DNA from: Eledone cirrhosa | Lineage: Eukaryota | DNA length: 64,000 nucleotides | Direction of reading: 5' to 3' | Assembly (NCBI GenBank): GCA_964016885.1 | Contig: OZ024742.1 | Location: forward strand, 50,158,001-50,222,000 | In this document: positions 1 through 64,000 of the stretch, in pieces | Layout of the letters: each line of letters opens with the position of its first letter | How positions within the stretch are numbered: position 1 is the first letter of the stretch | Translations under genes and position numbers: made by a program | Notes under the pieces: model-generated | Database searches by the model: none | What the model was told of the DNA's origin: nothing | Seen by the model: the letters and a program-made list of their open reading frames with translations, nothing else

Positions 1-100
1 TATCTGTATGTATATATGTGTCTTTATGTGCTCGTGTGTACGCATATATATATGTATATATGTATGTGTGTATGTATGTGTGTGTATGTGTATATATATG

Positions 101-131
<31 letters not shown>

Positions 132-320
132 ATGTATGTGTATATATGTATGTGTGTATGTATGTACTTGTATGTATATGTGTATGTGTATGTGTATGTA
201 TGTGTATATATATATATGTATGTGTATATATATAGAGATATATATGTATGTGTATATGTCTGTGTATATGTGTGTATGTGTCTGTATGTGTTTATGTGTA
301 CATATGTGTATGTGTATATG

Positions 321-409
<89 letters not shown>

Positions 410-647
410 GCCTCTCTCTATATGTGTATATATATATGTGTGTATATGTGTGTGTGTATGCATGTATGTGTAAACGGAGGTATATATACGGACATATGTA
501 TATGTGTGCGTGTGTGTGTATGTGTGCGTGTATGTGTGCGTGTATATTCGTGCGTGTATGTGTATATATGTATATTTAGTTATGTAACTTTATGTGTGTA
601 TATGTATGTATGTGTATGTATGTATATGTATGTATATATATATATAT

Positions 648-2015
648 TCAAACATACAGACCTAACTAGCAATGAAATGCACATTATATTATCGGCAAGG
701 AAAACATTGATAGAATTTAATAACCAACTATGGACTAGGGCAGATAGAGATAGTAATTTCGACATTACTATGGGATCATCTGACTCAGCTCAGGTAACGG
801 ACCTTGTGGGCCTATTTATAATTAATTCGCTGCATAGAAAAATACCTGGTGTAACCGGAGGATTATATCGTGATGACATGCTTTTAGTTATTGAAAATAA
901 TAACTCTGAACTAAATAGAAAAAGAAAACAAATTATACAATTTTTTAATTACCTTAATCTAAAAATAGAAATAGAGAATAACCATAGAATAGTCAATTTC
1001 CTAGATGTAACACTAAATCTCAACACATGTATCCATTTCACAAACTAAATGAAAACTTGAATTATGTCAGTTTTAACTCTAATCACCCCAGATCTGTTAA
1101 ACATACTATAGTGAACTCTGTTCAAGAACGTATCTCAAGAATTTCATCTCATAAAAATATTTTCGACGAAAAAGCGCAGTATTACAATGAAGCGTTAGCT
1201 AGAGCAGGATATAGTGATAAAATTATGTACATCGATAATAATAGGCAAACTAACCAATATAACAACAATTTTAATTACGGTAACAACTTTAACAACTATA
1301 ATAGAAAACACTACAATAATTCCAAAAGCCAGAAAAGAAATAGAACTAGAAATATAATATGGTTTGCCCCTCCTTTCTCACTAAATATTAAAACCCACAT
1401 TGCTAAGCTATTTTTTAATGCTCTTGACAAACGCTTCCCTAGAACACATAAATATCACTCAATTTTTAATAGACATACTATAAAATTAACTTACTCGTCC
1501 ACCAACAATTTAGCACAAAATATTAACAGAATAATAATAGGAATCTAAAACCTAGCCAAAATACCGATAATAGCCTAAACTATATTCAATTAAACAACTG
1601 TAACTGTAGAAATAAATCTAAATGTCCGTTAAATAACAATTGCTTAGTTAAAAATATAATATACAATTGTAATGTTAAAACTGACTTAAATTCTTTTAAC
1701 TATGTTGGTTCCACCTCGACAGAATTTAAACTTCGCTATAATAATCATAAGAATTCTTTCACAGATCCAGGCAAAAAATCTTCAACTTCACTATCAGGCT
1801 TACTCTGGCAACTTAAACATGATAACGTTGGATATTCGTTGTTTTGGAATATAGTCTCAAGAGGGATTCCTTTTAATTCCTCATCTGAGACATGTGAGGA
1901 GATATTCTTTATATTAAAATCTAAAAATTCCCTTAATCTAAGGAGCAATTTATTCAGTTGCTGCAGACATAGATTGAACTCAACGTTTAAATATAAATAT
2001 AAATTTAAAATGTAG
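648..2015 (+). pseudogene. Disrupted PLE RT/GIY-YIG endonuclease ORF (frameshifts near 1030 and 1540, small deletion near 1895)
   Basis: Track ORFs 248..1048 and 1027..1548 plus the continuing frame to 2015 are collinear with the endonuclease frame at 14171-14863. Confidence 0.88.
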
Positions 2016-3368
2016 TATATTTAGTTAAGATATTTATTTAATTAATTATGAAACCTGACGATAAATCTTTCGATTCCTTCAACTTTTTCTTTTTTAAACC
2101 TTCTTCATAAATATATACTAATGATGTAATTAAACTACCCTAAAATGTTGATGCTCCCAATCTATTGAATAAATTTTACGCTAGATAAACTTCTATACTA
2201 AATATAAAAGCATCTGTAGAACAACAGGGTCTCCTAAATCTTTTAAATGATTTCTGCTAAATAAGTCTTGTTGAATAATTTTGGTTTTTTGTTTGCTTTT
2301 GATTCTGATTGCTTCTAATGAACTTGGCAATATATTGTCAGATAAATTGGAAGGATTGATTTCTGTGGTTGATATGGGGGGCCAACTGTGTTTTTTTAAG
2401 GCCCCAGATACTCTAGGGAGTGATGAAAGTATTCTTAGCGTTTTGATATATTGATATCTGTTGTCTATTCTATACATGAACGATAATCATATATGTGAGG
2501 GCAGGAATATTAATATTAATATATATTTTTATGTATGTGTATGTATGTATATATATATATAGTAAAATCTTTTATAACGCAAAGGAAAATTTGTTCATGT
2601 GAAATAAGAAATTGCAGATCTGATCACGTATGTTCACGTGACAGCTCTGTAATTTCTTATTTCTATAGTGTCAACTAGAACTTGAGATGACCTTCTCTTT
2701 TTCTCTTTCTTTCTTTTTCCGGAAAGTACATATATACTTATGTATTTTTGAAGTTTTATCTCAGGTTTTGGTATATCGACCTAAGAATTTTAAACTAAAC
2801 ATATGGTCATTATTTGTTCACACATTATATATCTATGTCTCATTCATGAATATTGATATTTACAGTATAATACCCAATTCAAATATGAATTGATAATTCA
2901 AATTGATAGGACATAACGTAAAGTTGTAAATCTGTCATCCTTCTCTCTAGATATAGCTTTATTCTCCTCCCTCTATACATGATGTAATTTAAGTATCGCT
3001 GTTTTCTCTTTAGTTATTTTTTATTTCTCTCCGTCTCCTTAGCACTATAACTAAATAAATAAATAAATAAATAATTACAGTACTCCCTCCCTCCTAAATC
3101 TCTCAATTTGTATGATGAATTATTATTATTCATCTGTTGCCTCAGCTGACTCTCATTTTTCACCTCCTCACTATTTCTCTCTCCCATATCTCTCTCTATC
3201 TCTCTCTGTTTTTCTTTACATACATTTATTCCTTCTCTCCGTCTTTCTTTCTAACTGTGCTTAACACTAAATATTTACAAACATTTCACTACCAAACCAA
3301 CTTTTTAAATGGAAGTTGATCAATATTTTATGGTACGTCAAATTTATTTATAAAACTGCTTATATATT

Positions 3369-3436
3369 GTATTTTATCTGAAGAAGGCATGCCATATTTT
3401 TAATATGGTATTCCTGAAATATGTATAATGAAATAA
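3369..3436 (+). ncRNA. Type I hammerhead ribozyme (family A pLTR), minimal stem III
   Basis: tattttat-CTGAAGA(3378-3384)-aggcatgccatatt/ttt/aatatggtattcct-GAAA(3416-3419)-tatgta-TA-atgaaata. Stems I and II pair; stem III is a short near-palindrome. Confidence 0.85.
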
Positions 3437-3475
3437 ATATGGTTTTATAAATATAGTTTCCATTTGTTTAATATC

Positions 3476-3533
<58 letters not shown>

Positions 3534-3573
3534 ATATATATGTGCGTGTGTATGTGTGTGTATATGTATATGC

Positions 3574-3630
<57 letters not shown>

Positions 3631-4392
3631 CATGTGGAGGTATGAGTACATATTCGTGTGTGTACGTATGTGTATGTGTGTTTTTATATGTGTCTCTATA
3701 TGTTTTTGTGTATGTATGTGGATGTATTTGTACATGGGTGTGTGATTGATGGTGTGTGCCTATATATTCCTACATATGCCCGTGTGTGCATGTACGTATA
3801 TCCGCACATATGTCTGTGTTGAACAAAGGACCAATTTTGGGATGGACGTAGAAAAATTCTTCACAAAAAAATAAAAAATAAATTATTTACAAACCTGACA
3901 GGTGCGATTTGCCTGTGACCATTCTCAACACAAAAGGAATACTAAAAGCTTTCTCCCCTGAATAAAGGAATTTTTCGAGAATGACCGGGGCAGGTCGCAG
4001 TTGCTACATTTCTCCCCACCCAACCCTACTCACCGTCTCAACTCATTACTGCTATTAACACTTTTTCAACACACCTACACCCATACACTTATTAAAGGGG
4101 GAGAAAAGAAACCCCCACCACACCACATACATGTTAAATCCCTATATATAGAACAACACACCACATACACATCAGTTTGACAAGCGCACCTCAGCGTGAA
4201 AGGTCGTTCTAAAAACGAAACAATACCTCCTACGTTAACCAAGAACTCCTAAGACCTAACCAACAACCAACAACTTAATTAATAAAATAATTTTTTTTTA
4301 AGAAAAAAAATTTTCTAATCCGGAAAAAAATTCTTTTGGGATTTTGTGAAAAAAATAAATTTGTTGAAAGCAGAAGTGAAGCCATTTGTTTC

Positions 4393-5278
4393 CGTCAGTA
4401 ATAGGAGCGGTGAAAACCAATTACGCGCAAAGACAGAACCACGTTTATGGTATAAAATAGGTCGTAGACTAATGTTCTCTTAGGTGGTTCATAGAGACGT
4501 TCTCTGGCAACGAACGAAAAAAAAACGAAGATAATACGTCATATGTGGAGCGTGGAGAACAATTGCACGCAAAGACAATACATATGCCGTTGAACAGATC
4601 AATCACCGCGAAAGAATTCTTCCACAGTGCAAGAGGGGCCAAACTTTCAATTTGAGGTTTAATTCTATCAAGAATCGTTTTACTAAGTCTACCTAAATCG
4701 GACTTCGTAGGATTAATAAGCCGAATAGAGGGGTTGTTCGGAAAATTAGATTTGTGATCCTTCAGCGTAAAGTGGGGCGAAATAGGGTCCAGAGGTTCGA
4801 TCCGGTCCAGGATGTTGAGATCAGATGTGATTTTAAACCCAGCATCGTTGATTACATTGATGACGCACCGATTAGTTTTACGGTAATCCTTAGTTACAGC
4901 ATTATGTAGTAGTTGATGGTAAGTACTGCGCTCCACTTGATATAGGTTGCCAGTTTTGTCGGAATGGACGTGCACGGCATTAGAATCCTTAATAGAACGA
5001 ATTCTATTTTTCAGGTCCAGCTGGAAGGAATTGCTCACATTCCGAAATTTGATACTCCCTATGAGTTCCAAGACATCATTTTCGAAGGGTAGCAATGCTG
5101 GGTTACACGGGGTGTTATTATAGGTTTTAAACCCAAATTTATCCTGTTTGTTGTCTGCTTTCCGCGGATTATAGAAATAGAAGGCATGCCAACGCAACCT
5201 CTTAATGAACGCGTCTGTTTTCTGTATCAGGAGTTAGCCCTCTTTGGATTTTAGTCTTTAAATTTATTATTATTACTA
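4393..5278 (-). mobile_element. Rearranged Naiad-type family C copy: inverted tail (5236-5278) + N-terminal RT ORF fragment (5232-4579) + pLTR repeat segment (4578-4393)
   Basis: ORF 4469..5197 has RLRWHAFYF, FGFKT, FENDVLELI, SDKTGNLY, FTLKDHKSNF, RLINPTKSDLGRLSK and WKNSFAVIDLF, typical of the Naiad N-terminal RT region. 4393-4578 matches ~18470-18652. 5236-5278 is the reverse complement of the ends at 18962 and 49007. Confidence 0.85.
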
Positions 5279-5295
5279 TATATATACATATATAC

Positions 5296-5438
<143 letters not shown>

Positions 5439-6229
5439 CGAAGGTCTACCGAAGAGTTCCTGGTTGTGGTTAAAAGAAAATATGGGAGGATCAGTTAATT
5501 ATGATTTTACTGAACATATTCCCTTCTCGGATTGTCACACGCATTGCAATGATCCTTCAGTTTTTATAAGCCCTGTAAAAGTAACTTGAAAGGTTGGGAC
5601 TCCAACCAGGCCTCTGTAGCAACGAGCAACGTTAACATCCGATTCTGAGTGGAATTTCGCCCTCTTCAGTTATTTCTTCAGTTGTGAAAAGAAGTGATAG
5701 TCCGAGTTTGGAGGAGAGTAACGTTTGCGATCTAACAATCTAAAGCCAAAGTCACGTATATTCCGTAGAATTTCATGTGCTGTGTGTGCTGTGCAGTTTC
5801 CTGCAACAACTGGACTCCACGGCTCAGCTTCCTACGGCGTTTCTGCTTCAGAGTTTCATGCGCACACATATAGCATTCTGCATTGATTGCGCGAGGTTGA
5901 GTAGGTATGCATTGAGGCGTAATCCGTCTTTGTCCCAGAAATCTGCAGCAATTTTTCAAGACATCCACCATCCCGCCATGGATTACCGCCGCTACTTTGC
6001 CTTCGAAGAGGAGGAAATTCATGATCGCTCGTACTTCAATTTAATCTAAACCACTGTAGGAACTGCCGTCATGAGTTACGTCTGCAAAAGTAGAAATATA
6101 TATTGCATATCAACATAATTATTTGCCTATTTTCCCCTAAATAGCTGTCTGACTTCCTCTGTAAAGCTATCAGCTCTACCCTTTCGTGATACCCCTAAAG
6201 CCAGAAATTTTTCAGCATCGCCTAACGTA
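5439..6229 (-). mobile_element. Internally deleted Tc1/mariner remnant
   Basis: Degenerate TIRs TA|cgaaggtctaccgaagagttcctgg ... ccagaaatttttcagcatcgcctaacg|TA. Minus strand at 5490-5560 resembles a mariner transposase C-terminus (kL...c...GEYV). Confidence 0.6.
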
Positions 6230-6485
6230 TGTATATATGTGTGTATGGGTACAGATGGGTGGGTGTGTATATATGTGTGCGTGTATGCATGTATACATAA
6301 CTATTTATGTTTATATATGTACATATATGTGGGTATGTGTATGTATGTTTGGAACCATAAATCCTGATGTTTTTTATAGGCGCACCGTAGTGACATGAGC
6401 TGTTACTTGAGCATTTTATACCTAGTGGAGCGCAACCTTTTCTTGGTCGGCTTACAGCTGATTTCCTCTAAAGAAGACAAGAAAC

Positions 6486-6566
<81 letters not shown>

Positions 6567-7027
6567 TTGAATAAAGAAGAATGTACCTCAATAATGTACA
6601 GGTAATTTATTTATTAAACTCGAAAAGATGAAATACAACATAGTACTTGAAATCAACAGAATATGACGGAACAACCACCAAGGCATGTTTACACTCTAAT
6701 GTCTCTGACAATACGTCACTTCACGTCTAATACTAGTAATATGCATAGTTATAATTTGAATAAGATTTTTATTAATGAACATAAATTTACCAAAATTAAT
6801 AATTGATATTGAATTCATTTTGGAAGTGAAGTTACGTTAATTATATACAAGTTATCACAATAAAATATTTTTTATATTATGGACGTTCATTAACATCAGA
6901 AGTAATGGTACCGCAGTAATAAAACACTATTGAAGATATTAAAACCATTTTAAGTTGTAATTTCATACTTCGCCCAAACTTGTAGTACGCCACAAGTAAA
7001 TACTAATATATATATAGATGTGTGTGA

Positions 7028-7062
<35 letters not shown>

Positions 7063-7084
7063 GGGGAGAGAGTGTGTGTGCGTG

Positions 7085-7435
7085 TAAAGTGTAAAGAGCC
7101 TCTTCGGTCAAATATGACCCTCGGTTTTGCACCTGGAAAGTCTAATTCCCGAAGCACAAGATTAGGCAAATTGTTTTGTTTTTGTGGAAGACGAGAAGTC
7201 ACCCAGGCATAACAATTTCCCTTCTCCAGGCCACAGATGTTGCACAAGGGATACACAAAGACTGGTAATCATTAGCTCCAGTAATGTCGCAACTCATTTC
7301 TAAAGCTGAGGGAGCTTGACTAACATGAAATAACTTTATGGGATAAAAACAATATCAACACCGGGACAGAGAATCGAACTATTCTACCTCACGTTTGTAA
7401 ATGCGACATTCTAACCAATAAACAACACGCCTTCG
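7085..7435 (-). mobile_element. tRNA-derived SINE (decayed)
   Basis: Minus strand has A-box-like (ttggttagaatg) and B-box (gttcgattc) motifs followed by a SINE body. Flanked by microsatellites. Confidence 0.55.
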
Positions 7436-7493
7436 CCGTGTGTATATATATATATATATATATACATATATACATATATACATATATATATAT

Positions 7494-7886
7494 AATATCA
7501 CGATACATTAACGGAGCCATATATTCTCGCCGTTCCCTGTAGATAATGTGCTCAAAGGAGAGGAAATCCTGGGCACTTTAAAATACAATATGTTGAAAAG
7601 GTAACACACTAGAGAGAGGTACAGTGGGCCATCAATAAAACAGGGAAAAACCACCTGTATGGAATCTATAACCTATGAAGGCAGAATATAGACACGATAA
7701 TTAAAAATATAAATTAAAGCGTAAATAATTACCTTTATAACTATATAACACACGTACAAATCCCAAGTGATCTCTTTCGCCAGTAAGTTGTTGACGGAAA
7801 TAAAATAACCCAGATTCATTAACGTGTGTTAGGGCATACATTTCAGACAACATGGCGCAATGTATCTCTAGTGTGTTACCTTGTCA

Positions 7887-7889
<3 letters not shown>
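7494..7889 (-). mobile_element. Putative PLE pLTR fold-back (family E) with ~95-nt tail
   Basis: 7590-7632 is inverted at 7852-7889. The long arm extends to 7494 into (TA)n. A possible HHR 3' half (gtca..tggc-GAAA-gaga-TC) lies on the minus strand near 7765-7795. Confidence 0.5.
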
Positions 7890-7927
<38 letters not shown>

Positions 7928-7940
7928 GATATATATATAT

Positions 7941-8352
7941 ATATTGTTATACTCTGGGAGGGTAATGTTGCCAATAAGAAACACACCCACCAGATGATTT
8001 CACTTCAATTTATTATAATAAATTTATAAATTTAGGAATTTAAAAATTTCCGGTTGGTTGGTTGGTTCCACAACCAGATGATTGTTTATATATTGTTAAT
8101 GTTCTTTCGTCACTCATTGAGAAGTGTGACGAAAGAACTTTGACAATATATAAAAAATCATCTGGTTGTGGAACCAACCAACCAACCGGAAATTTATAAA
8201 TTCCTAAATTTATAAATTTATTATAATAAATTGAAGTGAAAACATCTGGTGGGTGTGTTTCTTATTGGCAACATGACCCTCCCAAAGTATAACAATATCC
8301 GTTTCAACACACGTTTTCAGATAAAGTATCTTGCTAAACAAATTCAGAAACG

Positions 8353-8356
<4 letters not shown>
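7941..8356. mobile_element. Neptune-type PLE pLTR fold-back (arms ~175 bp, 57-nt tail on the right)
   Basis: 7941-8115 is the reverse complement of ~8125-8298. The right arm plus tail matches 48680-48998. The centre is HHR stem II (gtcac...gtgac). Confidence 0.85.
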
Positions 8357-8434
<78 letters not shown>

Positions 8435-8543
8435 ATATATATATATATATAACGAAGGAAATGTGGTAAGGAACCAGGTGGACCATAACGCACCAAAGTA
8501 CTCAATACTTAGGGTAGTAGAGTGGGTAATAGGTACAAGTAAG

Positions 8544-8637
8544 ACCCCAACGGCTGAGCTCAAGCCGTTTCGACGGCTAATTCTGGACTGAATGTAAATT
8601 TATTCTGGTATTTAAATAGCCGAGCTTATCAAGGGGT
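8544..8637 (-). ncRNA. Hammerhead ribozyme, U3-A8 core variant (family B, inverted copy; GUU cleavage triplet)
   Basis: Reverse complement of 10707-10800 with the same TTGATAA core. Confidence 0.75.
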
Positions 8638-10706
8638 AATTCCATATATGGTCAAAGAGATAATCACCAGGATTGATCACATCACAAGTTAGTAGTAAAT
8701 CTGTGATGGCAAATTGGTAGGGGAAGGGGTAGCTGAACCTGCCGGTAGGAGACAAAGGGGGAGGGGGTGGAGTAGACCCATTCATGCGTTGGTAGTGCCG
8801 GCTACAGCTGGGTGTGAGGTCAAAGAAGATATTGGGGAGGGGGAGGGGGAGGAAGTCGAAACGGTAAGTAGAACAACGAAGGGTAAAACTATAAAAAGTA
8901 CTGAGAGAGAAAAAAAAAAAAGCAAAGTCTGGTTACTAAGACTTAAGTCTCTCGCTATTGCTAGACTAAAGAAATACATAAATAAATAAATAAATAAATA
9001 AGTGAATAAAAGAATGGATAAATAAAATAAGAAAAATATATATATATAATGAAGAATAAAAAATAAATAAAAATAAACTAGGTGGGACGGAAATAAAGGG
9101 ACCCTTATACGAGGTATAAGTGCGTGTATCGTACGGTGACGGGTCAACAAAGGGGGGGGGGGGGAGCCCAAATACTAAAGAGACTACCACGAAATAATAA
9201 AGGTTTCTACCCCAATCACAGGGCCAGCAACCACTTCAAGTCCCGGCTATACCAACACAGACATACCTTCCGAAACCCGACCCGGCGTCAAGCCACTCCA
9301 CTTTCGGGCCACATATGGGACCCCAAGGACAACAACATCAACTATGATCTCACATGGAAATTACTGACCAGAGCCAACTCTTACACGGGAGGACGCCGTC
9401 CGTCCAATTTATGCTCGGAGGAAACTCTACAAATGCTGCTTTCGACGGACCAACTCCTAAACAAGAAAGATGAACTGGTTACTGCATGTAAACACCGATT
9501 ACGTAGGACTTACCTCGCCCTCAAACCCCATAATGACCCGGGGGGGGGGGTTTAGACTAGGGCTATAACACCCCACTTGCCTATTTTGTAAGGGGTTACC
9601 CCTGCTTGCCAATGGAGACGTAATATCTTCTTTTACTTTTTTTATCGCTTCCTCTATATTTCCTCCTTCCCCCCATCCCTCCCTAGTCCTTCTACCCAGT
9701 TCCCTTTCTTTGTCGTCGTCTTTTTCTCGACCACCCGAGGTAGACCTCGGTCCCTTGTAGATTCAGCACTACCACGCCCTCCCCTATTCTATGATAGATT
9801 TGGCTGACTCCGCTTTTTATAGCAGAGGTGTTAGACCTCGGATACTTGCCCCCTTCTCCGACCGCTGTCCCTTTTTTCCGTGCCTTCTATATTTCTTAGT
9901 GGCATCTTTGCTTTAATTTCTCGTTTATCCAGTATTTCTTTGACTCTTTTTCCCTTTTTCTTTTTTTGGGGGTGGGGGTGGGGGTGGGGTTCTGTATTAA
10001 CTTTCCGTTCATTACTTTTACTTCGTACGATCTTTCATGTAGCTTGTATAAGACTTTTTGTTTCGTGGCGGTGCCCTTAGTGTTAGCACGAGTATTTTTT
10101 TACGGGACCCTGAATGATATTCTCGTACTAGTTTACTTTCTTGCTCTGGGTGGTTGCTGGCCCTGTGATTGGGGTAGAAACCTTTATTATTTCGTGGTAG
10201 TCTCTTTAGTATGTTGGCCCCCCCATTGTTGACCCGTCACCGTACGATACACGCACTTATACCTAGTTTATTTTTATTTATTTTTTATTCTTCATTATAT
10301 ATATATTTTTTTTAAATGTTATTTATCCATTCTTTTATTCACTTATTTATTTATTTTTTTTTTATGTATTTCTTTAGCCTAGCAATAGCGAGAGACTTAA
10401 GTCTTAGTAACCAGACTTTGCTTATTTTTTTTTCCTCTCTCAGTACTTTTTATAGTTTTACCGTTCGTGTTCTACTTACCGTTTCGACTTCCTCCCCCTC
10501 CCCCTCCCCAGTATCTTCTTTGACCTCACACCCAGCTGTAGCCGGCACTACCAACGCATGAATGGGTCTATTCCATCCCCTCTCCCTTTTTCTCCTACCG
10601 GCAGGTTCAGCTACCCCTTCCCCTACCAATTTTTCCATCACAGATTTACTACTAATTTGTGATGTGACCAATCCTGGTGATTATCTCTTTGACCATATAT
10701 GGAATT

Positions 10707-10800
10707 ACCCCTTGATAAGCTCGGCTATTTAAATACCAGAATAAATTTTCATTCAGTCCAGAATTAGCCGTCGAAACGGCTTGAGCTCAGCCGTCGGGGT
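10707..10800 (+). ncRNA. Type I hammerhead ribozyme, U3-A8 core variant (family B)
   Basis: ACCCC-TTGATAA-gctCGGCTA..37 nt..TAGCCGtc-GAAAC-GGCT-tgagctc-AGCC-GTC-GGGGT; all three stems pair. Confidence 0.8.
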
Positions 10801-10810
10801 CTTACTTGTT

Positions 10811-10860
<50 letters not shown>

Positions 10861-11638
10861 TATATATACAAAAATTATGAAACGAAAGCAGCTGTGTGGT
10901 TACTAAAAACAAGGTTTAGTATGGTGGTTAGGACGGAACAGGAGGAGAAAGGAAGAAAGGTGTTTCCATCGTCAGCTATAAATGTTTCCCGAATCGATGT
11001 TTTGGCGTTGAATTACAGGACATCGGTGCAGCTCGGCTGCGCCCGAGTCCTTTTATTAATAAAAAGGCCAGGTGGAAAAAGAGAGAAAAAAAGGATAGAG
11101 ATAAGGAAAGAGAGGGAAACGAGGAAGAACAAGGGGGGAAATAGATGAGGAGAGAGGAAGAAGCGGAAAAAATAGGAAAGGAATAGAAGAAAAAAGTGTA
11201 CACGTCTCATCGTGGGAAGACGCAGGTGAAAGAAACATGCAAAAGATTAACCGTGGAAAAATAGGGAAAGTAAGTTGTGGCCAACCAGGGAGACTTTAGT
11301 CTGGGGGTCAGCTACGACTCACAGCTGAAATAATCGTGCTGCCTCTCACATAGACAGGATAAAGTGTTAGAGAGAGACCCGGGCAACCAAATATGAGGAG
11401 GCGATGGGAAAGGGAGATAATCCAGAAGGTTTTTTTACGATGGTGGTAAAAACGTGCCGCGAAGATTGCGGCACGTGTAAACATGTCAACAATCAAAACC
11501 GAATGGATGGATAGAGAGAGAGAGAGGGAGAGAGAAAACAACGAGAGTGAGGAGGGGAAGGGAAGAGAGAAGGTAGGGTTGATGCGAAAATGTGAAGGAA
11601 ACACAGATCGACCAAAGCAGGTAGGGTCAGCGGTAAAT

Positions 11639-11718
<80 letters not shown>

Positions 11719-11755
11719 ATTAAATAAATGGAAAACTATATTTATAAAACCATAT

Positions 11756-11823
11756 TTATTTCATTATATATATTTCGGGGATATCATATTAACAATATGC
11801 TATGCCTTCATCAGACAAAATAC
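11756..11823 (-). ncRNA. Hammerhead ribozyme (family A, inverted arm)
   Basis: Reverse complement of 16381-16448. Confidence 0.83.
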
Positions 11824-12185
11824 AATATAAACAGTTTTATAGATAAATATATTCGACATACCGTAATAAACATCAACTTCATTTGAAGAGGTTCACTCTA
11901 GCAGTGAAAATACAGAGAGAAAGAAAGAGAGAGAGAAAAGAGGGAAATAAGAAAGAAAGAAAGACGAAACGAAGAAAAGGAAGAAAAAGAAGAAAAAGAA
12001 GAAATGCATGGGACAAAATAGAGAGATGGAAAAATAGATAAAGCGAAGAGCTTCATGTAAAGAGACCGAAAGAGATATATATATATAGAGAGAGAGAGGA
12101 AATAGAGATAGATACATATATAAATATAGATATAGAAAAATTAGGTAGTGGGAGGTCATTTTGAGTAAGTGTATCAATGATGCAT

Positions 12186-12220
<35 letters not shown>

Positions 12221-13322
12221 GCTCAAGTATTAATGTAAGGGAGATATAGAGAGATATAGAGAGATATAGAGAGAGAAAAATTTAAAAATAGCCAGACATA
12301 TTCGAGGCGTAGAAAACCCTATGTTTTAATGTATTAGTATTTATAAAACTTACACTATATTGTAAATATCAGTATTCCTGAATGAAACAAGTATTCACAA
12401 TGCGTGAAAATTCATTATCTTATGTTTAGTTTTTAAAAAAATTCATATGTCTATGTGAATCCAACTGATTCACTCCGCAAATTCAAAGTTACCGGAAAAC
12501 ATTCTCAATGTGGTATAAACATTTGAGCGTATTATTATTCTTGCGATTACTCTACAAGATTATCTATCAAGCAGAAATAGAGAGCAGATTTCAATATACT
12601 AATCGAAAATATATATTATATTATAAGCAGAGATAACAATAATAATGATAATAAGTAAAAATATATAAAAATATAAAAATATAGAATAGAAAACTAAAAA
12701 AGAATATTACGAAAGAATATTACATAATAAAAATATTGCATATTAAAAATACTATGTTTTAAAATTATTACGTATTAAAACTTTACATATAAAAATATTA
12801 AAAATAAAAATAAAATAAAATAAAAAATAAAAAATAAAAATATAAAAATATTATAGAATACTACAATACTAAAAGAATAAAAATAAAAATAAAAATAAAA
12901 ATAAAAATAAAAATAAAAATAAAAATAAAAATAAAAATAAAAAATAAACCACAAAGAACAACCCTTCAAGGTTAATTGACAATATATTGCCAAGTTCACT
13001 ACAAGACAAAGCCAAAAATTATCTATCAAATCACATCTAGCAAGGAATATCGCAAAAAAAAAAAAGGTTATGATGTCCAATAATGTCTACATATGTTCCT
13101 ATATTTAATATATAAGTTTATCAAGTGTAAGGTTAATTCATAAAATTTGGAGCATCGGCTTTTAGGGTAGCTTAATTTTTCATGAGGAATGTTTAGATAA
13201 AAATAAAAATAAAAATAAAAATAAATACAATAAAATAAACAGTAAAAAGAGGGAATCAAAGATTTAGGAATCAAAAGATTTATCGGCTAGTTCTCATATA
13301 AATATAAATCAAACTAAATATA

Positions 13323-14023
13323 CTACATTTTAAATTTAAATTTATATTTAAACGTTGAGTTTAATCTATGTTTGCAACAACTGAATAAATTTGTCCGTAG
13401 GTTAAGGGAATTTTTAGATTTTAGTATAAAGAATATCTCCTCTGCGCAGAGGTCACATGTCTCAGAGGATGAATTAAAAGGAATCCCTCTTGAGACTATA
13501 TTCCAAGCCGTCGAATATCTAACGTTATCTAGCTTAAGTTGCCAGAGTACACCTGATAGTGCCGTTGAAGATTTTTTATTTGGATCTGTGAAAGAATTCT
13601 TGTGGTTATTATAGCGAAGTTTAAATTCCGTCGATGTGGAACCGACGTAGTTAAAAGAATTAGAGTCAGTATTAACATTACAATTGTATACTATATTTTT
13701 AACTAAGCAGTTGTTATTTAACGGACATTTAGATCTATCTCTACAGTTGCATTTGTTAACTTGTATATTATTTATGCTATTATCAGTAGTTTTTAAGTTC
13801 CTATTATTTATTCTATTAATATTTTGTGTTAAATTTTTGGTGGATGAATAGGTTAATTTAATTGTATGCCTATTGAAGATTGAGTGGTACCTATGTGTTC
13901 TAGGGAAGCGATTATCAAGAGCTTTGAAAAATAATTTAGCGATGTGGGTTTTAATGTTTAGTGAGAAAGGGGGGGCAAACCAAATTATGTTCCTAGTTCT
14001 ATTTCTTTTTTGTCCTTTGGAAT
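13323..14023 (-). pseudogene. PLE GIY-YIG endonuclease C-terminal ORF fragment (inverted arm)
   Basis: RNIIWFAPPFS..CNCRDRSKCPLNNNC..NIVY..YVGST..FKLRYNNHK..CDLCAEE..CCKH; open frame but 5'-truncated. Confidence 0.9.
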
Positions 14024-14180
14024 AATTCCATAGGACAAAAATAATTCCAAAGGACAAAAAAGGACAAAAAAGGACAAAAAGACAAAAAGACAAAAATAAT
14101 TCCAAAGGACAAAAAAGGACAAAAAAGGACAAAAAGACAAAAAGACAAAAAAGGACAAAAGGACAAAAAAGGACAAAAAA
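14021..14180 (+). repeat. Templated micro-repeat spacer: 14 x (G)GAC-A4-6 with three ATAATTCCA re-entries and an exact 55-bp duplication
   Basis: Every unit derives from the element's own aataattccaaaggacaaaaaa word; 14041-14095 is identical to 14096-14150. Confidence 0.92.
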
Positions 14181-14863
14181 GAAATAGAACTAGGAACATA
14201 ATTTGGTTTGCCCCCCCTTTCTCACTAAACATTAAAACCCACATCGCTAAATTATTTTTCAAAGCTCTTGATAATCGCTTCCCTAGAACACATAGGTACC
14301 ACTCAATCTTCAATAGGCATACAATTAAATTAACCTATTCATCCACCAAAAATTTAGCACAAAATATTAATAGAATAAATAATAGGAACTTAAAAACTAC
14401 TGATAATAGCATAAATAATATACAAGTTAACAAATGCAACTGTAGAGATAGATCTAAATGTCCGTTAAATAACAACTGCTTAGTTAAAAATATAGTATAC
14501 AATTGTAATGTTAATACTGACTCTAATTCTTTTAACTACGTCGGTTCCACATCGACGGAATTTAAACTTCGCTATAATAACCACAAGAATTCTTTCACAG
14601 ATCCAAATAAAAAATCTTCAACGGCACTATCAGGTGTACTCTGGCAACTTAAGCTAGATAACGTTAGATATTCGACGGCTTGGAATATAGTCTCAAGAGG
14701 GATTCCTTTTAATTCATCCTCTGAGACATGTGACCTCTGCGCAGAGGAGATATTCTTTATACTAAAATCTAAAAATTCCCTTAACCTACGGACAAATTTA
14801 TTCAGTTGTTGCAAACATAGATTAAACTCAACGTTTAAATATAAATTTAAATTTAAAATGTAG
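14171..14863 (+). pseudogene. PLE GIY-YIG endonuclease C-terminal ORF fragment (direct arm)
   Basis: Mirror of 13323-14023, with LAQN instead of LTQN; no start codon. Confidence 0.9.
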
Positions 14864-15983
14864 TATATTTAGTTTGATTTATATTTATATGAGAACTAGC
14901 CGATAAATCTTTTGATTCCTAAATCTTTGATTCCCTCTTTTTACTGTTTATTTTATTGTATTTATTTTTATTTTTATTTTTATTTTTATCTAAACATTCC
15001 TCATGAAAAATTAAGCTACCCTAAAAGCCGATGCTCCAAATTTTATGAATTAACCTTACACTTGATAAACTTATATATTAAATATAGGAACATATGTAGA
15101 CATTATTGGACATCATAACCTTTTTTTTTTTTGCGATATTCCTTGCTAGATGTGATTTGATAGATAATTTTTGGCTTTGTCTTGTAGTGAACTTGGCAAT
15201 ATATTGTCAATTAACCTTGAAGGGTTGTTCTTTGTGGTTTATTTTTTATTTTTATTTTTATTTTTATTTTTATTTTTATTTTTATTTTTATTTTTATTTT
15301 TATTTTTATTTTTATTTTTATTTTTATTCTTTTAGTATTGTAGTATTCTATAATATTTTTATATTTTTATTTTTTATTTTTTATTTTATTTTATTTTTAT
15401 TTTTAATATTTTTATATGTAAAGTTTTAATACGTAATAATTTTAAAACATAGTATTTTTAATATGCAATATTTTTATTATGTAATATTCTTTCGTAATAT
15501 TCTTTTTTAGTTTTCTATTCTATATTTTTATATTTTTATATATTTTTACTTATTATCATTATTATTGTTATCTCTGCTTATAATATAATATATATTTTCG
15601 ATTAGTATATTGAAATCTGCTCTCTATTTCTGCTTGATAGATAATCTTGTAGAGTAATCGCAAGAATAATAATACGCTCAAATGTTTATACCACATTGAG
15701 AATGTTTTCCGGTAACTTTGAATTTGCGGAGTGAATCAGTTGGATTCACATAGACATATGAATTTTTTTAAAAACTAAACATAAGATAATGAATTTTCAC
15801 GCATTGTGAATACTTGTTTCATTCAGGAATACTGATATTTACAATATAGTGTAAGTTTTATAAATACTAATACATTAAAACATAGGGTTTTCTACGCCTC
15901 GAATATGTCTGGCTATTTTTAAATTTTTCTCTCTCTATATCTCTCTATATCTCTCTATATCTCCCTTACATTAATACTTGAGC

Positions 15984-16018
<35 letters not shown>

Positions 16019-16380
16019 ATGCATCATTGATACACTTACTCAAAATGACCTCCCACTACCTAATTTTTCTATATCTATATTTATATATGTATCTATCTCT
16101 ATTTCCTCTCTCTCTCTATATATATATATCTCTTTCGGTCTCTTTACATGAAGCTCTTCGCTTTATCTATTTTTCCATCTCTCTATTTTGTCCCATGCAT
16201 TTCTTCTTTTTCTTCTTTTTCTTCCTTTTCTTCGTTTCGTCTTTCTTTCTTTCTTATTTCCCTCTTTTCTCTCTCTCTTTCTTTCTCTCTGTATTTTCAC
16301 TGCTAGAGTGAACCTCTTCAAATGAAGTTGATGTTTATTACGGTATGTCGAATATATTTATCTATAAAACTGTTTATATT

Positions 16381-16448
16381 GTATTTTGTCTGATGAAGGC
16401 ATAGCATATTGTTAATATGATATCCCCGAAATATATATAATGAAATAA
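16381..16448 (+). ncRNA. Type I hammerhead ribozyme (family A pLTR)
   Basis: tattttgt-CTGATGA(16390-16396)-aggcatagcatatt/gtt/aatatgatatcccc-GAAA-tatata-TA-atgaaata; palindromic minimal stem III. Confidence 0.85.
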
Positions 16449-16624
16449 ATATGGTTTTATAAATATAGTTTTCCATTTATTTAATATTGTAAATATACTC
16501 CAAGTATTTGTCGAGTGCTTTTATATCAGTTATAAATATTTACTAGTTGTAACCCAACAATTTTAAATATAACTTTACATATATATATATATATATATAT
16601 ATCACGATAAACTAACGGAGCACT

Positions 16625-18233
16625 AGACATATATGATGATGCAACGCTGGGCGGGCCCGTACAGACTATCTGCCATTACCTACATTTGGTGGTTCCTGCC
16701 CTGGCAGGAATCGGCCTTCAAGACAACTCGGCTAAGTCACAGGTGGTGAACGTCAGCCACGATGCTGAGAGCTTTACAGCCTCCGTCTCGGACTCGCGGT
16801 CCATTCTCCACCAGGTACAGGTGACCGCTAAAGAGGATGTGCTCATACTCGTGTCAGCAATCCACTCGCCGGCCATCCGCTCCACCATCAGGTCCAGGCT
16901 TCAACAACTCCAGACAATCACGAGCCGACTGGGCTTGATCGACGGCCACCCAGCCATCTTTCTGTCGAGGAACTGCTTCGCCATACCGAAGCTCCTCTAT
17001 ACCCTTCGCAGCGCTCCGTTCTACACTCACACATCTTTCCTCGCTGACCTCGATACTTGTATCCAAGAAGCAGCCGAGGAGATATGTAACGTCAAGTTTG
17101 ACGTCATTGGATGGCAACAGGCCGCCTTACCTATCAGGTATGGCGGCCTTGGCCACCGGTCCCCGATCTCACTGGCTTTGCTGGCGTATCTTTCGTCGGT
17201 AACCTAGTGCCGCGTCCTCGTCAGCAGGGTTCTCAAAAACACAATAGAACCCTTTGTGTTCCGAGAACGTGAGGCCGCCTGGGAGACGTGGGACCGGCTG
17301 GGACGCAGCCCAGTAGTCGTCCCTCCTACTTCTGCCCCTGTTGACGTCATGTCCCACCAAAGCACTTGGGATGCCATCCAGTGCAGCCTGGCCTCAGACA
17401 GGCTCACGCGCCAGCTCGAACACCACCGCCTTGCCTGTATTCGTGCGGCCTCCAAACCCTACAGTGGTGCCTGGCTCCATGCCCTGCCCTCCTTCTACAC
17501 TGGCACGCAGCTAGACAACAATAGCCTGCGCATTGGCGTTTCCTTGAGGCTCGGCCTCCGGGTCTGTGAGCCACACCAATGTCGCTGCGGATCCACCGGG
17601 GACCCTTTCGGCCTCTACCCGCTTTCCTGTCACCACAGTGCCGACCGCCTGCCACGCCATGCTGCCCTTAACGAGGTCATAAAGCATGGCTTGGACGTTG
17701 TAGGTTTTCCTTACCAGCTCGAGCCGGTGGGGGTGGACCGAGGGGACGGCAAAATGCCAGATGGCATGACCATCTTCCCGTTCCGTGGTGGTAAACTTCT
17801 CGTCTGGGATGCCACTTGCACCGACACTTTCTGCAGCCGCAACCTGGTGTAGTCTGCGATTAACTCGGGTTCTGCTGCACGTCGTCGGGCTAAGGAGGCT
17901 AAACTCCTCAAATACCGGTATCTCTCCGACAAGTTTGCGGTTGTACCCCTGGCAGTGGAGACCTCTGGTGTCCTTGGCCTCCCTACTCACCACCATAGGC
18001 GCTGAGCTGGCCAGCCGTAGGTGTGAGCCCCGCGCGTTGGAGTGGATTTTCCAGCGCGTCTCCCTTGCTGTCCTCCAGGGAAAGGCCTTCTCCATTCTGA
18101 CTGCCGAGGCTGTGGCGGAGCCCCATCGCGTATCATTCCATATTTAGTTGTGGTGGGCGTGCGTGTGTGTTTGTATATATCGCTTTTGTTTTCATTCATC
18201 ATCATGTCATTCTTCATTGCTTTTCTCTACTAA
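16625..18233 (+). mobile_element. CRE-like non-LTR retrotransposon, 5'-truncated (RT YxDD, Zn knuckle, restriction-like endonuclease), several stops
   Basis: YDDATLGG, QQAALPIRYGGLG, SGAWLHALP, CRCG..C..RHAALN, GKMPDG..LVWDATC, VPLAVETSG, FQRVSLAVLQGKA; GC-rich; lies in (TA)n. Confidence 0.82.
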
Positions 18234-18275
<42 letters not shown>

Positions 18276-18282
18276 TAAAATA

Positions 18283-18358
18283 ACAGATTAAAGTTTAAGC
18301 AAAGAATCGCTGCTTTCACCCTTAACGGGATCTTCTGAAACTAACAAAGTCAATCTGT
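18283..18358 (-). ncRNA. Type I hammerhead-like RNA with CAGAAGA (A4) core
   Basis: Minus strand: ACAGATTGA-ctttgtt-AGTTT-CAGAAGA-tCCC-gttaa-GGGt-GAAA-GCAG-cgattct-TTGC-TT-AAACT-TTAATCTGT; stems Ia, Ib, II and III all pair. Confidence 0.72.
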
Positions 18359-19064
18359 AAACGCAGAACTGGATATTTCAAAAAGCGTTGCAACCGGAGG
18401 AAGACAGGAAGACGATACTTTGGTTCGTGGTAACGTTCGCTGGCAAAGAACGGGAAAAAACGAATAATACGTCATTAATAGGAGCGGTGAAAAACAATTA
18501 CGCGCAAAGACAAAACCACGTTTATGGTATAAAAGAGGTCGTAGACTAATGTTCTCTTAGGTGGTGCATAGAGACGTTCTCTGGCAATGAACGAAAACAC
18601 GAAGATAATAAGTCATATGTGGAGTGTGGAGAACAATAGCACGCAAAGACAAAACCACGTAAATGGTATAGCAGTAATCGTAGACTAAAATTCTAACTAG
18701 GAGACCAAATGAATCTCCGCTACAGAGTTAAGAACAAAGTAAATAAATACAATACAGAAGTAATAGGAACAAATAAATACATACACGCAAACAGATACGT
18801 ACATACACAAGCATACGCAAAACCTTACCATGGGTATACAAAACCACGCACATATAAATATGTGTGTGTGTGTATGTTTGTGTACAAATAAATAAATAAT
18901 TATATAAACGTATATAAGTAAATAAATACGTATATAACAAGCGCACACGCATACCTACATATAGTAATAATAATAAACTTGAAGACTAAAATCCAATGAG
19001 GAGTCGATAAGGATGAATATATATCAACTATATGAGAAACGTAGAGAAAATATTTATTAAAATA

Positions 19065-19140
19065 ACAGATTAAAGTGTAAGCAAAGAATCGCTGCTTTCA
19101 CCCTTAAAGAGATCTTCTGAAACTAAAAAAATCAATCTGT
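19065..19140 (-). ncRNA. Second, more mutated copy of the A4-core hammerhead
   Basis: Same tcttctg core and tttc on the plus strand; mismatches in stems I and II. Confidence 0.6.
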
Positions 19141-20859
19141 GAACGCAGAAGTAATTATTTTGAAAAACGTTGCAACCGTAGGAAAACAGGAAGATGATAC
19201 ATTGGTTCGTGGAGACGTTCCCTGGCAATGAACGGAAAAAAGCGAAGATAATACGCTATTATGGGGAGCGAAGACAAAACCACGTTTAAGGTATAAATGA
19301 AGTCGTAGACTAAAATTCTATTTGGGAAACCGAATGATTCTCGGCTTGAGAGTTAAGAATAATCTAACCAAATTACAGAGGTTATTGAAATCAACGCTTG
19401 CGTGTGTGTTTATATGTTTGGTGTGTGTGTTCGCGTTTGGGTGTATGTGCTTTGGTTTTTGTATTCTATCTCTGTTTATTAGTGTGTGTTTATATGTGTT
19501 TGTTATTGTACTTGTGTATATATTTATTTATTTAATTCTTTATTTATTTATATTTCTCTTAAATCTGTATTGTTTGTTTCGGTATGGTTGTTGTTATTCC
19601 ATTCGTTTTTTCTTTTTAACTTTGGTTTTCTTAGCTCTATTTCGCTAGCTTCTCTGACTTGTCTACTTGTTGGGTCATTTCTATGTTTAAATATTATTTT
19701 AATTTCTATGTTGTCTATATTATCCGCATTTCTTTGTCTGGCGTGTACGTATACTATACGATCAACCTGTGCTGATTAAAATGAACCATGTGTGTGTGTG
19801 TGCATCTTATTTGTTGAAGTTAATGTGGAAATAAAGCCATAACCTCTGGGCTCCATGAGAGATCTTTACTGTTTTAATATGCAAATTCCCACTGTATCAA
19901 GTTATTATAACTCGTCAACAAATCTTTCTGTAATGCGGTTTTTGATTTTACGATTTACCATTCTTTCGGTTCGGTAATGACTATAGTAGCGGAGTACTAA
20001 GTAAGTTGTAGCAAAAATAATAGCAATATTTTGTTCTTTAACATAGAATTATTTACGATATAGAAGTAAAGTATATGACTGGTACACTGTAACGACGTCG
20101 AAAGTTTAAAAAGCTAAGATTATTTCGTTTTTAATGAATATTGCAAGGTATTCTATCCGATGTTCTAACTCCTTGTCATTAAAAATTAACGAATCTACTT
20201 ATGAGGTGTGTTCGATCTGATAAAACGCAAAACTACATTGAATTTCGAACCTGCATTGTGAAATTCGTGTGTATAATAATCGTTACGCAAATTTGACTGA
20301 CAAGTCGAAAAATAATAATTTCGTAGACACATAAACATAATGCTAAACATTCTCTTTTCTTGGTTATGTATCAAACCAAATAAATTCCTGAAAACTCATT
20401 CATCTTTTCTTTCTACGTAATTCTGTATATTATATGCAATTTATCATGGTAAATTCACAGCTGGACATTCGCAATAGGAATCTTCGTATCCGTGGCATAT
20501 ATTGCAAATGTCTTATTTATCGAAGAATTTAACGAGCTAAACCGAATCCTTTTATTAGGGTTTCTTGGAGATGTTACTTGTTTGCTAACTGCGCCATGGA
20601 TATATTCTGTGAAATTCATTTACTGCTATTATCTATAACAATATATTGTCAAAATACATATAATTATTATTTCTATAGTTTAACTTCCCTTCTTGCTTAG
20701 TAGTTTCATAAACAAAAACGTATTCTCAAATTGCAATGCTCCACTGTATGAAATAGAAAGAAATAGATCCAATTTGGAAGATCTACTACATGTTTACAAG
20801 ACGGGATGTGCTTAAATATTTACAATAGTGTTAAACTAATATAAACTTATGTGTAAAGT

Positions 20860-22292
20860 GCACTGGGCAGGCCTCCTCGAGAGGATGAGTGTCTCAGTTT
20901 TCGTAGGACTGATTTCCATTCCAACCATGGAGCACTCGGCAATAAACCTATTGAGTGCAAGTCCGAGATCACCTTCTGTCGTGTTAAGTAACACCGTGTC
21001 GTCTACAAATTCCAGCGAAAAGTTTTTTACATCCGCTAGTTATGATACCACTTCCAACTTAACAATCTCCCTGTATCTCTTTGACAGACACTTAGCATAG
21101 ACGTTACCGGAGAGGCTTAACAAGGAGATCTCACTTTAACTAGAACAATTGCTCTTGAAAATTGAGATTAAAACTCCTGATTACCAGTGGCGACGTGCCT
21201 TTCAAGAGATCCAGACACACGAGTCAGCCACATAATGCCTTATTTATTTAAGGCTGTTAACATTTTGGGTTAGATTTAATCCTTCCCAGTGGCCTTATCG
21301 CATATGAGCTCTTTACTTGCTCATGTGACCACAGCCTTTGAGCGATTAGTCATTGCTCCCTGAGGCACTTCGTTTATATCAGATGATGTTGTTGTGATCG
21401 GGTTTAGGAGATCAGCAACATATTCTTTCCAGTTCGCGAGGACGCACCTCTCATGGTGCGTTCTTGATAGCAGGTTTGGAGGAGCGCTTCTATTTACCCC
21501 CCAAATCCTCCAATTTCTTAACTTTGGATGCCTTTACTGTCTATGATGCTATTCTCCGTGTCTGCTTGTATTGCAAGTGCAAGGTCCCCCTTCTCAACAC
21601 GAAAATCCAACACAGAATCGAAGGGGTCAGAGACAATAAAAAATCAATTATTGATCTCTGTACCTGATTCCCCTTATTCCAAGTATATTTATGGATGTCT
21701 CTGTGCTCGAAGAAGGTATTCACAATAGAGGTGTTCATAATGGGATTTCCACTGAATCAGGTAGAGAAGTTCAAGTTTCTCAGGGGCGTGTTCACAAGTG
21801 TTGGAACTAACAGGCTGAATTAATTGCAAGAAATGTTTTAGCTTTAAGTAAGCAGAAGAAGGGAGGTAGACGTAAAGGCCAAACTCGCGGTCTTCAATTT
21901 GGTATCCGTGACAACACGTACTTATGGTCATGAATCTGGGATAATGACCGAAAGAATACAATCGCGAACACAAACGGCCGAAATCGGATTCCGTCGAATG
22001 TTCTTTGGAGTAACGTTATTCGATAAAATGCGGTTCCGTCGCTACTTCTCCGAATTGAGAGATCATAGCTCCGATACTATGGGCATGTGGTTAGAATGTC
22101 TCAGAAGAGAATCGCTGGACAGATTTTACGGGCACAATCAACTGGCAATAGACCCTGGGATAGACCCCAAGCAACATTCTTTGATAACATCCTCGAATTT
22201 CGCTGATCTTACTTGGGAATCCGACCAGAATTGTTGGACGCGGTTGATTCTGACTGGCCCCGCTGGAAGAAGTGTCTCAGGAATACGTGGGC

Positions 22293-22323
<31 letters not shown>

Positions 22324-22348
22324 AAGAAGAAGAAGAAGAAGAAGAAGA
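20860..22348. mobile_element. RTE-type LINE remnant with 5' inversion and (AAG)n tail
   Basis: Minus strand ~21895-20860: APE C-terminus (NTFFEHRDIHKYTW..SIIDF) to late RT (LNRFIAECSMVGMEISPTKTE). Plus strand ~21895-22290: C-terminus (TYGHES..TAEIGF..GHVVRM). Then (AAG)n at 22294-22348. Confidence 0.75.
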
Positions 22349-24324
22349 CACTTATGTATCAGCACATACAAAATGAATTGACATATTGTAAATATGATCA
22401 TATTCTACACAACTCCTTATATTGAATCTAGCACATGGTGAGATATAATCATAGGCTGATCACTTGTGTGACTGTGTAGCTGTGTGATAGGTGCACTAGA
22501 ACGTAATCTGAGAATCTAATGGGGCAAGCATCAAACATAATATGTTATGAGTTCAAAACCCGCCGAGATCGTGTGGCTAGAAGGAAGCTGACTAGGTGAC
22601 TACAATGCTATAGTTCTTTATTTATTTAAGGTTCTTCAACTTTTATCCATTGTTTTATCTTACTTAATTCTCCATGTCATAGTTTATACTTCATTCCTCT
22701 CATTCACTCTTTCCTTCTCTCTCTTTCTCTATACATCTACCATCTCTTGTCGTCATATGTATTACACTATTCATTCGAGTCTCTTTATTTTTCTCTTCTC
22801 CGAGTGTTCTGACTATCCTTCCGTTCATAAGCGGTTATATTGTAGCCCGACCCCTATCTCCCTAGACGTTCTATTATTAATTAATTTATGTGTTGCCCAT
22901 GCCACGATTTTGTCTTTTACAGAAGTGAATATTATGATTCTAATATGCTTTGTTCTTGTTACTACTGGTATAATTTTAAATACATTAATTTCACTCAATA
23001 TACTATGTTGACATCTTATTCAGATTGATTTTTATAAAATCCAATTCAGTCAGGTAGGAGGTAGTATCGGTAGAGCGTCGGACAAAATATTTTCGATATT
23101 TAGATACATTCAAATTACACCAATATTAATTTTTTCTTACATCTTTGTGCCGAGGATAAAATGAAGTACCAATTTAGAAATGTTGCCGATATAATCGACT
23201 TTCTCCTTGCCTCAAGTTACTGGCCTTGTGCCCATATAAGAACTAATTATCCATCAAAAGTCATCACCACCAAATTTCCTTCGGGAAAAATTCTTGTGTT
23301 GTTAAGTACTAAACATTTATCAGTTACTTGTACGTAACCATCTATCAGTTAATTTGTATGTGATTATAGTGATACGTTTAAAGAAAAAAATGTAGCCATG
23401 TTTGCAAAATTATTGTAAAGTTCTATACGAAAATCTCCAATGCCTAATGAAAGTGCCAGTTTCATCTGCAGTTTTGGCAAATTAACAGAAGCTGACACCA
23501 TGAACTGGTTGCAAGTTACCAACTCGTGACTTTATAGTCAATCTATCACCAACATCCCACTAAGTTTGTCAGAAATTTCATTGAGATCAATATTGCTTGT
23601 AACATAATCAAAGATGGTTGCATAATGTCCCAGTTACTATATATCAAATTTAAGTTTCAGAATAAATGTTAATAAACGGACTATTCAGATGTCTCTCAAA
23701 GTTCTCTATATTGAACATTAATTTCGTTTCTTTTCTCAAAACTACTATTGAGTAAACTCAAACTTATAAATATATATCAAAATGCCCAACGAAGCGAAGA
23801 TCTATTTCTACAAAGTACGTTACATCTTTTAATATTCCAAGATTGAGAGTTTGGTGGATCGACAGTATTTGTGAAGGGTCAAATAAAAAAGGCATTGCTC
23901 CATATGACATTGTATTGTTATTCTGATTTCAAATCCCATCGAGGTGAAATTTGATTTTCATCATTCCAGTGCCGATACAATAAAATACCAATCACGTACT
24001 AGGGTTAATTTAATCAGCTATGATTTTTCCCTTCATTTTCTGGCCTTGTGACTAAATTAGAAATTTATATTCAAATTTAGAATGCACTTAAATATACAAA
24101 GCAAGATATCGAAGAATCTGTATATGTATTTAATCGTTGCAAAGGATTTATGAAGAGAATTTTAAACGAGATGTGAATAAAACATATTCAAACTAGAGAT
24201 ATAATCTCATTAATCAGATGTTCTAATGTGATGCGGCAAACTTTGCAGACTTCGATAGGGAGATACATATATATATACATATATATATGTGTGTGTGGAG
24301 GGGGGTATATGTGCTCTCTCCACT

Positions 24325-24444
<120 letters not shown>

Positions 24445-25599
24445 CTTACTAAACAACCTTACCAATTGTATAACAGTATCTATGTATGATTTTAACATAG
24501 CACGATATTTTAAAACCCATTACGAAGGCTGTGACCTTCAACATTAAAATATTATAATTTTCACTTGAGGTTTTTCTTCCGTTATGTAATTAAAGGACTA
24601 TTATATCGTTCCAGATAGAAGAGAATGTAAAATTAGGTTTTATCTCTTCTCCGTTGGTTTCATATCTACAAAACAAAACATCATGAAATACATTATAAAT
24701 CAAACGAATTAACTAATTAAATTGTTGCCTTTACAAAGAAAATTCTTTAATGGAAATTTATGATGCAGAGTTAAACAATATATGACACAGACTAGTTGAA
24801 ACATATGCGTTATAGAAGACGCCAAAGGCAAACGTTTTTATAATGATTCATCCCTGAAACATATAGATATAACAAGAACTACACAATTATAAAAAGGCTT
24901 TGGACTACAATATTATATCGACATTACTGAATGATTCAAATTGAACGTGTTTCATATATCGAGAATTTCATTTGATAAAGAACGTAAAAATGACGAGTAA
25001 TCTGTTGTAATGACGATGTAAAATGTTATTGTTTTCTGACAGCAATATGCACTTACACAAATACATAAAGGCATTTCACGCAAATACACATACAGGAATG
25101 CTGTCTCTAGTAGAGGTAACGGGAAAGCTGGATACGTGTTTGGAGAGATGAGATGTTAAGGAATGTGAAAGAATTGGAATCATGGGTGGTAAGTGTAACG
25201 GTAGGAATACAGCTCAAAACAACTAGAAAAGAATATAATATCACTCCTTGAATGGAACAACAGAGGCAAATGGCCAACAAATGAGGCAAAACAAACAAGA
25301 TTCTGCCACTAGTCCTGTATAAACTGCCAGCGTGGACCCTCCACCAATCACATTGGACGAATTGTAATCGGTGGTGAGCGCCTGATGCCAGTCACCCATT
25401 GTAACGTTTTTGATTAACCCAGTACTGCAGCTTGGTCAACATGGTGTGCTCTAAGAAAATGTGCCTGAAAAACCCAGACCATACACATTCACTGCCAAAG
25501 GGTCTCGGCAGATCCGGGATCAAGGGAACCCGTTTTCTGTTGAGGTCAACATCTCTTAATTGTCTCGTTTCGCCGCACAATTGACAGTGGTGTACATTA

Positions 25600-26930
25600 A
25601 AGCAATATCTTTCTGTGAGATGTAGAAATTAAAAGAGGTATCTCCCAAGGGGAATCATTCCAACATTCACTACTTCTTATAACACACAATTAGAAAAATA
25701 AAAATTGGCTACCAATATGGAAAACAAGAGTCATTCATAAACCATCTTCTGTTTATAGATGACTTGAAACAGTATGGGAAGTCTGAAAACCAAATAGACA
25801 CATTAGTTAAAATAGTCCAGATATGTAGCAGTGACATCAGAAGTGAATTTGGGATTTTCAAATGCTCTGTGCTCAACAGGAAAAGAGTGAAGAAAGCAGC
25901 CGGTAGTGGAGTACAACTGCCATAGGGAGAGATCATGGGTGAAACAGAATACATATTTGGGGATCTTAGAGATAGATGATTTTTGCATGCAGAAATGAAA
26001 GAACAGGTTAAAGGTATATCTTTAAAAAGTAAAAATGATTTTAAAATGCAACTTGAATGCGAGACATCTTGTTACAATAATTAATATTCTGGAAGTTGCA
26101 GCGGTTATATATTGTGTATCCAATCTTAGTTGGACTGAAAATGAAATATCAAAATGGGATAGAAAGACGAGAATATTAATAACATTATACAAAGATTTAC
26201 ACGCTAAAAAAATATTGATAGACTATACATAAGTATAAGTAGTGAAAGGGGAATGCTTACTTAATATGTGGTAAACAGCTGTTGATACCAATTAGGTGAT
26301 GTATAAAAACTACAAAATTTCTCACACCCAGAAAGGCAGGCTCTTTGGAATGAATGGAGAAAATATGGACCACTTGGTAAATGGATGTGAGTTCCTTGCG
26401 CAAATTGAATACTAGCACCACCATGATAATATCTGTCATTGGCTTCTATGTCGTAAATACCAACAGGAATTTGTAGAGAATTGGTATGAGCATGTGCCTT
26501 GTAAAGTAATTCAGGGAGATGAATAAAGCAACGATATTCTGGGATTATGAATTTCAAACAGATAGAGTAATTGAGCATTGCTGACAGGAAATTGTCGTAT
26601 TGAACAAGAAAGGCAAATACTGTCAGATCGTCAACGTGGCCATACCAAATGACACAAATATTACGCGTAAAAAGAGGGGAAGAGATTACCGAGTATTCTG
26701 AATCGCTGGCAAGATTATTTGGGATGCACAAGGGTAATATGAAAGTGATACCAATTTAGATCGGGCATTAGGGCCAATCCTATTGACATTTCAACACTTC
26801 TTAAAGCGACTGGGAATACCACACATGTTAGGTGTTATACAAAAGACGGCTTTAGAGGAGAGTATTATCTGTCTGCGATCATTGTTCCGACTAGACAGGT
26901 GATTAAATACATACTGCACAACAATAATAA
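25600..26930 (+). mobile_element. R4/Dong-like non-LTR retrotransposon remnant
   Basis: NHLLFIDDLKQYG, CSSDIRSEFG..KC, HLVNGC..LA..Y..HD, WYEHVP, VAIPND; ends in (TAA)n-like aataataa; many stops and frameshifts. Confidence 0.75.
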
Positions 26931-28856
26931 GAAACATAGGAGGGAATACGCATAGTGTCAGAAAGGTGTGTGTACGATTATATCCATCGTATTATTAATC
27001 CGGTAATATTGATGTAGTATCGGGTAGAATATTTTTCCGGCATGCATTTCATTACGATTTTCTACGTTCGGAGTATCATTCCGACTGAGTTCCACTTTGT
27101 CTTTCATCCATCCAGGATTTATGTCAATATATTCGATTTTTTTCACCTCACAAATTGCGATCTTTGACGTTAAATAGACATCAAACTTTAACTGCTATTC
27201 ATATTTTCATATCTATCGAAGAACGGTGTATGTAGACAAACGCAAAGCGTGGTAAGATGGTTTATGGTTGATGCCTTTGCTTAGAGACTTTATATTTGAG
27301 GTCGAATTCTGCCAAGATCAAGTGTTTCCAGCTATCACTGAAATAAGATACAAATTATATACTGGATTGATTCAATGGATTACCTTATTCCCTTAAACCC
27401 GTTCCAGTGTGTGAACGTATGAAATTGTTCAATCATATACCCTGGAAAGAATTACAGCCAAACTATTATTGAAGTCAAAACCTAACGGGATATAACATAA
27501 ACAACACGCAACTTAAACATAAAGAGATGCAGCATAGTATTACATGTAACGTAATCATATATTTATGTAACATAATCATGCACTTAACTTAAACGCAAAC
27601 AGGTGTAACTTAATCACTCCAGTGATTATGTGATTTAACTACAAAATAATGATTGCTAACGTAAAAACATTTTGACAATGCACAGGAATGGTCAATGATT
27701 TAGCCTTCATTACATGAGTGGAATGGAGGTTGATTGAAATGTTCTTAGACTAACTATGATGAATGTCTGCTAGGGCTGTGAAATCTTACATACATTAATG
27801 TCAACTCCTTTGTTTCCTGGGACTATGTTGAAAAAAGAAAATCATCTTGTAATTCCATGAGAGTATCTTGGTCAGCCTCCTTAAGCTAAAAAGTTTACAC
27901 TTTTCAGCATATGAACGTTTCCGCCGGCCCTCGTATATACATATCATTGAAAGGAAAAGTATTTCGTCTGTATTTGAACACAGAATCTAATATTAGGTAA
28001 CAAACATTCACCAAGCAGTTTCCTGTGATCATATCGATTCTGTAATAACTGGCATATTAAGAATGACCATGATTGTTTCAAATTCAGGCAACATTTCATT
28101 AGGTCTTGGGAAGAGGAAGGTCGATTATACTAACTCCATTACTTAACTGGTAGTTTGTTTTATCACACCTAGACGTATACACGGAACAGATATTTGAAAT
28201 CAAAACACAACAAAAAAGGGAAAAAATGACGTAAAAGTCTAATAATTTTGTCAATCCTCCGCTGGCATTAAGATTAATATCAACGGTTTCTGTGGAAGCA
28301 GAAATCGATTATATCGACATTAATACATTACTGGTACTTTAATTTATCGACGCCTGAAAAATGAAAGGCAAGGTATAACTCTGCAGAATGGAACTAAGAT
28401 CGTGGGATATCATGATTAAATACCGCAAAACCTTCTAGCTGAGAGTCTACTGATATTTCCACTTAACTGCCATATTAATAATAATAAAAGATGTTTAAAT
28501 AATGCTGTCAGTACTATTGTTCCTGCATTTATGTAGAGCCTATTTAATTGTTAGTTAAATAGTAATAACCATGTCCGCGTAACATAATTTGATGAATGTA
28601 TTCTGATATTGAGAAAGGAAGACGAATGAAAAGGTAAAGTAGATAGCAGTGTAGTGTCTTGTAAAGGATGAAATAGCAGGAAATATGGTTGTGATTAGGT
28701 GAAACAACTGTAAATGTTGCAAAATGGCAAATGTCAACAGCTGGTTAATTAAGCAATTTCACCGTCATCATATTGAAACATAGGTCAGTGAATCTCAATA
28801 GGCCTTTCTAATACACATGAATAAATTGTAGAGTTTAACCCTAAGGACAGGACTTG

Positions 28857-28921
<65 letters not shown>

Positions 28922-28925
28922 TATG

Positions 28926-28987
<62 letters not shown>

Positions 28988-28989
28988 AG

Positions 28990-29047
<58 letters not shown>

Positions 29048-29051
29048 TATG

Positions 29052-29088
<37 letters not shown>

Positions 29089-29099
29089 ATATATATAAG

Positions 29100-29164
<65 letters not shown>

Positions 29165-29734
29165 ATATATATATATATGTACGTATGTTTGAGTTAGTAT
29201 GTGTGTGTGTGTGTGTCTGTGGCTGTGTGTCTGCGTCTGCGTGTGTTTGTGTGCCTGTGTAGATGTGGTTTTGTATGTATTCATATAATTTATTGTCTTT
29301 ATGTTCTCGGTTCAAACTACACTGGAGCCTATTTTGCTGCGTTTTATCTCGGTCGATAAAGAAATTGTCAGTCGAATGTTTGAACTGATTTAATAGACAA
29401 CTGCGACTTACAACAAAACACCTGTATTATGATAAACATATATATCAATTCCGATGTTGGTTGACTATATTTCACCACCCTGCTGCCCTTTATAATGTTG
29501 CTGCGGATGTGAACCTTACCCTAACAAGACTATTTACTTAAAATCAGAACGTTGAACGTTACAGCGAGACGATAATAGGGGCGATTTTGTCCTTCTCTTT
29601 TAAATTCTTCAACGCTGTCCTAAAACAGAACATATAACTTTATCTACCCTTTCATTGTGAGAAAGAAAATCATGGTAATTACTAAGAAGAATTTTACTAT
29701 TTTATTTGCATGATCATGAACAGCACAACACAAG

Positions 29735-30408
29735 CAGACAATATAAAATAACGTCCTGTACTTCCTCACAAATCGATCGTGAATTAAAATATCGTGAATC
29801 ACAAGCGATGTTCTTCCAATTCGTATTCAGATGATAGCATTGTAGTGATTTTTAGAAAAGCAAAACTGACACAGTCTGTTATTTCGCATTGTCCAATTTT
29901 GCTGGCCACTTGGTTTCTGAATACCAGCTGAAATTGTTTTTGTTTTCTTCCTTATTGCTTAAATAACTGTAACCCTCCAACTCTTTAACCCCACCCGGTT
30001 ACATTGTTTGTAGTTCTAAAGAACAAAATGGTTTCATTGTCTTCTTCAAAGTATTTATTTGCTTTTGTTTCTTCTAAACATGGAAGGCATATGTTTTGAC
30101 ACTGATGCCACTTCGTGATGTATTTTAGGAAATGCTCTACTTTAAAAAGATATAATTCAGCATTAACATTCTTATGTATAATTGAAAAGTTACAATGATA
30201 TTTTTTGATCATGCTTCCATGAATTCTGTGTCGTTATCGTCACGTTGATTTGTTCCCCAATGAAAGCTCTATACGAGGCGAGAAACATCTAAATATAGAT
30301 GATATGATATCATAGGAATGCTATTCTTCTTCCGTTTAACAAAGAGCATTTACCGTTATCAGGAACAAAGAGAAAATCAAGAGATGTGGTTTCAACGAGA
30401 AAATTACC
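29735..30408 (-). pseudogene. Decayed secreted C-type-lectin-domain gene
   Basis: Acceptor ttttttcag at ~30409; hydrophobic LLIFSLFLITVNALC; C..LYLF..WHQCQNIC..GWG..FSW..KWP..DCVSF..WKNIACDSRYFNSRSICEE, with stops and a frameshift. Confidence 0.55.
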
Positions 30409-31364
30409 TGAAAAAATTAATACTCAAAAGATAATTAAAGATAAATATTTATTTCTTTTTAAAGATATATTATTTTGAACTTCCTATTAAAATCTCTGAA
30501 TCCACTGGGATATGATATCATTAACGATAATGCCTCATTTCCGTTCTGAAGAGAGAAAGTGGAGATAAGTATATATTTATAAGCTATCTACATAACACCT
30601 AAGAAAAATATACTTCTTCCCTATGCATACGTCATCCCACGTTTCTAAAATTAATATTGATATCTCCAAGATGCATCTGACCAATTATGCTTCGAAAGTG
30701 ATATTTATCTCTTATAGAGGTATCAAACCAATCTTCTTGTTGTATAGCGGTATCTTGAATTTATTGCTGGCATTTCCTGCCTACATATTTTATTTCGGTA
30801 CTACCCTCAACGTATTAGAGTATAGCTGATTTAGATCTCAGTAAATAAATGACGAAATAAAATACTGCTGTTTATTCAGGCAATCATTCATCTCGTACAC
30901 TGACCACCGCTTTTATTTAAAAAACAAACATATTTTCCATATTACAATGAATGTGATAATATTTTTTGAGAAATGCATGAATGCCAGTCTTTCATTTAAT
31001 GGATTCTCCGTCGCTTTCGACGTCGATCATTGAACTATTTGATGAAATGAAATTATTACTCGTCAAACTAACATGTAAAGGATTGATTATTTCACAAATA
31101 TGTCTAAATTACCTTTATGTGGATTCGGTAACACACAATATGGGATAAGCTTTGAACTTTAAGTTACATCAGCAAGTTCACCAGCTAGGCACCGACGTAG
31201 ACTTTATCTACTGAATTTCGCTCGCCAGGACTTGACAGATCCAGTGATATTGAATAAAAACCATTTTCCCAAGTGTCATAGCAAGGTGATTGAACTCAGG
31301 ACTTCAGGTTTGTGAACGGACATTCTAAATTGATCGGATGCCCCTGCACAAACACTATTTCATT

Positions 31365-31879
31365 TAGACATAGTGTAACATCTTATTAATATTCTGCTTG
31401 GCAGAGGAAATACACAACAACACGTTTAAATAATAAATCTAGATCCCGTCTTTCAAATACATAACCCAGAATAAAGGGTCCAAAATACACGAACCCTTGC
31501 AAAGAAAAACAAATTTGAGAAAAATCATTGCTGTATTTAGATGAAGTTTTGTAATTGATGTAAATATTTATGACAACTATAAGCCACAGTAATTTAAATC
31601 ATACTTATATAATCACCTCATATTCAATGCTTCACCATGATAGATATCAGATATTCACAACAGAGGTTATAAGTGTCAGCATAGAATAGTCAATAGGGTA
31701 CTAGGTCAAACTGCTTAGTAATCGATTTTCTCTGTTAGATCGAATGATGTATATTTCAGGAAAATTGTAATAGCACATAGTTATATTGTTCAATGATAGC
31801 ATCGGTTCTGCATAATTTAAAAGTAGTTACTTAACTTCTGTAGGATACGTTGCATTAGACACACCATATATATGTATAC

Positions 31880-31938
<59 letters not shown>

Positions 31939-32325
31939 GTATAATAAATAATATTATTTAATTACCTCATTACCAGAGGTTTCCCGAATAAGACGAATAC
32001 AAGAAACGTCCTCATTCGTTCGTCAAACAAGGCAATTTTAAACAGTGAAATATTTGAAAAATCTCCTCAAGAAAGGCAAAATTTAACGGGCAAAAAAATA
32101 TATAAATAAAAGTAATGCAAGAGATATATACAAATAAAATAAGGAAATATATATATATGTTTAGACATAGTGTAACATAATATTATTATTATGCTTGGCA
32201 GAGGAAATACCTAACAACATGTTTAAATAATAAATGTAGATCCCGTCTTTCAAATACATAACCCAGAATAAAGGGTCCAAATTACACGAACCCTTGCAAA
32301 GAAAAACAGTTTTGTAATTGACGTA
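31365..32325 (+). repeat. Local diverged duplication (31365-31560 vs 32161-32322; second copy lacks ~35 bp)
   Basis: Shared ttagacatagtgtaacat...tgcttggcagaggaaatac...gggtccaaa..acacgaacccttgcaaagaaaaaca..gttttgtaattga. Confidence 0.85.
31955..32032 (-). ncRNA. Degenerate hammerhead in a further PLE pLTR remnant (31936-32155)
   Basis: Minus strand: TTGACGA-aCGAATGAGGACG..CGTCTTATTCGg-GAAA-CCTC-tggtaat-GAGG-TA. Stems II and III are good; C3 is mutated and stem I is poor. Ends in (TA)n. Confidence 0.55.
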
Positions 32326-32342
32326 TATATATATATACACAC

Positions 32343-32448
<106 letters not shown>

Positions 32449-32451
32449 AGT

Positions 32452-32735
32452 GGAGGCACGTGACCTATTGGTAAGGGTTTGGGACGTACGATCATAATGT
32501 TGTGGGCTTCGATTCCTGCCTGAGTCATGTGTTGTGTTCTTGAGCAAAACACTTCATTTCACGTTATTCCAGAATACTCAGCTGAAAATTAGTACCAGCA
32601 ACAACTGGGGGGGGGGGGTCTGACCAAGCGATGGACTGGCGTTCTGTCCAGGGTCGAGCCTTGTACTCTCAGTCACTTTACGCCATAAAACCAGGATAAG
32701 CATCGTCAAATGACCCTTCTGTCTTAAGACAGATT
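32452..32735 (+). mobile_element. tRNA-derived SINE
   Basis: A box (tgacctattggtaagg), B box (gcttcgattcc), then the gtgttgtgttcttgagcaaaacactt central domain. Confidence 0.75.
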
Positions 32736-32756
32736 TCAGACATTTTTATATATATT

Positions 32757-32829
<73 letters not shown>

Positions 32830-32869
32830 TGTGTATGGAAATAGGTATAATCAACTCTTGAGTTCTTCA

Positions 32870-33300
32870 TGAAATACACTCCCTCCAATGTTCAAATGAG
32901 TCATAGGAAAATAATGCCTAGTTTCTGATAACGAGTTGACCTTGCAGTGAACGTGAATATACCGACTGTGTTGTACCCTGAGTTAATAGAGGGAAAGATT
33001 CCAATCATCTTATTCGACATCGTGTTTCTAATCCCTAAGTTATCACATTTTTACTTTCAATTGGATTGAATTTACGAACGTCTTCTTACAATGACTTGAC
33101 ATCCCTGCTAACGTTGGTGTCACGATAGAACACTCCCAATACTTCTGTACAAATAGAGACAACTTTAAATAGAAACAACGTATGGAAGAGAGCATGTTTT
33201 TAGAATTGTCGAGAACAGGGCAACTTCTCCATTACTTCAAGTGGCAGATGATTGAAGAGTGACATTATTGAATTCATTTCAACTTTTAGTGCCACGAGGA
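32870..33300 (-). pseudogene. Second decayed C-type-lectin-like fragment
   Basis: TCSLPYVVSI*SCLYLYRSIGSVLS*HQR*QGCQ..IQSN parallels C..LYLF..WHQCQNIC at ~30100. Confidence 0.4.
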
Positions 33301-33720
33301 AATGCACCCAATACTCTATGTAAACTGCTTCCCAATCCTACGTTGGTATATAGAATAAAGAAGACGTTTAGGCTTTCCAAGTGCATGTATGATGAGAAAA
33401 TGCTAGTATGATGAGAAAATGCATTCAGTAAACCCAGTAAAGTGGTTCGAGATCGTATGTTGTCAGTCTCAGTTAGAGGGGAATGTTTGTTTATATTGAG
33501 GTATGACAATCGCTCCAGTCAAGGTTATGTGATGATATAATACAACAAAACACTTAGTAAAATGATTGCTATTACAAACACCATCCAACTGTAAAACCAT
33601 GCAAAAATATACCAGGGGCTAGCATGGAGAGCACACATAATATGATGATGACGTCGACAACGATGGTAATGATATAGAGAAATATATAAATCGACAGGGA
33701 CAGGGATTATACGAATACAG

Positions 33721-33777
33721 TTTCTTCTTCTTCTTCTTCTTCTTCTTCTTCTTCTTCTTCTTCTTCTTCTTCTTCTT

Positions 33778-33862
<85 letters not shown>
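33721..33862 (+). repeat. Compound trinucleotide microsatellite (TTC)n(TAC)n(TGC)n
   Basis: Direct reading. Confidence 0.95.
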
Positions 33863-36331
33863 ATAAGTACTATATCATTATGGAGACATTTCTTGGGGGT
33901 GAAGAGTAAGTTGCTGCTACACTACAATAAATTTAATAATTAAAAGATTAAGAAGGTATCTGGAACCGACAGTCGTACCTGACATAATTCATATGATTAA
34001 CAGACAGTATATTATAAAGGTTCTGTGAAACATTGTCTCGGATTATGATACTCTATTCTATAGAGGTAAATTATAGCTCACAAAGTATTATTTTCTTGTT
34101 ATATAAGAAAGTTGAATGACTTTCTTTATGGCTGTATCTTCTTAGTAATGGAAGATGCAACTATAAATGAAAGAAATGTATTGTTAAAGATGATAACATA
34201 GAATAGGAATTCGGAAAGCTAAATTAAAGCATAGAATTGATATATTGCATAGGGAAAACAGTAAGATAACCAAAATTAGTGTAGGTAATCCTTGGAGAAG
34301 TAAACATGAGAAGAAAGCATTAAAATAAGTACGAATACAGTAAAATACGTACGTTATAAACCTCCCTGCAAACACTGGAATGGTTTAAAGAAATGATAGA
34401 TTTTAAAAAAGGTATAGTATTAGGGAAGAATGGTTCTTTGAAAATACATACGTTGAAAATTAATCCCACAAAATTCTATAGAAAGATACGTGAAAACATC
34501 ATACTAACAAATACAATACTTACTAAAGAAAGATACAAAATATTTGGAAATCAATATTTGAAAAACGAATCTAAGTAGAAGACAAATAATGGCTTGTTAG
34601 TGGATTAGAGGGCAATAGAAGAAACTGAGAAAAAACTATTATTCAAAGCATTACATCAACAATAGGTACTTCTAATAGTGACACATAGCCATAATTTAGG
34701 GGAGCGTATAATTGATAAAAGCAGTCTGAGTTCCATATTATTCATTATGGAACGATAAAAAAAAATGTAATCTCGATTGAATTTGAACTTACATTATAGA
34801 ACATATCCCAAGTGGTATCATTCTGTGGATTCTAAGAGATTTTTCCAGCTGTATAAGGTGAGATTGTGTAAGCCTATCCATCAATTGTATGCTTCAACTC
34901 CTTAAATGCTGATTTTTCTTTTTTGTATTTGACATAACGCATAATTAAATATGTAACAGTTTTCTATCAGGAACCGAAATATGAAACCTATTATTTGCTT
35001 TCTCGTCACCATTGGACTCCTACGAAAATAAAAATGTTCAGTCAGCTATAAACAACAACTGTTTTAATAGAGAGTGACCGACTTCAAAGTAGTGTGTTGT
35101 TGAGAATTATTATAATCAAGAATTATTCGTAAATAGGATATATACATGTTGAGAGACCTGAAGAAATGTGTATACAATTTGACTCTTACGCGAACGTTAC
35201 TTTCGAAAATCTATGTCAGACAATAAGAAGGCCAACTAGATACACACAAACACACATACAAACACACACATACACTTAATTATATGTATTTTGTATGAGC
35301 ATTCTGGAAAATCATCCATCGACATCATTATGATTCGAAGCAATCATATTAAATTATGAAAGTGATAATACTTTACAACCTAAAACATCCTTTGCTCTCT
35401 TTGATGCGTTTTTCCGTTCGTCAGTTACACCAACATACATGCATTTAACTCCGCTTCAGATATAATTTATAGATTCAGGAAGTATACGGTTGTGAATTCG
35501 ACCTCGAAAGTATAAAAAACAAAATTGTTCTCGTTGCACTTTGAACTGAAAATGTAAATCATTGGAATCAAGCTGACAATCATTTCTTCTAAAGTTCTAA
35601 TGATACTACCAATCCAACGCTACTAAAAATAAATTATGAATTTAAGTACTCGAAGAATTATTGAACAGCAGATTTCTGAATCATCGGAGTATCAGACAAA
35701 GTATGTTACGGTAAATAGTGACGTATTTTTATGTTCAGCGTTCATATCTCGCTGAAATCGTTTTTGCTTGACATCATTCGGTGCATTGTGTACCAGTCAT
35801 ACACGTATGTTAGGTATTAATCGACTATCCATAAAACGTATTTCTATATTATAATACATTTTTTTTTAACTGTCGAAATACGAATATCATTCAAATTCTA
35901 TACATAAGCCACTTAGACTCTGACCATATTCTAGGTTCATTTAAATAAGTGCTCGTCAAGTGCTAGTCTTGTATCATTAACTACCTCCTTTCTACAGCAA
36001 GCCTTGTTTCTAAGCCAGAAATATATTTTTTTTATGGCATACTTAGCAGACCACCTGAACTGACACAATTAACGGAGTTTACGGGTCAATACCTCAAAAT
36101 ACATTAACAGTTTATAAGTGATGGAATCATATCGATAAATATACTTGCTTTCCTAACCTAAAGAGCACATTTCAGCTTGAATTATGGAATTGATTTGTCA
36201 CGAAGTGTATTGCTACCCTCCATTATTTCACCCCACTCTTCTATAGAAACTGGACATTCAATAATGGCATTCATATAAATATATACATGTATATACCTCG
36301 TATATACACTGACACACAGACTCACACACAT

Positions 36332-36379
<48 letters not shown>

Positions 36380-36404
36380 ATGTGTGTGTGTGTATGTATG
36401 TATG

Positions 36405-36461
<57 letters not shown>

Positions 36462-36495
36462 GTATATATATATATATATATATATATCCATATAC

Positions 36496-36578
<83 letters not shown>

Positions 36579-36828
36579 AACATATGTGAGTGCGTATGGG
36601 TGTATGTATGTACATGTGCTTGTGTAAATGTATGTGAATATATGTATGTAGATGGAAAGGCGGGAAGCCAAACCGAGGGATAGAGAGTGGGAAAGCAACA
36701 CAGAAAATGATATATATATACAAACATGTGCTGTCTGTATAAATATGTATATATATATATATGTATATATATAAATATATATATATTTTGTCCATATATA
36801 TATATATATGTATATATATATATGTATA

Positions 36829-36986
<158 letters not shown>

Positions 36987-37389
36987 TGGGAAAGCGAGAA
37001 AGGAAAGAAAAAATATTTTGTGGTTTCGTTTGTTCCAGTTGAACTGCTATTGTATCAAATACCACCAAAGAAGACGTAAGATAAAACACCAGAGCCCTTC
37101 AATCTACTATGTGTATGTATATTATTTTGCTTGTTCCCTTGCTATGAGCTAAACAGCAAATGTTTGTTTCATAGGCAAGCTATCAATCAAATCACTTTTA
37201 ACGGCAATGACAATATTTAGGAATAAATCGTCCATTTCACTATCTTTCTGAAAATGTTTTTCTTCGTTTCCTTAAATTTTATCCCTTGTGTTTTCACCAG
37301 TTGTCTTTACTTCATCAATTCAGTGATGGTGTTGTTTAGCTGAGTTCAACTCTGAGAAAATAGCTCTCTAAGGAAATAAGTTATAGCCA

Positions 37390-37900
37390 TGAACATTTTT
37401 TTCCTTCAAATCGTTAGTGTACCATTCTAGACGTTTGGCTAAATATTCATTTAATAGGTGCTTACAGATGCTTGGTAGTGTCAATCTCCATTTCAAGAGT
37501 CCAGTCATTTACTCAGTTTACCTCGTCACCAGAAGCAGCTATCGGGGTGTGGCAGAAAAATGTCACCAAATCAAAGGCGAGAGTATGGAATAAACCGGTG
37601 TTATCATCCAACCGAAAAGATCCAGTTGTAATAATCTTTCTATAAATTATCGATAATGTTACGTCCAGTATTCCAATAACGTTCCTGAAAATCACTTCAC
37701 TCTAATTTAAAAGGAAGATTAGATGACATTATGTTCAGTGATGGAATAACCTTTCTGTAAAATATTTCACTCTACTTTCAAAGAAACAGTGTATAATGTT
37801 ACGTTTGAAATATTGATAGTTTAAATCCTGGATAACGGTAGAGTATAACTTAATCTACTTTATCGAAAGTGTATCCCTTCTTTAAGCTGTTAGAGTCTGT
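37390..37900 (-). pseudogene. Third possible C-type-lectin-like fragment
   Basis: LYRY....ERYWNTG..DYYNW..PHPDSC....LPSICK across stops and a frameshift. Confidence 0.3.
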
Positions 37901-39499
37901 ATAATTGGAATTTGTTTTGGTTATTATTTCTTGCAGATCGAGTGATTGTGTAGGAACGCTGCCGTTGCCTCGGAATCGAATAATTGAATTTCTTGTTTAT
38001 CTGATTTGTTATATTCGAACAAAACTATAATGCATGAAATTCTAACTATAACTATACCATCTTAATTTTGGGCATATTACATCTAGATTCCACCGTATCC
38101 AATTTTTCCTCTGGTAAAATATGGATTTATGTCAAGTTTTAAATAAACTCAGGCATTTTCTAAGTGTACAAAATACAGCATAATTTTAATATGTAATACT
38201 TTTAAGTAGTGGAAATAATTTAACATTTTGAGAGTTATGTTTTTTGTAATATTACAGGGAAGAAATTTAGATCCTACAAACATTTTAAGGGGCCTCTAAT
38301 TCTGATAAAGAACATGAAAGAAAAACACTATTATTAATGAGCTGTTCTCATATCTGAAAACTGTCTTGAATTATAAAAATACAGCAGACTCCACTAAATA
38401 AATAAACAGTGTAAGTAATTGTGTTAAACATGGTAATAGATTATGTTTAGCATTCAACCAATCTATTCTGCAAATAAAAACATCACAAAATAACATGGAT
38501 GCCCTCCTTAAAAAGTAATACTTTATTTCAAAATGGTATCAAATGACATAAACTGCAGTCATTTCTCTTGAAATATAGCAATAATTAATTGAAAATGAAT
38601 ATATTTATAAATAACTATGAACATAGAATAAGTTTGTATCTAATCATAGAAAATGAATACATTTTAATATTTTTTTTTAAACAGAAAATATTACAATAAT
38701 TGCAAATTAAAATAATATGAAGGAAACTTGGATCTGCAAGTTCCAATGAACATGAACATATTTGGAGCTGCTACAATTATTATGGTTAGCTTCAAATATT
38801 TCGTTACAAAGCACTGCTGATTGCAGAAAAGGCTGCTTCATTTTTATATCAGGAAAACTAGATCACACATTAGGCTATATATGCTATATTAAGGAAATAG
38901 AATGTGTACAATACAATCAAATGGCCACAGAGACAGTGTTGAATCTTATTTCATTGAGTGATTAACGTGTATATGTGTAGTCTCCTGGCTAATAAAGAAG
39001 GGAAAATAAAGAGTGCCGGGATAAGTTAACAAATCTACTGCTGATTCTAATTTCAAGCCACGTAACGCCTGTTTCTGACTGTTAATAAAACAGGTAATTA
39101 GAAATAGAATAACCTGGTCAAAAATAAACAGCAACGTTTGCATCAGAATTAAGTGTAGGTAGTATCAATAAACTGTTCAGATGGTTTCATTATTAAACCA
39201 CTAAGTTGACTTTGCCTTTCATCCTTACGGGGTCGATAAGATAAAGTACCAGTAATGCACTGGGTAATTGCTGGCCTTGTGCCTAAAGTAGAAACAATTA
39301 TTAAACCACTAAGTCATTTTCTGAACATGGAAATGACTAATGATGAAATATTCAAGATATCCTTAACGTTTTCAAAAATGAAATCTGTAAACAAAGATAA
39401 TTGCAGATTATTCCTAAAGAATTTATAAAGTAACAATTTGTGATAACATGTAAGTTTGCTTGTTAATCGAACAAATAAGATCAATGTTCATTTTGATGT

Positions 39500-40597
39500 A
39501 TAAGGTTGTCTATTGATGCATTGGTTAATATGCGATTGTTCAGATTCCTATATATACTGTTTAGAAACAAGGAAAAAAGCCATTGCATAATCATGTTCAT
39601 TGGGATACTTCAGTATTTCGGAAGCAGATCTATGAGATTCTGTTTGACAATCAGGGTAAAGATGGAAGAACATTATGAACTCGGCATAGGCTTCTCGGGG
39701 ATAACCGTGGGAAAGCAATACAGTGAGTAAATCTTGAACAATCTCCTCTCTTTTTTCATCATCATTAATAGCTGAGCTGTATGATGAACCCCCAAGAGTT
39801 ACTTTCTCTGTCATCTTCTTGACTTCTTCATCGTCCATTCTCTTTCTCATTTTCATATTGTGAATGTTCTTTACCTTATTCAGAGTGGCTCTCACATGTT
39901 CGCCATCATTAGCAGCTATGAATGAAGATATCCAATCTTCTCGCTGAGTCTCAAAGGAAACTTTGACTTCAGAGGCTGTGAAGAGTACCAAGATATTTTG
40001 ACATGATATCAGGACCATTCGCTGCCTTTAAAATGCAACTACAGAAACGTTGAAATAATCAATGGGGATGTCTGCCTCCTTGATAATGAAAATGTATTGA
40101 GTTTACAAACATGAATCTGTGTGATAACTTCATTGTCTGTGCAGTCTATTTCTGTCTTCCACCTTTACCCTCTCCGGGAGTGTTGCGTTAGTGCCATCAT
40201 ATCATTTAACATTTGATTCAATAGAACTGGGCGCTAGAATAGAATTTATAACAGAAGCTTGGAGTGATTTCTTGATTATCTCATGTTTTCTATGGCTGGG
40301 GGAAATATTGCAACAATGAACAGTGACTTCTGTCATTGCCTTCTAGTTCTCTGCTAACTAGAGAGGATACACCTCTAAGATGTTGCAATGCGCATAAAGC
40401 AAAATAACGGTTTGTTGACAGAACTACACACAAAACTATGGTTTGTTGATACAACTGCACAGAAAAATTAGAAGCTATTTTTCTCTATCTTAGTGTAGCT
40501 TCTCACCTTGTTATGTCTGGCTTCGGTGACCCTATCGAAATTTGAGTTCTCTCCAGCATAGCTCTCCGGATAGCTGAATTATGCAAGCTAGTCCATC
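39500..40597 (-). pseudogene. Two-exon unprocessed pseudogene with a possible C-terminal CARD/death-fold domain
   Basis: The frame of ORF 39548..40018 continues upstream to 40336 through four stops. Upstream exon ends AAG|GTGAGA at ~40508. C-terminus AINDDEKREEIVQDLLTVLLSHGYPREAYAEFIMFFHLYP resembles CARD helices 4-6. Confidence 0.45.
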
Positions 40598-41390
40598 AGC
40601 GACAAAAGAGAAACACGTTTAAACATTTTAAAATGTTTAAAAGTTATAAATATATAAAAGTTTTAAAAGTAATGATAAAACGTTACAACATTGTTTCTAC
40701 GTGTGGCACAAGGCCAGAAATACCCAGTGCATTACTGGTACTTTCTGTTAATATTTATAAAATTCCAAACGTTATAACAAAAAGAACACATATACGAACA
40801 GAGTAAAACATACACCCTTACGCACCTACAACACAAACACATATGTACATTCTATGGGATGGCGGTTGACACTCCGGAGTCCATCCGCCCTTTGTCGAGT
40901 TTTGTTTTTCATCCCAAAATAACTCTGCTCACCAAGCATGCTCACTGGAGTTACCGGTATAGTCACGGATATCCTAAACATGTAACAGGATTAACTGGAT
41001 GGCTAATGAAAGCAACGTCACACACATATGTACATGTACATAATTATGTATGTATAATGTATGTATAAATATATGCATATATACATATGTACATACATAT
41101 GAGTGTGTATGTCATTCCTTTAATCAGTTGGTTATTAAGCACGATAAATGCCTTAGTGATTCGACAATTAATTGATATTGTCAGTGTCCTTTCTTTCAGA
41201 GGCTGGTTATAGCTTTTCAGCAGACCCAAAATAAATTCTAGCCTTTAAAGTGCATGTATTCTCTTATTTAATTGAAATGTGTCAGTCCACGCTATTTCAT
41301 ATGTAAGGCACTAACATGTATATATTCAGAAGGCTCTGTCCGAGGAGTTTCCGCTATGCATTACATACAAACATACGTACACACACACAG

Positions 41391-41428
<38 letters not shown>

Positions 41429-41430
<2 letters not shown>

Positions 41431-41623
41431 CGAAGGAAATGTGGTAAGGAACCAGGTGGACCATAACGCACCAAAGTACTCAATACTTAGGGTAGTAGAG
41501 TGGGTAATAGGAACAAGTAAGACCCCGACGGCTGAGCTCAAGCCGTTTCGACGGCTAATTCTGGACTAAGTCAGAATTAGCCGTCGAAACGGCTTGAGCT
41601 CAGCCGTCGGGGTCTTACTTGTT

Positions 41624-41626
<3 letters not shown>
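41429..41626. mobile_element. Miniature family B PLE fold-back (58-bp arms + 80-nt tail)
   Basis: 41429-41567 matches 8451-8589; 41569-41626 matches 10755-10813; both ends in (TA)n. Confidence 0.92.
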
Positions 41627-41680
<54 letters not shown>

Positions 41681-41689
41681 ATATACGTA

Positions 41690-42093
41690 TAAATGAATGA
41701 ATAAATGTGTACAAATATATATATATATATATATGACAAAAAAATAAACATATAAATGAGTAAATAGGAACACACACACACACACGCACGGGTATAACAT
41801 GGGCTAACCAAGTACATAACGCTCAGCACATAAAAACAAAATGTTGTAGGACAGAACAAAGGAGAAACACAAAATAACAAATCATTCCCTGTGATGGTCA
41901 CAAAACGTATGTCGAAACAGCTTTGACAATAAATAAACCAACATCAGGTTATTGAACCAGCCAACCTGAAATTTGAAGAGAAACCCAATGGTGCGTCCGT
42001 CTTAAGTGAAGCCTGACTCGCCTAAATTATAACAAATCTGTTTCAACAGACGTTTTCAGATAGGAAATATTGCAAAACACATTCAAAAAGAAA

Positions 42094-42096
<3 letters not shown>
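41690..42096 (+). mobile_element. Older Neptune-type pLTR with degenerate HHR (41889-41928) and tail
   Basis: Collinear with 48480-48998 (ggtcaca..gtcGAAAcagcTTtgaca; tttcaac..gttttcagata..ttgc.aaaca.attca.aaa). Confidence 0.65.
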
Positions 42097-42131
<35 letters not shown>

Positions 42132-42717
42132 GGGGGGGTATGAGTGTGGATGTTGAATTGCATGTACAATTAATCCACCCATCTTCCGTCCAGTTTCCAT
42201 CAACTTTATTTTCATTACAATTCATGGATTAGCCTGGTGATATGGTCAAATATACTCACCCAAGAGGCGACTCAGTAGGATGAACCCAGCAACTTGTGAT
42301 TGTAAAGTAACTTGCCAAACCATTCTCCCATGCTGTATCTACACTCATCCATAGAGCACCCCATGCGACTTCACTCCAAACCACATTTCACTCACAAGAT
42401 TACTTCAATTATCTTCTGTTTAAATAGATCAGAATGAATTATTATCACATGTAGTGTTAACATCATCTCATGACGTCCTAGATCATTACCCGCATGGATA
42501 CGACGTTTACTAAAAGGTCATAAACACAACAAAAACTCCCAAGAGATATTCACATTGACAGAAGTTATATATTTTTTCGATACTATTCTTCTTCTTCGAA
42601 AATAGCAACTGCAAGTAACAGCTTTCTGTAAACGATATTATACAAATATTCTCGGTCACGTTATTATTCAGAAGGGAGTTTCTTCGCTTAAGACTTCATC
42701 CCCATCTCTTTCTCTTC

Positions 42718-43650
<933 letters not shown>

Positions 43651-44856
43651 CTACGCGTGTGTCTGTATATGTTTGTAAATTAGCTGAGGTATGTCGTCTA
43701 GAGTGTTTCAGGTTGGTATATTTAGCAGAGTTAAACAGAGACTTACACGTCATCAGCACTGATAATTAGTCTCGTTAACTTTTCTTGCAGAAATAGAATG
43801 CGTAAAAAAAAATGCAACAGCTGCTGATCATCACCACAGTCACTACCACCGCCACTACTACCATTATCATCATGATGATCATCATGATCATCACGATCAT
43901 CATCATCATCATCATTATCACATTCAATGTCATCAATTCGTCCTCACACCACCATTATTGATATCATCATTATCATCGCATTAATCACCATCGTTTCCAT
44001 CATCACTGTGATAATCATAAGCATTATACTTTTTCGAAGCAAAATTAATCCACATTCGCCCCAATGGTATCAGCCATATGAGGACAGAACCTCTGCTGCA
44101 CGAGTGACTGTTATCCACCATCTCCTTCTTCACCTCGACATCCACCATCTCCACATCCTCATCACCCTTTGTTGTCTTCACTCGCCTCTTTCACTCAATT
44201 AATATAACGTTACACATTTAATCTTCTTCAGAATTTCTCTTTAATTTTGCTTCAAACGTGTACCATATTACCATTAACAAAATAATGATTATTATCATCA
44301 GGGTGGTGGATTGGCAGTATCAGCAGAGCATCGGATACCATGATTCGCGGCATAAAATTATGGCCCTTTACGTGAGTTCAAATCCCGCCGAATTTAGCCT
44401 TGCCTTTCATCCTTGCTGGCCTTGTGCCTAAAGTAGAAACAATTATTATTGCAGTTAACATTACTCTTTTCATCAGGAATAAAACTAGTCAGCTTATGAT
44501 GTGTTTTTAATACCGAATTAAAATGCCTTTAATTTACCCCTCCATTTTCTTATGCGCGTTGTTTCCTTAAGCAAGACACATAAGTTCATGTTCTTCCAGT
44601 CTACTCAGCCGGCAAAAATTAGTTGCACCTATAATCGTAAGGCCAGACTTGTCACACTCTGTGTCACGCTGAAGCTTTGTGAGAACCATATAAAGGGTCC
44701 GAGTATTAGTGGAATGCTCAGCCACTTTCCCGTTAATTTCACGACAACATGTTCCTTTGATCGGATCAACTAGTACACAAGTCATTGTATCTGACGCAGT
44801 GCCAGTTACCTTTTCTGATATGACAGTTATTTTCTATTTTAAATATATCTATATGT

Positions 44857-44990
44857 AGGTGGTAAATTGGCAGATTGTTTAAAAGTCGTGTAGAATGTTT
44901 TGTGGCACTCATTCTGAATCTTTGCGCACCGAGTTCAAATACCGCCGAGGTCAACTTTGCCTTTCATCATTTCAAGGTCGATAAATAAAT
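44857..44990 (+). mobile_element. tRNA-derived SINE 5' part. Same family at ~23050-23245, 23855-24065, 39205-39300 and 44300-44445.
   Basis: gagttcaaat B box followed by ccgccgaggtcaactttgcctttcatc..ggtcgataaa domain. Confidence 0.7.
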
Positions 44991-45079
44991 GACACAGTCC
45001 AACAAATCGTCTTTCATATATATTTCTTACTTTCTTCCTCTCTCTCTTCTTTTCCTCTTGAACAAATTGTCTGTGTTCA

Positions 45080-45760
45080 GACATGGAGAGGCGATGGACA
45101 CTTCAGGAATTATGGATACATGTATTGTGTTTCAAATAAAATTACATACATTTTTTTTTTACTTACTGAAACACACTATATATAGTAGGACCTTAATTAT
45201 AATCGATTTTTTTAATAATAGATTGAAATAAAAACATATGTAATTGAACAATTCATTATACAAAAGCCCTTAAATGTGTTGAATATGGTATTACCACATA
45301 AAGACGGCTTGCTCGTTGCGAAACAGCATCCAACAATAAGAAGCTACATGATTCTAGATCACCTTTATGTAGTGTTCTTTGATGTCATCACAATAACAAA
45401 GTTACCAACCATCGTAAATCTAGCTGCCGAAGAAAAAATGTCACTTTTGATAGCAACCAATTGCAGATAATATTTAAAAAAATTATATTCCTTCACTCCT
45501 AAAGTAAGTATATGTGTCCCCTCTGTTGGCACACTTAAGTATCTAATAGGCTCGTTCAAACACATTTGTGTATATGACACCAATTTGATTTCAGGTAAAA
45601 ATTCGGGATCACTGAACAGCTCATTATTCCCAAAGATTGCTGCTTTTCAACGGTTCATTCAATTCCCTATTGGAGTCAGTCCAACCACCATTTAGACGAA
45701 ATAGTATGCCTTGTTTCATTATGCTGGAATTCTCTATGTATTGAACATTTTGTTAATTTT
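45080..45760 (-). mobile_element. Possible pogo-like DDE transposase remnant
   Basis: Minus strand GGWTDS ... IRYLSVPTEGTHILTLGV..FFK loosely resembles SGW.D ... LP.H.TH.LQPLD..F. Confidence 0.3.
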
Positions 45761-47438
45761 TGTTAATTTTTGCAGAAAGCTCCAATCTGTGTATTAACTA
45801 CACAAAAATAGTGTTTAGTATAATGATCTCATTAACCTCTTAAAAGCATAGATATATCAAATACAGGCAGTTTGAAAACAGTATCAGAAATGATTAATGT
45901 CCCTCTAAAAATTACCTCCGATGCAAATTCGTTGTATAATTGCGACATTTAGATAACATTATCCATCATAACAATAACTATTATTGTGGTCTTTGTTGCG
46001 ATGTTTATGACGATCGGAATGGTCATGATGATAATATTTATTTGAAGGAAGGTGTTTAAAATGATGACTCAGGTTTATGAGGTGGATAATGAGGAAGTAG
46101 AGAAGGATGATAAAGCGGAGGAGGAATGTTGTAGACAATTATGAGGATGAGTATAATGATTTAAACAATCATTATAATCATCATTATCATTATCGTTGCA
46201 ATCATCATGAGTGCAATTAACATAGAGCAAACAACATTTATCGACAGATGGATTACAGCAGCATCGTTAGCCTCATCATTATTTTTATCTCTGTACTATT
46301 GTTGTTGTTTTTGTTGTTGTTGGTGTAGTTGTTAATCTTGTTCTTCTTTTTTTCATTTTCTTTCGATGATAATGATATAGAGAAATATTTATATGTCGAC
46401 AGGGATTATACGAATACAGTTTTACTTCTTCTTCTTCTTTTAAAATATTTTTCTCTTCCTAACTACTTTCGTAAATTCATAAAAGCAGGTTTTCGTGGGC
46501 TCTATCAATATGGGCTATTGTATTTCAATAAAGCCGGATTTTGAAAGAAGATGTCTTCTTACCAGTGAAAAAATATCGAAACGATCTCCCATTTTCTCTG
46601 AGAGCCAGCAAACCTCTGACTCTTTCTTCAACATAGATGGGTAATTCAATCAATTTGGAATATGATACGTACGTCATTCAATGTACCCTAAATTATTGAT
46701 CAGATATTTATTCAACAAATCTGTTTGTATCTTCTCCAGAATTATACTAATAATGGTTTCTAATTAAAGTGAAAGGCCAACAACGTATGTTGGGGAGACA
46801 ATTGACCGCAGTACTTCATTGGTTCTTTATTTTATCGATTCCAGAGGGATATAAGTTGTTATTGGAGGGATTTGCACTCCAAACATCAATGACCGAAACC
46901 ACATTCTACAAGGTGATTTTCACAGTGCTCTGGCGATTCCACCAACCCAACACATTCTCAATAATTGAATCATTGGTTTAATAATTTCTGGCAATCCGCC
47001 AGCCCTCGGGATTTTAAGAATATTAAGAGGCCCATTTAGCGTAGATCCAGACCAAGATTTAACCCCAGCATGGAACTCTACAATATCTACATAATGGACC
47101 ACTATGCTGGGCGAGAGAGTGACGGAAATTATACAAATAATGAAAAGGACAGACCTTCAATCCTTACCTTAATACATACAAACATATAAAGAAAGTTTAA
47201 TACAAACTACGTTAATAATATCAAACAAAAACATTATTACATGCATCATTTCATAAGTGTATACATACATATTTATATCAAGGCGTCTAAGGACACGTAT
47301 TTCAATCATACATACCTAGTGCATACAGAAAAAATATTATAAATGTGTAGAAACATATATGATTTCGAATATCAATCTATCCATCCATCCCATGCATACA
47401 TATAAACGTACACACATGCGTACGCACACGCGTACAAA

Positions 47439-47469
<31 letters not shown>

Positions 47470-47479
47470 TAAATCGATC

Positions 47480-47687
47480 GACTTTCGTCAAATCGGACCG
47501 AGGAAACAATGTTTCCATCGGTCTTTCCAGTTGCTAATACTATCTATCGGTCGCAACTCCAGGTAGAAGGAGCAACGTGAAATAAAATGTCTTGCTCAAG
47601 GACATAACGCATCGACCGGTCCAGGACTCGAACGCACAACCTCAAGATTGTGAATCCAATTCTCTAACCACTCAGCCACACGCCTTC
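47480..47687 (-). mobile_element. tRNA-derived SINE
   Basis: Minus strand gaaggcgtgtggctgagtggttagagaatt..gttcgagtcc..gttatgtccttgagcaagaca. Confidence 0.78.
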
Positions 47688-47706
47688 ACACACACGCACA
47701 CACACG

Positions 47707-47803
<97 letters not shown>

Positions 47804-48485
47804 CTTTCTATTCTATTCCAATATTGGAATAGAATAGAAAGAACTAGGAACAAGGCCAATAGAATAGACTCATGGTATGATAGCAATAAATACCAGAGTG
47901 TAATGTTCATAGATACAACCCCTAGAGGCGAACTAGCCTACACATTTAGAAGGGCCCTAAATAAACATAAACTCAATATTAAGATAGTAGAAAGACCAGG
48001 TACCTCCGTAAAAACACTTATTAGCAAGACATACCCGTTCCAAAGACCCTCATGTATAGATAAGAAATGTATAACCTGTAAAATAAGCCCCCATATTAAC
48101 TGTAAAACTAGAAATGTAGTGTATAGCATAAGATGTACTGAAGGACAATGTAGAAACAAAAATATAGTGTACATAGGTGAGACAGCTCGTAGTATAGGGG
48201 AACGAATAAATGAACACCGGCGAGACCTTCAAGATAATAAAGAATCATCTGTGCTCTACCAACATGCTAAGATAGAACACAGGGGTAGATTAGAGAACAT
48301 AGAAATAAAAATAGAATCCACACACAGAAAAGATGCAATGTTTAGGCAAATTACAGAGGCAGTAAGCATAAAAGAATTACAACCAAAATTAAATAGAAAA
48401 TATGAGTGGAACAGCAACATCACAACTTACAATTAAGGACAAAATGAAAACACACACACACATAGAACAAACAACCAACCAACAA

Positions 48486-48516
<31 letters not shown>

Positions 48517-48656
48517 ACAAATAGATAAATGAACACAAACACACACAGACTCCCGGATGTGGCGCATGCGCAAACTGAGCACACAACACACACACAGAAA
48601 CAAAATGGCGTAGGATAGAAGAAAGGAAAGGCACAGAAACAAAGAAAGGAATCTCC

Positions 48657-48701
48657 AGTCACTGAAGAGGTCACAGAGTGTGTGACGAAAGGACTATGAC
48701 T
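48657..48701 (+). ncRNA. Minimal type I hammerhead ribozyme (Neptune pLTR)
   Basis: AGTCA-CTGAAGA-g-GTCACA-gagtg-TGTGAC-GAAA-ggac-TA-TGACT. Confidence 0.85.
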
Positions 48702-48796
48702 ATATATAAACAACTATCTGGTTGTGGAACCAACCAACAAACCAGAAATTTATAAGTTTGTAGATTTGTAAATTTATAAATTTATAAATATATATA

Positions 48797-48858
48797 AAGG
48801 GCGGTGCCCCAGCATGGCCTCAGCCGGATGGCTGAAACAGGTAAAAGAGTAAAAGAGT
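48797..48858 (+). mobile_element. SINE 3'-end fragment inserted in the Neptune pLTR
   Basis: ggcggtgccccagcatggcc..ggctgaaacaggtaaaagagtaaaagag is absent from the pLTR copy at 8200-8230 and resembles the 3' end of common Octopus SINEs. Confidence 0.65.
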
Positions 48859-49006
48859 ATATAATAAATTGAAGTGAAAGCAACTGGTGCCTGTGTTTCT
48901 TATTGGCAACATGACCCTCCCAAAGTATAACAATATCGGTCGGTTTCAACACACGATTTCAGATAAAGAATCTTGCTAAACAAATTCAGAAACGAAATAT
49001 ATATAT

Positions 49007-49192
49007 AGTAATAATAATAAACGTGAAGACTAAAATCCAAAGAGGGCTCGATAAGGATAAATATATGTAAAATATATAAGAACCCTAGAGCAAATATTTA
49101 TTAAAATAACAGATTAAAGTTGAAGCAAAGAATCGCTGCTTTCACCCTTAACGGGATCTTCTGTACTTAAACCTTAATCTGTTATTTTAATA
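49007..49192. mobile_element. Miniature family C PLE fold-back (tail + HHR 3' part on minus; 27-nt short arm on plus)
   Basis: 49007-49163 matches 18962-19119; 49166-49192 is the reverse complement of 49099-49125. Confidence 0.85.
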
Positions 49193-49621
49193 TATATATA
49201 TACATACATATACACACACACATGTAAACATACGTAGAAAAACATATGTGCACACATGTTTTCGAACATACATAGATTCGCATTTTGGACTACGTTCGGT
49301 CACATGTCACACATACATGGACAACAATAATGAAGTATTATACCCGTGTTTCTCAACACAAATCTTTCGCCGCATACCAAACACCCTTCACACACAAATT
49401 CTATCTATTCTCTACATTTAATTTATTCCTCAATATCATTTCTGCATTTCTTGTCATTTTCATACCATCATACACACACACGCACACGCACGCTCAAACA
49501 CGCATGTATACACACATACGTACGCGCAAAGGAAAATACATCTGCACATACACGAACTCACATACTTTCATTTTCTACGATCTTGCTATTACATTTCGTT
49601 CAAATCTTGGGTCGTGATAAT

Positions 49622-49666
<45 letters not shown>

Positions 49667-49677
49667 CACATATATAC

Positions 49678-49736
<59 letters not shown>

Positions 49737-49771
49737 AATACATACATATATATACATAAATACACACACAC

Positions 49772-49805
<34 letters not shown>

Positions 49806-49824
49806 ATTTATGTATATATATGTA

Positions 49825-49877
<53 letters not shown>

Positions 49878-49906
49878 GCCTATATATATATATACATGAC
49901 TATATA

Positions 49907-49986
<80 letters not shown>

Positions 49987-50173
49987 TTGCAAATAGTATA
50001 AGAAAAATAAAATCAACTGTAACAATGCATAAGCAAGAAAAACATAAAATAAATGTAAAATAGCATATACACAATACAAAAATGTAGTAATAACAACAAA
50101 AACGAGAACAATAGCAACTTGTAATTACCATAATAGTATCATTAGAAACTGCAAAAGCAATAATCCACCATCT

Positions 50174-50236
<63 letters not shown>

Positions 50237-53200
50237 ATACTAATACTGCTACTACTGCAACTGCTGCTACAACTACTCCTCCATCTAATACTACCACTAC
50301 CCACAATAACAACAACGGAACTTATAACTATGACAACGCAAAGTAACAGTAAATGAATCAAGAATGGTGCACTGTCATATACAAAGACACATACGCACAA
50401 ATATTCAAACATATCTACACAAACATATGTATACACATTTACACACAAGCATAGAAAGAGAAGCATAAAACATATAGATGAAATAAAAGGAAGAGGAAAT
50501 AAGTATGGAAAATATAGAGAGTAAAATTATAATATACAAAGAAAAACACGCTTGTATAATTTCAAGAAGAAATAATTGAAACAACAAATGCAGCAACAGA
50601 CAGCAGCAAGAATAACAACGACAACAACAAAACATACGACAGTACAAATAATAAGAGCATAAATGGCAAAAAGAGATTCGTAAGTATAACAAAGAGAGAA
50701 CAACAAAAATGAGAGCGATGGACAACAAAGAGGTATGACAACAAACAAGAACAAATACAAGAACATTAAGAAACACACCACAACTTCGTTCAATGGTAAA
50801 TACAACAGATTAGGATGAAACAACACAAAAACAGCAGCACAAATAATAATGTTATCATGAACATGAAAAAATGAGTATGAACAGCAAAAACTCGACGTTA
50901 AGTATGGCGACGAAACATGGAAACTACAATAATAACAACATTGAAACCGTTACAGAAAAGACAACAGTAACAGTAATTATAACAACAGCTATTACACAAA
51001 CAGTAACAATGACAACGATAGAACTGCAGTAAAAACACCACAAACAGCAACAACAACGTTATCAACAGCAAAAACAGCAACATAAACAACAGTAACAGCA
51101 ACAATAACAGCAGCACAAATAACGACGACTATGTTGGTGGGTAAAGAAATATAACTGATTCTATCAACACGTCAGTTTCTCTTTGGGTGAAAATTAAGAG
51201 AAAATTAACTGTGTTGGTAATTTGATCTCAAGAAGTTGACGAACATGACTTGGAATTGAAGAAAATGTAAATGAAAATTTATTCTGTCTGAAAATCGAAC
51301 CCTCTAGGAGACTGATTTCTGTTAGGCCTGTCATCACTGGGTCTAGCTTTGTCAGTACCAATTAGTTTGTAAACAATATCCTGCAAACAAAGTCGCCTTC
51401 AGGTTCATACTAGACTTCTTAAAAAATCACTGTAAATTCCAGCTGAAATCCGAATTTATGATCTAAACAATAAGGCAAATACTACACAAAACAATATAGG
51501 AGGCGAAATGCCAGAGTCGTTTGAGGTCAATTTTGATATTTTTTCTTTCATTTTCAATAATCCCAGTCCAATACTGGGGTCGATTCTTTTTCCATATCTC
51601 CTTCTCACTTCAGCACTATCTCTCTCTCTTCTTGATGGAAGCGAATGTGTTTAAAGCGAGATAGGTTTAAAATGTTCAAAACATGCTGAGTTTCACAACC
51701 GTGTCTATACGACTCGATATATACATATGAAGTCCAAGAAAAAAAAACAGAAAGAGTATAACTTCACAACAGGAATGTTTCACCTTATTTCTGTTATCAT
51801 TAAGTTAACGTGGCGTCGAAACAACATTGACCAAAATATCACTACAAATGTCGAAAACAAAAACAATACCAACATTGATAAATCCAAGACAACAACATTA
51901 GCCGTTGCTACTGTGGAAACAAAATAATACATTGCCAGAATGATGACAGAAAGTAAGACGAGCAGCAAACTATTAAGCCACAGAGAAAACAGCACGAGAA
52001 AAGAAAGAAAAGCATTAAATAAAAGCAATAAAAACTTCAATAATAATGTTAATGATAGGAAGAAGAACAAGAACAGCAATAAATACCAACAGAAAAACAA
52101 CTTACCACCACCACCACTATCACCAACAACAACGACGATAAAAAAAAAAATAAAAAAAATAAAAATGTTATAGTATGTTCAAAAGTAATAACTAGTTCTT
52201 TGCTAAATATGCTTTGTCAAAGTTGTCTATAAAATTGTAAGTCGTTGGTTCTTAAAATAGCAAAATATGTTTCGTTGCTAGCATTTCTCTAGAAGAACAT
52301 ATCGTATATATCTTCATACACACCACTGTACAAATGATATTAGTAGTAACACTAACGTAGCGTTGTTTCTAATAGAGGTGTCTATGAAGCATATACAATA
52401 CATAAACTTTTGTCCTCATATACATCTCTATTTTACATCATATTATTATGTATGCTTTATATTATATTTTACTGACCTCGAAATAAATTGACTCAAGTAT
52501 ACATTTATGATGTTATAATGTTGCATATGATTTAACTATATAGCTATTCTAACGTGTAATCACAGTATTTAGCATCACATAACATCATTACATTTATATT
52601 AAATACTGGCAGATTAGTGAATAGCAGAATATTTAGAAATAAAATATTTAAGAGAAAATATATAATATTAAAGATTCATCATCAAAGTTTCTATATGCGT
52701 AAACGTAAAGAATCCACAAAACAAACATAGATATACACACATAAACATAAACACGCAAAAACATAAACACACAAAAAAACACTCACTGTTTCTTGAAGAT
52801 ATTGTTGTTATTGATGATAGAATCACAATGCTATACGAAAGAAGACAAAACAATGCGAAGCAAGACTTCCAGCGTTTTTCGACCCCTGTCCACATCCTTA
52901 CTAACTGCTATCACAGGAGAGTTGACTGCGCTCATGTGCGAGCTCCACTAGGTGGAGTGGCTGTTCCAATTCGTCTCCCTCACCATTACCCGGGAAAATA
53001 TATTCTGCAGCCTGCCAGACAGGATCAAGAGGCGCAGCAGAAGTTAGTTAGTGATTGAGGATACTGGTGTTTCGGACGACACACATATATACACATACAC
53101 AAAATAAATAAAAAGAAAGGTACCGTCAATACAAAATAGTAATTTATTTGAACTTCAAAAAATTACTGCATAGGAACTGCAGACAACATAAGGCATGACA

Positions 53201-53349
53201 GAAGGTACAGTGGAATGCACAAATCATTTTAGTCATGATGTGTGCAATACAAAAATACTTGTGATAGGAATGTGTTTAAGATGAGTTGTGAAGATTCAAT
53301 AAGTAGAATGGTAATAATTCTTGTAATTAAAATTTGATAAATGGAATGT

Positions 53350-53700
53350 TGTTATAGTTTTAAGACATATAAATGAATAGAACTGTGTATTTTGTGAAAA
53401 AGACGTCTAATGAACACCTCCCTGCTCTCGGCAGAGGGAAATGCGAATGCGTTGCCTCGAAATAGGACGAAAGAAATGCGCTTAAAAGCGAAGTCCAATT
53501 TTCGGGTCTCGCTTTTCAGGATCGCCATCTCCATTGCGATCGAAGAGAGTATATAGCGGGTTAGGTGACACATATTACAAGGATTTCCTCCGGTATGTCT
53601 TGAAGGAGAAAGCCATCAGTGTCGATCCAATTACAGGTAAAGAATGTATCCATTTATGCTGGAAAGTTTTGGTAGGATTCGAAAAAAGGAAGGCCAGCCG
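53350..53700 (-). mobile_element. Old CRE-like LINE 3' remnant
   Basis: IAME..LDFAFKRISFVLFRGNAFA parallels AVET..FQRVSLAVLQGKAFS at ~18050. Confidence 0.55.
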
Positions 53701-55574
53701 ATCATCTATTACCACAAGGGAAACTATATTTCAATTGGTATTTCCGTGGCCGATATTATTTGGTGGTCGGAAATTCTGAGTGATTATCAGTATTTCATGT
53801 CGAATTTTTTAGTGGAGAATCCAAATAGTGTAGTCATGTAAAGATGTTTGCACCTCATTATCACTTTTCGATTTTCAGTGAAACTTAGTTGAAATTTAAG
53901 GATGACATATTTACTTGAAGGCAGCATATATATGTAAAAGTTATATAATGGTTTGAATCTAGATCAAAGACTCACTTGTATTAATATTATCCAGATCAAA
54001 TCAATAAATAACAAAATAAAACACTTCAGAATTTAAAGATGTAGACACTAGTCGATGGGATTTTTTCTACAGCTTCAAAGTTTCTTTCGGTTTACGTTCC
54101 ATAAAAGAGGATGATGTCAATTTAAATTAATTTCAATTGGTGATAGTTATTTATTTTATCGAACCATAAAAGATGGCGAATTAATTATACATCACTAGGA
54201 TTTGAACTCAGAACGCAAATAGACGCATGTAATTTAAAGCTAAAAGATGTTAGTCAATAACTCCTTTTTCTATTTTATCTCACATTTGTTTGTATATCGA
54301 TTGCTAACATAGGCACAAGAACTCACAGAAAAATCTATAATGTCGATTTGTATCATTTATTAGCTGCTTAATTCACTGATCATTAGAGGGATGAAAATAA
54401 ATGTGTGCAGAATCAGTAAAGATGCTCAGCTGGATATTGCTTAATAACGTCGTTAAAGTAATAGAGCTAATACCAATACATATTCATAAGAACCCGTAGA
54501 AATTTGATCTCAAATAGTAAACGTTTAAATGACATAGTATGTATAATCGAGAAGAGCATTTTTTTATCAGAAGAATGTATTCCAAATTCATTGTTAGATA
54601 TAATTTGAACGAGAAAAAATTCTGCATTCAAAATAAATATATTTTTCTGTGTAGATATTCCCAAGAATATTCTTTTGTTGCTTTCAGTCATAGACAGTGA
54701 AATTTAGTACGTTTATCCTCGAGCAATTTTCAAAATTTTATTTGTGCTGAGATGTTTTATGTATGTTTGTGAGTGAGATTTAATGTGCTTCTAGATACAC
54801 TCACAGACATACATATATACACAGACATACACATACAAACAATTATGTTTTTGTAATGTTCATTGTTTGCATGTATCTGCTACATGTTTACACATGTTCA
54901 CGTAAGAGCTCACACACATTTACCCACAGATTATGTATATATATATATATATATGTTTGTCTGTGTGTCTGTGTGCCTCACTGTGTGTATGTCTCTGTGT
55001 ATGCGCGCGTGTGTGTGTCTGTGTGTGTATATATGTCAAAGAGCTTCCTGTAGCCGAAGATAATGATATATCTAAAAAGTCTAAAGTCTGTCTTAAGCCG
55101 GAAGGCTCATTTGGCCGGTGCTTATCCCAGTTTCATGGCGTGAAGCGACTGAGAGTACATGCTAGAAATATCTGTATGAATGAATTCAAACCTACATAAT
55201 ATTATAATGATATCAATAATATTGGATTCGTTGCAAGAAAACAGCCTCGCAATAATATGTGTTTCAGATGACTATCGTCATCCTTTTGTTCAAGCGATGG
55301 CAGAAAGGAACAATCTACTATTGTTTCGGAGTTATTGCCCCTTATCAATATTGTGTATCTCTTCTATTTCTGCTGGTCACTGGAACTCTTGAGAATATAT
55401 AGTATACATCGGTTATATAGCCTCATTTGCATACTGAGCGAGTTACCTGGAAACCAATCGAATATTAATAATATAATTATTATTAATTTTTAGGCAAAAG
55501 AAACCCACAATGTATCGACCCGTACTGTCTTTAATGTCTCTTTAATGTGAGCCACGTGTGACTAATAAAGGAAG

Positions 55575-57480
55575 CATTATTATTCTTTCAGTCTCAGTCA
55601 TTGATGTTATTTAACTGTAAAGTTTGTTGAAATTAATATCAAGCCGCTACCTGCAGCCTCAAATATTCAGGACGTATCGGAGGGTTCTTGCTGTTCCCAT
55701 CAAGAATGTCTTTTGAAGTGTTCCAAAACATGGGGCTGGTCTAATCTTCTTTAACCATTACGGAAAAATCTTTGATATAGTACCTAATGCTCCTATGACA
55801 ATCGAGACAAACTTGATCTCATGTCAGTCCCAAATCCTTTTTAACTCACACTTTTGATCCTGGCATCGGTTAATTTTCTCCATCTCCTGCACAGGCACAA
55901 TCTTTTGTCCTTGGCAAATTCGACCAGGTCAGGCCTATTGTGTTCTAATTTCTTCTCCGTCTGTATCCTGAAATCACATAGCACCTTCACTTAATCGTTT
56001 TCTGTCACCGACTCGAGCTTATGCGCATACCACTTCTCAGAATGTGGTAAATTGTTTAGTTTGCATAGATGCCAGTGAATCACCCTTTCTATCATATCAT
56101 GTCTCCAGCCTGTATAGTGGGTCTGGGCTAGGTTTTTACACTCGGATAGGATGTTAGCCACAGTCTCCCCTCTCTCTCTCCACAGATCCTACACAGTAAG
56201 CTAGCCTCCTCCTTGTCAATATGGTGTTTCACCCACTTCGTTCTCGGTGCTTGCTGTAGTGCAGCCAGTAGCATTACTTCTGTAACCTTTTTAAGGTCAC
56301 CTCTTTTTAGCCAGCTTCATGTCTTTGGATCTCTGAATTCCGTTTTCTTAAAGAAGGTGCTATGAAGGGATGTTTCATGAAGCTTGCTCTTCCTCCTTGT
56401 TGTTATTTCCTCCTTTGACATCCCATTATTTATTGCCTTCTCCTTCAGTACAATTTTGAGCATTGTCTCTCTACTATCAGCCACATATTTTCAGACTGCT
56501 TTTCTCCACTGAACACAGTCCTCTATGCTGATAAGACCTCTTCCACCTTCAGATCTCTTTAAGTATAATCGATCAACATCACTCCCCTTGTGGAACATGC
56601 TGTAGGTAGTCATTAGCGTCCTAGTCTTTCTATCCATTTCTTTTTGCTCACTAACATTCCATTTGAGACCTAATAATAGACACAGGTCGGGAATTTACTG
56701 CACTTATGACATTCCTACTATTTAGATGAGTTTGGTATGTTCCTTACTTTCCTTATTCAGATCTTATCAATTCATTCATTTTTTTGTTTTGATGCCATCT
56801 GCCTCCAGAACACTTAAATATGTATATCCCTCTTCAGTGTCGATTTCCTTTATCATCTCTCATGTTGGTACCTGGATTCTGTTGTTTCCGTTCAATGTAA
56901 CCCTCTTCACTCGGACTTCACGTTTATTAACATCAAATTCCATACATATATCATTGCTGGACATACGTACAGTGTTAACAAATACATCCAACTCGTTCTC
57001 GATTTTCCCACAGCTTTAGATCGTCCATGAAGGGGAGGTAGTTGATGGTAAGCTCTCCTCTTCTCAGCTTGTATCCTGCCCTCACCTTTCGCAATATGAG
57101 GGACAAGGTTATGAGGGTAATGACAAACAACAAAGGGGATAAACTATCTCCTTCGAAGATACGTCTCTTGATCTTTACTCCTCCCAAGGATTCTCCACCT
57201 GGTGTTAACTCTGATTCCCAGGACTTCATACTTTTACTTAATTGCTGTCTAATGTTGTCTGCCACCTTGAAGATCTCTAGGCCTTCGGTTATGCAAGAAT
57301 GAGGTATCATGTCAAATGCCTTCTTGTAATCTATCCATCCTATGGACAGACAAGTATGATTTGTCTTGCATTTCCTTATTACCACAGTATTAATAAGTAA
57401 CTGGTCTTTTGTACCACGGGACATCTTTCGGCATCCTCTCTGTTCGCCCGGCATTAAGTTGTTTATGTGGAGGTGATAGT
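55575..57480 (-). mobile_element. R4/Dong-like non-LTR retrotransposon, 5'-truncated and decayed
   Basis: EQRGCRKMSRGTKDQLLIN, WIDYKKAFDMIPH, IFEGDSLSPLLF, FMDDLKL; downstream CRICGE..ETVANILSEC..LAQ..Y..RHD. Confidence 0.85.
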
Positions 57481-57486
57481 AGATAG

Positions 57487-60400
57487 TACATCCACCTTAG
57501 AGATGCCGTCAATTCTGATGTTGACCCAAGAAATATTGGCCAGCCAGTCATAATACCATCAGGCTTTACGGGAGTACCACGCAAGATGCAATGAACGTAC
57601 GCAAGATGCAATGGCCTATGTTAGAAAATTTGGTCGGCCAGATCTCTTCATTACATGCAATTCAAACTGGTCAGAAATATCAAAAACCAAAGGATCGACA
57701 TGACCTGGGTTTTCCATGAAAAGCAAAAATAGAACTCATCTGGCTCCTAAAAGAAGGAAGAATCGTTGGATGACCACTATTGAGTGGCAGAAGAGAGGTC
57801 TTCCTCACTCCCACACACTAATCTTCTGCAAGGAGCATATAAGACAAGATCATGTTGTAAACATCATTTCAGCTGAGTTGCCTGATAAAGGTGGTGATCC
57901 AGAGCTCTTTGAAACCATCAAGTCCAAACTCATTCATGGTTCATGTGGAATCATCAATCCAGCCTCTCCCTGCATGGAAGATCAAAAATGCAGCAAACAT
58001 TAATCTAGAGCTTTCATTCGGGAAACTCGGACTGACAATAATGGATACCCCCTTTATTGTAGGCGTTGACCAGAACATGGAGGCAATACTGAAAGCCTAA
58101 CATTTCGAAGAGAGGAGCTGACCATAAACAATCAGTGGGTGGTCCCAAACAACAAATTATTGTGTAAACTTTTAAAAGGTCATATCAATGTTGATTATTG
58201 CAGCTCCATCAAGGCAATCCTATATGTCAAAAAATATATCAATAAGGGCAATAACATGGCTACCTTTATTACTGACAAAGAACTCAGTGATGGTGGGCTG
58301 GATGAGGTCAAACGGTATCAAATAGGTCGATACATTTCCAGCAATGAAGCTATTTGGCGAATCTTTGGATTTGATACCCATGAACGCCATCCAAAAGTGG
58401 TCGATCTCGCAGTCCATCTGGGAAATGGACAGATAGTGTACTTCACTATGATCACTGTTCATCAGTGCTTTCTTTAAACTCTGCCAGAATTATGAATTTG
58501 CTCGATCCCTCCTATATACTGAAGTCCCAACATACTACATGTGGACCAATTGCAAGACCTGAAATCGAAGAAAGCAGGGTCATTTAGTGGAAGGTCATGA
58601 ACTCAAGTCAAGTGATTCTATTGGGCGTGTTTTCAATGTCCATCCCAACAACAGAGAATGTTTTTATTTACGGCTACTTCTGCATAATATTCGAGGACCA
58701 ACATCATTAGAGGATCTTAGGTGCTTCAGAGGATGGGAGCGTGCAACATACGAAGAAGCATGTAACCAGCATGGACTGCTGCATGAAAATGGACACTGCA
58801 GGAAGTGCCTAGAAAAAGCAGCACTCACTCAAGAAGCCAGTCAAATAAGACAACTATTTGCTATTATGCTCACAGCATGTAGATTGATGAAGCTCATCTA
58901 CTCTGGCAGGATAACAAAAACAATATGTCGGACGACTATCTACACCTATCCCGAAGACATGATGGCAATATGTATATGGAATGTACCCCCCAGGATTTAC
59001 AATCAAGCACTCTTCTGTGACCTGTCCTATCGAGTTCAGGCAATGAATAGCACATTAGCTAACTGCGGGATGCTAGAGCCAGATGAAGAAATGGATGTAG
59101 CACAAGACATTTTTCAGGAGACAAACTACGATATTCAAGCATTGCGTAAGTTTGTGGATGAAAATGAACCTCGATTGATGGATGATCAGAAATACACCTA
59201 CCACATCATCGAAAACATTCAAAATGACAGGGGAGGACTTTTCCTCATCGATGCTCCTGCTGGCGCAGGCAAGACATTCCTAATAAACGACCTGCTTGCA
59301 AAAGTTCGCCAAAAGCAACATATTGCCCTTGCTGTGGCTTCAAGTGGCATTGCAGCAACACTTCTGGATGGAGGAAGAACTGCACACTTCATGTTTAAGC
59401 TGCCCATAGATCTCACACGGCATGAACAATCTTTTTGCAACATCAAGAAGAACTCATCCAAGGGCAAGCTTCTGCAAACATGCAAGATGATAATTTGGGA
59501 TGAAGCTACTATGAGCCATAAAGGAGCAATTGAAGCTTTGGACCGGACGATAAGGGATCTGAGAGAAAATAGTTGCATAATGGGAGGAGTTACAATGGTT
59601 CTTTCTGGTGATTTCAGACAACTCTGCATGTAATTCTTCGAGGGACTCGAGCTGATCAGGTCAATGGCCCCACTTTCAGCTGCGCCTTAGAACCAATATG
59701 CGAGTGCCCTTAACTGGTGACGAAGGTGTCAGTGAGTTTGCCATCCAACTACTTAATTTGGGAAATGGACTTCTTGAAAGGGACTCCAATGACCATATTC
59801 AGTTGTCATTTGGCAATAGCATTGACACAGAGCAAGAACTGATTGCCAGAGTGTTTCCAAACATTCAGACCAAGCAATGTGATCCGAAATGGCACTGTGA
59901 ACGAGCAATCTAGAGCACCTAAAAATGTTGCTGTGAATGAAATCAACAGAAGGCTGCTTGAAATGTTACCGGGAGAGAAAATATGCTACAAATCAGTTGA
60001 CACAATCCCTTCTCAAGACAAGGTTGTAAACTATCCAACTGAATTTTTGAACAGTCTTGAACAAGCGGGAATTGCTCCACACAACCTAATACTGAAGCTT
60101 GGAGCATCGGTTATGCTACTGGATCCTCCAAAACTTTGTAATGACACAAGTTGCAATCATGTCAGTAAAATTTGCTGGTGACAATTGTTTCATTCCCAGA
60201 ATACCTCTGAAGCCAACTGATTTGCCATTTGAATTTCAAACACTTCAATTTCCGATCAGGGTCAGTTTTGCCATGACCATCAAGGGAAATCATTGAAAGT
60301 CATTGGGTTGAATCTGGTAGATCCTGTCTTTTCACATGGTCAACTCTATGTTGGTACAACAAGGGTTGGGAACCCTGATTGTCTCTTCATTGTGGTACTA

Positions 60401-60590
60401 CAGTGCAAAACCAAGAATGTTGTTTATCCAGAGGTTTTGGAATGAGCAATGTCGTAATTCCTCGTTCAATGACAATACACACAGATCCTAATATCTTAGT
60501 CATGTAGTTTGCAAGCAATTCTGAAGCCGCAAATTTACTGCATGGTGTTACTTTGGAAGAATATGCAGGCATTCCCGGGTACCTCTGCTA
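57487..60590 (+). mobile_element. Helitron RepHel (HUH Rep + PIF1 helicase) pseudogene
   Basis: [113 protein letters not shown]; degenerate 3' end cccgggtacctctgcta. Confidence 0.93.
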
Positions 60591-61357
60591 TATAACATAG
60601 TATCAGTGAGGACATTGTTGGGTGGAAATAACAGCCACATTTCCTTCAAATCCCACCTTACTTTCTCAGGTATGTATATATGTATGAAGCAAAAATGAAT
60701 GGCTCTATGTGATAACTCGATCTACTAGAAATGTTAGCAAAATCCATTTCAAATCACAAACAACTGTCTTACACACATACATGTGTGTATGTATCTATGT
60801 ATGTCATGTGAGCCACTATAAACGTTGGTATAGCTAAGAGAAATATAAAACAAATCTCCCTCAAAGAAGATCCTACTGCTAGAGAGGCAAAGATTGGTGA
60901 AGGCTACAGTGTACAAATTTAAATACATTTTCCCTGAATTACAGAAATTAGTAAGTAAATGTTTCATTCAATCATAAACCAATGCTAAATGTATTTTCTT
61001 ATTTTATTTATGGTTTTTAAAATAGTCTTTACTTATTGTTTGAATTTCAGAGGTTCAGATTGAGCGAAAATAAAAAAAATAAAAAAATGAAAAATAAAAA
61101 AAATCTAAATGCATTTTTTTGGTCATGCCGTTTTCACTGACAACATACCTAATGATTCATCTATGAGTAAATCATTATATATGCTGACTGAAACCACAAC
61201 TGGAAAAAAACTAATATTTTTATCTAGATAATTTACTTTGACAAAACGGCAATAAATATTCTGGTATAATTCCTACTTTGGTTAAAATTCAGCAATCATA
61301 TTTAAATGCTTAAATATTTTGTAATGTGTGCCAAATATATTGTAACTTTCATAAAAT

Positions 61358-61386
61358 ACCCGGGTATCACCGGGTAGCTCAGCTAG
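61358..61386 (+). mobile_element. Helitron-type 3' terminus (non-autonomous element; 5' end not located)
   Basis: cccgggtatcaccgggtagctcagCTAG-t: GC hairpin followed by CTAG, similar to 60573-60590. Confidence 0.55.
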
Positions 61387-62335
61387 TTCTTGAGACTAGT
61401 AAAATGAGGTATCCTCTTGATAAGTCGGCAGACCTCGCAAGGACTCTATGTCTTTATGATATATTGTTTTTGTTTATGCCACGAAACTACGTAGTCGAGG
61501 AATTTAGGAGCAGTTTAGGTATGATACATTTTATTACTAATTATATCTAAATGTTTCTTCTCTCTTCATAATGTATTTTTAACTCTGATACTGGTTCAGT
61601 CTAGTTCAACTGAATTGGTCTGTCCCAGTCATTCATTGAGCAACATCGGTGAAGTTGGCACCCTTAACTCACAGTTGGGTGCGGATGCATTCATGTATAT
61701 ATGTGTGTGTCCGCATGTATCTGTGTGTTTCTAAATATATTGTTAATAACTCCCTCTGGTCGAGCAATCTTTGAAGTGTGGGGACAGCTGGAAAGCTTCC
61801 ATTACTCATACTTCTCGCCTTCTTCACCACCTCTTCTACGGCCTCGATATAAATACCCCCTCCGCCTCCGTGGTATTTTCTTCGGGGTTATAAGAGGCTT
61901 AGCTCTGTTTCTCGACCGTTATATCGCGTGACTATCTCCCCCTCCGCCTTTTGGGATTCTTTCTCACGTCGTGTAGACGCGTTCTTGAGACTAGTAAAAT
62001 GAGGTATCCTCTTGATAAGTCGGCAGACCTCGCAAGGACTCTATGTCTTTATGATATATTGTTTTTGTTTATGCCACGAAACTACGTAGTCGAGGAATTT
62101 AGGAGCAGTTTAGGTATGATACATTTTATTACTAATTATATCTAAATGTTTCTTCTCTCTTCATAATGTATTTTTAACTCTGATACTGGTTCAGTCTAGT
62201 TCAACTGAATTGGTCTGTCCCAGTCATTCATTGAGCAACATCGGTGAAGTTGGCACCCTTAACTCACAGTTGGGTGCGGATGCATTCATGTATATATGTG
62301 TGTGTCCGCATGTATCTGTGTGTTTCTAAATATAT
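61386..62335 (+). repeat. 355-bp direct duplication (61386-61740 and 61981-62335) around a 240-bp LTR-like piece
   Basis: Copies appear identical by eye; the spacer begins TGTTA and contains TATAAATA. Confidence 0.9.
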
Positions 62336-62394
62336 ATATGAGAGATTCTACAGGATTAGAACTGTTTCATTCTTTAGAAATCATACATATATAC

Positions 62395-62447
<53 letters not shown>

Positions 62448-62450
<3 letters not shown>

Positions 62451-63094
62451 AATGCATGTATTGAGTTAGAAACTCAAAATAGTCTCATTACAGTAAATTA
62501 GCTCTAGGAATGAGGTTTTTCCGAGCCGTATAGTATAACTGAATAAAAAAGAAAAACGAACACAGTCATATACATCTATGTGTTCAAATTGTAATGGACC
62601 AGATTCGCTAAGGTGAAAAGAATACTAACTAGAGACAATAGGGTTTGCTAGACTCAATTTAAGAATAAATCAAGAAAAATAAATACAAACAAGAAGTGTG
62701 GTAACTACCGATCACCCGGCCAGTTATGATAATACTGTTTCGCAATATTATTTGTGAAGAGGAATACCCAAATTCTAGCTCATCAGCTGGTAAATAATTA
62801 TTAGTATCCCGGTCACTTCTAAATATAATAAAAAAACTGGATAGTGTGCGTATATATAACGCACATGGTTCCAGAATTTAGCGTGTCTCGCAAACTCACG
62901 CCACTAAAATTAGCAGCCGAGTTTACTCGACGCTTGAATTAGCTCGAGGAATTAACGGAGCCGAATATATCACACGGCTCGGAAAAATCTCTCGGAAAAA
63001 ACGTTATACTATACGGCTCGGAAAAACCTCTTTCTTAGAGCTAATTTACTGTAATAAGACTATTTTGAGTTTCTAGCTCAATACATGCCTTTGA
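62448..63094. mobile_element. MITE/non-autonomous DNA transposon with ~92-bp TIRs and TA flanks
   Basis: tcaaatgcatgtattgag..ccgagccgtatagtataac (62448-62539) is inverted at 63003-63094; internal ctcggaaaaa subrepeats. Confidence 0.85.
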
Positions 63095-63141
63095 TATGTA
63101 TATGTCTGTGTTCGTTTTTCTTTTTATTTTTTGTTCAGTTA

Positions 63142-63253
<112 letters not shown>

Positions 63254-63554
63254 ATATGGATGGATGTATATAATATTAAATATGTCTAAATGCCCGGAGA
63301 CCTCTCCATCGTTGTTTATCCTTGTTTATTGGAGGATAGGCAAATCGTTGTGCATGTGTTTCTTCGTAGAGAGCTTGAATTATGTGATAACAATAGAAAT
63401 GCAGACCAAACGACGTTACGTCACAGGTAACACACCTCTGTTATATAAGAGAATACTTTTATAGGAACATAATATATGTCTGCTGCACTGTGTGTCAGCT
63501 ATGTTACTACGGATATTGAGGAAATTGGGTATTTTGAATCGTATTTCTTATATA

Positions 63555-63654
<100 letters not shown>

Positions 63655-64000
63655 AATGAAAATAAAATTAATGTAAGCAAGATGCCAACAATAATTCAGG
63701 CATATAGGTGACTATACCATCAAGATGAACATCTTTTAATGTAAGATGAGGGAAAAAGTAATACGATCTTAATTCAAAACAATTCAACAGGAAAAACGTT
63801 GTCATCAAACTGTGTAAGTTGGTGAAAAAGCAATACAATCTTAATTCAAAATAAAATCAAGAAGTAATACTTAACAGTGAATTTGGGGAAAACTACAAAT
63901 GCACTATATAGTCATAAAAGACCATTTCACGAACCTCTTCAGTTGGATTAGTTACGCTTGTAATCGATCTTAAGTAGTGCTCAACACATTAACTAAATCA

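Follow-up and report, generated by a model that had tools for sequence, protein, structure and literature searches.

The DNA analysed here, referred to as the window, is a 64,000-nt stretch (G000:C3:50158001-50222000) taken from a 3.0-Gb genome. It carries a near-perfect palindrome (11715-16491) formed by two 5'-truncated copies of a PLE placed head to head within a (TA)n microsatellite, with the right arm running on to 16580. The arms flank a 144-base spacer consisting of 13 re-copies of the word that opens the right arm. Over about 2.3 kb, a single substitution and 18 nt of (TTTTTA)n distinguish the arms. The top strand of the left arm ends in ...TTTGGAAT at unit position ~2036 and would represent the first cDNA. 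The features of the locus are as follows.

650..2390, plus strand: diverged and older member of a related PLE subfamily, the comparison copy of an earlier note on this DNA
11642..11714, no strand assigned: (TA)n target microsatellite, left
11715..14023, minus strand: left arm, a PLE copy truncated at the 5' end and terminating 3' at fixed site 1
14021..14023, plus strand: AAT microhomology, where the top strand switches from antisense to sense
14024..14167, plus strand: inserted array, 144 nt, 13 re-copies of unit positions 2032-2054
14034..14151, plus strand: exact 63-nt repeat with a period of 55 (14034-14096 = 14089-14151)
14168..16580, plus strand: right arm, a PLE copy truncated at the 5' end that runs through the tail to fixed site 2
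14171..14863, plus strand: PLE ORF, 3' portion, with the CxCX5C linker, an endonuclease of GIY-YIG type (VYNC...YVG), CxxC, and CxH
16390..16431, plus strand: putative hammerhead-like core motif (CTGATGA...GAAA), a motif reading
16475..16489, plus strand: site 1, read through in the right arm and the stopping point of the left arm; a duplication hot spot elsewhere in the genome
16490..16580, plus strand: tail of about 90 nt from site 1 to site 2, on one arm only
16580..16603, no strand assigned: (TA)n target microsatellite, right

A full copy of the element (L031) has a 4012-bp unit with a 738-aa ORF, in which the RT motifs (YRDD) come first and the endonuclease last. Read by motif, this endonuclease (IVYNC...NYVG, with one Cys between the motifs) is C-terminal and without CCHH. 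The linker CxCX5C is present as CNCRDRSKC, CxxC and CxH (CDLC and CKH) lie around conserved E and N, DKT stands in place of DKG, RWR is found where Hydra has RWK, and insertions target (TA)n. In the accessible text of PMC8557442, the Hydra clade is characterized by a C-terminal GIY-YIG, DKT, CxCX5C, CxxC, CxH, no CCHH, and (TA)n targets. Judged by these motifs rather than by an RT tree, the PLE matches the Hydra clade, with whose members, as described in that part of PMC8557442, it also shares the inverted truncated copy and the tail at one end. It differs from them in the length of the unit (4.0 kb here, generally under 3 kb there) and of the tail (about 90 nt here, 30-40 nt there). The earlier note had spoken of a Naiad RT. 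Naiads carry the GIY-YIG endonuclease N-terminally, before the RT, whereas that of the 738-aa ORF is C-terminal; therefore, the Naiad assignment was rejected. The Pfam search of the PLE ORF gave no match, and the Rfam search returned nothing relevant, the hammerhead core included; our ribozyme search recovered the CTGATGA...GAAA core, around which stems I and III could not be defined. Numerous young copies make up the family, with 4527 exact matches to the tail and 5266 plain ends at site 1. The T-run in its 3' UTR (15119-15131 and 13063-13075 in the window) ranges from 5 to 50 nt among loci, and one arm of L047 ends within it. Fragments of other PLE-like families, recognized by eye from linker and endonuclease motifs, were seen in the flanks of L047, L080, L088, L098, L124, L129, L132, L136, L138, and L143.

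The array contains three long entries beginning TAATTCC..., and its remaining units read GGAC or GAC-A4-6. The three re-entries of the word reported in the earlier note were borne out, with ATAATTCCA at 14022, 14041, and 14096. Its count of 14 GAC-A(4-6) units (14034-14180) is also correct, but as a count of inserted units it falls to 13, since the 14th (14171-14180) is the native word of the right arm. The units are irregular, with lengths of 8-20 nt, three start points, and runs of 4-6 A, and the first is mismatched (ATAGGAC instead of AAAGGAC). Unit boundaries fall in A-runs, as had been noticed before, with the short alignment words AAAG and AA. The reported identity of 14041-14095 with 14096-14150 is exact and was refined to a 63-nt run with a period of 55. 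A five-unit block repeat arises by independent cycles with a probability of 0.004-0.015. It is therefore probable, as the earlier note proposed, that the array was copied also from its own product.

To place the array in the family, we compared it with other copies of the element. The copy at 1315-1338 is indeed unrepeated, but it belongs to an older subfamily (reading ...ttccaaaagccag...) and is a poorer control than loci of the same subfamily. Among 30 same-subfamily loci fetched, the word was single in 30/30 and the array was absent from all. The genome has 378 exact matches to the native 34-mer that contains the word, whereas the doubled word has five matches genome-wide, every one inside 14024-14167. 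The array as part of the family sequence, which the earlier note had named as one of the findings that would count against its reading, was therefore rejected. It is also the longest insert among 147 resolved joints of the family. In Logan contigs, an 85-nt unitig matching the 55-nt cycle without mismatch was found in 4/4 runs, which derive from two samples of one study with the assembled individual as their possible source. Its length (55 + 30) is that expected for the cycle of a 55-nt repeat. These contigs cover 14034-14151 only, the left joint and the full spacer being spanned by no record, and RAD-seq run X12 and run X1 were uninformative, having no cover over the array centre. The array is real and unique in the genome, and these results support its origin de novo, as a reiteration templated locally at the joint left by 5' truncation of the PLE.

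The arms of the family end at two fixed positions about 90 nt apart, both in (TA)n. In the first set, 65 of 88 joints had both ends classifiable, and 64 of them were site-1/site-2 pairs, the sole exception (L048) being a misread site-2 arm. Seventeen further insertions, chosen independently of the tail, gave 15 such pairs, one site 2/site 2, and one site 1/site 1. Thus, 80/82 classifiable insertions were site-1/site-2 pairs. The longer arm ended at site 1 in 26 of the 64, at site 2 in 20, and the arms were equal in 18. In a 350-nt stretch, arms differed by a mean of 0.3 within an insertion and 4.3 between insertions. The two arms of one insertion can, however, differ at shared polymorphisms, as the symmetric arms of L036 do at a common one, and the length of the 3'-UTR T-run was unequal between the two arms in 14/19 insertions. 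A pure one-cDNA snap-back as the source of all palindromes was rejected for at least 26/64 insertions, because the site-1 arm is the longer in 26 and the arms of L036 differ at a common polymorphism; the single arm difference in the window is private and decides nothing on this point. The head-to-head palindrome is the normal insertion of this PLE family. The fixed pair of ends suggests that each insertion is primed twice, and we infer that it consists of two target-primed cDNAs joined at their 3' ends.

In L1, twin priming with two primers reportedly yields an inversion. L1 inversion is occasional, and its second primer anneals at variable sites, whereas here the inversion is near-obligate, the two starts are fixed, and the product is head-to-head. 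PMC8557442 lists among its open questions how PLE inverted repeats and the one-sided tail arise, and an earlier reading of the inverted structure, in PMC3846280, was self-priming on an antisense template. According to the main text of PMC11167929, another PLE protein (PAc Poseidon) nicks and extends both target strands in vitro, AT-rich targets are used, and two internal RT start sites delimit the tail. There, the two sites are not tied to the arms of one inverted insertion, unlike the 80/82 found here. The site-1/site-2 pairing is a simple, testable answer consistent with that in vitro result, and no statement of it was found in the main texts of the mainly open-access literature consulted. 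This family-wide pairing is a more useful result than the array itself. The family offers thousands of young copies in which each centre records natural end joining between two defined single-stranded ends. Of 294 arm ends, 79 fell within unit positions 150-249 (L031:5110-5210), near a small predicted hairpin, so that many insertions are MITE-like, short palindromes whose arms measure about 185 nt. These positions may possibly represent the RNA 5' end or a strong RT stop.

The 147 resolved joints, collected after 9/94 and 7/69 candidates had been dropped as diverged subfamilies or unrelated elements, comprised 75 with microhomology, 16 blunt, 16 with 1-4 extra nt, and 40 with at least 5 nt. 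Microhomology of at least 2 nt was seen in 54/91 insert-free joints (22% expected). Inserts of at least 8 nt parsed to local templates in 25/34 cases, compared with 6.7 (maximum 12) when templates were swapped; six of the 34 (L076, L116, L246, L338, L358, and L371) are probably subfamily variants or arm continuations. Curation by eye of the 147 joints gave direct re-copies of the arm end at 20, and the recurrence of locally templated reiterations that the earlier note proposed to look for was thus seen at other joints of the family. It also gave eight multi-round joints (seven direct and one inverted), duplication of the chimeric left/right joint at three (L078, L329, and L367), inverted copies at two (L347 and L106), and capture of non-adjacent sequence at three, including L143 and L335. 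At L329, 68 nt were re-copied across a joint without microhomology, the arm end is present in two inverted copies at L347, and L367 shows a left-right-left-left-right alternation. Non-element DNA was captured at two symmetric centres: in L143 (6221-6339) it comprises 119 nt that match a repeat also present in L128, and in L335 (6390-6445) it has 35 nt with a match to a repeat of L326. Element RNA cannot template the joint repeat of L329, the inverted copies of L347, or the capture of L143. The joint classes match the spectrum of theta-type end joining, and several of them need a DNA template, as does the 63-nt re-copy of the array; the array is likely the longest example of a recurrent end-joining scar. 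Inserts of at least 50 nt were found at 4/31 symmetric joints and 2/116 others (p 0.018), a post hoc comparison that includes two non-local inserts. Reiteration goes with the joints: private insertions inside the arms numbered two in about 160 kb of aligned ORF, and the word of the array was without repeat in 376 other copies.

As a control, 5' junctions of a young CR1 family (2853 copies in the same genome) were examined. From 100 loci, 64 junctions were retained. Left out were two loci skipped as reference and duplicate, one without a 3' end, 26 in which the copy was full-length or extended beyond the locus, and seven with a complex or deleted 5' end. No element-end re-copy of at least 10 nt was found at the 64 CR1 5' junctions, whereas such re-copies were present at 21/294 PLE arm ends in the raw count (p 0.019 vs CR1) and at 15-18 after curation (p 0.05-0.08), CR1 being an imperfect control in GC content (44% vs 29%) and in having one cDNA end rather than two. 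The initial smaller comparison (8/170 vs 0/64, p 0.11) was not significant. The PLE-specificity suggested in the earlier note is therefore weakly indicated against this imperfect control, and the result keeps open a role of the PLE RT. Side observations at CR1 loci were a possible host-side 10-nt duplication at the junction of L209, complex 5' ends at L158, L162, and L166 (5' inversion, rearrangement, or a 37-nt piece of the element's own downstream sequence), and an internal block of ~65 nt repeated three extra times or once at L152 (2397-2976) and L180 (1144-1381).

On balance, we regard it as probable that the array arose through repeated priming on DNA templates during the joining of the two cDNA 3' ends, with host polymerase theta as the probable enzyme. 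In (TA)n, the family inserts as a pair of truncated arms, of which one ends at site 1 and the other at site 2. Both target strands would be nicked, each priming its own cDNA, which would leave two facing single-stranded 3' ends halted at about 2036 and 2032. The left end would then pair through AAT with the right cDNA, copy 10-22 nt into the A6 run, release, and re-prime at AA, AAAG, or GA. Given the near symmetry of the ends, the newly made sense DNA would fold onto its own strand (predicted at -12.4 kcal/mol for the first copied segment) and be stripped from the template, favouring more cycles; in this model, the symmetric geometry offers a possible reason for the length of the array. Both extended ends may subsequently have re-annealed out of register, producing the 55-nt repeat, and a final priming would have read through and sealed the palindrome. 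The genome has a POLQ gene, with polymerase theta exons at G000:C23:21159745-21166969 (minus strand).

Polymerase theta yields iterative, flank-templated, inverted, and distant inserts, with junctions documented in flies, in worms, and in vitro (PMC2895639, PMC5068794, and PMC4912351). The array and its sister joints share with these the short microhomology, direct inserts copied from the flanks with errors, repeated rounds, and a minority of inverted or distant inserts; they differ from the typical theta scars described there in that both joined ends are retrotransposon cDNAs and that 13 rounds and 144 nt are far longer. PMC3280974 further reports extra nucleotides added by polymerase theta at the cDNA 3' junctions of a retrohoming intron, and inserts copied from the flanks are likewise described at LINE and group II intron 5' junctions, where cDNA 3' ends are joined (PMC4245944 and PMC3280974). 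Against theta, one might expect a pathway of the host in general to leave its mark on CR1 also (0/64), and the three long entries share a boundary at 2032-2034, as a telomerase-like template boundary would. The enzyme cannot be named from sequence, and RTs too jump between templates. The likeliest reading of the array is an ordinary end-joining scar in an extreme form.

The array locus alone, a direct tandem repeat without polarity, cannot separate the models; any single direct re-copy fits an RT slip on RNA equally well, and error positions in the inserts, inspected by eye as a polarity test, gave no clear direction. In the mechanism favoured by the earlier note, the RT stalls at the word and slips back on the RNA in a telomerase-like manner; later replication slippage would have to be added to account for the 55-nt repeat. 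The boundaries in A-runs with the alignment words AAAG and AA, the boundary shared by the long entries, and the neighbouring arm ends (L364 at 2030 and L109 at 2048), which may mark a pause, agree with it, and the U-run differences between arms (14/19) together with 41 short duplications at site 1 indicate that slippage occurs in this family. It resembles telomerase and DRT10 (PMC12632851) and the 3' slippage of L1 and I factor (PMC3415434), as outlined in the text available for both, in the succession of extension, release, re-annealing on a short word, and re-extension. Those systems, however, use a fixed RNA template, make regular repeats, and act at the start of synthesis, whereas the array has irregular units of 8-20 nt, lies at the end of a long cDNA, and is partly copied from its own product; thus, regular repeats from a fixed RNA template, with all product RNA-templated, are not what is found here. 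Slippage is moreover expected to drop with a longer RNA:cDNA hybrid (PMC3415434), and the hybrid here would be 2.4 kb. The word was passed without repeats in the 376 other copies, the 63-nt re-copy would need a separate second event, and slippage on RNA cannot produce the joint-spanning, inverted, or captured inserts of the sister joints. As the 63-nt re-copy, L078/L329/L367, L347/L106, and L143/L335 need DNA or foreign templates, we consider this mechanism improbable, and the alternative that the earlier note also named, iterative templated insertion in end joining, fits better. Rather unlikely is that the PLE RT itself joins the cDNAs, its 3' end oscillating between the partner cDNA and its own RNA and so writing repeats. 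Re-copies look enriched at PLE relative to CR1 junctions, the alternation at L367 is as expected from one growing end switching between RNA and partner, both target strands are extended in vitro by another PLE protein with a predicted dimeric form (main text of PMC11167929), and group II intron RTs can switch to DNA templates (text available for PMC3280974). But the exact repeat of the joint without microhomology at L329 requires the joined duplex as template, the entire joint spectrum agrees with published theta junctions, and the intron RT jumps in that same text of PMC3280974 gave short, mostly A additions, unlike junctions in vivo.

Two further readings concern the palindrome rather than the priming. 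Long palindromes are subject to breakage at the centre, and a near-perfect 2.3-kb palindrome could have formed first and been broken later at the hairpin tip, with host repair writing the spacer. The longest inserts do lie at symmetric joints, but most templated inserts are at asymmetric joints (24/34 of the inserts of at least 8 nt), spacer-free symmetric joints persist (L036, L043, and L046), and the near identity of the arms implies that little time has elapsed since insertion. We regard this sequence of events as very improbable. That the array is an assembly or library artefact, from a fold-back read or a consensus error, is hardly credible: long palindromes are error-prone in assemblies and no read record spans the whole spacer, but the 55-nt cycle is present in 4/4 short-read runs and the arms stop at different fixed sites with different flanks, as in the rest of the family.

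A better candidate than the array for RT slip-back, and the best in this family, is a 10-14-nt duplication at site 1, found in 41 places genome-wide, with one triple copy (L252). The duplication lay directly against (TA)n in 24/41 places and otherwise in up to 17/41. In 10/10 insertions where the partner arm was visible, it was without the duplication, which is therefore not inherited. The same search gave 0 for a control motif in the tail and 2 at site 2. The TA word recurs 12 nt on at site 1, as an alignment region would. However, the up to 17 places away from (TA)n and the three inspected duplications that lie within site-2 arms make a staggered endonuclease cut with fill-in a live rival. 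Slippage at the 3' end is known for L1, I factor, and R2 in the part of PMC3415434 consulted, so that slippage at site 1 would not be telomerase-specific. An unlikely but broader reading is obligate double TPRT, in which an RT dimer would start cDNAs at sites 1 and 2 on opposite strands of a (TA)n target and itself join their ends by iterative template jumping, with telomerase-like re-priming at site 1 and the array as the longest product. If the RT wrote the array or the site-1 duplications, these would count as evidence from in vivo events that reiteration lies within the capacity of telomerase RT's closest relative. Loci with the site-1 duplication include L246-L255, L034, L046, and L048.

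Elsewhere in the window, a broken non-LTR retrotransposon fragment (16611-18147, plus strand) adjoins the insertion. Its Pfam search gave no match, and it carries what we take to be zinc-knuckle and PD..D endonuclease motifs. An ORF for a PIF1-like helicase (58563-59633, plus strand; E 8e-45) possibly belongs to a Helitron.

Follow-up and report, generated by a model that had tools for sequence, protein, structure and literature searches.

Hammerhead ribozymes are found in sense near the 3' end of Penelope-like elements of the Hydra clade, where they are of type I (Craig et al. 2021, PMC8557442 File S2). The clade itself is defined by a reverse transcriptase with DKT instead of DKG and an RWK motif; its C-terminus holds a GIY-YIG domain without CCHH, preceded by a linker of the form CxCX5C, and (TA)n is its preferred target. 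What the hammerheads do for Penelope-like elements is stated in the same work as open. All 25 of the published Hydra-clade hammerheads have U at core position 4, a set that was nonetheless retrieved with a canonical descriptor; a U-U pair opens stem II in 14 of the 25 families (counted by eye), and several have A at position 7.

Three other described systems bear on the locus presented here. Minimal and variant hammerheads lie in the terminal repeats (pLTRs) of Penelope-like elements (Cervera and De la Pena 2014, PMC4209133); they include family-fixed core variants of the U3-A8 kind, are typically of low activity in vitro, need dimers and keep U4. Their short palindromic stem III is thought to require a dimer and to make cutting slow (PMC4209133; PMC6765202). 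Natural core variants collected by Perreault et al. (2011, PMC3088659) include a viroid hammerhead in which a U4C change persists, weak in vitro and still infectious, and they identify U10.1-U11.1 as a natural and the best tolerated mismatch. Finally, in the Poseidon element PAc of Anolis (PMC11167929), from another clade and with a canonical, cleaving core, the hammerhead stands upstream of the tail region that contains the start of reverse transcription; RNA that has not been cut is the principal substrate there, and ribozyme-dead mutants insert normally in vitro.

The hammerhead family described here shares with the Hydra clade the type I fold, the sense orientation near the 3' end, U10.1-U11.1 on a short stem II, A7, (TA)n targets, and DKT and RWK-like motifs in the reverse transcriptase. 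It departs from it by A4 and G15.2-C16.2, with a cleavage triplet CUU, where the published members have U4 and C15.2-G16.2, and by a stem III of 17 nt together with a bulged 14-bp stem I, whereas stem III spans at most 10 nt in the Hydra-clade loci that we surveyed. Unlike the variants of PMC4209133, it combines a full stem III with an uncompensated core change. The text of PMC3088659 names U4C, not U4A; here position 4 is a purine, fixed in a genomic retrotransposon family. In contrast to PAc, the core is a variant one and the element is Hydra-type.

Our literature search found no natural U4A hammerhead; A4 may already be shown by Lunse et al. (2017), on variants of Penelope hammerheads, or by Ruffner et al. 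(1990). None is named in the text of Perreault 2011 or of Cervera 2014, whose figures and supplements may show A4, and the available text of PMC11014351 and PMC12192606 says nothing about position 4.

Fold and copies of the predicted hammerhead

The window, i.e. the whole stretch of 64,000 nucleotides that was analysed, contains on its minus strand a type I hammerhead that is a variant and not a canonical member; the cut site given for it is a predicted one.

18283-18358, minus strand: intact first copy (copy 1) of the type I hammerhead; the cut is predicted to follow U17 at 18297
18331-18337, minus strand: core C3-A9, reading CAGAAGA, with A4 at 18336
18298-18314, minus strand: stem III, 17 nt from A15.1 to U16.1, with G15.2-C16.2

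The fold had been proposed by a sequence-only reading, and it is present as proposed when verified pair by pair: 22 of 22 pairs are standard, three helices surround the core, and the ends of stem I are open. Stem I is made of a distal helix of 9 bp (one of them G-U) and a proximal one of 5 bp, separated by a 7-nt bulge (18349-18343). At the entry of stem II, U10.1 (18330) faces U11.1 (18318); three C-G pairs and a GUUAA loop follow. G12-A14 are present, stem III has 5 bp closed by a 7-nt loop, and U17 of the CUU triplet is at 18297. The required letters C3, G5, A6, G8 and A9, G12, A13 and A14, A15.1-U16.1 and H17 are all in place. The single departure is at core position 4, where all three copies have A in place of the canonical U.

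With position 4 left free in the descriptor, a match of copy 1's score arises 0.05 times per shuffled window; once a distal helix of at least 9 bp is added, none of 100 shuffles matches. A covariance model trained solely on 18 hammerheads from other Hydra-type elements returns 18289-18345 as the top match of the window (20.9 bits, rough E 0.0015) and gives E 1.2 and 1.5 for the damaged copies 2 and 3, respectively. Strong covariation is seen among 18 aligned clade hammerheads; as they were chosen for pairing, it only confirms the descriptor. An Rfam scan with E up to 1 gives no hammerhead match, only matches of microsatellites to miRNA models, in keeping with the expectation of the sequence-only reading that standard descriptors would miss this core.

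The hammerhead fold lies above the predicted minimum (-13.0 versus -15.1 kcal/mol; z -0.70), and in the minimum-energy fold A4 sits paired within an alternative helix. Since the proximal stem I has a still lower predicted probability in 17 of 45 canonical hammerheads of the clade, this result is uninformative either way. In the folding computation the strict fold has a probability of 0.001 with A4 and 0.002 with U4. The idea that A4 acts through a stabilised misfold was dropped, folding energies failing to separate A4 from U4.

The CAGAAGA core with its U-U pair had been reported in three copies, and it is found at 18337-18331, 19119-19113 and 49163-49157. The recurrence of the A4 core thus stands; the three are not independent witnesses, being members of one transposon family, two of them damaged and only copy 1 intact. 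They lie in a window of apparently animal DNA, rich in microsatellites and crowded with transposon fragments.

18236-18275, strand not given: (TA)n tract, (TA)20, at the 3' end of Unit B
18276-18770, minus strand: Unit B, a 5'-truncated 3' region (pLTR) with an internal duplication of ~140 nt
18960-19385, minus strand: Unit A, the upstream partial-tandem repeat, whose tail extends 119 nt beyond the cut site
19065-19140, minus strand: hammerhead copy 2, with A4 and the U-U pair retained
49000-49197, minus strand: copy 3, an element 3' end flanked by TA tracts

Copies 1 and 2 mark the ends of two unequal partial-tandem units, 782 nt apart. Unit B terminates 21 nt beyond the cut site and copy 3, like Unit A, runs 119 nt beyond it, so that the distance from cut site to 3' end is 21-119 nt. 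All three genomic copies therefore span the predicted cut site, from which it follows that their templates were uncut (or rejoined) RNA. Copy 2, with its core at 19119-19113, carries alleles of another subfamily plus three changes that lack 2% support in the contigs of sequencing run X1, described below; it is damaged at 1.2, where the pair is mismatched, in stem II, where a wobble has arisen, and in loop II, which is altered. In copy 3 the truncation falls immediately 5' to the core (49163-49157, with C3 at 49163 and the U-U pair kept), an inverted copy of ~35 nt of the element's 3' end replaces the 5' strand of stem I, and position 1.1 is C.

Repeats of non-LTR retrozymes are 150-400 nt in size. 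We rejected this class for the locus: its criterion is a head-to-tail tandem of hammerhead repeats (10.64898/2026.07.22.740005), and the window holds no head-to-tail tandem of complete hammerheads, only an unequal two-unit partial tandem and dispersed truncated copies.

The host element and position 4 in the Hydra clade

A Penelope-like element carries the hammerhead in its 3' repeat (pLTR), in sense orientation. This orientation is given by a fusion at 4581; the hammerhead, with its variant core, is also the top match of the clade model. Judging by the reading frame that is fused to the family's 3' region at 4393-5277, the element likely belongs to the Hydra clade.

4393-4581, minus strand: piece of the family's 3' region, 92.6% to 18470-18655, stopping before the hammerhead
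4583-5233, minus strand: N-terminal part of a Hydra-type reverse transcriptase with RWH and DKT motifs

The 3'-region piece is joined in sense to the reverse transcriptase frame, which is itself preceded by an inverted tail of the hammerhead family (~5239-5277). This link between protein and hammerhead is a single rearranged copy, ending short of the hammerhead. RWH and DKT fall within 4601-5230 and were matched by eye to the motifs of Hydra-1_Obim; membership in Naiad was rejected, the motif being DKT and not DKA. The frame has 121 relatives at E 1e-10 or better, and a Pfam scan did not recognise this N-terminus. In a tree of 63 rows, from which rows with stops or fewer than 170 aligned residues were excluded, P0001 and P0002 are the only proteins that share the long branch of the family protein; the tree has no named Hydra reference and no outgroup. 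The clade's C-terminal motif occurs in the window in a second Hydra-type family only (1527-2015, 14045-14863), the endonuclease half of the hammerhead's own family lying outside the window. The mode of insertion agrees with the clade: a (TA)n site, partial tandems, and inverted, 5'-truncated copies. A family-specific DNA pattern had no match in viral or metagenome contigs, and a protein alignment search returned no viral loci.

We then compared the hammerhead with those of 91 Hydra-type loci, which are distant relatives of its family and have no DNA likeness to the family's 3' region. Sixty-four hold a hammerhead, 45 of these non-redundant, and 82 of 86 matches are in sense relative to the reading frame. 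The other 27 loci have none even when one core mismatch is allowed; many of them may miss their 3' end. With position 4 left free in the descriptor, the 45 non-redundant hammerheads show 44 U, 1 C and no A, while shuffled loci yield 0.6 A4 matches per set, at lower score. The second Hydra-type family of the window also retains U4 (hammerheads at 3378, 11814 and 16390). In agreement with the suggested natural core variant, A4 is uncommon in relatives, with 0 of 45 hammerheads. The U-U pair, in contrast, loses the novelty first given to it: besides its frequency in the published families and its standing as a tolerated mismatch, U occupies both 10.1 and 11.1 in 20 of the 45. Altogether, A4 is the genuine oddity of this hammerhead; there is nothing remarkable about the U-U pair, the location or the type of element.

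Two features of stem III set the family apart as well. Its 15.2-16.2 pair is G-C, against C-G in 43 of 45 and U-A in 2 of 45 hammerheads of the clade, a two-sided change relative to the clade only. Its predicted hairpin has -1.9 kcal/mol as a monomer and, being near-palindromic, -12.9 as a self-dimer, whereas stem III of the clade spans 4-10 nt at 0 to +6 kcal/mol, with a median of +2.1 (47 of 47 hammerheads). By these energies, the family's stem III is predicted to be stable as a monomer and the short stem III of the clade to need a dimer.

Among the surveyed loci, a natural C4 core (CCGAAGA) stands beside a Hydra-type element at L006:2928, and a U3-A8 core variant beside another at L058:1938. 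Thirteen Hydra-type loci (L079-L091) lie within contigs of prokaryotic genome assemblies and are most likely animal host DNA binned into them.

Variation, possible constraint and possible cleavage of A4 RNA

Four of 24 listed sequencing runs were mapped to 18276-18480 at 80% likeness; copies less alike than this are uncounted. In X1, 10,224 contigs cover the stretch, 3,242 of them at least 99% alike and 576 less than 90%. A accounts for more than 98% of the depth at 18336 and no other letter reaches 2%; none of the 13 core sites, position 4 and the other core letters alike, varies at 2% depth or more, and neither does stem I. These figures come from contigs, which lose rare variants, and X1 may be the window's own source; its depth sums are not usable as copy number. 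The sequence-only reading held that A4 is not copy-specific decay, and at the 2% threshold no U is indeed seen at 18336 in the 10,224 contigs: A4 is family-wide. At a likeness of 80% or more, the young CTGAAGA copies that would have spoken against it were not found; below that likeness, there may be an older U4 subfamily.

X5 and X6 contribute one low-depth contig each; the two cover the whole stretch, with 1 and 2 differences that leave the hammerhead untouched, and keep A4. They probably show the commonest form of the family, and by their match to it copy 1 would be a near-typical young copy. X7 contributes ten contigs, of which a loose end belongs to a more diverged copy with another loop II and the same CAGAAGA. 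The matches in X5, X6 and X7 resemble trace DNA more than independent carriers and were not counted as other species. Over runs X5-X20, with many other organism labels, 7-32% of sampled words are present; horizontal sharing of the young A4 family among other organisms is possible. No RNA run is listed among the carriers, which is uninformative about expression.

Whether the A4 fold is constrained was judged from differences between copies. Copies 1 and 2 differ at 0 of 13 core positions, 2 of 44 stem positions and 3 of 19 loop positions; core and stems together have 2 of 57, against 30 of 183 upstream (p about 0.007, the strongest of the tests and one that uses a single pair of copies). Where a difference is also present in X1 at 2% or more, a master copy is its likely origin; such differences number 0 of 57 in core and stems against 10 of 119 (p 0.018, or 0.026 without one window-private allele). 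For all X1 variants the depletion in core and stems is not significant (p 0.11-0.20 in four settings), and with X1 alleles tallied singly at 8% it gives p 0.028. All these tests are post hoc, overlapping and not independent. Stem-breaking alleles occur in X1 at 2-4.5% (18310, 18319, 18320), and no compensatory pair is seen within the family, either in X1 variants or between copies 1 and 2. Conservation between the copies does not stop at the stems but continues for a few bases on either side, a margin that also fits recognition of the 3'-end sequence or homogenisation. The A4 fold looks constrained by these sequence comparisons, which amount to moderate evidence.

Several junctions coincide with parts of the fold. 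Loose ends at 18282-18283 in X1 (27 and 56 contigs), and also in X7, mark a switch of sequence directly 3' of the last stem I pair; as the reference stops 7 nt further on, clipping may exaggerate this subfamily switch. Truncation or inversion at the 5' side has its junction at the 5' edge of the core in copy 3 (49160-49197) and in an X7 contig (18319). The inverted arm of copy 3 begins ~3 nt before the cut site, and contigs of X1 have further loose ends, at 18336 and at 18342. Reverse transcription may stall at the fold, or template switching may be seeded there.

We consider it somewhat probable that the A4 hammerhead of this high-copy family is strongly slowed, or close to silent, as a ribozyme while its shape remains under selection, with A4 acting as a brake. 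The hydrogen bond that the imino group of U4 makes in the uridine turn would be lost with A4, and the substitution would cripple this turn. In a double-mutant scan all single and double mutants of CUGA are low-active save a C3-G8 swap (PMC9901934, stated for these mutants as a group). Reverse transcription would begin in the tail past the cut site; fast cutting would remove the start of the template, so that every family would need a brake. In most Hydra-type families the short stem III, unable to fold unless a second copy is present, could be this brake. In the present family, where stem III appears stable as a monomer and stem I is long and bulged, A4 may serve as the replacement. The slow cleavage left over would release or end tandem transcripts; alternatively, what remains might be a purely structural signal for the element's protein. 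An attenuation that spares uncleaved template fits, by analogy, the published work on PAc and on slow Penelope hammerheads. It is possible either that stem III lengthened first or that A4 came first.

A more specific version, in which the brake was swapped, a monomer stem III and a stem I with tertiary contacts having been gained and A4 fixed so that cleavage proceeds at a tuned and used rate, seems to us rather unlikely. If true, it would give the first natural U4A hammerhead under selection and widen the core consensus; standard descriptors would then miss whole families, perhaps in elements supposed to be without hammerheads. More generally, the success of a family in which a near-invariant position is fixed for another letter amounts to a natural experiment on the need to cut RNA. 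Should A4 RNA stay uncut, the family would have amplified without cleavage while keeping the fold, which would point to a structural role; should it cut, the core consensus would be broader than the descriptors in use.

The hammerhead could instead be a dead relic: a master copy lost U4, cleavage was dispensable, and the family amplified anyway. The apparent conservation would then stem from the family's youth, from the element's protein recognising the 3' end or from 3' ends being homogenised, and not from selection on the fold. Insertion in vitro indeed needs no cleavage (PMC11167929), copy numbers are very high in Naiad elements, which have no canonical hammerheads (PMC8557442), and the population-wide depletion short of significance, the two damaged copies out of three and the lack of covariation seen within the family point the same way. 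It is harder to reconcile with the distribution of the changes: at the subfamily level they hit bulge and flanks and none of the 57 core and stem sites, loops vary at the flank rate (3/19) and stems do not (2/44), and A4 is common to lineages ~16% apart upstream, time enough for stems to drift. We regard this reading as possible, though not probable. At the other extreme, the core variant could be efficient, the bulged stem I, the monomer stem III and a contact between U1.7 and an A of loop II offsetting A4 and restoring a physiological rate. The core is unchanged at 12 of its 13 positions and none of the 22 pairs is broken, U stands seventh beyond the cut (18290, where it forms a G-U wobble) and A is the last letter of loop II, a pair proposed to speed natural hammerheads (PMC11875169; PMC2632901), and other natural core variants do cleave (PMC3088659). 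Yet CUGA mutants were not rescued in the complete double-mutant scan of one type III hammerhead (PMC9901934), both U1.7 and a loop-end A are frequent by chance in AT-rich DNA, and fast cutting of monomers would part the body from the tail in which copies 2 and 3 end. An efficient A4 core is, in our view, quite unlikely.

Two further readings are far weaker. A4 might be repaired or bypassed in RNA, by A-to-I editing in the CAG context or by a bound protein, making cleavage dependent on the cell. ADAR prefers a 3' G. A4 is paired in the minimum-energy fold, and inverted copies can form long double strands. Purine changes at position 4 are low-active, however (PMC9901934), so that inosine is unlikely to restore much, and no observation here indicates editing; such a switch is very improbable. 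As for a chance resemblance in an AT-rich repeat, it can draw on the fold not being the minimum-energy one, on the missing Rfam match and on the lower-scoring A4 matches in shuffled loci. It is barely conceivable and largely refuted by the absence of the full architecture from 100 shuffles, by an independent clade model that ranks copy 1 first, and by a strand and position that agree with the clade. The slowed or nearly silent A4 ribozyme with a selected shape is the reading that we prefer.

Other elements in the window

The second Hydra-type family forms a 2.3-kb inverted repeat (11707-16497, 99.1%) out of two 5'-truncated copies. Their hammerheads, at 11814 (minus strand) and 16390 (plus strand), have a canonical core, a long stem II and an AT-palindrome as stem III; a third copy occupies 638-3541, with its hammerhead at 3378. 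A different Penelope-like clade is represented at 47654-48720 by a C-terminal GIY-YIG frame with a minimal canonical hammerhead behind it, at 48662 on the plus strand; short inverted pieces of this element's 3' end are found at 7941-8365 and 48679-48936. Strings of the form CUGANGA...GAAA that fail the full descriptor occur at 63942, 5669 and 17224, all on the minus strand, and the one at 63942 could represent another family's minimal hammerhead. The window also contains fragments of non-LTR reverse transcriptases (16611-17852 and 56975-57496) and a Helitron-like PIF1 helicase frame (Pfam PF05970) at 58070-59633.
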